64,000 nt of DNA, taken from assembly GCA_950097015.1 (NCBI GenBank), contig CATNEN010000039.1, positions 13,702,001 to 13,766,000 on the forward strand, in the 5' to 3' direction. The notes below the pieces were generated by a model, which was not told the origin of the DNA, did not search any database, and worked only from the letters and a program-made list of their open reading frames with translations. This document shows positions 1-64,000 of this stretch, piece after piece (position 1 is the first letter of the stretch; each line of letters opens with the position of its first letter). Origin of the DNA: Macrostomum hystrix (taxonomy: Eukaryota > Animalia > Platyhelminthes). The position numbers and the translations under genes were made by a program.

Positions 1-259
1 CTGAGACTCAGCCCCGGATAGCCGATTTCCAGCTGGGCAAACACGCATTACCCAGCCGGCACGGACACCACATTCCAAGCATAATAACTTTGCCTGGCTT
101 CCCGGCGTTGCTATGGCAACACTGTTATACTCACCCGCGGACATATTAATGCGCACCTGGCTACATGTCTGCCCGAGGCCTAAATGCGTACAGAACGGAG
201 CTTTGGAAACCAGAAAAAGCAAAAGAGGAACCGGTAGAGATCAAGCTTCAGGTGTGTCA

Positions 260-2514
260 ATGTCAACCGACCAGCTGCCGCAGTCAAAGTCGCGCAGCGG
301 CTGCTGCTGCTCTTGCTTGCCAGCTAGACGGGCGATTCTGAGCCAAGCGGCTGCCGAGTCAACCGCCCATGGTCTGTCCAGAACCGTGGGCGATGATCGT
401 CACTGGGTTGTGCGAGTGATCTGGCTGCTGGCTTTCATTGCCGTTGTCGGTCTGCTGCTCCAACAGCTGGTCCAGGCTGTCAACCGCCTGGCTAGCCAGC
501 CAGTCAGCACCTCCGTGTTGCCGAACGCGGAACAATTCGTGTTTCCTGACATCCATATCTGCCCCTATCCAATGGTATCGGCCAGCTACTCGGCCACAAT
601 GAGCTCTGCCGATCTCAACTACACCGACTGGCAAATTGAACGCATCTCAAAAGTGCTTCGTGCGGCCAACATTACCGGCGAAGAGTTGAGCCGGCTCACC
701 GCCCAGATTTTCACTTCGACTGTGCCGTACAGGTTTCTAGTAAGCAACATGGGCATGCGAATGGAGCAGACCATCATTGGAGCTTCTGTTCAGCCGGTGA
801 CGCGAAATCTCGCGCTCGGCGTTGACATCGTCAACTTGAATCACTACAAGTTTCTGAACTGCTTCACCGTTCGTATGAGCAGCAGTCTGACCCAGAACTT
901 GCTGAGCAGTGTCATGGGTTACCTGGACATTTCACTGTATGCCGATGCCACCTACAGTGCGACCCTGAAGCTGGCGAACGGCACCATTGATGTCAGGGGC
1001 CTCGGATTCATTAACTACGACATGCAAGTCGGATCTGGGTTCCGCTTGTACTTTACCGAGCGAGGCCGATACCCAGACGAATATAGTACTTCGGTTGCTG
1101 TGAGTCCGGGGTTTCAACATTTTATCAGCCTCAGCATGAGAATCACAACGTTGTCAAAGGACAAGAAGCAGTGCGCCAGTGACACCCCGGCTCAAAAAAT
1201 CTTTGATCCAGCAACTCTAGAGCCTGTTGAATACACCTACAGCCTAGGATGTGAGTGGTCGCATCGCTATGTCCTCTAATGTGCATTCGATATGCTTGCA
1301 CTAATTTCTTGATTAGGGGGGTCGGTGGCAGAGCGGTTACCGCGTTTGCCTCTCGCGCCAAGGTCCCTGAGCTCGATTCCGCGGCGAGTCCACTTTAATT
1401 TGGGGCGCAGACGCGGAGAGAAGGTTTGGGTGCTTGTCGTGAAATGTTGGCCCTTGAGGGCCAAACTCCAAGGCGCAGTGAAAGTGTACACTGCCTGACG
1501 ATTAGAAAGTCTGGGCAGATGTACTCTCCCGTGTGAACGTGTGCCTGCGTACAGATAGTACCTACGTACGAAAAATTGATTGTCTCATCACTTACATTAC
1601 ATTATTCATGGCTTCGCATTGTTTATTCGATCAGACCATGATTTCACGGAGAGCAGTTCAAAAATATTTTTTCATTTTCCTTTGCAGCCTGCTACTCAAA
1701 GTCGCTGTCGAACATTTTTCGTGAACTGGGATTAAACTGTTACATTCCCGGCTACGGTCCGATAATGTACGAGGATAGGAACTTGGTCTCCTGCAACAAT
1801 TTCAGCACACAGCTCGATGAGTACTACTCTTCAAATATACCGCTTAGCAGTGTGCTCAACAATGTGTACATGGTCCAGAGACTTTATAATGGTTCGGCTA
1901 TAGATAATATGGTCAACTCGAGCAGCAAAATGCAGTCGGATTGTGCTTACGGCAAGCCATGCGATGAGCGCATCTACGAGCCAGCTGTGGCATCGGTCCT
2001 GTTCCCATTGCGCCAGGGCCTTGGGGTTGAGCTGATCAGAATCTTTAAAGAGCTGACGTTAAGTAGGCAAAATTTGAATTACTCCGTGCCTGGGCGCGAG
2101 TGGATGGTGAAATTATTTGACGCAGCCTATGGCCCCAATGGAACAGCTGCGGCCGAGCAGGAGCTAGTCACTGCCGCCGCGGAGAACATTGTCCGGCTAC
2201 AGATCCAGGCGGGCGAGTTGAGCTCAACAATGCTCAAACAGGACATCTCGTATACTTTCCGGGATCTAATGGCCGGCGTTGGCGGTCTCATGGGCTTGTT
2301 CATGGGCGGTAGTGTTTTGACACTGCTCGAACTCGTGGAACTGGGCGTCAGCCTTGTGGTCGGACGCCGGCTAACGGAGCAGTCAGCCGGAGCAGACGGA
2401 GAGGCGCCTAGTGACCCCAGAAGTCTGGGCAACGATCGTCACCAACAGCAGCTTGAGCTGTGCTCAGTTGAAGATAACGACCGAGATTTGACAGCTGGTA
2501 AGACTTACTTTTGA
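260..2514 (+). CDS. DEG/ENaC (ASIC-like) amiloride-sensitive sodium channel subunit; exons 260-1250 and 1688-2514
   Basis: STAHG pre-TM1 motif, TM1 (VIWLLAFIAVVGLLL), FPDIHIC post-TM1 motif, TM2 with GLFMGGSVLTLLE filter. The GTGAGT donor at 1251 and TTTGCAG acceptor at 1687 join the two ORFs in frame (..YSLGS-CYSKS..). The start could be ATG 113 instead of 260. Confidence 0.9.
1316..1550 (+). mobile_element. SINE family A copy (tRNA-headed) in the DEG/ENaC intron
   Basis: Box A GGTGGCAGAGCGG and box B-like GAGCTCGATTCC; body shared with about 9 other loci. Confidence 0.8.
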
Positions 2515-3379
2515 CGGCGAGTAATCTATAACTATCGACTTTATCACCTGGTATAATAAATATAATTTTTTCTACACGCTCTTTTCCAGAGTAATTTGTT
2601 TTACACGTAAAAGTTCATACTGTCAAGAGTTGGAGCGCCTACGAGTACAGGTCACCATTTAGTTACGTTCATTTGGTACTCCGTCTCTAGGTGCTCTGGT
2701 TAACAGTAGAAAGGCCACTGCTCACTATTTTCCCCCAAGGGGGAAACGCCACGGGATAGTATCAAATACCAACTGCCTACCTAACGATACCTCCCAAACC
2801 GAATGACCCATTTTTGTCAAAGTCCTTATTATGGATAAAAACTTTCACCACTTTACAATGATTTAAATTTTAAAGTTGTCAAAGCATCGTCCTTCGGACC
2901 TTCAACAAAAGCAGCCGTCTTTGAGATGCTGATCGGGTGTTGAAAGTACCGATTGAAAGTCCCCGCCGATGCCCCAGACGGCGATGAAGAGGACACTGGT
3001 GACTGAGATCATTCGGGATCCCGCCTATTAGAATTGTTATTATTTTAGAGGACTATCTACGGTAGAGATGAAGCAAGATCCAAATTCTAACCTGTTATAC
3101 TCTTTTTGTTATTTGAATTTTCGATGGAATAATAAATTCGAGAAAAACTATAAACATATTCTGTTCGAATAAGCATCATCCATTATTGACCAATTTATAA
3201 CTTCTCTGCCGAAAGAACGGATCAAGCCTTTCTTGTTGTATTTCTTGTTGCCTGAAACTGTACAATCAACCGCATATAAATTATCAGGCAAAACCGATCG
3301 TTTGAAAGCTAGTGGCTTTCTCTGAGGATTGTTATCATTATAATTTTTGTGTTCGGTACAGTTAAGCTTCATTTTCCAA

Positions 3380-4102
3380 TCAAAACAGGCTAAATTTGAT
3401 CCAATCGGGACTGTTCTCAATTTCCTGCTCAACATAGGAGTCGGCAAAGTCTAGCAGGCGACACAATTTGAGCTTGCCGTTGTACAGAACGTGCCGGCTT
3501 CTACTATCGATGGTAGCATGGTACAGGCACATCAGAGCGTTGTCGATTTGCGGAACATCAGTGAAGCAGTAGGCAGAGTGGTACAGCACTCGCTTGAATT
3601 CAGTTAACAGCCAGGCGCCGCCAGTTCTCATGCGCCTCTGCAGATTCTCAAACTCGCAGATAAAGCCGTATCGAGTGTAGCAAGTCATGTCCGCAATCAA
3701 GTGGCTTGTCTTTCTCAGACAGAACTCACCGCTGCCGCCAGTCAGGTAGTTCAGCACCGAGCTGTCATTTGGGAAAACACCGTTACCGTTGATCCTCTGC
3801 CAGCCAGCAGGGCTTTCTCCGCGAATGTCTGCGAGACTGGACAGTCCCACCCAGAGCTGGAACGGGTCAGTGTTGGCGCTGCTTATATTGCCATTCCTCA
3901 GCAGCTTTATGGACTCGTACGAGTTAACGAGCTCGCCTCCGATCAAGTCGCATTGTCTATTGGCTGAGCACCAGTTGTAGCTTTGAGCAATGTTTACAAA
4001 TACACACAAGCCAGCTTCAACGTTGAATGGAGCAGGGCATTGAAGGGCATGAGTTAGAGTCAACAGAGACCAAAGATTGGCCAGTAACAACAGTCGTAAC
4101 AT
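3380..4102 (-). CDS. Secreted C-type lectin domain protein with C-terminal PAN/apple-like segment, single exon
   Basis: Signal peptide MLRLLLLANLWSLLTLTHA; CTLD landmarks CPAPF..GLC, W..A...C..IGG.LV, LWVGL, C..RYGFICE; C-terminal C..C..YN...KLCRL pattern. Confidence 0.8.
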   Translation of the reverse strand: MLRLLLLANLWSLLTLTHALQCPAPFNVEAGLCVFVNIAQSYNWCSANRQCDLIGGELVNSYESIKLLRNGNISSANTDPFQLWVGLSSLADIRGESPAGWQRINGNGVFPNDSSVLNYLTGGSGEFCLRKTSHLIADMTCYTRYGFICEFENLQRRMRTGGAWLLTEFKRVLYHSAYCFTDVPQIDNALMCLYHATIDSRSRHVLYNGKLKLCRLLDFADSYVEQEIENSPDWIKFSLF

Positions 4103-7100
4103 TCTTAAACAAAGAGCGGATCATGAGACAATATTTTTCTGTCAACTTTATCGCCAGCTTATATCTTGAGTTTCATTCACTTTCTTTCATATTAATGAAG
4201 GATAAAATTCTCTTTTCAGTAGGAAATTTGCTACGAAACTTTCTCACCGAGGGCGTCTTGCATTAAGTAAGTCGCATTTGTTAGACTGGCAGCTGTTACC
4301 GCTCTCAAGCAGGAAAATACCAAATACGCGCTTGAGCAGCAGGTGTGTCTTATGCACTCAACAACGATTCAAAAGAGTTAGGGAGTTAATGATTCATTCG
4401 TGGCATGCCTTCATGGGATTAGAAACGAATTTAGTCATGCACCTGCATTTCGATTCTTTGTGAGTTATTTAGCCATAAGCTAAAAATCCTAATCATGCAA
4501 TACATATACACAAAGAATGCAACAAGTAAAAATACGTACGTGTCCTTACTCAATATGCATGCATTTAATTTAATTATCGCCAAGTTTTCATATTTTCTCC
4601 ATTATAAATGCATTGTATTTATAGAAAACACTAGGCCTAGTAGCTAATGTAAAGGACGGTATTTGCTGCACAACAAATTAAGCTTTGCATTATAAGTTTT
4701 GCATACACAAGCATCACGTACTGCTCGAGTATAACTGCAGGTATACTACAGTGGTCCTTGAGTCTTTCATGAGCTTCCACATTCGTAAATAAATGCATGT
4801 ACATGTTGCGGACTTTAGAATTCTGTAATACTCGACCAAACTTATATAAACACGTCTCGCTGATCGAGAATATAGACGGAGAAAATAACTATTTATTTGA
4901 TTAAAATGGACTTTTTAAAAGAGCGACAATGTTAACGTTTGACAGGAAAGAGTCTATATGAAATAGAGTTGAACGTACGTCACTAGCCTAATACATAATA
5001 ACGAAACAATTGCAGCTTATAACATATATTCTCATTGAGAACTACGTAATAAAACTATTATGTTTTAAAGGAGTATATATTTTACTCGAGTCATCCTTGA
5101 TTGTCATATGTATATCAATGTGTAATTCGATCATATAGTGCTCAGAAAGACTTTGAAAAGGTTAATGAGTCTAAATTCACGTCAGTTAAATTCAGTTCAG
5201 TCTGTACGACACAATTTACTACACTTTGAAATCGAAAAAGCTGTTAAGTATGTTGTTTACGAAATAGCAAAATTCGTCGTGAAAAATACTTTCATTAATG
5301 CACTAAATATTACGCTCCGCTAGTAATTCACATTAAAGATGGCGCTAATACAGATTGCTAAAGGTCACAAACAACATAAACTTCCGAAAATAGCAAAGTA
5401 AGACAAAAAAGTCGAAAATCTAAAATCAAAACAGTTACTCGAGACCTTAATATGAATTTCAGATGTTAAAACAAATAAAATATAACAATAATTATATTTA
5501 CAAGCTCTTTTTATTAAAAAAAAAACATTTTTTTATAGTGGCCGCCTACGACGGTCATTAATTATAATTATTAATTTTATCACGTTTTTAAAGTCTATGC
5601 AGATACTGTACCGTCTGTACGGTTGCGCTAGGCCTAGGGGAAGTAATTTTTCAAGTTTATCAATAAAATAATTTGCATTTTTTATAACATATTAGAAAAT
5701 AAATTATTTCTACTTTATTAATTTCTAAAGTTTAATCATTGCTATTTCAAGCAATCTGTGGCTCAGGATGGGCATACCACATCCACATTTAAGTGAATTG
5801 ACCTAGGTCTATCTTAGCCACACTAGGATAAGATGTTGGTTGTATAATAAATGAATATAAAAAGACGTGTTTTTAATTAAACTTTGCCTGACATCTATTT
5901 TTATTTAAAGCAATACCATTTATTTTATAATTATAGGCCTATATTTTTTACTTTTTTACTTTTACAGTACAATCAGTCGGCCTAAACTGCTAAATTAGGC
6001 CCCTACTAACTTTGTTCTTTTATTTTTTTATGAAAAAAAATTAAATTTGTTTATATTTTATTAACAAATGTGATTATGATGTTTAGCTAGGCCCTAAATT
6101 ATATTGTTGGCGGGTTGGCCAGGCTCTTTTAATTTGGAATTATGGCAATCCTATCTCCAGTTTCACATGTTTAATTTAAATAGATTTTGTAATGTCAACA
6201 GTTAAACGACTTCTTTATAGTAACAAAATAAAAGAAATGACTAACAAACAAAAAACAACCAACAAGCCACTCAGATCTCATAGTACTCTGCTCTGCTCAA
6301 ATGGTGTAGGCCCCTAGTATTGTGCCACCCAGAAAAGAATGTAACTTCCAAGTAATAAGGGTTAAGGCTTGGTAAGCTTACAAGGCAAGAATATAATCAT
6401 CTTTTCTTTCTAGAGAAGTGATGCCAAATGTTAAACATGCAAAACTTGAGGATTGTCAAAATTAGTCCTACTTTTTTATTAGTAGGCCCTAATTACAATT
6501 TTATTTTTATTTCCTTACAATGTAAACCAAACTATAGTATTCTTTCAAATTTTGACTTTAGGAATTCAACTATAAATTACATATGACATGTTATAGTCTT
6601 TCATGTATTCTTATGTATTGGTAAGAAACATCTTTTGTGTCCTACATGTAAGATGCTCCCAGATTCAGATTTAGTAAGCTCTCAGATTTTTGTTTCTAGT
6701 CATACTAAGGCTCTAATAAATTGTAGTTTACTAGGGTAATGTATCATCAACTGAACAGTGTATCTTCAAAACCAAACAAGAATTTTGACTCCTTCCTTGG
6801 TCTCGTGCAAGACAGAAACAAGCTATTGTGTTTCACAGAACAACTAATTTGAAAGTTGAAGAAATTATCTACAAGCTGAGGCATGATGTGCAATGAAGCA
6901 TTAAGAGGAAAGAAAGATATTGATGTTTCAGTAGAAATTTTTATTGCAAAAGCATACTTTTTAACATACATGCGCAACACCCGGCCGGATCGGCCGGCCG
7001 AGCCTTGCTCGAGCGGCCGAGCAAGGTAAGTCGCAAAAATGGCCACCCAAGAAAAAAATCGGACAGAAAAAACGAGCGGAAAAAAAGAAAAGAAGGCAGG

Positions 7101-7178
7101 AAAAGGAGGAAAGCAGAGAAAGGAAAGAAGAAAGGAAGGAAAGCAAATGGGGAAAGAAGCAAAAACGTGACAAAATCT

Positions 7179-7649
7179 GCAATCAGAGGCAACTTAGTCG
7201 CATTCCAAGGGAAGTAAGTCGCAATCAAAGGGAAGTAAGTCGCATTCAGAGGGAAGTAAGTCGCAATCAGAGGGAAGTAAGTCGCAATCAGAGGGAAGTG
7301 AGTCACAATCAGAGGGAAGTAAGTTGCATTCAGAGGGGGCTAAGTCGCATTCAGAGGGAAGTAAGTCGCAATCAGAGGGAAGTAAGTCGCATTCAGAGGG
7401 AAGTAAGTCGCAATCAGAGGGAAGTAAGTCGCATTCAGAGGGAAGTAAGTCGCAATCAGAGGGAAGTAAGTCGCATTCCAAGGTAAGTAAGTCGCAATCA
7501 GAGGGAAGTAAGTCGCATTCCAAGGTAAGTAAGTCGCATTCAGAGGGGGCTAAGTCGCATTCAGAGGGTAGTAAGTTGCAATCAGAGGGAAGTAAGTCGC
7601 ATTCAGAGGGAAGTAAGTCACATTCAGGGGGAGGTAAGTCGCAATCAGA
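7179..7649. repeat. 21-bp tandem array (GTAAGTCGCAWTCAGAGGGAA) inside the hAT element
   Basis: Direct reading; about 22 units. Confidence 0.95.
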
Positions 7650-8118
7650 TTTATTACAGTGCATTAAACTTATAGGGGTAGGAACTGGAGTTACTGAACT
7701 CAAAAAAGTCCACTCTGCAAGTCCGAATGTGAGTATTATATCTTTATATCTCTTATCACATTTTTGGCGCAAAAAATATTTCATTTTTGTAATGACCACA
7801 GACCACATAGTTTTATAAAAAATAGGCATACAGTTAAAATTTCTCTCTGGCATACATTTTATGGGCTACAGTTTGCTTCCCGGCGTACATTTGCAATTTG
7901 AATTTCTGGCACACAAGACCATTTTTCTGGCATACAGTATGACACATTCGTGAGTATAGTGATGGTGATGTTGAGCCTCATGGTCTCTGGCACCACCTGG
8001 AAGATCCGATTGGACAAGCAGGGAAGCAGCTTGACAAGCGACGCCACGCAGCTGACCTCACCAATTTCATTCACGCCGACGATCGAGTCGCCAGAGTGCA
8101 CTCTGCTGCCAGCGGAAG

Positions 8119-8182
8119 ACTAATTAGATGACGAGGCATTTTACTATTGCAACACAGTCATAGTTACCCCTGCCGTTTACCC
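8119..8182 (-). pseudogene. 64-nt fragment resembling 28S rRNA helices H69-H71
   Basis: Minus strand reads GGGTAAACGGCAGGGGTAACTATGACT-GTGTTGCAATAGTA-AAATGCCTCGTCATCTAATTAGT; conserved 28S as recalled reads GGGTAAACGGCGGGAGTAACTATGACT-CTCTTAAGGTAGCC-AAATGCCTCGTCATCTAATTAGT. Confidence 0.8.
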
Positions 8183-9356
8183 AAAAAAAAATTTGGGCAT
8201 AGGTATGTCGCATTTTTTTTTAAAAACGAAGTCGCACGGCAGGTGTAAATTTGGGAGGTTGCGCATGTATGCTTTTTAACAACATTTTTTCAGTATGTAC
8301 TTTAGACAAAGATTGTATGTGGTTGCTTGCCAATTAAATGACCATTAATGTAGTTATTTATAGAGCATGAAAAATGCTTTCAAATGACATAATTCATGAT
8401 AGTTCACTCCTTAAAATAAGATTAAACCACTCACTCAAATTGTAAAACCAAACATCAAATTCTCTGTTTGGTTTGAAGATACATGAAAATCATTGTTCGG
8501 TTTTAGATAAAAAGCAGGAATAACTTTTTTCTATTTGACAAAATGACAAAAGCAAATACTTTTTAGAAAGATGTAACTGTTTTCTATAACTTGGCTTTTG
8601 ATTTATCATGATATCTTAAATAGAAAATCTGTAGCTTAGGTTTGAAGTTAAAAAAATACACATTCTTGTTTGGTTGATGATACATTACCCTAATCTTAGG
8701 CCTAATATATACTCTCCTTTTCTTTATATAAACTTATCCAAAACACTTGCTTACTAATAATAATCCTGTCTAGAAATTTTATTGCTTTATAGTAATAATT
8801 AGGGCAAAACTCAACAAAACTCTTTCTTTCACTTAAATTTAAGTATTTGATTGTAATGTTTTTTAGTTTTTAATAGCAGAACCCCTGATCAAGCCGTGAA
8901 ATTTTAGCAGGCAAAAATGCATGTACATATACAGTATTGGGAGAGGAAAAATGTAGTGCATTAAAACTAAATATGGTATTACAACAATTAGAATAGGGTT
9001 TCAGTATAGGAGAATTAAAGCACTTTTTAAATAGCAATTAAAGTTTAAATTATGAAAACTTGTAATATTTAATAAAACATTGGGTCTGCCATAATTACTT
9101 GCCAAAACTAAGCAGTAAGTAATGTAATCTTTCCTATGTCATTCATAACATTAAAGCTTTTATTTGCTAGCTACCACTAGATACTAGTTACAAAATTAAC
9201 ATTGAAATAGTTTTCTTTGATTTGATTATTATTTTTTTTCAAGTAAATCAAAAACAAACTAGATCAATCAAACCAATTTAAACTTGCAATACCCAGATAC
9301 TCTTAAAAGCTATATTTCATTTGTAATGAAACTAGATGTAGAATTGCACAGATGTA

Positions 9357-9925
9357 CAAGGGGTGTCCCAAGGGTGTCCTAAAAGTCCGTGCACTTTCTT
9401 CATTTTAGCTGGTTCTGACCAACCATAAATATTCAGACTGCAGCAGTTACAAAGACAGTTATCTGCCCATAAAAATGACTTGCTGTTTGTTCATATATCT
9501 ACTGGTATTTTCAATATATTTAAATTTTTATGCCCCACCCCTGTACCACTTCTACAAAGTGCTGTAAGCAGAGTTTTCGAGCTTTATTGATTTATTGAAA
9601 AATGTGTCAAACTTCTGTCACGTCAGATTGGATGAATTATGCACTTTGGGGTAAAATTTCTTTACTCTGGATTGTCCATGGTGAAAATGATGTCCTTTGT
9701 TTGGCAGAGCCCATGTCAAGAAAGGGCAAGCATTTGTGAGCACCTGGGTATGTAAAGTTTTCGCTGAAGTTTTGAAGTTTTTAGCTGAAGAGCTAGATAC
9801 ATGAAAAAAGCAAGTCATTTTTATGGGCAGATAATTGTCTTTGTAACTGCTGCAGTCTGAATATTTTTGGTTGCTCAGAACTGGCTGAAATGAAGAAAGT
9901 GCACGGACTTTTGGGACACCCCTTG
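9357..9925. mobile_element. Tc1/mariner-type MITE, 569 bp
   Basis: About 135-bp imperfect TIRs starting CAAGGGGTGTCCCAAAAGTCCGTGCAC; TA on both flanks (9355-9356, 9926-9927); the left TIR has a 10-bp internal duplication. Confidence 0.85.
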
Positions 9926-10524
9926 TAGTTGTATTTGTTTGCTACTATACTTGCTTTGCGTTATACATACACCCGTATACATATTACAATGTATGCATTA
10001 TGCCAATATTGTAATACTAATTCATGTGTAATTTTTTACACATATTTATCAAGTGAAATAAATAATTTAAGCTTTTTAAGCTGGATTTGCTATATAAACA
10101 AGTACAGACAAAAGTTATAAAGATGTATACTTATACTGATAAATAAATTTGATTTTAGACATTGCTATGCATGCAAATTTTTTTGAGAATTAAGAGTTGT
10201 ATCAGATTTATACAGAATTTCTTGAAGTTTGCACTTAACAGATTAGATTAAAATCACATGAAACTATATAGGTTTAGACTATAACTTAAACATTGTTATA
10301 TTTTTTTAGAATTATTTTGATAAACATCTCAAAACACTATAACTATTTAACTACATTGTAAATCTCTATTAAGTTAGAAATTGATGTTAATTAAATTACT
10401 ATTAAATATTTCTATTATATTGATCAGCTGAAACCCTACTTTAAAAAACCTTAAGTAAATCTTTACAATATGAGCATACTATGAGCTTAGGAGCACTATT
10501 TTGATATTTACTAATTTATAATAA

Positions 10525-10815
10525 CTCCCAAATTACTGGCCCCCAAATTAATCTGATGCGTAGCCAACTGCTATTAATGCAGCACATCTAAAAGCTATGT
10601 ATGCCTGTTCAGTCCATGGACTGGGGGAGACGCCATAGTCACCTTCATCACCTCAGCTATTACTTTTACCCATTTAGAAGCTCGGTGAACTGAAACAGTG
10701 CCGATTGAAGTGTCTTGCTAAAGGACACAAATTGTTCCAGTTTGGAATCTAGTCTGGAATCGAACCCCGACCTTTAAGTCGTGAGCCAGACGTTTCAAAC
10801 GCAAGCCTACAACAC
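10525..10815 (-). mobile_element. SINE family B copy (tRNA head, CORE-like central domain)
   Basis: GGTTCGATTCC box B on the minus strand; TGTGTCCTTTAGCAAGACACTT..TAAATGGGT; CAGTCCATGGACTG palindrome. Confidence 0.75.
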
Positions 10816-10861
10816 CCTGGTTAAATGTGCAACAAATTTCAGCCGCTCTGAAACAAAAACA

Positions 10862-13800
10862 ATGAATATAGAGGTGGAAGATATTCCCATTGACGAAAAT
10901 CCGTGGAATCCCAAAGACGACGAGCAGGAGCGAAGAAATCGTCGACGCTCGCACGCTGCCGAACTTCTGTCTGGCGCCGGCATCGTTGACAATGCCGGCG
11001 ACGGCGCGGGAGCCGAGGCGGCCGCCTCAGCCGCTGCCAGCGCTGCTATCAATCGCATGTCAGCCAAACAGCTAACTGAGCACTATGAAGATTGCATTAA
11101 ACTATCGGCCGAGGGTAAAATATCGGCTAAGAACGCCTTCGCCTTGCATCTGATCGACTACCTAGCGGGCATGGTTAAACAGGATAACTTTGGCGGATTT
11201 CAGGTAACAGATATCATTAGTTTCTGACGGCTTTGGTCACGACGTTCTTGATTTCTTATTATCTGAATTAATTGTTGGAGGGGCCTTTATATATAGAAGT
11301 ACATTGCTCTCCTATCTTATTAACACTTTTCTATGCGCTAGAAGAGAGTAATACAGTACCTAAATATAGTTTTTCTATACTATACGTCCACAGTATGCTT
11401 ATTTAGTTTAAAGAAATAATAAGGGTTTAGGCCATAGACAATTGCATCTATTAAATTCTAAGCTGCTTTGATACTGAAATACCATGTCTACACTGCCTGT
11501 CAATGAGAAAGTCAGGGCAGATGTACAGAACTGTGTGAGCGTATGCCTGCGTACTGTATCTGTGTGAGTGTGTGCTCAGGAGTCAGCGAAATAGGCATAA
11601 TTGCCTCACTAGCTGGCTGCCGGTCCACTGTCACCAAATGATGTGCCATTGTCCGCAGCCCTCCTCCAAATGTTATTATTAATATTATTATTATTACTCT
11701 CGACTTCCAATTTTACTTCAACTGTGGTCTTTGGTTCGAATCCCCTACTTTAAGTGCACTTATAATCACACCCGTGCCAGGTGGCTTCCAGTTCACTGGA
11801 CGCGGGCGCCAAAATCTACGCCGGCAGGGTGGACGCCGTACATCAGGAGGCCTACAAAGTACTGGGCGGCTTGGGTCGCTCATCGGCGGCCGATAAGAAA
11901 GGCGGTGCAGCCAGCGATGACGACGACGAAGGCGGTGGCGGCGGCGCCGATGACGACGCCGACGAAGATAATCGACAGTCGGCCGCGGCGAAGCGCAAAG
12001 CTGAACGAAAGCGTCGACCAAAGGCTGTGATCGCTGGCAACTTGTCTAGAATCCGGCTGAAACCGACTAGTCTCAGATTCGACGTGGATCCTCTGTTTCA
12101 ACAGCAGGCCGCCGCCTACGACGATGGCGGCACTGGCGAGCTGCGTCTAAACAATGTCTGCGTGCTGGACAATGCCTGCGAGATCCTGCTAGACTCGGAT
12201 GCATCAGTCTGCATTGGCGCACCAGCTAATAGACCTGATGCTGGCCTAAAACAGACCTGTGCCCTGCCTGCCGACATCACAGGTCGACTGGAAGCTCTTC
12301 TAATTAAACCCGAGAACAAAATGGATGACCTGGACAATGTTCAAGAGACCGACAATGTCGAGCTAGACGAAGATATGCCGGCGCTCTGTATCGCTTTTCG
12401 CGAATTTTCTTTCCTCCAACGCCGCGGCGGCAACGGTTTCAATGGTGATGCCACATTGGGCTTCGGCGGCAATGCTGATCAGAGTGCCGTCCTGGCTGAC
12501 TTTGTTGCCCGGCTTCCGCCGCCCGAGGACGACCTACCAGTTGACGACGATCGCGACGACTGTAATCCTGCTGGCGACTTTGACGACGATGATGGCGACC
12601 TGAATCACATAGGCAATACGGCTATGCAGATTGATATGTGCGAAGAACGGGACGCTGTTGTAGTCCAGACTGCCGATACACAGATTGGCGACAGCTTGTA
12701 AGTAACTTTTTTACATGTTTCTGATTCTGATTAGGTTAAACGGCGAGAGCAACTATACCATGATTTTAGGTATTTAATGCCTCGTCATGTGACAAGTAGT
12801 TTTTTATCTACAACTGCTAAATTTAGTAACCTTAGAATGCGTATTAAAAGTAGGACTGCCAAGCCATTTTGCCGCCCGAATGCTAACAGCGTTGGGTGGT
12901 GACTGATTGGCTGACAGACTAGGCGTGGGTGTCCTGTGGTTGAGCTGCGCCTAATATTTAGGCTTGATCAGTGAAATCTGAGAAATTCTCATCAGGGTGT
13001 CCATAGTGGCCTAGTTCCACCTGTTGTAGCCCTTGAAGGTCCAGCAGTTCGTCTAGATAAAGGTAGGTGACCACCGAAGACGGAGATGATGCAGGCACAT
13101 TCGGGTGACACGGAGATAAATTTTGAAGGCCTGGCAAGGCGCACTGAGGCGTAGTGCTAATTCGTGTATTTGGGTGTATGAAATACACTAGCGCTAATGG
13201 GAAGAATCTGACCTTCAGCCAGAACCATTGAATATCTCGACGGTCTCAAGAGCTGGCGAGCGACTTGATTCTGAACTTGAATCAGACTCGAACAGAAAAT
13301 GCGCAACAAAAAGTTTGCCCGTGTTCTTGACCTTGTCGTGTCCTTGCGTTGCTCCGTTCTGGTGAAGAAAAGCCCCGTCTTGGTAGTTCTACTGTTAAAC
13401 ATTCAGGTGTTGGCTTAGCCTCCGTTTTTTATTTTTCGATACATATCGGCTAGGATTTTTCTATCGATCACCTTCGCCACCCAAAACCTGTCGCAGTCAT
13501 CCGAACGCTAGCAGAAATTTTGTGGAAACTCTGCGCGACATGCTGTCTGATCGTTACGCCTACATGGCGTCGCTTGGCGTTCCCGGCGCCAAGAGCAGCG
13601 GCGGTGAAATCTTTCGCCTATTCTCCGATCCGTCCTGCTGGCGTAAAAAGTGCAAACTGACTACGCTCTTCTCTAAATGCGGCAGCGCCGTGTCTGGCGG
13701 GGCGAAATCCGCGGCCATCGCCGGCTCCGAAGCACCTGACGATGCTGGCAAATTCTCCAACGCGCAATCTTCAGAATCGGCGGCTTCGTCGATAGCTCCG

Positions 13801-16394
13801 GCTGCGTCGAAAATTCGTCGTCAAGCTGCTGCCACCGCGGCTAAAGCTGCCGCGGAAATGCTGCTAGCGGCTGACGCGCCGATGGACTGGCGGCGTCGTC
13901 TGGCGCAGACCAGATCCGGGCACAAGCTGACTGAATCTGTCATCGCTAGGAATATGCGTACATTGATGGACCTGCCACCATTCGTGCTGCCCCAATCTAG
14001 AGAATCGTCTACTAAGCATAATCTACTCAGCCTGCTGGTTGGCAGTAGGCAAAGCTTTCACAGTGTGAGTACAGTTCTTTGAGTATGCGAAATTGGTCTA
14101 TTTTTAGTGCATTGGCTCGAATCCGCAATAATTGAGGGCTCTAGAGTCGTAGGCCGGGGGTTCGATTCCCAAATCCAACAATTTTTGTCCTTGGCAAGAC
14201 ACGAAACTCTGCTTTGCTACAGTTCACCCAGCTGTTTAAATGGGTACCAGCATCAGCTTGGGTGTGATTAAGGGTAAATGTGACGTCCCCCAGTCCATGG
14301 ACTGTTCAGCCGTACGTGCAAAGGCTGCGGCTGTGCATCTGGCCCAATTAGGGGCAGTTCTCATTAATTATAATTGCTTCGGGTAACACTCTAAAGCACA
14401 GTGCGATTGTACGCTGACTGAAGATCAGAAATTATTTGTTCCCTAAATTGTCCATTGGGTGGGATTTAACGGCCTGGTGTTAAAGTAATCGTAAGCTAGA
14501 TATTTTGCTCAATGATGCGTGTTCGAACTCATGACCGTACTTAAGGCTGTGATCTGAATAAAAACACATTTATATATTTCCAGGCAACGTCAGACAATAA
14601 TCAGCATCAAAAGCCAGATTGTGGCGAGAATGCTTCCTCTTCGATGCTGCGCAACGACAATCACGACGATGACGATGCAGCCGACGCTCACGATCTAGAC
14701 GACGACGCCGATTTGAATAATTTTGGCGACGACGCCGCTGCCTACGACGCCAACGGCGGCGCTGAATCGGCCACGGCAGCCGGCCTGACAGCCTTTGATC
14801 AACCGTTCGCCGACGCATTCTCTCAGGCTGTTGGAGGCCAGGCTACCCAGCTACCATTGGCGGGCGGCTCGCAAGCTATCGGCTCACAACCGTTGCAAAC
14901 CCTGCAGGCGCCTTATAAGGTGAGTCTTTTATCAAAATTCTTTAAATAGGAGTTGAATCTTTACGTTTGGATTTTGTGCTTTTCGTTGCACTAATTTTGT
15001 GTACTATAAGGGCCGCTTTGGCGGGTATTCTTGTGTACTTTTATTGACTGAGTTCTAGTGCACTTTTATTGACTGAGTTATTGTGTACTTTTATTGACTG
15101 AGTTCTAGTGCACTTTTATTGACTGAGTTATTGTGTACTTTTATTGACTGAGTTCTTGTGTACTTTTATTGACTGAGTTCTTGTGTACTTTTATTGACTG
15201 AGTTCTTGTGTACTTTTATTGACTGAGTTCTTGTGTACTTTTATTGACTGAGTTCTTGTGTACTTTTATTGACTGAGTTATTGTGTACTTTTATTGACTG
15301 AGTTCTAGTGCACTTTTATTGACTGAGTTCTTGTGTACTTTTATTGACTGAGTTCTTGTGTACTTTTATTGACTGAGTTCTTGTGTACTTTTATTGACTG
15401 AGTTCTTGTGTACTTTTATTGACTGAGTTCTAGTGCACTTTTATTGACTGAGTTCTAGTGCACTTTTATTGACTGAGTTCTTCTGTACTTTTATTAAATG
15501 AGTTCTTGTGTACTTTTCTTAGCGGGGTTTAAGTTGTGTACTTTTTAACTGACTTTTGTCAGACCGTTTACTGGCCTACTATCTGAAATCCATTATTATA
15601 TTCTTTTAGATAAACTCATAGTCGCTAAAATTAACTTTTAGTTTTTCTCTAGTCTGCTAGTTAATAATGTTTATTGTCATTTATTTCTGTACATTACTGT
15701 CTACTGATACTGCACCAAAAATAAATTAACTAATCATTAAATCCCTATTTCTGTGTCCCAGGTAAATCAGTTGGACATTGCCTACGCTAAAACAGCCAAG
15801 CGAATCAACATTAGCCGGCTGAAGCGTTCAATGTGGCAACTGTTGGAGACGGAAGGCGGTGCCGACAAGGTTGCAACCACCGCGCTGGACTTTAGTCAGG
15901 ACGATGATTCCCGGCGGCAGAGCCAGCAGCAGCAACAGGACGAATTCTTTGATGGCGAGCGTTCGTTTGCTAGATTGTTACAAAAATTGCCACCTAAAGT
16001 GGGTGCAACCACAGCTCAAGATCTGTCTGTGTCTATTGTGTTCAGCTGCCTGCTCTACCTGGCTAATGAAAAGGTGCGGAAATTTGTTTAAGTTTTTGTT
16101 TACTTTTTGCTACTACAAGTAGTATCATGTTTGCGTTTATATTTGATAAATGATGTTTTTTTACCTAAAACTCAGACGCTGCACTTGTCAACTAATGCGG
16201 ATTTGTCTGACATGCGCATCACTCACGGCCTGCCGCAGCACGAGGTGGATCTGAGGGCGGCGCTTAATCCTCGCCTAAAGCAGCAACGGCAGCAGCAGCA
16301 GCAGCAGCTGTTGTCCTCTTTAGAGAAGAATCGAAAACGACAAGCTACAATTGAAGAATTGTGGGGTAACGATGATAGCGAAGAGGATTTTTAG
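10862..16394 (+). CDS. NCAPH: Condensin I kleisin subunit CAP-H / Barren / Cnd2; exons 10862-11203, 11781-12697, 13515-14064, 14584-14919, 15762-16073, 16176-16394
   Basis: N-terminal motifs CIKLSAEGKISAKNAFALHLIDY and FQVASSSLDAGAKIYAGRVDAVH; VDPLF...DDGG; C-terminal IAYAKTAKRINISRLK and FSCLLYLANEK. All introns are GT-AG and phase-compatible (0,2,0,0,0). Further 5' exons are possible. Confidence 0.92.
11485..11697 (+). mobile_element. SINE family A, 3' half with (TAT)n tail
   Basis: Matches the 3' part of the copies at 37281, 53586 and 59178. Confidence 0.75.
14103..14375 (+). mobile_element. SINE family B copy in CAP-H intron 3
   Basis: GGGTTCGATTCCC; TGTCCTTGGCAAGACAC; TTCACCCAGCTGTTTAAATGGGTACC; palindrome; ATT tail. 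Confidence 0.75.
15028..15518. repeat. 25-bp tandem array (GACTGAGTTCTTGTGTACTTTTATT) in CAP-H intron 4
   Basis: Direct reading. Confidence 0.95.
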
Positions 16395-16759
16395 CCTATT
16401 AGACAATTAAATCTCTTTTTTGTACAGAATGTCTTTGTTGGGATTGTGGAACTAGTTACCCTGTTGAATTGCTAAGCGAAATTAAAAGAAATTCAATTTA
16501 ATTGTAGTTTTTCTGTAGCTTTTTGTGTGGAAACTTTTCTATTAATATTGTTGTGTAGCTCAACGAATCAAATGCATGTTTTGCTACGTAAGTGTGTATT
16601 ATTTTATTCATTTTTTCAAGATCTTATTTACTGTATTATAAATGCTCTTTACGCCCGATATTTTAGATAGTCTTATGACCCATATTAGTAAACAACGGTG
16701 CATTATCACCGATAACAGTCGTTTGTTACACCATATTGCAAAATAATGTTTTTTATGGT

Positions 16760-18520
16760 TGTAATGACCCAACTGAGTGACCGATTTATAAGGGAAGTAA
16801 TGACCAGCTGAATTACCGATTTGTGTAGGAAGCAAAGACCAAATGAATGACCGATTTGTGTTGTAAAATAATGACCTACTGAGTGATCGATTTGTGTGGG
16901 AAGTAATGACCAAGTGAATGACCGATTTGTGTTGGGAAGTAATGACCAAGTGAATGACCGATTTGTGTTGGGCAGTAATGACCAAGTGAATGACCGATTT
17001 GTGTTGGGCAGTAATGACCAAGTGAATGACCGACTTGTGTTGGGAAGTAATGACCAAGTGAATGACCGATTTGTGTTGGGCAGTAATGACCAAATGAATG
17101 ACCGATTTGTGTTGTAAAAAAATAACCTATTGAGTGATCGATTTGTGTGGGAAACAAGGACCAACTGAATGACCGACTTGTGTTGGGAAGTAATGACCAA
17201 GTGAATGACCGATTTGTGTTGGGCAGTAATGACCAAATGAATGACCGATTTGTGTTGTAAAAAAATAACCTATTGAGTGATCGATTTGTGTGGGAAACAA
17301 GGACCAACTGAATGACCGATTTGTGTTGGAAAGTAATGACTTACTGAATGACCGATTTGTGTTGGAAAGTAATGACCAACTGAATGACCGATTTGTGTTG
17401 GAAAGTAATGACCTACTGAATGACCGATTTGTGTTGGAAAGTAATGACCAACTGAATGACCGATTTGTGTTGGAAAGTAATGACCTACTGAAATACCGAT
17501 TTGTGTTGGAAAGTAATGACCAACTGAATGACCGATTTGTGTTGGAAAGTAATGACCTACTGAGTGATCGATTTGTGTGGGAAGTAATGACCAAGTGAAT
17601 GACCGATTTGTGTTGGGCAGTAATGACCAAATGAATGACCGATTTGTGTTGTAAAAAAATAACCTATTGAGTGATCGATTTGTGTGGGAAACAAGGACCA
17701 ACTGAATGACCGACTTGTGTTGGGAAGTAATGACCAAGTGAATGACCGATTTGTGTTGGGCAGTAATGACCAAATGAATGACCGATTTGTGTTGTAAAAA
17801 AATAACCTATTGAGTGATCGATTTGTGTGGGAAACAAGGACCAACTGAATGACCGATTTGTGTTGGAAAGTAATGACTTACTGAATGACCGATTTGTGTT
17901 GGAAAGTAATGACCAACTGAATGACCGATTTGTGTTGGAAAGTAATGACCTACTGAATGACCGATTTGTGTTGGAAAGTAATGACCAACTGAATGACCGA
18001 TTTGTGTTGGAAAGTAATGACCTACTGAGTGATCGATTTGTGTGGGAAGTAATGACCAAGTGAATGACCGATTTGTGTTGGGCAGTAATGACCAAATGAA
18101 TGACCGATTTGTGTTGTAAAAATTGACCTATTGAGTGATCGATTTGTGTGGGAAACAAGGACCAACTGAATGACCGATTTGTGTTGGGAAGTAATGACCA
18201 AGTGAATGACCGATTTGTGTTGGGCAGTAATGACCAACTGAATGACAGACTTGTGTTAGCAAGTAATGACCAACTGAACGACCGATTTGGGGGGAATTAA
18301 TGACCAACTGAATGACCGATTTGTGTTAGCAAGTAATGACCAACTGAATGACCGATTTGTGTTAGCAAGTAATTACCAACTGAATGACCGATTTGGGGGG
18401 AATTAATGACCTACTGAATGACCGATTTGGGGGGGAAGTAATGACCAACTGAATAACCGATGTGTGTTGTGAAGTAATGACCAAGCGAATGACCGACTTG
18501 TGCTGGGAAGTAATGACCAG
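16760..18520. repeat. 36-bp satellite (AATGACCGATTTGTGTTGGAAAGTAATGACCAACTG) with higher-order structure
   Basis: Direct reading; 12-aa periodicity in the ORF track. Confidence 0.95.
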
Positions 18521-19289
18521 TTTTTAGGATACTTGTAACTATAAGTATGGACAGTTTTTATTCGTTAATGGCAAATGAGTTGAGTCAGGTGATATGTAAT
18601 TACTAATTAAACAATAATATGTGCATCCTGTAGCATTCTCAGTCGTATGTACATATAACTGCAATCACTGTTGCAATGCGTATTGTTAATTGCAGTAAGA
18701 CATTTATTCCAGTCACAATGCTTTTTTTCCAGCTTAAGTGCATTTTTGTGCATTTTTTTGTCGGTGCTAAAATAGATAAGTTGCTTAGGTTGCTCAGTTT
18801 ATCAAATAATTATTCAACGGTGCGCAAAGCATATTATTTTTTATACTACTTTTCTTTTCTAATTATTATTTTTGTGAACTTTTTGGTTATTTCGTTTCAC
18901 AAATGACATGCTTGATTTATAATATCTACTCAATCTTTAGTGCTTTTATTAAAACTATACTCAATTATATTCCGACTAATATAGAAGTCAATTAATTGTC
19001 TCTATAATTTGTATTATAATTATTATTAATAAACTGTAAAACATGGTTTGGCAGCTTCTTACAGCATTACTACTTTCACAAAGAAAAGTTTTTCCCATGT
19101 TTTTTTTTCAAACAAATAGCATTTTAGACTATATGCGTTTTCAGTATTTCCATCTAGTTATTTTCTCAACTCTACACCACTCTAAACCTTTCAGCTTTTT
19201 CGACACTTTTTCGGCACATCGCTACTTGCAACATCTTTCGATCCAGTAGCGAGTTGCGCAAATAGAAATTTTCAATTAAAAAAACCGGA

Positions 19290-19931
19290 ATGGCGTCAAG
19301 CGATCTAGAGAAGCTGCGGCATTTGTTAGACGCATCCGACCTTCGCTATCTAAATAGCTATTGGACTAAAGCGTTTCGCCTGTTTAAAACGCATCGCCTG
19401 CCTACCTTGGTGTCATCGCGCGCCACCGAAGCTTGTCGGCGGGCGGCGATAGAGCGAGTGAAGTCGGATTGGTCAAATCTAGGCATTGAGCAGCGACTGT
19501 ACTATTGCCAGCTAGCTAATTGTTTTCATTCGCGCAGCAAGTTGACTCTGATTAAGCGCAGCAAATTGACTGCGCCAAATCAGATGCCTGCAGTGGACAG
19601 TGCTCAGGATTTGAGTGCTAAAAATGCATCGATTATTCAGCAGAAAATTATGCAGCAGTATGTACCAATACATCCTAGGTGTAGTTCCAATATTAATCCT
19701 AGCTCAGCACCTGCTCACGCCAGCGATGCTAATCTTCAATATCATTCTCAACTAGCTAATCATCTGGCTTCCACTGCTTTTAGTTATTACTGGCCTAGTC
19801 CGGTCATTGTGTTCCATCCGACTCAGCAGCAGCAGCAGCAGGCGCCATTTGGACTGCCTTTCAATCTACTGCCGCCTACTTTTTATCCTATGCCAACCTT
19901 TGAAATCGAAAAGCATCTTCCACACAAATGA
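19290..19931 (+). CDS. Intronless divergent HMG-box-like protein with Q/P-rich C-terminal tail
   Basis: 213-aa ORF in AT-rich surroundings. KAFRLF...R...I..VKSDWSNLGIEQRLYY...A follows the HMG-box AF.LF / W..L..E.K..Y spacing. Low-complexity Q/P tail. Confidence 0.55.
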   Translation: MASSDLEKLRHLLDASDLRYLNSYWTKAFRLFKTHRLPTLVSSRATEACRRAAIERVKSDWSNLGIEQRLYYCQLANCFHSRSKLTLIKRSKLTAPNQMPAVDSAQDLSAKNASIIQQKIMQQYVPIHPRCSSNINPSSAPAHASDANLQYHSQLANHLASTAFSYYWPSPVIVFHPTQQQQQQAPFGLPFNLLPPTFYPMPTFEIEKHLPHK

Positions 19932-20264
19932 AAACTGAAGCTTACAATTGTTTTCTCTTTCTTTACCGCAATCGTTTTTTCTTATCTACTTTTTTATAAG
20001 ACAGTTCAGCTCCATTCAAACATGTTTTATTATCTTTTCACTCAGAATTTTTCTCCTAAAAACTCTTTTACGGCAGAAACCAAATTTATGTCAGCATTTA
20101 ACAGTTTTTAGCAAACAAAATAATAAAACCATTCTAAACAAAAGCGTTCTTAAGCTGTTTTCGTTTTTTTGTTGCAGCGTTTTCTTTGTTTTTAATTGCG
20201 GTTCTAGTCTTAATGCTGGCTTTACTAATAATTTTTATTTACAAAATAGTCTCAGGACTTGTTA

Positions 20265-22271
20265 ATAACTGCAGTCCAGTCACTCTGGAATAGCAGTCCA
20301 GTCACTCTGGAATAACAGTCCAGTCACTCTGGAATAGCAGTCCAGTCACTCTGGAATAGCAGTCCAGTCACTCTGGAATAGCAGTCCAGTCACTCTGGAA
20401 TAGCAGTCAAGTCACTCTGGAATAACAGTCCACTCACTCTGGAATAACAGTCCAGTCACTCTGGAATAACAGTCCAGTCACTCTGGAATAACAGTCCACT
20501 CACTCTGGAATAGCAGTCCAGTCACTCTGGAATAACAGTCCAGTCACTCTGGAATAACAGTCCAGTCACTCTGGAATAGCAGTCCAGTCACTCTGGAATA
20601 ACAGTCCAGTCACTCTGGAATAACAGTCCAGTCACTCTGGAATAGCAGTCCAGTCACTCTGGAATAACAGTCCAGTCACTCTGGAATAGCAGTCCAGTCA
20701 CTCTGGAATAGCAGTCCAGTCACTCTGGAATAACAGTCAAGTCACTCTGGAATAGCAGTCCAGTCACTCTGGAATAACAGTCAAGTCACTCTGGAATAAC
20801 AGTCAAGTCACTCTGGAATAACAGTCCAGTCACTCTGGAATAGCAGTCCAGTCACTCTGGAATAACAGTCCAGTCACTCTGGAATAACAGTCCAGTCACT
20901 CTGTAATAACAGTCCAGTCACTCTGGAATAACAGTCCAGTCACTCTGGAATAACAGTCCAGTCACTCTGGAATAACAGTCCAGTCACTCTGGAATAACAG
21001 TCCAGTCACTCTGGAATAACAGTCCAGTCACTCTGGAAAAACAGTCCAGTCACTCTGGAATAACAGTCCAGTCACTATGGAATAACAGTCCAGTCACTCT
21101 GGAATAACAGTCCAGTCACTCTGGAATAACAGTCCAGTCACTCTGGAATAGCAGTCCAGTCACTCTGGAATAGCAGTCCAGTCACTCTGGAATAGCAGTC
21201 CAGTCACTCTGGAATAACAGTCTAGTCACTCTGGAATAACAGTCCAGTCACTCTGGAAAAACAGTCCAGTCACTCTGGAATAACAGTCAAGTCACTCTGG
21301 AATAACAGTCTAGTCACTCTGGAATAGCAGTCCAGTCACTCTGGAATAGCAGTCCAGTCACTCTGGAATAGCAGTCCAGTCACTCTGGAATAACAGTCTA
21401 GTCACTCTGGAATAACAGTCCAGTCACTCTGGAAAAACAGTCCAGTCACTCTGGAATAACAGTCAAGTCACTCTGGAATAACAGTCAAGTCACTCTGGAA
21501 TAACAGTCAAGTCACTCTGGAATAACAGTCCAGTCACGCTGGAAAAGCAGTCCAGTCACTCTGGAATAACAGTCCAGTCACTCTGGAATAGCAGTCCAGT
21601 CACTCTGGAATAGCAGTCAAGTCACTCTGGAATAGCAGTCCAGTCACTCTGGAATAGCAGTCCAGTCACTCTGGAATAGCATTCCAGTCACTCTGGAATA
21701 GCAGTCCAGTCACTCTGGAATAACAGTCTAGTCACTCTGGAATAACAGTCCAGTCACTCTGGAATAACAGTCTAGTCACTCTGGAATAACAGTCCAGTCA
21801 CTCTGGAATAGCAGTCCAGTCACTCTGGAATAACAGTCTAGTCACTCTGGAATAACAGTCCAGTCACTCTGGAAAAACAGTCCAGTCACTCTGGAATAAC
21901 AGTCAAGTCACTCTGGAATAACAGTCCAGTCACTCTGGAATAACAGTCTAGTCACTCTGAAATAACAGTCAAGTCACTCTGGAATAACAGTCCAGTCACG
22001 CTGGAAAAGCAGTCCAGTCACTCTGGAATAACAGTCCAGTCACTCTGGAATAGCAGTCCAGTCACTCTGGAATAGCAGTCCAGTCACTCTGGAATAGCAG
22101 TCCAGTCACTCTGGAATAGCAGTCCAGTCACTCTGGAATAGCAGTCCAGTCACTCTGGAATAACAGTCTAGTCACTCTGGAATAACAGTCCAGTCACTCT
22201 GGAATAACAGTCCAGTCACTCTGGAATAACAGTCAAGTCACTCTGGAATAACAGTCCAGTCACCCTGGAAT
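20265..22271. repeat. 22-bp satellite (CAGTCCAGTCACTCTGGAATAR), about 90 units
   Basis: Direct reading. Confidence 0.97.
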
Positions 22272-22914
22272 ATTTTAAAGAGAGTGACCAGAGATTTAAT
22301 GTACAGTAGACTTATTATAGGGACCTATGAGATGGGACCAACTGAAAGTATTGTTTTACTGTTTTGAAGACGGTGCAATGTAAAATTGTTTGATCGGTAA
22401 CCATAGTAAATCATATATAGGGTAGCAGTGTCCAATCGATCTGCCGGCGTGTGTATCAACATTGGTCGGTTTCTATCAGAGAATTCATACGACTGTATCC
22501 GTTTATCAGCCACGCTTCAATTCACAATTCTGTGCTAGCTCAGCCGATGTGCCGGGTTTTTATGTTCGAGACGGGTTATACATACGAGCGTATATGCGAC
22601 TGCGAAATCTTCATCTCATAATACATGTATCCGCAATCATCCGCTTGAATTGAACTGGATTGAATGCCAGTGCTATTGGATGTGTCTCTCTCACACTGCA
22701 CATTCACTATAGTATATACATATACGAGTATGTATACGTATAGACTCAAATCTCTGCGATTCCATTTAGTCCAATAAGTCCCTAACTCAAGATTAATATA
22801 CATTATTATCCTCAATGTATGCGATTATCAGAGTTCAATTTTTTCCGCTATTAAACATTTAAGTGTGCGCTCCTGATTCTGAAAACTTCTGGAGCTAAGC
22901 CGAATGTCTGACGA

Positions 22915-23352
22915 TGACAGACAATCCTTTGATTGACCAGAGAGTTACAGACAATGCACTGAATGACCAGAGAGTTACAGACAATGCACTGAATGACCAG
23001 AGTGTTACAGACAATCTACTTATTGACCAGAGAGTTACAGACAATCTACTTATTGACCAGAGAGTTACAGACAATCTAATTATTGACCAGAGAGTTACAG
23101 ACAATCTACTTATTGACCAGAGAGTTACAGACAATCTACTTATTGACCAGAGAGTTACAGACAATCTAATTATTGACCAGAGAGTTACAGACAATGCAAT
23201 GTATGACCAGAGCGTTACAGAACATGTAATGAATGACCAGAGGGTTACAGACAATCTACTTATTGACCAGAGAGTTACAGACAATCAATGTACTCAATGA
23301 CCAGAGAGTTTCAGACAATGCACTGAATGAGCAGAGAATTACAGACAATGCA
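22915..23352. repeat. 30-bp tandem array (GACCAGAGAGTTACAGACAATCTACTTATT)
   Basis: Direct reading. Confidence 0.95.
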
Positions 23353-23399
23353 CGGGATGGCCTGAGAGCTACATAAAACTACATAATATAATTTTTATA

Positions 23400-23552
23400 T
23401 TTGCGAGATGGCAGTTGGCAGTGGCACGTACACCATTTGGTGACACTAGGTCCGCAGCCAGCGAGGAGGCTCGCCAACGCTTCTCACCGCGGGTGCGCCC
23501 CAAATAAATGTGGCCTCAATCGAGCTCATGAACCTTGGTGCGAGAGGCAAAC
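23400..23552 (-). mobile_element. SINE family A, internally deleted
   Basis: Reverse complement of head and 3' segments of family A. Confidence 0.65.
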
Positions 23553-24234
23553 TTTCAGCAAATTTTTGGTCACTTTCTTCTCTCATACTTTACAATATTC
23601 TCCTTTGAGCGTATTTGTCATGCACAGATTTCCTAATTGCTTTGAACAGTTCGATCCAACCGAAGCCGAGCTTGACTTTGAGCTGGGGAAACTTTGTCCG
23701 GAGTTGGGAAATTGTTGGGATTCCGGGAATTTTTCCTGGTCGATGCTCGCGCCCCTCCCTCCAGTGTGGTCAGGGTGGGTTGAGTTGGCGGTGCTAGAAA
23801 TCAATTGAGTTCTGCGGAGAAGTGTGCAGCTAGGACTTTGGGACTAAAGCTCATTGCTGTAAGGGCGAGGTTATTTATTTCAAAGGCCTACGTATGATAT
23901 ATGGCTCGCCTATGAGCCTTTCTATTCAGAAGCAGTTGATACGATTGATGAGACTGAATTGGATGGAACACATCTTTGCTCACAATTGCTTTGGGTACTT
24001 CTTCCATTCATTTCAGATCTGGTATAAGGGGCGGAAGGGAAAATTGATGACCACTTGACCGATTCAATCCAGTCCAGTACTATGAATAATATTTCAGGGC
24101 TGGTGTTGTAGGAATGTTGGAAAATTCAATAGGAGATTTATTTGAAAAAATGACTCGGTAAATCATCGTTATTTTCCGCAACCATCTGTGTTAACCGATA
24201 TATAACCTTAGTAGTGAAGGTCTAATAATTAAGT

Positions 24235-24345
24235 GTCAGAGTTAAGTGTCTTGCTAAAGGGCACAAATTATTTCAGTGGCGTCGGGAATCGAACCCCCGA
24301 CCGTCGGGTCGTGACTCCGACGCTCTGACCAACATTGGCTACAAC
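24235..24345 (-). mobile_element. SINE family B, head only
   Basis: Reverse complement of the tRNA head and the start of the CORE-like domain. Confidence 0.7.
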
Positions 24346-24904
24346 CTTCCTTGTAGCCATTCTGAGAGCTAGTAGGTCGCTGATCTTGTACAATGCCAGA
24401 AGATCGCCGTTTTTCTCTCTCCCCTCATGTTAAAATATTTCCTATCTGATGCTCGCTCCGCTTCAACAGGAAAAAGAATTTGTCGATAAAGCATTACATT
24501 GTCAGAAACTTGAAGCTGAAAATGAAAGATTGCTTGTCTCTCAAACTTTTCTACCCGCATACTCTCCCTTGTGTGAGTCTCATCCCTTTACTTTTACAGA
24601 ATCATCAATGTGCCGTCCTGAACAAGTTGAGCTGGCAACTGAATATTGACATTTTCTAGCGTCTAACATTACCTGGGAATCGCTTCGCACTATGAGTTTC
24701 TGCACTCATAGCCGAAGCATTGTGTTTGAAGCCTAGATTTCACACCTTTACACCATTTCCTGTCTTTTGTTGCTCGCCCTGCTCTCCTGACAAACTAGAC
24801 TTTGAATTCACTGCTGTGCTATGCGCTAAGGACTTAATCGATATTTTATCTAACCAAACCTGCCACCACTCTTCTGCTCTACTTGACACCTATGCGATCT
24901 GACC

Positions 24905-26096
24905 TTTTCTTCTCCCATTTCCTCCGTTTCCCTCTCCCCTCTCCTCCGTTTCCTTCTCCCCTCTCCTCACATTCCTTCTCCCCTCTCCTCCGTTTCCTTC
25001 TCCCCTCTCCTCACATTCCTTCTCCCCTCTCCTCCGTTTCCTTCTCCCCTCTCCTCACATTCCTTCTCCCCTCTCCTCCGTTTCCTTCTCCCCTCTCCTC
25101 ACATTCCTTCTCCCCTCTCCTCCGTTTCCTTCTCCCCTCTCCTCCCATTCCTTCTCCCCTCTCCTCCCATTCCTTCTCCCCTCTCCTCACATTCCTTCTC
25201 CCCTCTCCTCCGTTTCCTTCTCCCCTCTCCTCACATTCCTTCTCCCCTCTCCTCCGTTTCCTTCTCCCCTCTCCTCCCATTCCTTCTCCCCTCTCCTCCC
25301 ATTCCTTCTCCCCTCTCCTCCCATTCCTTCTCCCCTCTCCTCCCATTCCTTCTCCCCTCTCCTCACATTCCTTCTCCCCTCTCCTCCGTTTCCTTCTCCC
25401 CTCTCCTCACATTCCTTCTCCCCTCTCCTCCGTTTCCTTCTCCCCTCTCCTCCGTTTCCTTCTCCCCTCTCCTCACATTCCTTCTCCCCTCTCCTCCGTT
25501 TCCTTCTCCCCTCTCCTCACATTCCTTCTCCCCTCTCCTCACATTCCTTCTCCCCTCTCCTCCCATTCCTTCTCCCCTCTCCTCCCATTCCTTCTCCCCT
25601 CTCCTCACATTCCTTCTCCCCTCTCCTCCGTTTCCTTCTCCCCTCTCCTCACATTCCTTCTCCCCTCTCCTCCGTTTCCTTCTCCCCTCTCCTCCGTTTC
25701 CTTCTCCCCTCTCCTCACATTCCTTCTCCCCTCTCCTCCGTTTCCTTCTCCCCTCTCCTCACATTCCTTCTCCCCTCTCCTCACATTCCTTCTCCCCTCT
25801 CCTCCCATTCCTTCTCCCCTCTCCTCCCATTCCTTCTCCCCTCTCCTCACATTCCTTCTCCCCTCTCCTCCGTTTCCTTCTCCCCTCTCCTCACATTCCT
25901 TCTCCCCTCTCCTCCGTTTCCTTCTCCCCTCTCCTCACATTCCTTCTCCCCTCTCCTCCGTTTCCTTCTCCCCTCTCCTCCGTTTCCTTCTCCCCTCTTC
26001 TCACATTCCTTCTCCCCTCTCCTCCGTTTCCTTCTCCCCTCTCCTCACATTCCTTCTCCCCTCTCCTCCGTTTCCTTCTCCCCTCTCCACCCATTT
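24905..26096. repeat. 22-bp polypyrimidine array (CCTTCTCCCCTCTCCTC + ACATT/CGTTT/CCATT)
   Basis: Direct reading. Confidence 0.95.
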
Positions 26097-26768
26097 CTGA
26101 TCTCATTTCCCCTAGTTACTTAAAGAAAAAAGTCTGCCAAAGTCAGCCAGCTGATCTCAAATTATTTGATTATTTCAAGATGTACAATATTGATTCAAAG
26201 TTCAAAGCACAGATTTTTTTCTTGTTACTTAAATTTAGGTACAAGCAAGGGGGCAGAAAAATTTTTTTTTAGAAATTGTCGCTGCTAATTACTGTGTTTT
26301 GGCTGCATGAATGGTTTTCAACGATTGTGTAAACTGAATTCTTCGATTCTTTCAAGATAAACTTTACGAATAGATTATTGAACATTGTGCGATTGATTAA
26401 ATTAATTGCTTCGAATAAAAATTTGACGGATTAAAATATAATATTTACTTCAACAGAGGCCAAGCAAAAGTGTACATTTATACGATTTCATTCGTCATTT
26501 TTTAGTTAGAAAATGTGGCCAAAAAGCTTAATACTGATTCTGTCAGAGCATCTGAAGTTTAATTTTCTTAACGGCTTTAACGAGAAGGAAGGAATCTAAA
26601 ACACATTTTCTTAAAAAATACACGCTTTACAGATGCAATTTTGAATTGGCGCCTCGTAGTTTTGATTAAACCAAATAAGATAATAAATTTTAAACAAAAG
26701 CAAGCGCGCTTAAAGCCGGAAAGAATTAGCAAATATATTAATTTATGAGACGGTGTATTTGACAGTTT

Positions 26769-26946
26769 TTACACAAAGCTGGTCTCAAAGTAAGTATTTT
26801 TCAATGACTTCTTCGGACTATAGAGTGGCTCCTCTGATGTGCGCACAATTGTGCTTGCAGTACCCAATTGCTGCTGCAATCTTTGATAGTTGCTGGGCAA
26901 GGCTGCGCTCTGCTGCTGCTGCTGCTGATGCTGCTGCTGCTGCTGA

Positions 26947-26977
<31 letters not shown>

Positions 26978-28812
26978 TCGGCTGCGGTGGCGAAGGTCTG
27001 TTTCGCAGATCAGCAAACGGATCGATTGTCTGGTAGCCGCCGCCACCGCCGCCGCCGCTGCCGCTGCCGCTGGCGCTGTTGTTTAAGCCGCAGTCCAGAT
27101 CGTCGCAGCTGCTGGCCCGTTGAACGAAGGCCAGCTTCCTGGACCCGAGGCCGGCGCTACCAGGCTGCTGCGGGCGTCGGAGAGTCAGCGACGGTCTCTG
27201 CTGCTGCTGCTGTTGCTGCAGCATTGCTGACTGCAGCTCGCTGTTGTTGCACCAGACCTCGTATCTCCTGTGCGAGCTGCCAAGGGTTCGATTCCCCCAG
27301 CTGGGGTTGGAGCCTCCAGCGTGGACAGCGGCTCCGGCTGCGCCTCGACCGCCCGGCAGTCCGTTGTCGTCGTCTTCAAAGGAGCCGCTGCAGCGCTGCA
27401 TGTCGCGGCGATGACTGTTGGAGAATAGCAGCTGCTGAAAAGTTGAATGATTAAAATTTGGACTTTTAAATTGGTCCATAGAACAGAGTTAGAACGAATG
27501 AACACTGTACAATGGTTTTAATATAGTCTAAAGGCCTTTATTGGGTCTAAAAAATAATTGTGCAACCTCGCTCTGAGATCTAAAACTTCGAGCTGCATTA
27601 CCTGCTCCCCCTGAAAAAAATATGAAAATGGTTGCTACAAGTCACAAACGCTTGTTGGAGGAAAATTGGCAGACCTGGAAAAAATCAAGTCTAACAAAAT
27701 TATGTCGGAAATATACCTGCAAAACTGTTAACGATTTGATAATGGATACATTTGCTTTAGTAATAAATAGGCTACTGGCTCATTAATAACCTTCCCTCGT
27801 GCCCACTGCCCCTCACTACTAGAGTCTAGCATACATAAATAAATGGCATAAAGTTTCAATTACAGCTGAAGATGCAGAAGGTATTGTGACTAAGTCTGTG
27901 CAGACGTTTGTCCAGGTGCCCAGAACTTGCTACCTTGTGTAGGAAAACTTCAGAAAAGAAAGAATGGCTTTCTACTCTCTTCTAGAAGGGACTAAACAGG
28001 TAATACAGCCTATACATTTCCTTTATTTCCACTTGTAGCAAAGACGTGGGGCCAAATTAATTAGAGTATTAAAAGCCTGGCATTGAACGCGGCCACAAGT
28101 TGAAGGTTGAAGCGGGCAGTCGCCTTTGAACTTGAATATTAGCTTTCTGGTATCGTGAATGGGATTTCCTAAAATGCTCTCTTTTTCTGTCTCTTACAAA
28201 TCGAGACACTTTGCCGCGTTCTGTCCACTTAATTCCTAATAATCAATTATATATTCTAATTTTTTGCATCGGGAGTCTCTTTGCCTCTCGCACAAAGGTC
28301 ACTGAGTTCGATTCCGCGGCGAGGCCGCATTCGTTTGTGACGCAGCCGCCGAGACAATGCTTTGGGGACATCTTACAGTTTACGCAGCCAAGTTGAGGGC
28401 CAACCACCAAGGTACAGTGATCGAGTCTAACACTGCCTGACGATGAGAATAATCAGGCAGTGTCCGTCAGGCAGAGAATTTTGAATTAAATAATTTTGAG
28501 CCTTGAAGGATATATAAAGACTTCAAAACTGGCGCTTAGCACGCAAAACGCACAAAATCAAAAACTTTTCCGCCGCCTCCCAGTCTGGCAGCCGGCGGTG
28601 TATAGTCTGATCAACGCCAGAACTGTAAAATCCTCATACACTGCATGGGAGATGTGTGTGAGCGTGTGCGTGAGTTTAGGACAATGTCGTCGATAGACTA
28701 TAAAATTTACTGATTTCATGGGCTGATAGAGACATTGATGATCAGAAATTGAGCATGCTAACAATGAGTTGGTTGTTAAATAATCCCACACTATTATACC
28801 CGCTTATAATTA

Positions 28813-28843
<31 letters not shown>

Positions 28844-31409
28844 ATGAATCATATTCCTGTTTGATCTGTAATCTCTCTGGTTTATCTAATCTCTCCTCTC
28901 ATCCATCTAATCTAATATTTCTTATCTATCTAATCTGTTCTCTCTCATCTATCTAAACCAACTTTTCTAATCTATCTAATCTGTTCTCTCTCATCTATCT
29001 AAACCAACCTTTCTAATATATCTAATCTCTCCTCTCTCATCTATCGAATCTCTCCTCTCTCATCTATTTAATCTCTCCTCTCTCATCTATCGAATCTCTC
29101 CTCTCTCATCTATTTAATCTCTCCTCTCTCATCTATCTAATCTCTCCTCTCTCATCTATCTAATCTCTCCTCTCTCATCTATTTAATCTCTCCTCTCTCA
29201 TCTATTTAATCTCTCCTCTCTCATCTATCTAATCTCTCCTCTCTCATCTATCTAATCTCTCCTCTCTCCTCTATCTAATCTCTCCTCTCTCATCCATCTA
29301 ATCTCTCCCCTCTCATCTATCTAATCTAAACTTTCTTATCTATCTAATCTCTCCTCTGACATCTATCTCATTTCTAATCTGTAAATTTCTCGTTCTTTTT
29401 TCTACCCTTGAATAGAAATGTCAAGAAAAACATGCAATCTAAAACATAATTATCAGCAGCAGCAGCAGCAGCAGAGGATAAATAGCCTACAGGATTTGGG
29501 GTGACCCCGCAGCACTGTCTCAACCGTTGGACCATAAAATTAAAGAGAGAGAGAGAGAGAGAGAGAGAGTGCGTGGGTAGGTGGGGGAGGAGAGGCGGAG
29601 ATAGCTGGGGGGTGCTGAGACCGCTCTGGCGACGTCCCGGCGGCGATTGCGGCTGGAAGAGATCCGTCTCTGAGGGCGCCCTCGCCGACGCCAACTCCAT
29701 TCTCTCATGCTCATTCTATATTAGCCGCTCAAAATATCTTCAGTCGTACCATTTAAGAGGCGCACGCAGAAGCTGTAACCAGCCCCATCAGCGGCGATCA
29801 ATCAAATAATAGTTGAAGCTTTTTACATGACTTGACGAACAATACCTGAGCTTCTTGTCCTGACTGGTCTAATTTCCTCAGCTCTATGATCTGTTCCGCT
29901 AATTAAATTCTACCTGCACACTCATCACATCATCTTAGCTTTCTAAGGCTTTGAGCAATGTGGCCCCTGCTACCTTTGAATAGTTTCTCCTGTGTCTCAT
30001 CTCTCCCGTGTCTCATCTCTCCCCTGTCTTATCTCTCCTGTGTCTCATCTCTCCCGTGTCTCATCTCTCCCCTGTCTTATCTCTCCTGTGTCTCAACTCT
30101 CCCGTGTCTCATCTCTCCTCTGTCTCATCTCTCCCCTGTCTTATCTCTCCCGTGTCTCATCTCTCCCCTGTCTCAACTCTCCCGTGTCTCATCTCTCCCC
30201 TGTCTCAACTCTCCCGTGTCTCATCTCTCCCGTGTCTCATCTCTCCTGTGTCTCATCTCTCCCGTGTCTCATTTTTCTCCTGTCTCATTTTGTTACTTAA
30301 TGTGAGTACCAAGGAGATTCTCCTAAAGTTGGACATGCAATGACACGGAAGACATGCCTAGATACCATGCCTAGATGGGCCTCAGCTACTCTGTATAATG
30401 AGCAGTTCATTTTAGCATATATTGCCACTGCACTTGCCTGTCCGTCCTGCAGTGTTTTCTAGAATTCCCTTTGTTCCTTCTGCCGTCTTTCTGTGTCCAC
30501 CTAAAGCTGCCTTTGATGCTGAACCTGGCACTGCCTCAATTAGGCTGACTACGAAAGGTAAAGAGAGCCTAGCTATGATGCGGCTGGGGATTTATTCTCA
30601 CTCATCCTTCTCTTGAAGATTTTCCGCCCAATCTGCTTTATTATAATCTTCGTCAGAATCTACATCAAAGAAATCAGCGACCGTCATTCAGTCACTCCCT
30701 CATTCAGTCACTCCCTCATTCAGTCACTCCCTCATTCAGTCACTCCCTCATTCAGTCACTCCCTCATTCAGTCACTCCCTCATTCAGTCACTCCCTCATT
30801 CAGTCACTCCCTCATTCAGTCACTCCCTCATTCAGTCACTCCCTCATTCAGTCACTCCCTCATTCAGCCAATTTTTTGGCTTCAAACACGATTAATCGTC
30901 TTTCATTGTGAATTTATAATGACCTATAGATAGCAAAGTGTCGGTGTTTCATTCTATACAAAAGTCAAGCGCCAGCAACAACCACTTGGCACTAGGCCAG
31001 TGGGAAATTAGCGAATTCAGAAACGTAAACAAATTTACTAAAAAAGCTGTGACTTTTTTACAACTTCATTATGAATTCGAAGTGTGTGAGATGAGATACT
31101 AATAATAAACTGTGTTACACGCTTCATGTTACGCTGTGTAGTGAATGCTTGCAAGTGAATTAATTCGTATTTAGTAATGTGACTCTCTAGCAATTGTCAA
31201 CGAATCTTATCCATGAGAACTAAAGACTGACTGAAAATGTTTAGTTTTAGTTTTTCAAGTCTTGCCTTGATATCTAGGCACTGAGAGACTTACGCAGAGA
31301 ACTGTGCTCCACTTGATGCATTCTAGTGCCTCGTTTTTTAAATATAAAAAGACTTACTCAAACCAACTTAAAATTAAAAATAGATAGATAGATAGATAGA
31401 TAGATAGAC

Positions 31410-31476
<67 letters not shown>

Positions 31477-31477
31477 C

Positions 31478-31536
<59 letters not shown>

Positions 31537-31537
31537 C

Positions 31538-31588
<51 letters not shown>

Positions 31589-31589
31589 C

Positions 31590-31640
<51 letters not shown>

Positions 31641-31687
31641 CAGATAGATAGATAGACAGATAGATAGATAGACAGATAGATAGATAA

Positions 31688-31736
<49 letters not shown>

Positions 31737-31737
31737 C

Positions 31738-31792
<55 letters not shown>

Positions 31793-31793
31793 C

Positions 31794-31852
<59 letters not shown>

Positions 31853-31853
31853 C

Positions 31854-31888
<35 letters not shown>

Positions 31889-31983
31889 CAGATAGATAGA
31901 TAGACAGATAGATAGATAGACAGATAGATAGATAGATAGATAGATAGACAGATAGATAGATAGACAGATAGATAGATAAATAT

Positions 31984-32021
<38 letters not shown>

Positions 32022-32022
32022 G

Positions 32023-32111
<89 letters not shown>

Positions 32112-35100
32112 ATATATTCATTCATTCGTTTATTCATTTATTCATTCAGTCCTTCATTCAGTCATTCAGTCATCAAGTCATTAATTCAGTCAGTCATTCA
32201 GTCATTCATATTCATTCAGTCATTCATTCAGTCCTTCATTCAGTCATTCAAATTCATTCAGTCATTCATTCAGTTCTTCATTCAGTCATTCATATTCATT
32301 CAGTCATTCATTCAGTCCTTCATTCAGTCATTCATATTCATTCAGTCATTCATTCAGTCATTCATTCAGTCATTCATATTCATTCAGTCATTCATTCAGT
32401 CATTCATTCAGTCATTCATATTCATTAAGTCATTAATTCAGTCATTCAGTCATTCATTCAGTCATTCATATTCATTAAGTCATTAATTCAGTCATTCAGT
32501 CATTAATTCAGTCATTCAGTCATTCATTCAGTCATTCATTCAGTTATTCAGTCATTAATTCAGTCATTCAGTCATTAATTCATTCATTCAGTCATTCATT
32601 CAGTCATTCATTCAGTCATTCAGTCATTCATTCATTCAGTCATTCATTCAGTCAGTCATTCATTCAGTCATTCATTCAGTCATTCAGTCATTCATTCAGT
32701 CAGTCATTCATTCAGTCATTCATTCAGTCATTCAGTCATTCATTCAATCAGTCATTCATTCAGTCATTCATTCAGTCATTCATTCAGTCATTCATTCAGT
32801 CATTCATTCTACCAAACTGTTTTCGGCCAGTCTCAGATGTCTCAGTCAAAAAAAGTCCTCCAGCCTCAGTAAATCCCTATTCCAATCCCCATGTCTTCCC
32901 AACCAAATCCAATTTCCTTGAGCTCCAGCAGTTGATCATAGCACGGAAGTTGGTTGATCGGGTCGGGTGGATAATATGCCGCCAGATTTTAAACAAACAG
33001 ACATGCGAGCAAAGTTGGTTTCGTAGCCAGCGGGAATCAAAGATAGTCTCAGTTATAGTCCGGGTTAGAAATCGTGCCTGATGTTCGATATGTCGCTTCT
33101 GTTGTGCTATACCAGCATATTGTGTGTGTGTGTGTGTGTGTGCGTGTTTGTGAGGCCTATATAGTCAAACGCAAACAGTTTGCAATGTTGATTCTATGCT
33201 CACAATCTCAATATCTTTCCTATACCCTTCTTTTTCCTATAGGTTAGTGTTTACATTGGATGCATACCCCCGCATACACATATAGGCTTAATCTAGACAT
33301 CCTTAGGCAGCGGCTTATAGGCCCGCTGATTTCCTAACGCATTGCAAATTTAACTTACTTCGGACATCAGCGGCATAGCTTCGGCCAGCGACGTGCCCGG
33401 ATGATGCTTCAGCGCTGCTGGATGACCGCTAGAGCAGACTGTGCCGTTCGCGGACTGACCCTGGAGAGGCAGCGTGACCGCTTCGTTTTCGTAATCTGTA
33501 ATGGGATTTTCAGTTATGATTTTAATTATACTCAGAATAATAATAATAATAATAATTTATTACACCTACCCCAATAGGGTCAGATGTGCAGCCGACAGCA
33601 CAGCCGCAGCTATTGCGCGGCGCATCTGAAGGCTGCGTACAGCTGTTCAGTCCATGGACTGGGGGGACGCCACACCCACCTTCAATTATCCCAGCTATTG
33701 CTGGTACCCATTTAACGGCTGGGTGAACTGAAGCAATGCAGAGTTAAGTGTCTTGCTAAAGGACACAAATTGTTCCAGTGGAGTCGGGAATCGAACCCCC
33801 GACCTTTAAGTCGTGAGTCCGACGCTCTGACCACTAGGCTAAAACCTCTTTTAAAACATGATAATAACTGCAGGAGGCCGTGGGCACTACACATAGTTTG
33901 GCATACGCTCACACAGGTGTGTACATCTGCCCTGACTTTCTCATGGTACACTATCACTGTGCCTTGGAGGTTGGCCCTCAAGGGCGTAAAATGCACGACA
34001 AGCCCCCAAAGCCTTCTCTACGCGGCTGCGCCCCAAATTAATGTGGCCTCGCCGCGGAATCGAACTCAGGTACCTTGGCGCTAGAGGCAAACGCGTTAAC
34101 TGCTCTGCCACCAACCCCCTATATAGACCTAATAATTAGCGCTTGAGCATTTTATCAGATTTGTAATAAAAAGAATTTCGCATCATGAACTACGTAATCC
34201 TTATTTTTAGAAAGACGTAATTTTCATAAACTAGCTGCTTGCTTGCTTGCTTGCCTTGCGAAATTTCGTCTACTTGTTTGTTTTAGAATAGACAAAGATA
34301 CACACACTGGTGCAGAAGATATTCGCACAAGATAGAAGGCAAATTTTAGAACATGATTGACCTACGAACTTGGGACTTCGCCAGTGTGTACTGAAATCAG
34401 TTTTTGAAGAAATTTACTCTGTCGCCACTTGTCCATGTCCTACGCATGCTTTCATCGCTGGCATTTGTAGAGAAACACACCAGGGTATGCTTTAACAACA
34501 CTGATTAAGCTTGACATTCGGATTTCTAACCATTTTATTACAATACTTTCAAAGTCTTTTTCTTTTTAGAAGTCTAATACTGCTTGCATATACTACAGGA
34601 CAGATGAACTGGTAATCAGACAGGTACTAACAGGTAGGATGAACTGGTAATCAGACAGGTACTAACAGGTAGGATGAACTGGTAATCAGACAGGTACTAA
34701 CAGGTAGGTTGAACTGGTAATCAGACAGGTACTAACAGGTAGGATGAACTGGTAATCAGACAGGTACTAACAGGTAGGATGAACTGGTAATCAGACAGTT
34801 ACTAACAGGTAGGTTGAACTGGTAATCAGACAGGTACTAACAGGTAGGATGAACTGGTAATCAGACAGTTACTAACAGGTAGGATGATCTGGTAATCAGA
34901 CAGGCACTAACGAGTATCATGAACTGGCAATCAGACAGGTACTGACAGGTAAGATGAACTGGTAATCAGACAGGTACTAACAGGTAGGATGAACTGGTAA
35001 TCAGACAGGTACTAACAGGTAGGATGAACTGGTAATCAGACAGGTACTAACAGGTAGGATGAATTGGTAATCAGACAGGTACTAACAGGTAGGATGAACT

Positions 35101-38100
35101 GGTAATCAGACAGGTACTAACAGGTAGGATGAATTGGTAATCAGACAGGTACTAACAGGTAGGATGAACTGGTAATCAGACAGGTACTAATGAGTATCAT
35201 GAACTGGCAATCAGACAGGTACTAACAGGTAGGATGAACTGGTAATCAGACAGGTACTAACAGGTAGGATGAATTGGTAATCAGACAGGTACTAACAGGT
35301 AGGATGAACTGGCAATCAGACAGGTACTACCGAGTATCATGAACTGGTAATCAGACAGGTACTAACAGGTAGGATGAACTGGTAATCAGACAGGTACTAA
35401 CAGGTAGGATGAACTGGTAATCAGACAGGTACTAACAGGTAGGATGAACTGGTAATCAGACAGTTACTAACAGGTAGGATGATCTGGTAATCAGACAGGC
35501 ACTAACGAGTATCATGAACTGGCAATCAGACAGGTACTGACAGGTAAGATGAACTGGTAATCAGACAGGTACTACAGGTAGGATGAGCTGGTAATTAGAA
35601 GTATAAATGAAGGATTAAAACAACCACTAGTTAAATTGGCTCTAAAGTTTGACTCATAAGTCGTGGGAAATTCGGTGAAATATTTCAATAAGTTCAACTA
35701 GTCGCATTATCAAACTTGCTTGAGAATTCAGATCTGAAAGCTAACAAAAAACAAGGCGGAAGACGATCTTCAAAGTGCAGCTTCCTCGCGTCGCCGGGAC
35801 AGTGAATGGTGACAGAAAAAAAATATTTCTGTAGAATAAAAGCAGTCTAAGAGGCAGCGCATAGATGGTGTGAGCACAGAGACCCTCTTGTCTTTTAGAA
35901 GAGCCTCCATTCTTCCCGATGCCGCCGCTCTTCATCGCAGCATTGTCCCATTGTTGGAAACCGCGGTTGAGGAGGACTTGAATGGCCTCAGGTAGGACTA
36001 AATGGGCGGGCGATTCAGAGGCTCACAGCTGCAGAATAATCTGATGATGAATCAGACAAATCGGGTTCATTTGATGGCAGCTCTGGTTGAAAAGTTTCTT
36101 CTGACAACTTGACCATCACCGGTGCCTGGCTATATGGGTCCTAAGGGTGCACTTTTGACTTCTGTCACACCTCCGACCCACTACTCAGTGACTGACTGTG
36201 AGGATATGAAATATAGGAATAATAGAACTACTTAGATTTTGGCGAGATTGACAAGATTAATGCTGGAAAGCATGAAGCACACTTGAAGGTGTCTAGTGAT
36301 TTTCTTGATAGAAAATTTAGAAAGAGAGAAGACAGACATTCAAAGACAGACAGACACAAATCACCTTCTTATTCTTGTTACGTAGTTCAAAGAAGTAATT
36401 CACTGCTTTAGTTCGCCGTATCATTTCCCCCAAAATGGGATTATTATCCCAAACTGCATCCGGCCCAAGGCTGATTGAGTACTATGCGCAATTTGGGATT
36501 TAATCTAGCTTTTCTGATTGTGTTGGGCTCGAGTTAATAGCAATACTCCCAAAACTTTCATTATAGACCAGCATGGCCAAGACCAAGTCTTGAAGCATTT
36601 TGCCTCGAAAAGGATTTTTCATGGCGAATCCCAAGGTAGCCGGCGGGAAATCTGCTTCAATATACTCTGAGCCGATTCTGATCGGGGTGCCTCAGAAATC
36701 TGATGGATGATGGGCGCCATTGGCAGCCATATAGACTTCCGATCCTTGGCTCTATGGAAATCCCTTTCTCTCTCTCTCCCTTCCTTGCTTTCACCCTGCG
36801 AAAGGGGTGGAGGATGCTTGGCCGGATCTCAAGCCGACAAGAGCCCGGTGCCAGCAGCAGCAGCAGCAGCAGCAGCCAAACTGCTTCATGTGGTCAGTCA
36901 TCAATCAAGGGATCGCTTCTCTCTTTTACTTAAAACCGCCTCCCCCCGCCAGACATTCTCTTATTCTCTGCGCTCACCCACCGCTACCGATATTCTCATA
37001 TTTGGCCTCTCAATGTCGGAATTGAGTGCCAGTGCTAAAGGGGTAGGGCCCGCGCACTCATTGCAGTGAGATTCGTTTCAAATAGCTTTTTTTCAGTTGC
37101 AGCAGTATCGGCATTTAGCGAGATTAAAAATTTGCCTATATATTTTGTCCAGTCAGCTGGTAACTGATGCAGGATTCATTAGAAAATTGCTATGTGCTAT
37201 TGTTCTTGTCGATTCCTGACAAAATGCATCAACTCTACCGTGTTTTTTTAGAAGTTAAAATTATGTGCGTAGAGGTTATAGGGGGTGGGTGGCATAGTGT
37301 TCTAATGCATTTGCCTCTCGCACTGAGGTCCCTGAGCTCGATTCCGCGTCGAGGCCACATTAATTTCGGGGCGCAGCCGCGGAGAGAAGGCTTGGAGGCT
37401 TGTCGTGCAGTTTACGCACGTCTTTGAGGGCCAACCTCCAAGTTGCACACACAACCTGCGTGTGTGCTCAGGAGTCAGCGGAATGGGCAGAATTGCCTAC
37501 TCGCTGGCTGCGGGTCTAGTGTCACCAAATGATGTACCATTGCCCGCAGCCTCCATGCAAAAAAATAATTACGCTCGTATATATGTTATAACCAAGTAGA
37601 CTCACCCTTCTCAATGTTTCTATCGATTCGTTTGACATAGAAGAACAAGACGAATGCGAAGACGATGACGATGATGAACACAACCACGGTCACGAGCGTC
37701 ACTATGATGACGAAATTGCGACGCTCAACGCCGCCTTCGTCCAGCCGGTTGACATTTGGTAATCCGCCACCGTTCTCATAGTTGTAGCCGCCCCCGACTC
37801 CGCTGTGACTTCCACCGGGACCGACGCCAGAGCCTCCATTGACTTGGCCGCCGCCCGTCAGTATCGACGACTGTCTAGTTCGCACGATGGAGACAACGCA
37901 GGAATAGTCGCGACGATGACGCGGCTCGCTAGGATCCTCCAGGCGGATCACCAGCTCGTAGATCTCTCTGTCCACCTGCTTGGCAGGTAGGCTCTTGATG
38001 CACAGCAGCTGGCTATCGAGGCGAAACTGCACGGAGCCGTCCGTTATCGGCTGACGAAATCCCAGACGGACCTCCGTGACATTCTCGATTGAAACTCGAG

Positions 38101-40531
38101 CCTGCTGTTGAGGGCCGGTCAAATCATCAGGGCCGTCCGCGTCCCGGACTTCGTAGTCAAATAGGGAGCAGCGATGCTCATTTGAGTGCACAGGTCGATT
38201 GTAGATGATGCCGCTGTCCAGAAATTGAACCCGCAGAGTCTGCGGCGGCTCCTGGCAGGTTTGGCTGGCCTGAGAAGTCCGGCACAGCTTTGGCGGATGG
38301 TCGTTCACATTCGTGACATGGACTGTCACTGAAGTCACTGACGGTGATCCGGGCTCGCTAGCTGACAGTCGCGAAGATCCGGGAGGCAGAACCAACCGAC
38401 TCGGGTTCTCCGCCAGCACCCGGAACTGGAAGTATTGGTGCCGCTCTCGGTCGATTTTCGCAACAACCCGAACGTCCCCGCTGTTCGTGTCCACCCGGAA
38501 GTAGCGCTCGGCCTCCCGAGCGATGCTGTCCACTTCGCTATTAACGCCGAGGCCGACGCCGCCGTTGACGGTGAGAATGCGAAATCTGACGCGGCTGTTC
38601 TCCGGCAGTGTGTCCGCGTCCGTGGCGTTAATACGGCCGATGATAATGTCGTTAATCTCTTCCTGTACGCTGAATCGGTACCCCTTTTCGTAGTCAACAA
38701 TTATTGGTGGATTGTCGTTAACGTCTGTCACATCAATTATGACGCCAGCTACGCTGCTCATGGAAGCGTTGTTCTCGTTGACTGCAGTCACATTGAACCT
38801 GTAGATATTCTGTCTTTCATAGTCTAGTTCTCCATCGACGCTGATGTCCCCCTGCGAGTTGATGCTGAACGGCGCCGCTTCCGGGCCTTCCAGACGATAA
38901 ACGATGCGATTGTGGGGAAAAATGTCCCTGTCGACAGCCCGGATTCGATTGCTGGCGTCCATCTGCACGGAGGTCCGTCTGGGCGAGTTTTCGGCTACAC
39001 TGCCGCGGTACTGCTGCCGGCTGAATTCCGGCACGCAGTCGTTGACGTCTCCGATGGCCACCGTCAGTGTTGCTGTGGACGAAGCTGCCAAATTCATACC
39101 GTCCTGGCAGACCACAGCCACTCTGTACTCGTCTCGCTGCTCTCGATCGAAGATGGCCACCGAGCGCAAGTTAAACTCCTTGGTCAGGCCGTAGACCTCC
39201 TTTTCTTCCAAGCGGAAGAGGTCACCCGCGCTCGCGAGGCTGCACTGAATGCGATCGTACTGAGACTTATGCTCAAAGTCGCGATCTTTCACTTCGACGG
39301 AAGCGATCTTCAGGCCTGCCGGACTATTCTCCTGCAGCTCAACTCGTTCGCGACGATCGCCGGTGCTCCAGAAGCTGATGCTAATCGGATGGTCGTCAAT
39401 ATTCAGCACAATGACGGCCACCGACACGCTGGTTGATAGTCTCGGCTGTCCGAAGTCGCTGGCAACAATGTAAAAGCTGAAGTTCTTCACCTGCTCGTAG
39501 TCTATCGCTGTCAGTGTATTGATCTCCCACAGTTGCTGACTGGGACCGCCGCCTCCGGAGCTTGGCTTCACTTCGAAGTAGCGATCCGCCCGCAGTCGCG
39601 GCTGCACCCCCGTAGGCGGCTTGATTTCGCACTTGACGCGCCCGTTTTCGCCGCTGTCTCCGTCCTCCACACCAAACTGCGCCACCCGCTGTCTGGCGTG
39701 ACCGCCGCCGCTGCTCGCCGTCTCATTCAGCCTGATGATGTAGCCAGGTCGAAAGTCAACAATCTTGGGCGCCTGATCGTTGACGTCTTTGACTTCGATG
39801 CGCACAGACAGGCTGCCGGTGAGCTGAGGTCGGCCGCCGTCAACCACGAGCAGCACAAAGCCAATCTCTGGCGTTTCCTCTCGGTCCAATGGAACTGTCA
39901 GACGAAGCTTTGGCGTGTGCGGCCACTGGTTGTCAATCAGCTGAAAGTGCCTGTCGAATATGGTGCTATTCGGCAGTTTGCCACCAATCATGTACTCCTT
40001 GACACCGTTCTCAGCAGTGTCCGCATCGGTAGCGACTGGCAGCTCCAACTCGTGGCCCTGGCTGGTCTCTTCGCTCAGACTAAAGTACACGCGATCGATG
40101 TGGTTCTCGAAGGTCGGTGGCGAGTCGTTGACATCGTCGATCAGCAGGCGGATGTAGTACTCGCGGGTCTGGCTGTTGGCCAGACGGACCTCGACGCGAA
40201 GTAGCTTGCAGCATTGCTGCGGGCAGGGAGAGCTGATCCGGCACACCTGCTCGCGGTCCAGAGACCCTTGAATGCTAATCTGACCGCCGCTGAGAATGTG
40301 AAACGGGTAGGCCTCCTTTTCCTTAAAGAATGAGATTCGCTCCAAACTTTCGGCTAGAGTGCCGAGCTCCCTGCGCAGAAGCGGCATCAGGTCCAGCCGG
40401 AAGTCCGCCGCACCCTCGCGGACGTGGCGCGTCTCAAGGACTGGCGGGCTGACCAAAGGCTGACTGCCTGATGCCAGTAGCACTAGCTGAATGACTAGCA
40501 GCACTGGAGACTGTCGTACAATGGAACGCAT
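26769..40531 (-). CDS. Protocadherin-like protein (about 7 EC repeats); exons 40531-37606, 33495-33359, candidate microexon 27610-27602, 27434-26769
   Basis: Signal peptide from ATG 40531. Repeated LDRE/DYE, A.D.D and D.ND.PP cadherin motifs and a TM (FVIIVTLVTVVVFIIVIVFAFVLFF) lie in one 2.9-kb exon ending at a phase-1 GTGAGT donor. Next exon has TACAG/GTAAGT borders (DYENEAVTLP..MSE). Terminal poly-Q exon ends ETSFV. Cytoplasmic exon linkage is inferred from phase compatibility. Confidence 0.85.
28278..28465 (+). mobile_element. SINE family A, diverged
   Basis: TTTGCCTCTCGCAC..GAGTTCGATTCCGCGGCGAGGCC..CTGCCTGACGATGAGAA. Confidence 0.7.
28817..29372. repeat. (CT)n followed by a 23-bp array (CTCTCTCATCTATCTAATCTCTC)
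   Basis: Direct reading. Confidence 0.9.
29985..30290 (+). repeat. 16-bp minisatellite (TGTCTCATCTCTCCCS), locus 1
   Basis: Direct reading; the same unit occurs at four other loci. Confidence 0.95.
30683..30867. repeat. 16-bp perfect array (CATTCAGTCACTCCCT)
   Basis: Direct reading. Confidence 0.95.
31380..32808. repeat. Compound microsatellite: (GATA/GACA)n 31380-32110, then (CATT/CAGT)n 32115-32808
   Basis: Direct reading. Confidence 0.97.
33535..33842 (-). mobile_element. SINE family B, full length with (ATT)n tail
   Basis: Nearly identical to the copy at 53240-53555. Confidence 0.85.
33860..34119 (-). mobile_element. SINE family A copy abutting a family B copy
   Basis: Reverse complement of A head and body with a TAT tail. 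Confidence 0.75.
34602..35597. repeat. 35-bp tandem array (GATGAACTGGTAATCAGACAGGTACTAACAGGTAG)
   Basis: Direct reading. Confidence 0.95.
37281..37560 (+). mobile_element. SINE family A copy
   Basis: A head, middle deletion, A 3' end. Confidence 0.75.
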
Positions 40532-40969
40532 GTTCCTGGCGTCGACGAATAAGGTCAATCTTGTCTGAAATTGGTTTTAGAGAAGCAGTGTGGTTTTATA
40601 AGTTGCTTATAGCCTTATTGAAATATGCGTAGATGAAGCCTAACGCTGTACAGCGAATTCCCCGCCTAGGCCATTAGGCGGAGTCGAGGGTTGGTTCCGC
40701 GAGCGGTCAGTCACCAAATTTGCAGTCTATTTTGCGCATCTTATCGACCAGTCTGCCCAATATTTAATTATGTATGGCTTATCTAAGCATTGGAAAGCTT
40801 TAAAACAACTACGAGCGTATTAAGTGACCGAAATGCAGATTCTAAATTCAAGCTTGTACTTCATTAAAAAAGCAGAAATTGCATCGATCAAAATAAATTG
40901 TAAAATTTAATCGAATGCCGCAAACTGGGCAAAATATCGTTTAGGCAAGACACAGAAAGCAAGGTTAAA

Positions 40970-42445
40970 ACAGGGGAGAGATGAGACAGGGGAGAGATGA
41001 GACAGGGGAGAGATGAGACAGGGGAGAGATGAGACAGGGGAGAGATGAGACAGGGGAGAGATGAGACAGGGGAGAGATGAGACAGGGGAGAGATGAGACA
41101 GGGGAGAGATGAGACAGGGGAGAGATGAGACACGGGAGAGATGAGACAGGGCAGAGATGAGACAGGGGAGAGATGAGAAGGGGAGAGATGAGACAGGGGA
41201 GAGATGAGACAGGGGAGAGATGAGACAGGGCAGAGATGAGACAGGGGAGAGATGAGACAGGGGAGAGATGAGACAGGGGAGAGATGAGACAGGGGAGAGA
41301 TGAGACACGGGAGAGATGAGACAGGGGAGAGATGAGACAGGGGAGAGATGAGACAGGGGAGAGATGAGACAGGGGAGAGATGAGACAGGGGAGAGATGAG
41401 ACAGGGCAGAGATGAGACAGGGCAGAGATGAGACAGGGGAGAGATGAGACAGGGGAGAGATGAGACAGGGCAGAGATGAGACAGGGGAGAGATGAGACAG
41501 GGGAGAGATGAGACAGGGGAGAGATGAGACAGGGCAGAGATGAGACAGGGCAGAGATGAGACAGGGGAGAGATGAGACAGGGGAGAGATGAGACAGGGCA
41601 GAGATGAGACAGGGGAGAGATGAGACAGGGCAGAGATGAGACAGGGCAGAGATGAGACAGGGGAGAGATGAGACAGGGGAGAGATGAGACAGGGGAGAGA
41701 TGAGACAGGGCAGAGATGAGACAGGGGAGAGATGAGACAGGGGAGAGATGAGACAGGGCAGAGATGAGACAGGGGAGAGATGAGACAGGGCAGAGATGAG
41801 ACAGGGGAGAGATGAGACAGGGGAGAGATGAGACAGGGCAGAGATGAGACAGGGCAGAGATGAGACAGGGGAGAGATGAGACAGGGGAGAGATGAGACAG
41901 GGCAGAGATGAGACAGGGGAGAGATGAGACAGGGGAGAGATGAGACAGGGGAGAGATGAGACAGGGGAGAGATGAGACAGGGCAGAGATGAGACAGGGCA
42001 GAGATGAGACAGGGGAGAGATGAGACAGGGGAGAGATGAGACAGGGCAGAGATGAGACAGGGCAGAGATGAGACAGGGGAGAGATGAGACAGGGCAGAGA
42101 TGAGACAGGGGAGAGATGAGACAGGGCAGAGATGAGACAGGGGAGAGATGAGACAGGGGAGAGATGAGACAGGGCAGAGATGAGACAGGGCAGAGATGAG
42201 ACAGGGGAGAGATGAGACAGGGCAGAGATGAGACAGGGGAGAGATGAGACAGGGCAGAGATGAGACAGGGGAGAGATGAGACAGGGGAGAGATGAGACAG
42301 GGGAGAGATGAGACAGGGGAGAGATGAGACAGGGCAGATATGAGACAGGGGAGAGATGAGACAGGGGAGAGATGAGACAGGGGAGAGAGGACACAGGCGA
42401 GAGATGAGACAGGAGAGAAATGAGAAATCGGGGAGATGAGACTGA
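40970..42445 (-). repeat. 16-bp minisatellite (GAGATGAGACAGGGSA on plus strand), locus 2
   Basis: Direct reading. Confidence 0.97.
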
Positions 42446-43324
42446 GAAAGAAACATTTATTCTGCACTTTTTCATCGCAGATGATGGCGCACTCTACCAC
42501 CAATGCATTGTAGGTGTTGTGAATAGCCTAAACTCTTCAGTTAGGGTGCTGGACTCAGCAGTGAACTGAAGACTTGAGCAGGACAACAGCAAAATCTTTC
42601 GCATAAAGGCTGCATTGGGCTATTGCATCGGCAAGCGAGTGTTAAATTGGATTTGGTCAGCTAAGGCCACTCGGGAATTAAGGCGACATTGGCCCAGAAG
42701 TGAGTAAGAGACCCTCGACGGTTTCGCATCTGTGCTTCGCACCGTCCACTCCAAAGTCCCTCCTCTGTTGTGAACGCTCCGAATCCGCAAATTCTAGCCT
42801 AAGTCCTTCTGATCTCATCTCACACTCTCTCAGACCTGCAGAAATTGTATCGACGGCGATTTTAAAATCGAGTTTGTCAGTTTTCATCGCAACGAACATT
42901 CTGGGCCGCATCCCAAGGGTTCTATCAGCCTAGCCTGTACGCCACCCCGTGTCACTGGCCATGTGAGAAAATAGAACGAGGAAGTGTACGCTTGTATCTA
43001 GGGGCATAGTTTCGCATGTGTGACACAGCAGTGGCACGCTCCGCATTGCTAGCTATCAGATTTCTTGTCTCCTCTTCCAACTGTCGCGAAAATATCCTCA
43101 TATTTTTTGGTATCGTCTTCAAAACTCCTGCTTCCATTGACACTTATCTATTTTTCTTTGGGTTCTTTGGAAGGCAGCGATTTTGAAATATTGAAGTTTT
43201 TTCTTCTTCTATACTTCGTGACTTTCTTAGAAAGGTCCAGAAAAGTTTATACCGTTCTGGAACATATAAATTCACGGTCCTAAAGATGTGAGACTCCCTA
43301 ATTGTAAGCGCGAAAATATACAAC

Positions 43325-43447
43325 AGATGAGACACAGTAGAGATGAGACAGACGAGAGATGAGACTGGCGAGAGATGAGACACGGGGAAAATGAGACGGG
43401 ATAGAGATGAGACACGGGGGAGATTAGACGGGGGAGAGATGAGACAT
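43325..43447 (-). repeat. 16-bp minisatellite, degenerate locus 3
   Basis: GAGATGAGAC units. Confidence 0.8.
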
Positions 43448-43504
43448 TGGTCTTCTATATATTGTTTAACATCTACAGATGCTATAGGCCCGCTAGTCCT
43501 TGTA

Positions 43505-43750
43505 CCCTAGTGGTTTGAGTGTCGGACCTTCGACTTAAAGGTCGGGGGTTCGATTCCAGACTCCACTGGAACAATTTGTGTCCTTAAACAATACACTTTA
43601 CTTTGCCCAGAAGTTCACCCAGCCGTTAAATGGGTACCAGCATCAGCTGGGATGATTGAGGGTGGGTGTCGGGTCCCCCCCAGTCCATGGACTGAACAGC
43701 CGTACGCAGCCTTCAGATGCGCCGCGCAACAGCTGCAGTTGTACATCTGT
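43505..43750 (+). mobile_element. SINE family B copy
   Basis: CCTAGTGG box A, GGTTCGATTCC box B, shared body. Confidence 0.8.
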
Positions 43751-44289
43751 CTCTTCAGACGTTAACGTATTATGTCAATAATGAGAATATGTATCACTTG
43801 CACTTGTAAAGGACAACCAAACCTGCCAATTACATTTTTGCTATCGCTTTTTTATCCAAGCAAGCATTTGTGTGTGCTCATGGAATGGAACTCGGAGAGA
43901 GATTTTCTGAGATTAGATTTATCGGATAGGAAATAAAAACACAGGGCGGGTCAACCGAATGGGGGGCGATGGGGCGTGGAGACGACAGTGGATTCCTGGG
44001 GGGTTTTGTTGAAACTCAATTAGCGAAATTGAGCTAGAAAAATGCTCCAAATTTGACACCTCGCAGTTTGCTCTGTTGCAAGCAATCATTGGGATGGATT
44101 TTGTGTCTCTAGTTTTTTTTATTTTCCACACCTCAAACAATATTAAACATACGCTGGCAGGCTGGCAGTGGAAACTACTATTTAGTACTGAATCGCCTCG
44201 GAAAACAGGTTTTGATTAAATCGATAGGTTCAAATTCCTTTTAGCTTGAGTTAATTTTGTTCGGCTAGCCATTATCTACGTCTTTCCGA

Positions 44290-46030
44290 CCTGGGTGAGT
44301 CTATCTGTCCTAGGTGTAAATTTTTTGCTGTCATTAGCGTCTGTCAAGCTGTCCAGGGTGTCTGTCTATCTGTTCTGGGTGTCTGTCTATCTGTCCTGGG
44401 TGTCAATTTTTTGCTGTCATTGGCATCTGTCAAGCTGTCCTGGGTGTCTGTCTATCTGTCCTGGTGTCTGTCTCTCTGTCCTTGGTATCTGTCTATCTGT
44501 CCTGGGTGTCTGTCAAGCTGTCCTGGGTATCTGTCTAGCTGTACTTGGTGTCTGTCTATCTGTCCTGGGTGTCTGTCTAGCTGTCCTGGGTGTCTGTCTA
44601 GCTGTCCTTGGTGTCTGTCTAGCTGTCCTTGGTGTCTGTCTAGCTGTCATTGGCGTCTGTCAAGCTGTCCTGGGTGTCTGTCTATCTGTCCTGGGTGTCT
44701 GTCTATCTGTCCTGGGTGTCTGTCTATCTGTCCTTTGTGTCTATCATGCTGTCCTGGGTGTCTGTCTAACTGTCCTTGGTGTCTGTCTAGCTGTCCTGGG
44801 TGTCTGTCTATCTGTCCTGGGTGTCTGTCTATCTGTCCTTGGTGTTTGTCTAGCTGTCCTTGGTATCTGTCTATCTGTCCTGGGTGTCTGTCTAGCTGTC
44901 CTTGGTGTCTGTCTATCTGTCCTGGGTGTCTGTCTATCTGTCCTGGGTGTCTGTCTATCTGTCCTTGGTGTCTGTCTAGCTGTCCTTGGTGTCTGTCTAG
45001 CTGTCCTGGGTGTCTGTCTATCTGTCCTGGGTGTCTGTCTATCTGTCCTGGGTGTCTGTCTAGCTGTCCTTGGTGTCTGTCTATCTGTCCTGGTGTCTGT
45101 CTAGCTGTCCTTGGTATCTGTCTATCTGTCCTGGGTGTCTGTCTAGCTGTCCTGGGTGTCTGTCTATCTGTCCTGGTGTCTGTCTAGCTGTCCTTGGTGT
45201 CTGTCTATCTGTCCTGGGTGTCTGTCTATCTGTCCTTTGTGTCTATCATGCTGTCCTGGGTGTCTGTCTAACTGTCCTTGGTGTCTGTCTAGCTGTCCTG
45301 GGTGTCTGTCAAGCTGTCCTGGGTATCTGTCTAGCTGTCCTTGGTGTCTGTCTATCTGTCCTGGGTGTCTGTCTAGCTGTCCTTGGTGTCTGTCTATCTG
45401 TCCTGGGTGTCTGTCTATCTGTCCTTTGTGTCTATCATGCTGTCCTGGGTGTCTGTCTAACTGTCCTTGGTGTCTGTCTAGCTGTCCTGGGTGTCTGTCT
45501 ATCTGTCCTGGGTGTCTGTCTATCTGTCCTTGGTGTTTGTCTAGCTGTCCTTGGTATCTGTCTATCTGTCCTGGGTGTCTGTCTAGCTGTCCTGGGTGTC
45601 TGTCTATCTGTCCTGGGTGTCTGTCTATCTGTCCTGGGTGTCTGTCTATCTGTCCTTGGTGTCTGTCTAGCTGTCCTTGGTGTCTGTCTAGCTGTCCTGG
45701 GTGTCTGTCTATCTGTCCTGGGTGTCTGTCTATCTGTCCTGGGTGTCTGTCTATCTGTCCTGGGTGTCTGTCTATCTGTCCTGGGTGTCTGTCTATCTGT
45801 CCTTGGTGTCTGTCTAGCTGTCCTGGGTGTCCGTTTATCTGTCTTGGGTGTCTGTCTATCTGTCCTGGGTGTCTGTCTATCTGTCCTGGGTGTCTGTCTA
45901 TCTGTCCTGGGTGTCTGTCTATCTGTCCTGGGTGTCTGTCTATCTGTCCTGGGTGTCTGTCTATCTGTCCTTGGTGTCTGTCTAGCTGTCCTGGGTGTCC
46001 GTTTATCTGTCTTGGGTGTCTGTCTAGCTT
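44290..46030. repeat. 21-bp array (GTCTGTCTAKCTGTCCTKGGT)
   Basis: Direct reading. Confidence 0.95.
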
Positions 46031-46946
46031 TTCCGGTTGACACACTGTCCTGGGAGCCTGTATTTTCTATGTAGAATGTCTCTCTATCTTTCCTTCTTAT
46101 TGCTGCAACTTACCGATAATTTAAAATTAAGATCTCAATCGAAGAGCTGACTTTCTTCTGCCTAAACTTTTGAGTCTAGTTCCAATTCCAATCAAAATCG
46201 ATGTCCAAAGAGTTTCGATTAGCAGTCAAGAAATTGGATTCTGTAGCACTGCGACTAGCTGCTGTGGCTTCACTTCCTTTTCTAAATCCTTGGATGAGGG
46301 AGGGCTCTAAATCTCCCACATCGCTTAACGGATTGGGTAACCTTAGGGACAAATTGTGGGTCTTCATCTACAGACTCACAGACAAATTCAGAAAATAAAT
46401 TAGAGCCTTAGAGGAGAAGCTGAAGAATTGATAAAATATCTTCATTTCTTTTCTGACAACAAAAAATTTCAAAAACTCAGGCAACGGTAGCACAAATAAA
46501 ACAGAACTCAGTATTAGTTTTGAGATCTGAGCATGATTTCCTGTGATCAGTTTTTGTCTAAAAGCAGGTGAAAATCGATACACTTTTCCTTTCCCCCGCA
46601 TTCTGTTCGCTTTTCCGGTAAATTTCTAAAAACTTCTTTTACTAATAATTGCTCTAGCCAAAATAGGGTATCTTTGACAAGGCGCAGGGCTTCAAAGAGA
46701 ATGAAAGTTTGTGTGTTCAGGTCCCATCTGTTTCACTGCTCACAGGTTGCAGAAGCAATCAAAGGGCTATTGCTTACAGCTTTTTGTCCTATAATTAAAG
46801 TAATTGACTAGGAAAAGAGATCAGCTAGTGATCCTATGAACAACGAAACAATGATGGGTCACAATAGAGCTGAATTAAAAGCTCTAAGGTTAACGGTTAG
46901 TTACAAGAGCTCATGCTCGTTGTAGTGAATGGGGTTAAACAAATCT

Positions 46947-48706
46947 CAGTGATTGATGAGAATGACACAGTGATTGATGAGAATGACACAGTGATTGATG
47001 AGAATGACACAGTGATAGATGAGAATGACACAGTGATTGATGAGAATGACACAGTGATTGATGAGAATGACACAGTGAATGATGAGAATGACACAGTGAT
47101 TGATGAGAATGACACAGTGATTGATGAGAATGACACAGTGATTGATGAGAATGACACAGTGATTGATGAGAATGACACAGTGATTGATGAGAATGACACA
47201 GTGATTGATGAGAATGACACAGTGATTGATGAGAATGACACAGTGATTGATGAGAATGACACAGTGATTGATGAGAATGACACAGTGATTGATGAGAATG
47301 ACACAGTGATTGATGAGAATGACACAGTGATTGATGAGAATGACACAGTGATTGATGAGAATGACACAGTGATTGATGAGAATGACACAGTGATTGATGA
47401 GAATGACACAGTGATTGATGAGAATGACACAGTGATAGATGAGAATGACACAGTGATTGATGAGAATGACACAGTGATTGATGAGAATGACACAGTGAAT
47501 GATGAGAATGACACAGTGATTGATGAGAATGACACAGTGATTGATGAGAATGACACAGTGATTGATGAGAATGACACAGTGATTGATGAGAATGACACAG
47601 TGATTGATGAGAATGACACAGTGATTGATGAGAATGACACAGTGATTGATGAGAATGACACAGTGAATGATGAGAATGACACAGTGATTGATGAGAATGA
47701 CACAGTGATTGATGAGAATGACACAGTGAATGATGAGAATGACACAGTGATTGATGAGGATCGGACTGTCAATGATGAGAATGACACAGTGATTGATGAG
47801 AATCGGACTGTCAATGATGAGAATGACACAGTGATTGATGAGAATCGGACTGTCAATGATGAGAATGACACAGTGATTGATGAGAATCGGACTGTCAATG
47901 ATGAGAATGACACAGTGATTGATGAGAATCGGACTGTCAATGATGAGAATGACACAGTGATTGATGAGGATCGGACTGTCAATGATGAGAATGACACAGT
48001 GATTGATGAGAATGACACAGTGATTGATGAGAATGACACAGTGATTGATGAGAATGACACAGTGATTGATGAGAATGACACAGTGATTGATGAGAATGAC
48101 ACGGTGATTGATGAGAATGACACAGTGATTGATGAGAATGACACAGTGATTGATGATAATGACACAGTGATTGATGAGAATGACACAGTGATTGATGAGA
48201 ATGACACGGTGATTGATGAGAATGACACGGTGATTGATGAGAATGACACAGTGATTGATGAGAATGACACAGTGATTGATGATAATGACACAGTGATTGA
48301 TGATAATGACACAGTGATTGATGAGAATGACACAGTGATTGATGAGGATCGGACTGTCAATGATGAGAATGACACAGTGATTGATGAGAATGACACAGTG
48401 ATTGATGATAATGACACAGTGATTGATGATAATGACACAGTGATTGATGAGAATGACACAGTGATTGATGAGGATCGGACTGTCAATGATGAGAATGACA
48501 CAGTGATTGATGAGGATCGGACTGTCAATGATGAGAATGACACAGTGATTGATGAGGATCGGACTGTCACTGATGAGAATGACACAGTGATTGATGAGGA
48601 TCGGACTGTCACTGATGAGAATGACACAGTGATTGATGAGAATCGGACTGTCAATGATGAGAATGACACAGTGATTGATGAGGATCGGACTGTCAATGAT
48701 GAGAAT
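46947..48706. repeat. 21-bp array (GTGATTGATGAGAATGACACA) with a CGGACTGTC variant in the right half
   Basis: Direct reading. Confidence 0.97.
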
Positions 48707-49508
48707 AACTTACCTTTTCAAAATCAAACTCCGCGGAAAGCGCAAAGTGTAAAATATTATTAAAGGTGACTCAAAGCAGTTTATTAATGTATTATTAATG
48801 CTCTAACGTTGCATTGCTAAACAAAAGTAGTTGAACACTTGTCAGTTCAGTGTGGAATCTTAATGGCTACACAGCATAAAGAAAAGAAAATATTTTCAAC
48901 CAGTTTTCAAATATAGGCCAATTGAATCATTGAATCAATTTTCACAGATTTTCGCTTCACTGATTGGGTAGAAAGCTTCTAACCAATTAGGAACCGGTAA
49001 GCGATAAGTTAAATGACCGATTATGGGCTTTTTAGATTTTTATGAAAAATATGCTAAAACGCAAATGATACTACTTGCGAGCGCGTCTGAGTAGAGAAAT
49101 GTGATTTTTTGTTATTTTTTACATAGCTAAATACAATTAATTAAAAATGTAACTGGGAAAGTGTGAAAGCGAGAGGATATTAGTGTGACACGTTGTTAAG
49201 AAAGTTTAACTTTTCATAGTACTAAAATTTAGTCTATTTAAGAATGACAAAGATTGTTAATACACAAATACTGTATTGGTTAATTGTACTGGACCTGTCA
49301 GCTTTGACCTCTCGACAACAAAATTTCTGATCCCTATTTTGGGATTTTCGGTGCTCGTCATTACTGAATTGCTGCTTTTTTCCGAATGCAAATTATTCCC
49401 TTCTGTTTTTTATCGGGTTTCATTATGCTACTATTTAAACGATTGACCGATAACGGGGCAGACATTTTATTGCATCGGCGGCATGAAACATGGCCGCCAA
49501 CACTGAGC

Positions 49509-51171
49509 TATAAAAGCTAAGAAGAAATTGGATTTTTGTTTCTAGGAAATCAATTAATTGAGCAAGGTTAAACACTGGAGCATTCAGAACTGCAGGTAAG
49601 CAGCGACCTGATATTATTATACTGGCGAGTTCTCGAATTGTACGTAACTTATAGTACTACGTTTTACAATTGACTTTGTTACTTTTCAAGCTGCAAAATT
49701 TCGATAGGGTGTCAGTAGCAGAGTCATTTGGGGTGTCAGTAGCAGAGTTATTTGGGGTGTCAGTAGCAGAGTAGTTGGGGTGTCAGTAGAAGAGTCATTT
49801 AGGGTGTCAGTAGCAGAGTCATTTGGGGTGTCAGTAGCAGAGTCATTTGGGGTGTCAGTAGCAGAGTCATTTAGGGTGTCAGTAGCAGAGTCATTTGGGG
49901 TGTCAGTAGCAGAGTCATTTGGGGTGTCAGTAGCAGAGTAGTTGGGGTGTCAGTAGCAGAGTCATTTAGGGTGTCAGTAGCAGAGTCATTTGGGGTGTCA
50001 GTAGCAGAGTCATTTGGGGTGTCAGTAGCAGAGTCATTTGGGGTGTCAGTAGCAGAGTCATTTGGGGTGTCAGTAGCAGAGTAGTTGGGGTGTCAGTAGA
50101 AGAGTCATTTAGGGTGTCAGTAGCAGAGTCATTTGGGGTGTCAGTAGCAGAGTCATTTGGGGTGTCAGTAGAAGAGTCATTTAGGGTGTCAGTAGCAGAG
50201 TCATTTGGGGTGTCAGTAGCAGAGTCATTTGGGGTGTCAGTAGCAGAGTAGTTGGGGTGTCAGTAGAAGAGTCATTTAGGGTGTCAGTAGCAGAGTCATT
50301 TGGGGTGTCAGTAGAAGAGTCATTTGGGGTGTCAGTAGCAGAGTCATTTGGGGTGTCAGTAGCAGAGTCATTTGGGGTGTCAATAGCAGAGTCATTTGGG
50401 GTGTCAGTAGCAGAGTCATTTGGGGTGTCAGTAGCAGAGTCATTTGGGGTGTCAGTAGCAGAGTCATTTGGGGTGTCAGTAGCAGAGTCATTTGGGGTGT
50501 CAGTAGCAGAGTCATTTGGGGTGTCAGTAGCAGAGTCATTTGGGGTGTCAGTAGCAGAGTCATTTAAGGTGTCAATAGCAGAGTCATTTGGGGTGTCAGT
50601 AGCAGAGTCATTTGGGGTGTCAGTAGCAGAGTCATTTGGGGTGTCAGTAGCAGAGTCATTTGGGGTGTCAGTAGCAGAGTCATTTGGGGTGTCAGTAGCA
50701 GAGTCATTTGGGGTGTCAGTAGCAGAGTCATTTGGGGTGTCAGTAGCAGAGTCATTTGGGGTGTCAGTAGCAGAGTCATTTAGGGTGTCAGTAGCAGAGT
50801 CATTTGGGGTGTCAGTAGCAGAGTCATTTAGGGTGTCAGTAGCAGAGTCATTTTGGGTGTCAGTAGCAGAGTCATTTGGGGTGTCAGTAGCAGAGTCAGT
50901 TGGGGTGTCAGAAGAGGAGTTTCTTAGTTTTTTCTTTATTGCCCTAGTAAATAATGATAAAATAGCAAAACGTCAGGCTAGTGGATTGCAATCTTTCCAT
51001 CAGGACATTCAATAGCAAATTCAATCTGCTAATCAGAAAAAATCGGGGGAAAAGATCCGGAATTTTCCGGTCAAGAAGCATCGCCATATGATCAGTTAGA
51101 TACTATTTATTGGATCTAATCACATTGTTCTATAGGAGTTTTGTTCTAATTGACCAATCGCTGACCAGTGG
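49509..51171 (+). promoter_or_regulatory. Candidate TATA box and non-coding 5' exons of TRPA1 (49546-49595, 51136-51171)
   Basis: TATAAAAG at 49509; two short segments bounded by TTTCTAG..CAG/GTAAGC and TCTATAG..GG/GTAAGT; acceptor GTTATAG at 51347, 15 nt before ATG 51363. Confidence 0.35.
49706..50912. repeat. 24-bp array (GGGTGTCAGTAGCAGAGTCATTTG)
   Basis: Direct reading. Confidence 0.97.
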
Positions 51172-51362
51172 GTAAGTCGTTATTGTTGGTGTTGAGTTGC
51201 TCGCATGGTTCGTTGGCTGTCAGAAACGCTGATCACTAGGGGGAGAGTTGAGTGAGAGATTGGTCCAGTTGTCAGGCAGCAAGGAAGCCAATCCAATTTG
51301 AAGTCCTAAAATCCTCAGCGCATACGTTTGTCCTGCGTATGTTATAGAGTTGCCCGGTTGTC

Positions 51363-54300
51363 ATGACAACCGCCCCAAACACTGACCAGCGCAATCCGGC
51401 CGGGTCGGATGAGAATAAAAGTGACAGAGCTGCCGACGGAGCTGCGGCTTCGAAACCGGAGGCCTTCGCTCTGAGAGTTAGCAGCAGTCGTACGCTAAAC
51501 AATAGCATGTCATTGTTCAAAAGGACTAACGCAGTTGGCACGAAGGTCCAGACTACAATCGTCATGCCGGCCACCGGATCCAATAATGAGCACTCGCCTG
51601 CTGCCGCAGCAGCCGCCGCGGCAGGAAAGTCTGGTGGAAGCGACGTCAGCATGCGGATGCTATCGAATAGCAGCCTACCCAATGACACGGCCGCGCATCT
51701 GTTTAAGGTTTGCTGAAATCGACAGGGGGTCCGTGGCAAACCGTTAACGCGTTTGTCTCTCGCACCAAGGTCCCTGAGCTCGATTCCGCGGCGAGGCCAC
51801 ATTCGTTTGGGGCGCAGCCGCGGAGAGAAGGCTTTGGGGGCTTGTCGTGCAGCTTTGACAATGACAGGAGGGAGATCAGATACTGAAAATCGGAGACTCG
51901 CGTGAGATTAGATTGACTGAGAGTCCAAGACTGACTGGCAATTTCGCCAATTTCGCCAACGACTCCTGAGCACACAATGTTACTGTAGAGTACCAATAAC
52001 TAATAATTTATTGCACCTGCCTCTATTGGGCCAGATGTGCGTACGACTGTTTAGTCCATGGAGTGGGGGGATGACACACCCACCCTCAATTACCCCAGCT
52101 AAAGCTACTACCCATTGAACAGCTGTGTGGAACTGCATAGCAAGCCAGTGTAAATTGTTCCAGTTGGAGCTGGGAATCGAATCCCGACCTTCAAGTCGTG
52201 AATAGGATGCTCAAACCACTTGGCTAAAACTGACTCGACAAAGCCTGATAACAAATCAGAATTTCTCCCAAAAACCCCAAATCAATCCCCAGTGCGCGGC
52301 CGACGGAACAGCGGACGAATTGCGCCAGATTTTCGACAGCAACTGCGAGGCCATTGAGACCACCAATGAGCACGGCCAGAGCTTGCTGCACGTGGCTGCT
52401 AGGGCCGGAGAGACGGCCGTCATCGCCCTGCTGATCGAGGAGGGTGCCAGTGAGCGCTAACTTTAACTCTCCTTTGTCTCATCTCTCCTGTGTCTCATCT
52501 CTCCCGTGTCTCATCTCTCCAATGTCTCATCTCACCCCTGTCTCATCTCTCCCGTGTTTTATCTCTCTCCTGTCTTATCTCTGCTGTGTCTCATCTCTCC
52601 CGTGTCTCATCTCTCCCCTGTCTCATCTCTCCCGTGTCTCATCTCTCCAATGTCTCATCTCACCCCTGTCTCATCTCTCCCGTGTTTTATCTCTCTCCTG
52701 TCTTATCTCTGCTGTGTCTCATCTCTCCCGTGTCTCATCTCTCCCCTGTCTCATCTCTCCCGAGTCTCATCTCTCCCCTGTCTCATCTCTCCCGTGTCTC
52801 ATCTCTCCCGTGTCTCATCTTTCCCGTGTCTCATCTCTCCCGAGTCTCATCTCTCCCCTGTCTCATCTCTCCCGTGTCTCGAAGAAATTCACTCAAAACA
52901 TGCTGCTGACTATGTCCCTAAAATCCTAACATCGCGCGCAGACATCGACTTTCAAGACACGGACGGCAAGACAGCCCTCTACGAGGCAATCGAGGCCAAT
53001 CAGGTGGACACCGTGCGACTGCTAATTGATCTGGGCGCCAACATCGGACTGTCGACAGTGAGAGAGCGCAAAGCTCCTGTCCACCTGGCTAGCGAGCTCA
53101 ACAGAGTTGAATGCATGCAGGCTCTGCGGGAATGTCCTACGTGGGACGCCAATCTCGAGGGTTACCATGGCTACACGCCGTTGCACTTTGCCTGCAGCAA
53201 GGACGCTGTGGACACCTGCAGATTTCTGGTGCGTTTTTAATTACTAATAATAATTATAATAATTGATTACACCAGCCCCAATTGGGCCTGATGTGCAGCC
53301 GACAGCACAGCCGCAGCTATTGCGCGGCGCATCTGAAGGCTGCGTACGGCTGTTCAGTCCATGGACTTAGGGGACGCCACACCCACCCCCAATTACCCCA
53401 GCTGATGCTGGCACCCATTTAAACGCTGGGTGAACTGAAGCAATGCAGAGTAAAGTGTCTTGCTAAAGGACACAAATTGTTCCAGTGGAGTCGGGAATCG
53501 AACCCCCGACCTTCAAGTCGTGTGTCGGACGCTCTAACCACTAGGCTAGAACCCCTATGACGTTTTTAAACCTTCCAATGCACTCGGGGGGGGGGTTAGT
53601 GGCAGAGCGGTTAACGCGTTTGCTTCTCAAAACAAGGTCACTGAGTTCGATTCCGCGGCGAGGCCACATTTATTTGGGGCGCAGCCGCGGAGAGAAGGCT
53701 TGGTGGCAGTGTCGTGCAATTTACGCCCACGAGGGTCAACCTCCAAGGCACATTGAAACTGCCTGATGATGAGAAGGTCGGGACAGTTGTACACACCTGT
53801 GTGTGCGTGTGTGCTTGGAGTCACCGGAGTGTGCAGAATTGCCTCCTCGCTGGCTAAGGGTCTACTGTCTCCAGATGTCCTATCTTTAGTGTTATTTCGT
53901 TTCGCTTTTCCACGCACTTTTGGTTGGGCTAAGTTTTCAACAGCTGTACAATAATACTCTTACTTGGCTCTCCTCTATACTCTTTTTCGTTTTGTGTTTA
54001 TCAGCGGGCAGTCTATCCACATAAAACGAGTGTCATTTCAATAGAGCTGACAAGCTGACAGGAAAGATTGTTCTCATTCGCACGCAGATAAAAAACAGTG
54101 ACTATTGAAAGAGGCAGCATTTTTTGTTGCTAAGGTTTGAATCTAAGTTCATTTTTTGAGCAATGATTCTCACAGTACTCCTATGCCTTCTGGCATTTGT
54201 TCTGTACTTTTTGCTGGTCCTCAAAGCACCGAAACCCAGCGACCCACCCAGCCCTGGCTGGTATCCGCTAGTTGGCAGTCTGCCATTCCTGCGCGAGCCG

Positions 54301-57300
54301 CTGGAGGAGTTTCTCAACGAAGACCGATTCACGAAGCAGCCAGTCGTGGTGTTGTACCTCGGCTTGGAGAAGCTCTACTGCCTCAACACCTACGAAGCTA
54401 TTAAGGAGGCCTTCATAACACAGGGGGACAAGTTCCTTGGTCGTCAATCTACTTTCATCCTACGCGAGCTGACGGGTGAGAAGGCAGGCATCATTCTGAG
54501 CGAGGACGAGCAGTGGCGCCTCTACCGTCGGCTGAGTCTGCGCACCCTGCGAGACTTCGGCTTCGGCCGACAGGGGGCTGAGGAAATCATTCTCAACGAG
54601 GTTGGCGAGCTGTGCTCCAGAATCGAAGCCGACGGCATCCAGGCCGGACAGGCTCTGGACACGGTCCCCCTGCTGAGCACAGCCGTCAGCAATGTCATCT
54701 GCCAGATGGTCTTCGGCACCCGACTGGCTTCTGAAGATCCAGATTTCAGCCGCATACTGGACATGTTCCAGCGCATCACGCAGAGCCAGAACAACCGAAC
54801 CCGCGGCATGCTGTTCCAGCTGCATCAGCGCTACTATGCCAAGTTCACGCCGCTGCTAAGACTGGTCATGGCCATTCGACGCAAGCAGATCAACATATTC
54901 GCCGGGCTGATCGACTTCTGTCGCCAGCAGCTGGCAAAGCACAAAGCCGAGTTAGGCAGCCCGGAGCACCCCAGAGACTACATCGAGGCCTTCCTACACC
55001 AGCAGGCAGTCGATCCGGCCGAGTTCAATGACGTCCGGCTGTCGCTGGCGGTGCTGGACCTGTTCCTGGCTGGCACGGACACCACCTCGCAGACTCTGCG
55101 CTGGGCGATTCTGTTTCTCATTGAGAATCCCCAGGCTGAGAGACGCATGCTTGAGGAGATCAGGAGCGTTGTCGGCACTGACAGGCAGGTGTCTATGAAG
55201 GACAGGAGCCGACTGCACTACACCCAGGCTCTAATTGAGGAGGTGAATCGCATGGCCTGTCTGGCCCAGCTTGGCGTGGCTCACAGGTGCACGGAGGCTG
55301 CGAGAGTGTGCGGATACGAAATCCCACGCGACGCCCTCGTGGTATTCAACATCTACAATGTGCACAATAGTGCCGATCATTTTCCTCAGCCGGAACTTTT
55401 CCAACCGGAGCGTCACCTGGACGCCGATGGTCGGTATTCGCCGAACGAACACCTGGTTACATTTGGCATTGGCAAGCGAGCCTGCCTGGGTGAGAGTCTC
55501 GCCCGCATGGAGCTGTTCTTGTTTCTGACCAATTTGGTGCAGAAATTCGCTTTCCGACTGGACATTGCCGAGACTCGGACCATGGCCGAGATCAAGGCCA
55601 ATCCGGGACACCAGGGCGGCGGAATTCGAGCTCCGGCGAAGCATCGGATCTTGTTCAGCAGCCGGCCGGATGACAGCTCGTATTGAGAACTTGAGAACTG
55701 CTCAAAGAATTGCACGAGCTAGACTGGACTATTTTATGTGATTACCAGAATAAGAACTCAATGCTGTAACAATAAACTGTACTCATTTATTCACAGATAG
55801 GGACTGATAGGGTCTTTTAGAGACTGATAAAAAATGATAGATACTGATAGAGACTGAAAGAGACTGAGAGACTGATAGAGACTGATAGAGACTGATAGAG
55901 ACTGATGGAGACCGATAGAGACTGATGGAGACTGATAGAGACTGATGGAGACTGATAGAGACTGATAGAGACTGATGGAGGCTGATAGAGACTGATAGAG
56001 ACTGATGGAGACTGATAGAGACTGATGGAGACTGATAGAGACTGATAGAGACTGATGGAGGCTGATAGAGACTGATAGAGACTGATGGAGACTGATAGAG
56101 ATTGATAGAGACTGATGGAGACTGATAGAGACTGATAGAGACTGATGGAGACTGATAGAGACTGATGGAGACTGATAGAGACTGATAGAGACTGATAGAG
56201 ACTGATAGAGACTGATAGAGACTGATAGAGACTGTAGAGACTGATAGAGACTGATAGAGACTGATAGAGACTGAGAGACTCACAAACTTGCAGTTCACAT
56301 GCTTCATATCTTCAAGTTTCTTCTTTAGGTTTATAATTAGACACCATTGATTGATGATTTAATTGTGCCTTAGATTCCCAGTTATATTAACGCTAGCACT
56401 GGGCTGGGTAATAAAAGCTGACATGAATAATTAATTCATCTGAGCAAACAATTTGAGCATGAGTGGCGGGGATTTTGATCGAAATACAATGGGCCACTAT
56501 TGAATGGTTATCAACTTTTTCAGCTAATTGTCCACACTCATGAAACCTCCAAGGCAAAATTGTAATTACTGAAGCTTTAAGGCTCATTGTGTGTGGAACT
56601 TTTGAAATAATTTTACTAAGGCTTGATAATTGATTGTCGTTTAGCCGCATAGCTACTAAGCGATGCTGCAATAAGCAGTTTTGAAAGCTATACATGCATG
56701 ATTAAGGGGGACTTTTTAAGGGTGAATTTTTACGGGAGAGATGAGACACCGGAGAGATGAGACACGGGAGAGATGAGACACGGGAGAGATGAGACACGGG
56801 AGAGATGAGACACGGGAGAGATGAGACACGGGAGAGATGAGACACGGGAGAGATGGGACAGGCGAGAGATGAGACACGGAAGAGATGAGACACGGGAGAG
56901 ATGAGACACGGGAGAGATGAGACACGGGAGAGATGAGACACGGGAGAGATGAGACAGGGGAGAGATGAGACACGGGAGAGATGAGACACGGGAGAGATGA
57001 GACACGGGAGAGATGAGACACGGGAGAGATGAGACACGGGAGAGATGAGACACGGGAGAGATGAGACACGGGAGAGATGGGACAGGCGAGAGATGAGACA
57101 CGGAAGAGATGAGACACGGGAGAGATGAGACACGGGAGAGATGAGACACGGGAGAGATGAGACAGGGGAGAGATGAGACTCGGGAGAGATGAGACACGGG
57201 AAAGATGAGACACGGGAGAGATGAGACAGGGGAGAGATGAGACTCGGGAAAGATGAGACAGGGGAGAGATGAGACTCGGGAGAGATGAGACACGGGAAAG

Positions 57301-60300
57301 ATGAGACACGGGAGAGATGAGACAGGGGAGAGATGAGACACGGGAGAGATGAGACACGGGAAAGATGAGACACGGGAGAGATGAGACAGGGGAGAGATGA
57401 GACAGGGGAGAGATGAGACTCGGGAGAGATGAAACAGGGGAGATGAGACACAGGTGAGATGAGACATGGGAGAGAAGCGAAATGGCAGAGATAATTGAAG
57501 ATATCAAGGGCGTTTCAATGAATCAATCAATAGCACAATATCCCACTCCAACCAATCGGTCTCGCAGCTGGCAACGGAGGGCAAGCCGTGCAAGCCGGAC
57601 AATTTCGGCCAGTATCCGACCCACATCGCAGTGACGAACAGCAGCGCCAGGTGCTTGGCTGTCATAGTAGACTACTGCCAAAAGAAGTTCAGCATCACCC
57701 GACGCGAGGTGATGAACCATCGCGATATGGAAGGCAACGTGGCGCTGCACGCGGCTGTTAACTGCGGTGACCCCAACGCTGTGAAACTCTGCCTGCAGCT
57801 CGAGGCCGACATCGACGCTCAGCAGGAGGACTCCAGCACGCCGGTGCACTTCGCCTGCTTGAAAGGCGAGCTGGAGATGGTCCGAATGATGCTGGACTTC
57901 CAGACCAAGAAGGTGCGGGATGTGCTGGCGCAGAGAGACAAAAATGGTCACACGCCGCTGCACAAGGCCGTGATGTTTAACCACTCGGAACTAGCTCAAT
58001 ACCTGTTGAGCAAGGTACCTATACCTTCACTTTGCTCATTTGCCTGTCCGTTGCGGGTGTCAGTTTTTTGGCTGTGTCTTTCTTGTCTGTCTGTCTGTCC
58101 TGCTTGTTTGTCTGTCTCTCCGGTTTGTCTGTCTTCCCTGTCTGTCTGTCTTTCCTTTCTGTCTTCTTGTTTTTCTGTCTCTCCTGTCTATCTGTCTTCC
58201 CCGTCTGTTTGTCTGTCTGTCTTTGGATTTTTGCCTGATCCAGGTGTCTGACTGTTCTCTCCATATATTCCTCCTTTCAGGGTGCAGATCCGGAGCTCAA
58301 AGACAACCAGGAGAATACTGCCCTTCTACTCGCAGCCAGAAAGAACGCATTCGAATGTTTGGTCACTTTAATCAACACCGGCTCTGACATCACGGCCGTT
58401 GATGTTGACGGCAGGAATGTTATCCACCTGTGCACTATCAATGGCACGAAGAAGGACCAGTGGAACAACCCGTGCATTGTCAATGTTAGTTGAGCTGTTT
58501 TGAATTCATTTTAAAAGCTTCAGGAAGTAAACTTCAGGAAGTAAACTTCAGGAAGTAAACTTCAGGAAGTAAACTTCAGGAAGTAAACTTCAGGAAGTAA
58601 ACTTCAGGAAGTAAACTTCAGGAAGTAAACTTCAGGAAGTAAACTTCAGGAAGTAAACTTCAGGAAGTAAACTTCAGGAAGTAAACTTTCTATTTATCCT
58701 CACCAATCACACTTCCCTCCTCCTCCAGAAGCTAGCCCCGCTGCTGAACTTGAAGGATAACTACGGATGCACTCCGTTGCACTATGCCACCCAGAAGGGC
58801 GACCTGATGATCACAGAGAAGCTACTAATGCTGGGCGCTCATTGCAAGGTGACGAATAATGATCGAAGCACTCCGCTGCACTTCGCCGCCCGGTACGGCC
58901 GGCTGAACACCTGCCGTCAGCTCGTGGAGTCCTGCCCGCCTCTACTAAACAGCATGGACAGGATGGGCCAATCACCGCTGCACCTGGCTGCCGAGAATGG
59001 CCACTCAAAGATTGTGCGTATTCTTCTGCAGCGCGGCTCCGTGTTCCAGAAGTGAGCGTCGATGATTTCATGGTATACCCGGTCCAACTAGATTTCTGCC
59101 TATGAGCACCTGGGGCTTTTGGTGTGATTATGGATTTGACACCTGAGGATATAATAACCATTGTTAATCTGCACCGTAGGGGGGGGGTCGGTGGCTGAGT
59201 GGTCTCTCGCACCAAGGCCCCTAAGTTCGATTGCGCGGCGAGACCACATTCATTTGGGGCGCAGAAAAGGCTTGAGGGCTTGTCTGCAATTTACGCCCTT
59301 TAGGCCCAACCTCCAAGGCACAGAGAGAAAGTGTACACTGCCTGACGATGAGAAAGTCAGGGGCAGATGTACGCACCTGTGTGCGTGTGTGCTCAGGAGC
59401 CAGCGAAATGGGCAGAATTATACCTTCTCGCTGGCTGCGGGTCCACACTAAATGATGTGCCATTGCCCACAGCCCTACTGCAGTCATTGTTATTATATTT
59501 TTCTAATCATCTGCACCACAGAGACACGAACGGTAACACGTGCTTACACCTGGCCGCCCGCAACGGTCACATGGACTGCATCAAACTACTGCTGAGCGTC
59601 AATCCGATTCTCATCGACGGGCAGAACCGCGAAGAGGTGCGTATCTTGGAATGTTTCGTACCTTTTTATTCGTATATTCAGGTTGAATCTCGACACAAAA
59701 GGTGTGCTTGAGTTGATTGTGAATGAACAGGAAACCAGCTAACCGATCGATAATTCTATAAATAGATGACGGAGTCGGGAAAACAGCTAACCGATCGATA
59801 ATTCTATAAATAGATGACGGAGTCGGGAAAACAGCTAACCGATCGATAGTTCTATAAATAGATGACGGAGTCGGGAAAACAGCTAACCGATCGATAATTC
59901 TATAAATAGTTGACAAAGTCGGGAAACCAGCTAACCGATCGATAATTCTATAAATAGATGACGGAGTCGGGAAACCGGCTAACCGATCAATAATTCTATA
60001 AATAGATAGGTGCAAATAAATAGGTGCGAGCCAAACGGAGCCAATTTATTTATTCTTTTTTGTTGGAGAGGTCAAAGACAAAAATTGGAGACCAATCGAC
60101 AAATTAATCAATACTCTCTTTAAAAATTATTCAAATTAATTCGGAACTGAAATCGATTAGTGAAACATGTCTACGAGCGGGATAACGATAATCTAGACAT
60201 TTTTTTAATAAATTGTTTAAAACCCTGCAAAAGCTGTGAAATTCCGAATAAAATCGATCACAAAGCAATCGATCAGAGACTCCGTCCGATATTTTAAACC

Positions 60301-63300
60301 ATGATATTGGCCGGGAATAGTTTAACAAACAAGCTTTTTAGCACTAGCAATCTACTTGCATTGCAGGATTGGACGAGTCTGTGGTAAATGCTAGAGGTCT
60401 ATATTGACTGACAGCGACTGTTTGCATAAAAGTTTCGATTTTTTTGTTTAAATAATTTCAGTCACTATTCAAATAAAAAGCGGCGCGCTGACCTGCAGGT
60501 GCAGAGAACTAGAGAGGTCACAGTAAGTTGTCAGTAAGTTCTCAGCTAGTCCAGTGGTACTTACTCGCAGAGTTAATCTAAGGTAGATTGGACTAGGGGG
60601 AAGTAGATAAAAGAAGTAGATAGGAGAAGAAGAGAGTTAGAGAAGAGATTTAAGTGAGAAAAAGGTAAGAGGTATTGGCATTATTGGCCTTAACAGTAGA
60701 AAGACCCACCATTCTATTCCCACCTGGGGATATTTAACATTGCTCTGCATAACCATCTACGGCGAATCCGTATTGGTTCCAAAACAAAAAAAACAATTTA
60801 ATCAATCAAAAATAGTAAAAAATGATAGTCGACATGATTGCATGATGAAATTTTGTGAGCAGAAAATTATGCCTTATTTGAAATACCCCGTCGTCTTTCT
60901 ACTGTTGAGTACCATGGAGTTTCAGATTTACACCCGCTGAAGTTCACGATTTTAAAGCGCGCTATTGAGAATGTATTAACTCAGAGTAAACTTCACCTCT
61001 GCTGCCGCTGCATATGACTGCACATAAAACCGGACGATAGATAAATCGAAAAGCTTTTCAGGCACGGATATGCACGTACTGAACTACAGTTGAAGGTGCT
61101 CTGGTGGTGGTGATGAGAAAGTGGCTTTTAGTGGCATTGGCCGATTGTGAAAATTAATATACGTTGAGCATACGTTCCATGTTTACTCAATCACTCAGCG
61201 AGCACTTCCCAGAGCCCCTAGTCGTTAACCCGTCCAAACCGCAGGAGCTGATTAAGTGGACGGATTGTATTTTCTGCTAATTTAATTACCGAATGCAATT
61301 AATCGCCTTCATCTGAAAAAATACGTCAATTAACTGCATCGGACAGCAAATGACATACAACTATGAGTCTGAGCAGAAAACTGCCTCCTGTTTACTGGCT
61401 CGACTGAGAGTAAATAACATTGTGGTACTCATATTGGCGGTTGCGCTATTTATGTATGAAAAAAATCCTAAATCAGTGTCATCGACTCAGCTAAGATCAA
61501 AATGATTACGGAGCTTAACAACTACCGTCGAGATGATTAACTACGATTGTAATTTGATTTCGTTTCGCATAGCCAGTTTAAACAAATCAGTTGTTTTTTA
61601 TTGACTAAAATACTCAAATTGGCCTTGGACGAGACTGCACTTTTGCAAACTTTAGTCAATTCTCCTTTCGTGAAGCTAGATATTGGTGAGCAGGAAGCGG
61701 CATTGTTTCTAAGAATATCCTCAGACATTGTTGGTACTATACTCCCTTAACTTTAGCAATGAGCGAAGCGGATGAGCAGACAAAGACAAAGATTTTCTTT
61801 GATACAGCCAACGGAAGTTGTCCTCTGGAAGGGATCAGCTGGATCAGGTAGGAAGGAAGGTTAGTTGGGGTTACATTCTCATCCAGGTAGATTTACAATG
61901 AATATCTTCACAGCATATTTTAGTTTTCGAGAAAAAAATTAGTTTTGTTTGCACGGTAAATTTGAAAGGATCTATTGGGTGCGTGAGTGGCAGAGCGGTT
62001 AACGCGTCGGCCTCCTCAATTTTTAAGTCCCTGAGCCCGCTTTCACAATGACCACTATATTTCTGCATTTATTTTGGACAAGCCGCGGAGAGGCTCACTC
62101 CCTTGAAGGCCGACCACAAAGGCACGGGCAGAGTCTACACCGCCTGACGATGAGAAGGTCAGGGCAGATGTACGAAACGGGAGAATTGCTTTTGTGGGTC
62201 ACTGTCCCCTCGCCGCACTATATTACTGGCGTTTTTAACGTCTTACAATCAGAAGCATTGATTCGGTCTTTCAGAAAACAGCGCTGCACTTGGCTGCCCA
62301 AGCAGGTCAGTCCGATGTGGTCTCCTATCTGTTAACTCGCGGCGCAAGCCTGCTGAAGGATTCCAACGGCCTGTTGTTTATCAACTACGCCACCAGAGCC
62401 AAGGAGAAGGAGGTCGTGATGGCTGTCATCGAGCACGAACGTTGGACAGAAATTCTTCTCTCCGTGTCCATCGGTTGCTGTCCCGTATTCGAGTGCATCC
62501 AGTACCTGCCTGAGTGTGCCGCAGTGAGTTCCTTACACACGGGTGTACCTCATTTGTACAGTGTAGTGTACACACTCACTCGGGGGTGTGACCTCTAATC
62601 TCTTGTCCTCATTTCAGATGGCTCTAGACCGCAGCATCACCGACAAGGGCTACAAGGTGAGCTTTATGCGCCTATTCTAATTTTCTGCCACTGTTTTAAC
62701 TCAATCCATATTGAACTTCGATCTGTTGTGATTTACTAAGCAACTAAGAATTTCATTCGCCATTCAGACCGTCTACGACTTCAAGCTGCTGCAATTTCCA
62801 GTGGATAAGATCGCCGCCTTCGAGGAGAAGATGGGCACGAAGTACCAGTTCCTGCCGATTCTACGCGTGAGTTCGAGATGAACTTGTAAATGAGCCCAGC
62901 TCACAGTTCCAGCAGCAACAATCTGAAGCCTGTCTGGCTGTAGGATAGAGCCAGAATTTGGAGGGATTTGTAGCATTTGGAGAATCACTTCACACATTAA
63001 GGAACAGTTTCCAAAAATAGAAAGTGACGTCATATAAACAAAGGTCAGACAGATAAGCAGGTCTGTTGCTAAAAATAGCTACTGACTTCACACATATGTA
63101 CTATACAAACCTAGGAGGGAAGTTTTAATGGAAGGAGCGCTAACGTGAGTTTCTTAAATAGCAGCAAAAAGTACATCTCCAAACTGTTAGCCTATTCTAA
63201 TTATTTTTCAATACTTTAGCACATGGTCAGCCTCAATCGCGTCAGCCTGCTAACTCATCCACTTTGCGAGGCCTATCTCTCCATGAAGTGGTGAGTGATT

Positions 63301-63916
63301 TTAATAGTCTTTCGACAATATTAAATACTTTGTGTTTTCAACAATGAGTTCAGTTCGGTGTAATTCTACAAAATTCGCATAGGAACCGATACGGCCGCTG
63401 GGTGCACAACATCAACATCTTCATCTACGTGATCTTCTTGGCTTCGCTGACCTTCTTCATTGTCACCTATCCATCCATCAAGCACGTCGACGACCCGGCC
63501 CTGTTAGATAAGTGCTCGCTGAAGGTGAGATTTCATTTTGCTTGCACTACTACTCAGTAGGTAGTAGCAGACAACCGATAATTTTAGAAGAAAAAAATAT
63601 AATTATAAAAATAGCAGTTTTCAGTCCATGGACTGTTGTTCCGTCCATGGACTGGGGGGCCATCAATTTTACTGCATGACGGTGAACTAAAGCATGAAGT
63701 TTCCGAACCTTTCCCGACCTCTAGGTCAAAATTCAAACAGTCAGATTATCGCTTCGATTAATATACTCGTAGATGGCAACAATAAATTTTAATTTGCAGA
63801 ACTTTAGTAAGGTCAGGCCCATGGACTACTATGCCATGGTGTTAATACCGGTCATTCTGCTATCCGCGTTCTCGTTTATCAACATCTGCAAGGAAGTAAT
63901 GCAGATGGTGCAACAG
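51363..63916 (+). CDS. TRPA1: TRPA1-type ankyrin-repeat cation channel, 3'-truncated by the window; exons 51363-51707, 52293-52449, 52942-53228, 57568-58014, 58281-58484, 58729-59051, 59522-59636, 62275-62523, 62618-62656, 62768-62866, 63220-63290, 63383-63524, 63800-63916
   Basis: Long run of ankyrin repeats (G.TPLH.A), then TRPA1 linker motifs CP..E.IQYLPEC, YDFKLLQ, MV..NR..LL.HPLC..YL.MKW, S1 (NIFIYVIFLASLTFFIV) and S2 ending KEVMQMVQQ. All junctions are GT-AG and in phase. Confidence 0.9.
51725..51978 (+). mobile_element. SINE family A head plus an inverted 3' fragment
   Basis: Head at 51725-51855; GACTCCTGAGCACACA at about 51961-51976 is the reverse complement of the A body. Confidence 0.65.
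51995..52226 (-). mobile_element. SINE family B, diverged
   Basis: Shared head and body in reverse complement. Confidence 0.7.
52475..52880 (+). repeat. 16-bp minisatellite, locus 4 (TRPA1 intron 2)
   Basis: Direct reading. Confidence 0.95.
53240..53555 (-). mobile_element. SINE family B, full length
   Basis: Complete head, CORE-like domain, palindrome and ATT tail. Confidence 0.85.
53586..53880 (+). mobile_element. SINE family A, near full length
   Basis: Intact box A and box B (GAGTTCGATTCC) and full body. Confidence 0.85.
54163..55686 (+). CDS. Cytochrome P450, CYP2 clan-like, intronless, nested in TRPA1 intron 3
   Basis: 507-aa intact ORF: N-terminal membrane anchor, PPSPGWYPLVG hinge, W...R, AGTDTT I-helix, EEVNR (ExxR), PERH, FGIGKRACLG heme motif. 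Confidence 0.95.
   Translation: MILTVLLCLLAFVLYFLLVLKAPKPSDPPSPGWYPLVGSLPFLREPLEEFLNEDRFTKQPVVVLYLGLEKLYCLNTYEAIKEAFITQGDKFLGRQSTFILRELTGEKAGIILSEDEQWRLYRRLSLRTLRDFGFGRQGAEEIILNEVGELCSRIEADGIQAGQALDTVPLLSTAVSNVICQMVFGTRLASEDPDFSRILDMFQRITQSQNNRTRGMLFQLHQRYYAKFTPLLRLVMAIRRKQINIFAGLIDFCRQQLAKHKAELGSPEHPRDYIEAFLHQQAVDPAEFNDVRLSLAVLDLFLAGTDTTSQTLRWAILFLIENPQAERRMLEEIRSVVGTDRQVSMKDRSRLHYTQALIEEVNRMACLAQLGVAHRCTEAARVCGYEIPRDALVVFNIYNVHNSADHFPQPELFQPERHLDADGRYSPNEHLVTFGIGKRACLGESLARMELFLFLTNLVQKFAFRLDIAETRTMAEIKANPGHQGGGIRAPAKHRILFSSRPDDSSY
55771..55776 (+). terminator. Probable polyadenylation signal of the nested P450
   Basis: AATAAA about 85 nt after the P450 stop codon. Confidence 0.5.
55795..56280. 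repeat. 10-bp array (ACTGATRGAG) immediately after the P450 poly(A) signal
   Basis: Direct reading. Confidence 0.95.
56733..57472 (-). repeat. 16-bp minisatellite (GAGATGAGACACGGGA on plus strand), locus 5
   Basis: Direct reading. Confidence 0.95.
58518..58688. repeat. 14-bp perfect array (CTTCAGGAAGTAAA), about 12 units, filling TRPA1 intron 5
   Basis: Direct reading. Confidence 0.95.
59178..59500 (+). mobile_element. SINE family A, near full length with (TAT)n tail
   Basis: Matches family A along its length. Confidence 0.8.
59730..60007. repeat. 48-bp array (AGCTAACCGATCGATAATTCTATAAATAGATGACGGAGTCGGGAAAAC), about 5.5 units
   Basis: Direct reading. Confidence 0.95.
61977..62225 (+). mobile_element. 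SINE family A, diverged
   Basis: GTGGCAGAGCGGTTAACGCG head and CCTGACGATGAGAAGGTCAGGGCAGATGTAC body. Confidence 0.65.
63618..63725 (-). mobile_element. SINE family B remnant
   Basis: CAGTCCATGGACTG plus a near-copy, and GGTGAACT / CCCGACCT fragments. Confidence 0.5.
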
Positions 63917-64000
63917 GTGGGTACATTCAATCGGTGTTACATAGAAATTCAAAGTAATTATTGATTAAACACGGACACTATAGTTGGCAAGCAATGCCTT

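Follow-up and report, generated by a model that had tools for sequence, protein, structure and literature searches.

A copy of the R2 target region of 28S rDNA carried by a hAT-like MITE of Macrostomum hystrix is one of more than 200 dispersed look-alikes with conserved arms and unrelated cores

We analysed a 64,000-nucleotide stretch of the Macrostomum hystrix genome (assembly GCA_950097015.1, contig CATNEN010000039.1, positions 13,702,001 to 13,766,000, forward strand), referred to below as the window. Between positions 6965 and 8271 the window holds a non-autonomous, hAT-like DNA transposon (MITE), which carries a 64-nt piece resembling the 28S rRNA gene around the insertion site of the R2 retrotransposon. 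A second, independent piece of this kind lies further along the window. Positions in 28S are numbered from the R2 insertion point between G-1 and T+1, a numbering that reproduces the published A-31ACGGCGGGA-22 (PMC10499050). The features are as follows.

6957-6964: left target-site duplication (TSD) CTTTTTAA, identical to 8272-8279
6965-6978 (+): left terminal inverted repeat (TIR) CATACATGCGCAAC
7179-7649: internal tandem array with a 21-bp unit, 22.4 copies (TRF)
7969-8110: MITE-internal segment next to the look-alike
8119-8141 (-): right arm, 28S positions +6 to +28 (AAATGCCTCGTCATCTAATTAGT), 23/23 to host 28S, overlapping the published downstream R2 ZnF-Myb footprint (+8 to +20)
8142-8155 (-): rewritten core, 28S positions -8 to +5 (GTGTTGCAATAGTA against host CTCTTAAGGTAGCC), 6/14; keeps T-6, T-5 and T+1 but has C at A-3
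8156-8182 (-): left arm, 28S positions -36 to -10, 25/27, containing the RUM region (-34 to -22) with G-25->A and A-22->G
8183-8221 (-): 39 nt between the look-alike and the family-wide terminus, shared only by an 18-copy subfamily
8222-8271 (-): terminal 50 nt (TIR at 8258-8271 plus subterminal sequence), shared at about 88% by at least 600 candidate loci
8272-8279: right TSD CTTTTTAA
12734-12797 (+): second look-alike, with native spacing, a different core and a degenerate right end

The minus strand of 8119-8182 was compared base by base with the host's own 28S genes, read from rDNA arrays on three contigs of the assembly (numbered here C15, C17 and C42; loci L018-L030). It matches at 25/27, 6/14 and 23/23 bases, 54/64 in total, with no indel. 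BLAST homology between the element and rDNA covers exactly these 64 nt, and the chance of packing 8 of 10 mismatches into one 14-nt window of 64 is about 7e-4. The sequence-only reading had named two outcomes that would count against it. One was a host or organellar LSU gene that itself has the altered core; instead, the host gene has the canonical core, and the native 14-mer occurs 15 times, always in rDNA contigs, so the altered core is not a host or organellar variant. The other was a piece unique to this copy, with evenly scattered substitutions in other copies; instead, all 18 copies of the subfamily carry the same altered core. The observation of a 28S piece with its changes clustered in the central 14 nt is therefore correct. 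No Rfam hit was obtained with the 64-mer at gathering or permissive thresholds, as it is too short for the LSU model, which does hit the true 28S at the same bases.

The carrier has exact 14-bp TIRs (0.34 matches expected by chance at up to 2 mismatches) and an 8-bp TSD, and its internal ORFs have no Pfam hit. The assignment to hAT rests on the 8-bp TSD only, since no autonomous partner was sought. The 64-mer lies 76 bp inside the right TIR (89 bp from the end of the element), and there is no copy near the left end. Eighteen loci carry the 64-mer with the same core together with the 39 nt that separate it from the terminal 50 nt, whereas the terminal 50 nt alone has at least 604 candidate matches. 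The look-alike is therefore cargo of a small subfamily and not a requirement of the transposon. In an alignment of 17 copies, the whole terminal stretch of about 270 nt is uniformly conserved and the 64-mer does not stand out. The neighbouring segment 7969-8110 has 68–74% matches over about 140 nt at 10 or more other loci that lack the look-alike; it looks like a diverged repeated (possibly coding) sequence, has no Pfam hit, and its nature is open.

Seven weaker genomic hits of the 64-mer had unrelated flanks but the same plan, two 28S arms around a different core. To explore the extent of this family, we searched the genome with separate parts of the piece, using reversed sequences as controls. 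A bipartite pattern of both arms with a variable gap gave 48 hits (15 in rDNA, 33 dispersed; control 0). At up to 3 mismatches, the left-arm 21-mer gave 251 hits (control 0) and the right-arm 21-mer 263 (control 0). In contrast, the adjacent 21 bases of 28S (+29 to +49) gave 23 hits, all but one in rDNA or R2-bearing rDNA pieces (control 0). The 15 exact hits of the native core are all in rDNA contigs, and its one-mismatch versions are at or below the control level. A 20-bp satellite (unit GGGGAGTGACTATTCAGTCA; locus L163, C8:3621580-3621860) resembles part of the left arm by chance and inflates short-word counts. After removal of rDNA and MITE copies, about 200–220 dispersed loci remain, of which about 110 were read. 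About three quarters of loci chosen by the right arm have a recognisable left arm, and 36 of 41 loci chosen by the left arm have a right arm. For 10 right-arm-only loci no partner arm was found within 400 nt, which gives no sign of an insertion in the core. Flanks of different loci are unrelated, no TIR-like sequence lies within 150 nt, and TSD lengths equal those of a permuted control. No two of 34 native-spacing cores share 70% or more identity. Two metagenome scans, one for the exact MITE core and one for arms with a non-native core, gave 0 hits; collections of eukaryote genomes were not searched.

The distance from ACTAT to GCCTCG falls into two classes, 21–23 nt in 51 of 69 loci (native is 22) and 10–13 nt in 15 of 69, that is, native spacing or about one helical turn less. 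Identity to 28S is about 90% in each arm and 35% at -13 to +5, roughly background for this AT-rich sequence. Conservation is high at -34 to -26, dips at -25/-24, is high at -23 to -14, is at background from -13 to +5 apart from A+2, and is high at +6 to +27. Mismatches are strongly uneven along the left arm (chi-square p = 1e-14). A-22, G-21 and A-19 are unchanged in 44/44 loci, G-23 in 43/44 and C-26 in 42/44, while G-25, G-24 and G-28 are changed in 19, 18 and 15 of 44. Some arm variants may be inherited from shared ancestors rather than being independent events. The two partners of the CpG C-26/G-25 behave differently (2 C->T against 14 G->A), and the CpG C+14/G+15 never changes in 25 loci. 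General CpG decay does not explain this; site-specific constraint does.

We next compared the family with R2 biochemistry. In Bombyx R2, the upstream motif (RUM, -34 to -22) has the functional consensus A-31 WWW GC NNN A-22 and is read by the Myb domain (-34 to -31), an RT loop (the central GC) and the N-terminal zinc finger (minor groove, -23 to -18). Cutting needs T-6 T N A N N T+1 (RASIN), positions -6 to +5 are melted, and the RUM-to-cut distance tolerates only +1 (PMC10499050). In the flatworm family, changes pile up at -29/-28 (mostly to A or T) and at -25/-24, while C-26, A-22 and the zinc-finger tract are kept, so that arm variation falls largely on positions that the Bombyx screen leaves free. 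Published DNase footprints of ZnF-Myb domains are -37 to -25 and -21 to -15, and for lineage D also -2 to +6, +8 to +15 and +17 to +20 (PMC11204384). The arms coincide with these footprints and the unconserved core is the catalytic region. The fit is not perfect. G-23 is kept here (43/44 loci) but is 'N' in the Bombyx screen, and downstream DNA (+6 to +37) is dispensable for first-strand cutting in Bombyx, yet here the right arm is as conserved as the left, and to +27, beyond the known footprint (+20). The Bombyx rules may not transfer to a flatworm R2.

R2 elements are present in this genome; their copies were read without consensus building or repair. Canonical 3' junctions read .../TAGCCAAATGCC (loci L079, L080 and L082). 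An N-terminal ORF with one C2H2 finger and a Myb-like region aligns to Bombyx R2 residues 97–208 (ZnF and Myb; E = 3e-10); Lys149 is conserved, but Arg125, which reads A-22 in Bombyx, is Thr in the copy examined. R2 N-terminal matches at C17:89397-89843 and C42:33814-34035 lie in open frames of 1179 and 1108 aa inside rDNA contigs. They share only 37–46% identity with the copy on C1, so there are at least two or three R2 lineages, some apparently intact. A 5' junction was read at L165 (C1:23269300-23271330), where the junction of an R2 copy stops at 28S position -5 and is followed by a 165-nt piece of a more 3' part of 28S (Rfam LSU positions 2623–2763), then a second GACTCTCTTAAGG, before the R2 leader. 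A locus on C30 that looked like an R2 5' junction (L125/L164, C30:2240589-2240709) is a unique 28S piece with true upstream 28S flank; it ends at -6, inside the R2 cutting region, continues into single-copy DNA, and may be the relic of a break at the R2 site.

By the Bombyx rule, 1 of 34 native-spacing loci keeps all four key cutting bases and 7 keep three, against 1.3 with all four expected from single-position frequencies. The cutting motif therefore looks unconstrained rather than avoided, and nothing shows selection against cutting. The MITE core reads TTGCAAT, with three of the four key bases and C at -3, and thus does not match RASIN. The MITE copy also departs from the RUM consensus, having G at -22 where the solo loci have A in 44/44. 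One local tandem set of paralogues (L158) allows a direct rate comparison, with 1 difference in 52 positions of the arms, 7 in 48 of the flank and 4–5 in 5 of the core. This agrees with constrained arms and hints at core-targeted change faster than in neutral DNA, although the sample is too small to build on.

To ask whether the module acts as DNA or as RNA, we examined its placement in host genes and its fold. Orientation in Pfam-supported genes is mixed, about 6 sense (SERCA, DEAD-box helicase, FERM, caspase just after the stop codon, TRRAP and a FERM_C exon) and 6–8 antisense (including HECT, PIP5K, Ufd2, CN-hydrolase, MFS_5 and a kinase gene). Core hairpins fold well at some loci but overall no better than shuffled cores (mean z = -0.4, p = 0.1), and the MITE copy has no significant fold on either strand (z = -0.4 to -1.0). 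Each rDNA spacer has three short-class look-alikes just beyond the 28S 3' end (L159, C17:4250-4950), inverted relative to the gene and with their own right-arm variant (TCCTCGTCAGCT); a similar pair lies outside the arrays on C1 (L161, C1:16471600-16471900). Two spacing classes about 10 bp apart make sense for a protein reading two half-sites on one face of duplex DNA but not for an RNA, and we therefore favour a DNA-level role.

The module nevertheless looks intron-like. Its ends read G/GTAAAC ... CTAATTAG/T, it carries CTAAT and ends in TTAG, and the flanking -1 base is G in 50/69 loci. A crude test of exon adjacency was not significant. In a refined test, five of 31 modules lie 5–45 nt downstream of a 5' splice-site-like GTRA that closes an open frame of 60 codons or more on the same strand, against 3.5% of control positions (p = 0.004). 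Examples are in the SERCA, DEAD-box, FERM, TRRAP and condensin genes, and the look-alikes concerned (L032, L035, L047, L076 and window 12698-12797, with L074 below) sit 12–37 nt downstream of 5' splice sites; the condensin case is the second look-alike of the window, which starts 36 nt after the GT donor of a condensin-subunit-2 (Pfam Cnd2) exon ending at 12697. One further case (L074) is antisense, 12 nt after a donor. In the donor-side sense cases the left arm faces the nearby exon edge, whereas in L074 the right arm does. The host introns are much longer than the module, and sense copies sit within them, 17–37 nt after the real donor, so the module is not itself the intron. A docking model does not explain this bias. 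A TRRAP intron (L076:1480-1900, C38:20.825 Mb) holds two look-alikes in inverted orientation with the left arms facing outward, and another locus (L160, C2:1865304-1865444) has inverted left arms 100 nt apart; both arrangements resemble long terminal inverted repeats.

Altogether, the best-supported reading is that the look-alikes are docking sites for R2 protein, or for a factor with the same specificity, that lack a cutting site and whose arms are kept by constraint, a reading that we consider about as likely as not. In this view, the left arm (about -35 to -14) contains the motif read by the N-terminal zinc finger, Myb domain and RT loop, and the right arm (about +6 to +27) overlaps the downstream half-site that lineage-D R2 zinc-finger/Myb domains also bind. 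The stretch between them (-13 to +5), which the R2 endonuclease melts and cuts, is unconstrained and now has background-like sequence, so that R2 protein could dock but would usually find no proper cutting site at the required distance and nothing would be inserted. The analysis itself establishes the anatomy of the piece, the family and its restriction to -35 to +28, the position-specific conservation of the arms, the spacing classes, the presence of R2 with a ZnF-Myb N-terminus and the cargo status in the MITE; that R2 protein is the binder, that it binds without cutting, and any benefit to the host (sponge or decoy) or other use are inferences, binding and cleavage not having been assayed. 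One look-alike was picked up as cargo by a small subfamily of the large MITE family and copied 18 times. Given its change at an otherwise invariant base and its lack of extra conservation, the MITE-borne copy is most likely an inert passenger that may no longer meet the family's own rules. The interpretation offered by the sequence-only reading is partly supported: it is right about a 28S H69–H71 piece in a TIR/TSD DNA transposon and about changes non-randomly centred on the R2 cutting region, which about 200 independent loci replicate. However, its 'uncleavable' is too strong; it holds for most copies but is not shown to be selected; its antisense or small-RNA source has no support; and its decoy function is an untested hypothesis.

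Other explanations were considered. The look-alikes could be functionless survivors of 28S pieces scattered by an unknown route, from which copies with a cuttable core were lost or scrambled by R2, leaving relics with arms that are merely younger or slower to decay. The absence of native cores outside the rDNA among more than 200 arm-bearing loci, the fast-changing core in L158, the lack of extra conservation in the MITE copies and the long R2 frames are consistent with this. We nevertheless regard it as unlikely, because one or two changes would be enough to stop cutting, yet the cores are at background identity. Moreover, spacing is not spread as expected from break repair, arm changes are position-specific with CpG asymmetry, the L158 arms differ less than their flank, the key cutting bases are not depleted, and no look-alike interrupted by R2 was seen among the about 110 read. 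Less likely still, the sites could bind a host regulatory or architectural protein that shares, or was derived from, R2's target specificity, having been spread by transposons since decayed, with the MITE as the latest carrier. Position-specific constraint, the two spacing classes, independence of orientation, right-arm-only loci with 18/18 identity, a genic location and the spacer copies would fit. However, a search for a domesticated ZnF-Myb gene without a reverse transcriptase, admittedly a weak one, found only R2 copies, and the arms are identical to 28S exactly over the R2 footprint and stop there, which points to R2 itself.

An RNA-level element, either a mini-intron-like or splice-related module or a source of sense or antisense 28S-like small RNAs, has in its favour the GT..AG ends and donor proximity, but we consider it improbable given the mixed orientation, the longer host introns, the lack of a significant fold or Rfam family and the inverted spacer copies. 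A cis-acting, subterminal transposase-binding region of the MITE would fit the position of the piece in the well-conserved terminal 270 nt, but is already close to refuted, since only 18 of at least 600 relatives carry it and about 200 look-alikes have no TIR nearby. Most far-reaching, and doubtful at present, is the hypothesis that this genome maintains more than 200 docking sites under purifying selection, each an upstream RUM plus a downstream half-site at fixed helical phase without the cutting site. These would form a genome-wide sponge or decoy for a site-specific retrotransposon, or a regulatory network built from its target site, seeded in part by MITEs and also installed three times in every rDNA spacer. 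The present data do not separate a decoy or sponge from co-opted regulatory sites or from a by-product of R2 activity.

Compared with the R2 target site itself, the look-alikes have identical or near-identical arms over -35 to -14 and +6 to +27, but they are not in rDNA, the cutting motif is absent in 33 of 34 native-spacing loci and in the short class, and no R2 insertion was seen in them. As in Pack-MITE-like capture, a TIR/TSD element without transposase carries foreign internal DNA that only one subfamily has, but the cargo is a 64-bp member of a dispersed family rather than a gene fragment, and the donor locus was not identified. As with transposon-spread protein-binding sites such as CTCF sites carried by SINEs, many copies of a long bipartite motif occur in either orientation with a current carrier; here, however, the motif is a retrotransposon's own target site, and most copies show no carrier remains. 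Dispersed rDNA fragments and pseudogenes (PMC5381670) are likewise rRNA-gene-derived sequence outside the arrays, but the present family has sharp boundaries at -36/+28 and non-uniform decay. Pokey, a piggyBac element using TTAA in the same 28S stretch (PMC3849761), inserts into the site, whereas here the transposon carries a copy of the site in which the TTAA is gone (TTGC).

R2 is the textbook site-specific retrotransposon and is being engineered for gene insertion, while its off-target landscape and host control are poorly understood. Full-text literature searches found no report of a genome holding hundreds of non-rDNA copies of just the R2 protein's footprint, with binding bases kept and the cutting region free. 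If the arms do bind R2 protein, the family would be a natural experiment on which target bases matter for docking and which for cutting in a non-insect R2, and a candidate, directly testable host or element strategy (titration, parking or co-option). If they do not, its sharp boundaries, fixed spacing and position-specific conservation still need an explanation. Elsewhere in the window, a 240-aa open frame at 3383-4102 (-) has a C-type lectin domain (Pfam Lectin_C, E = 5e-6).
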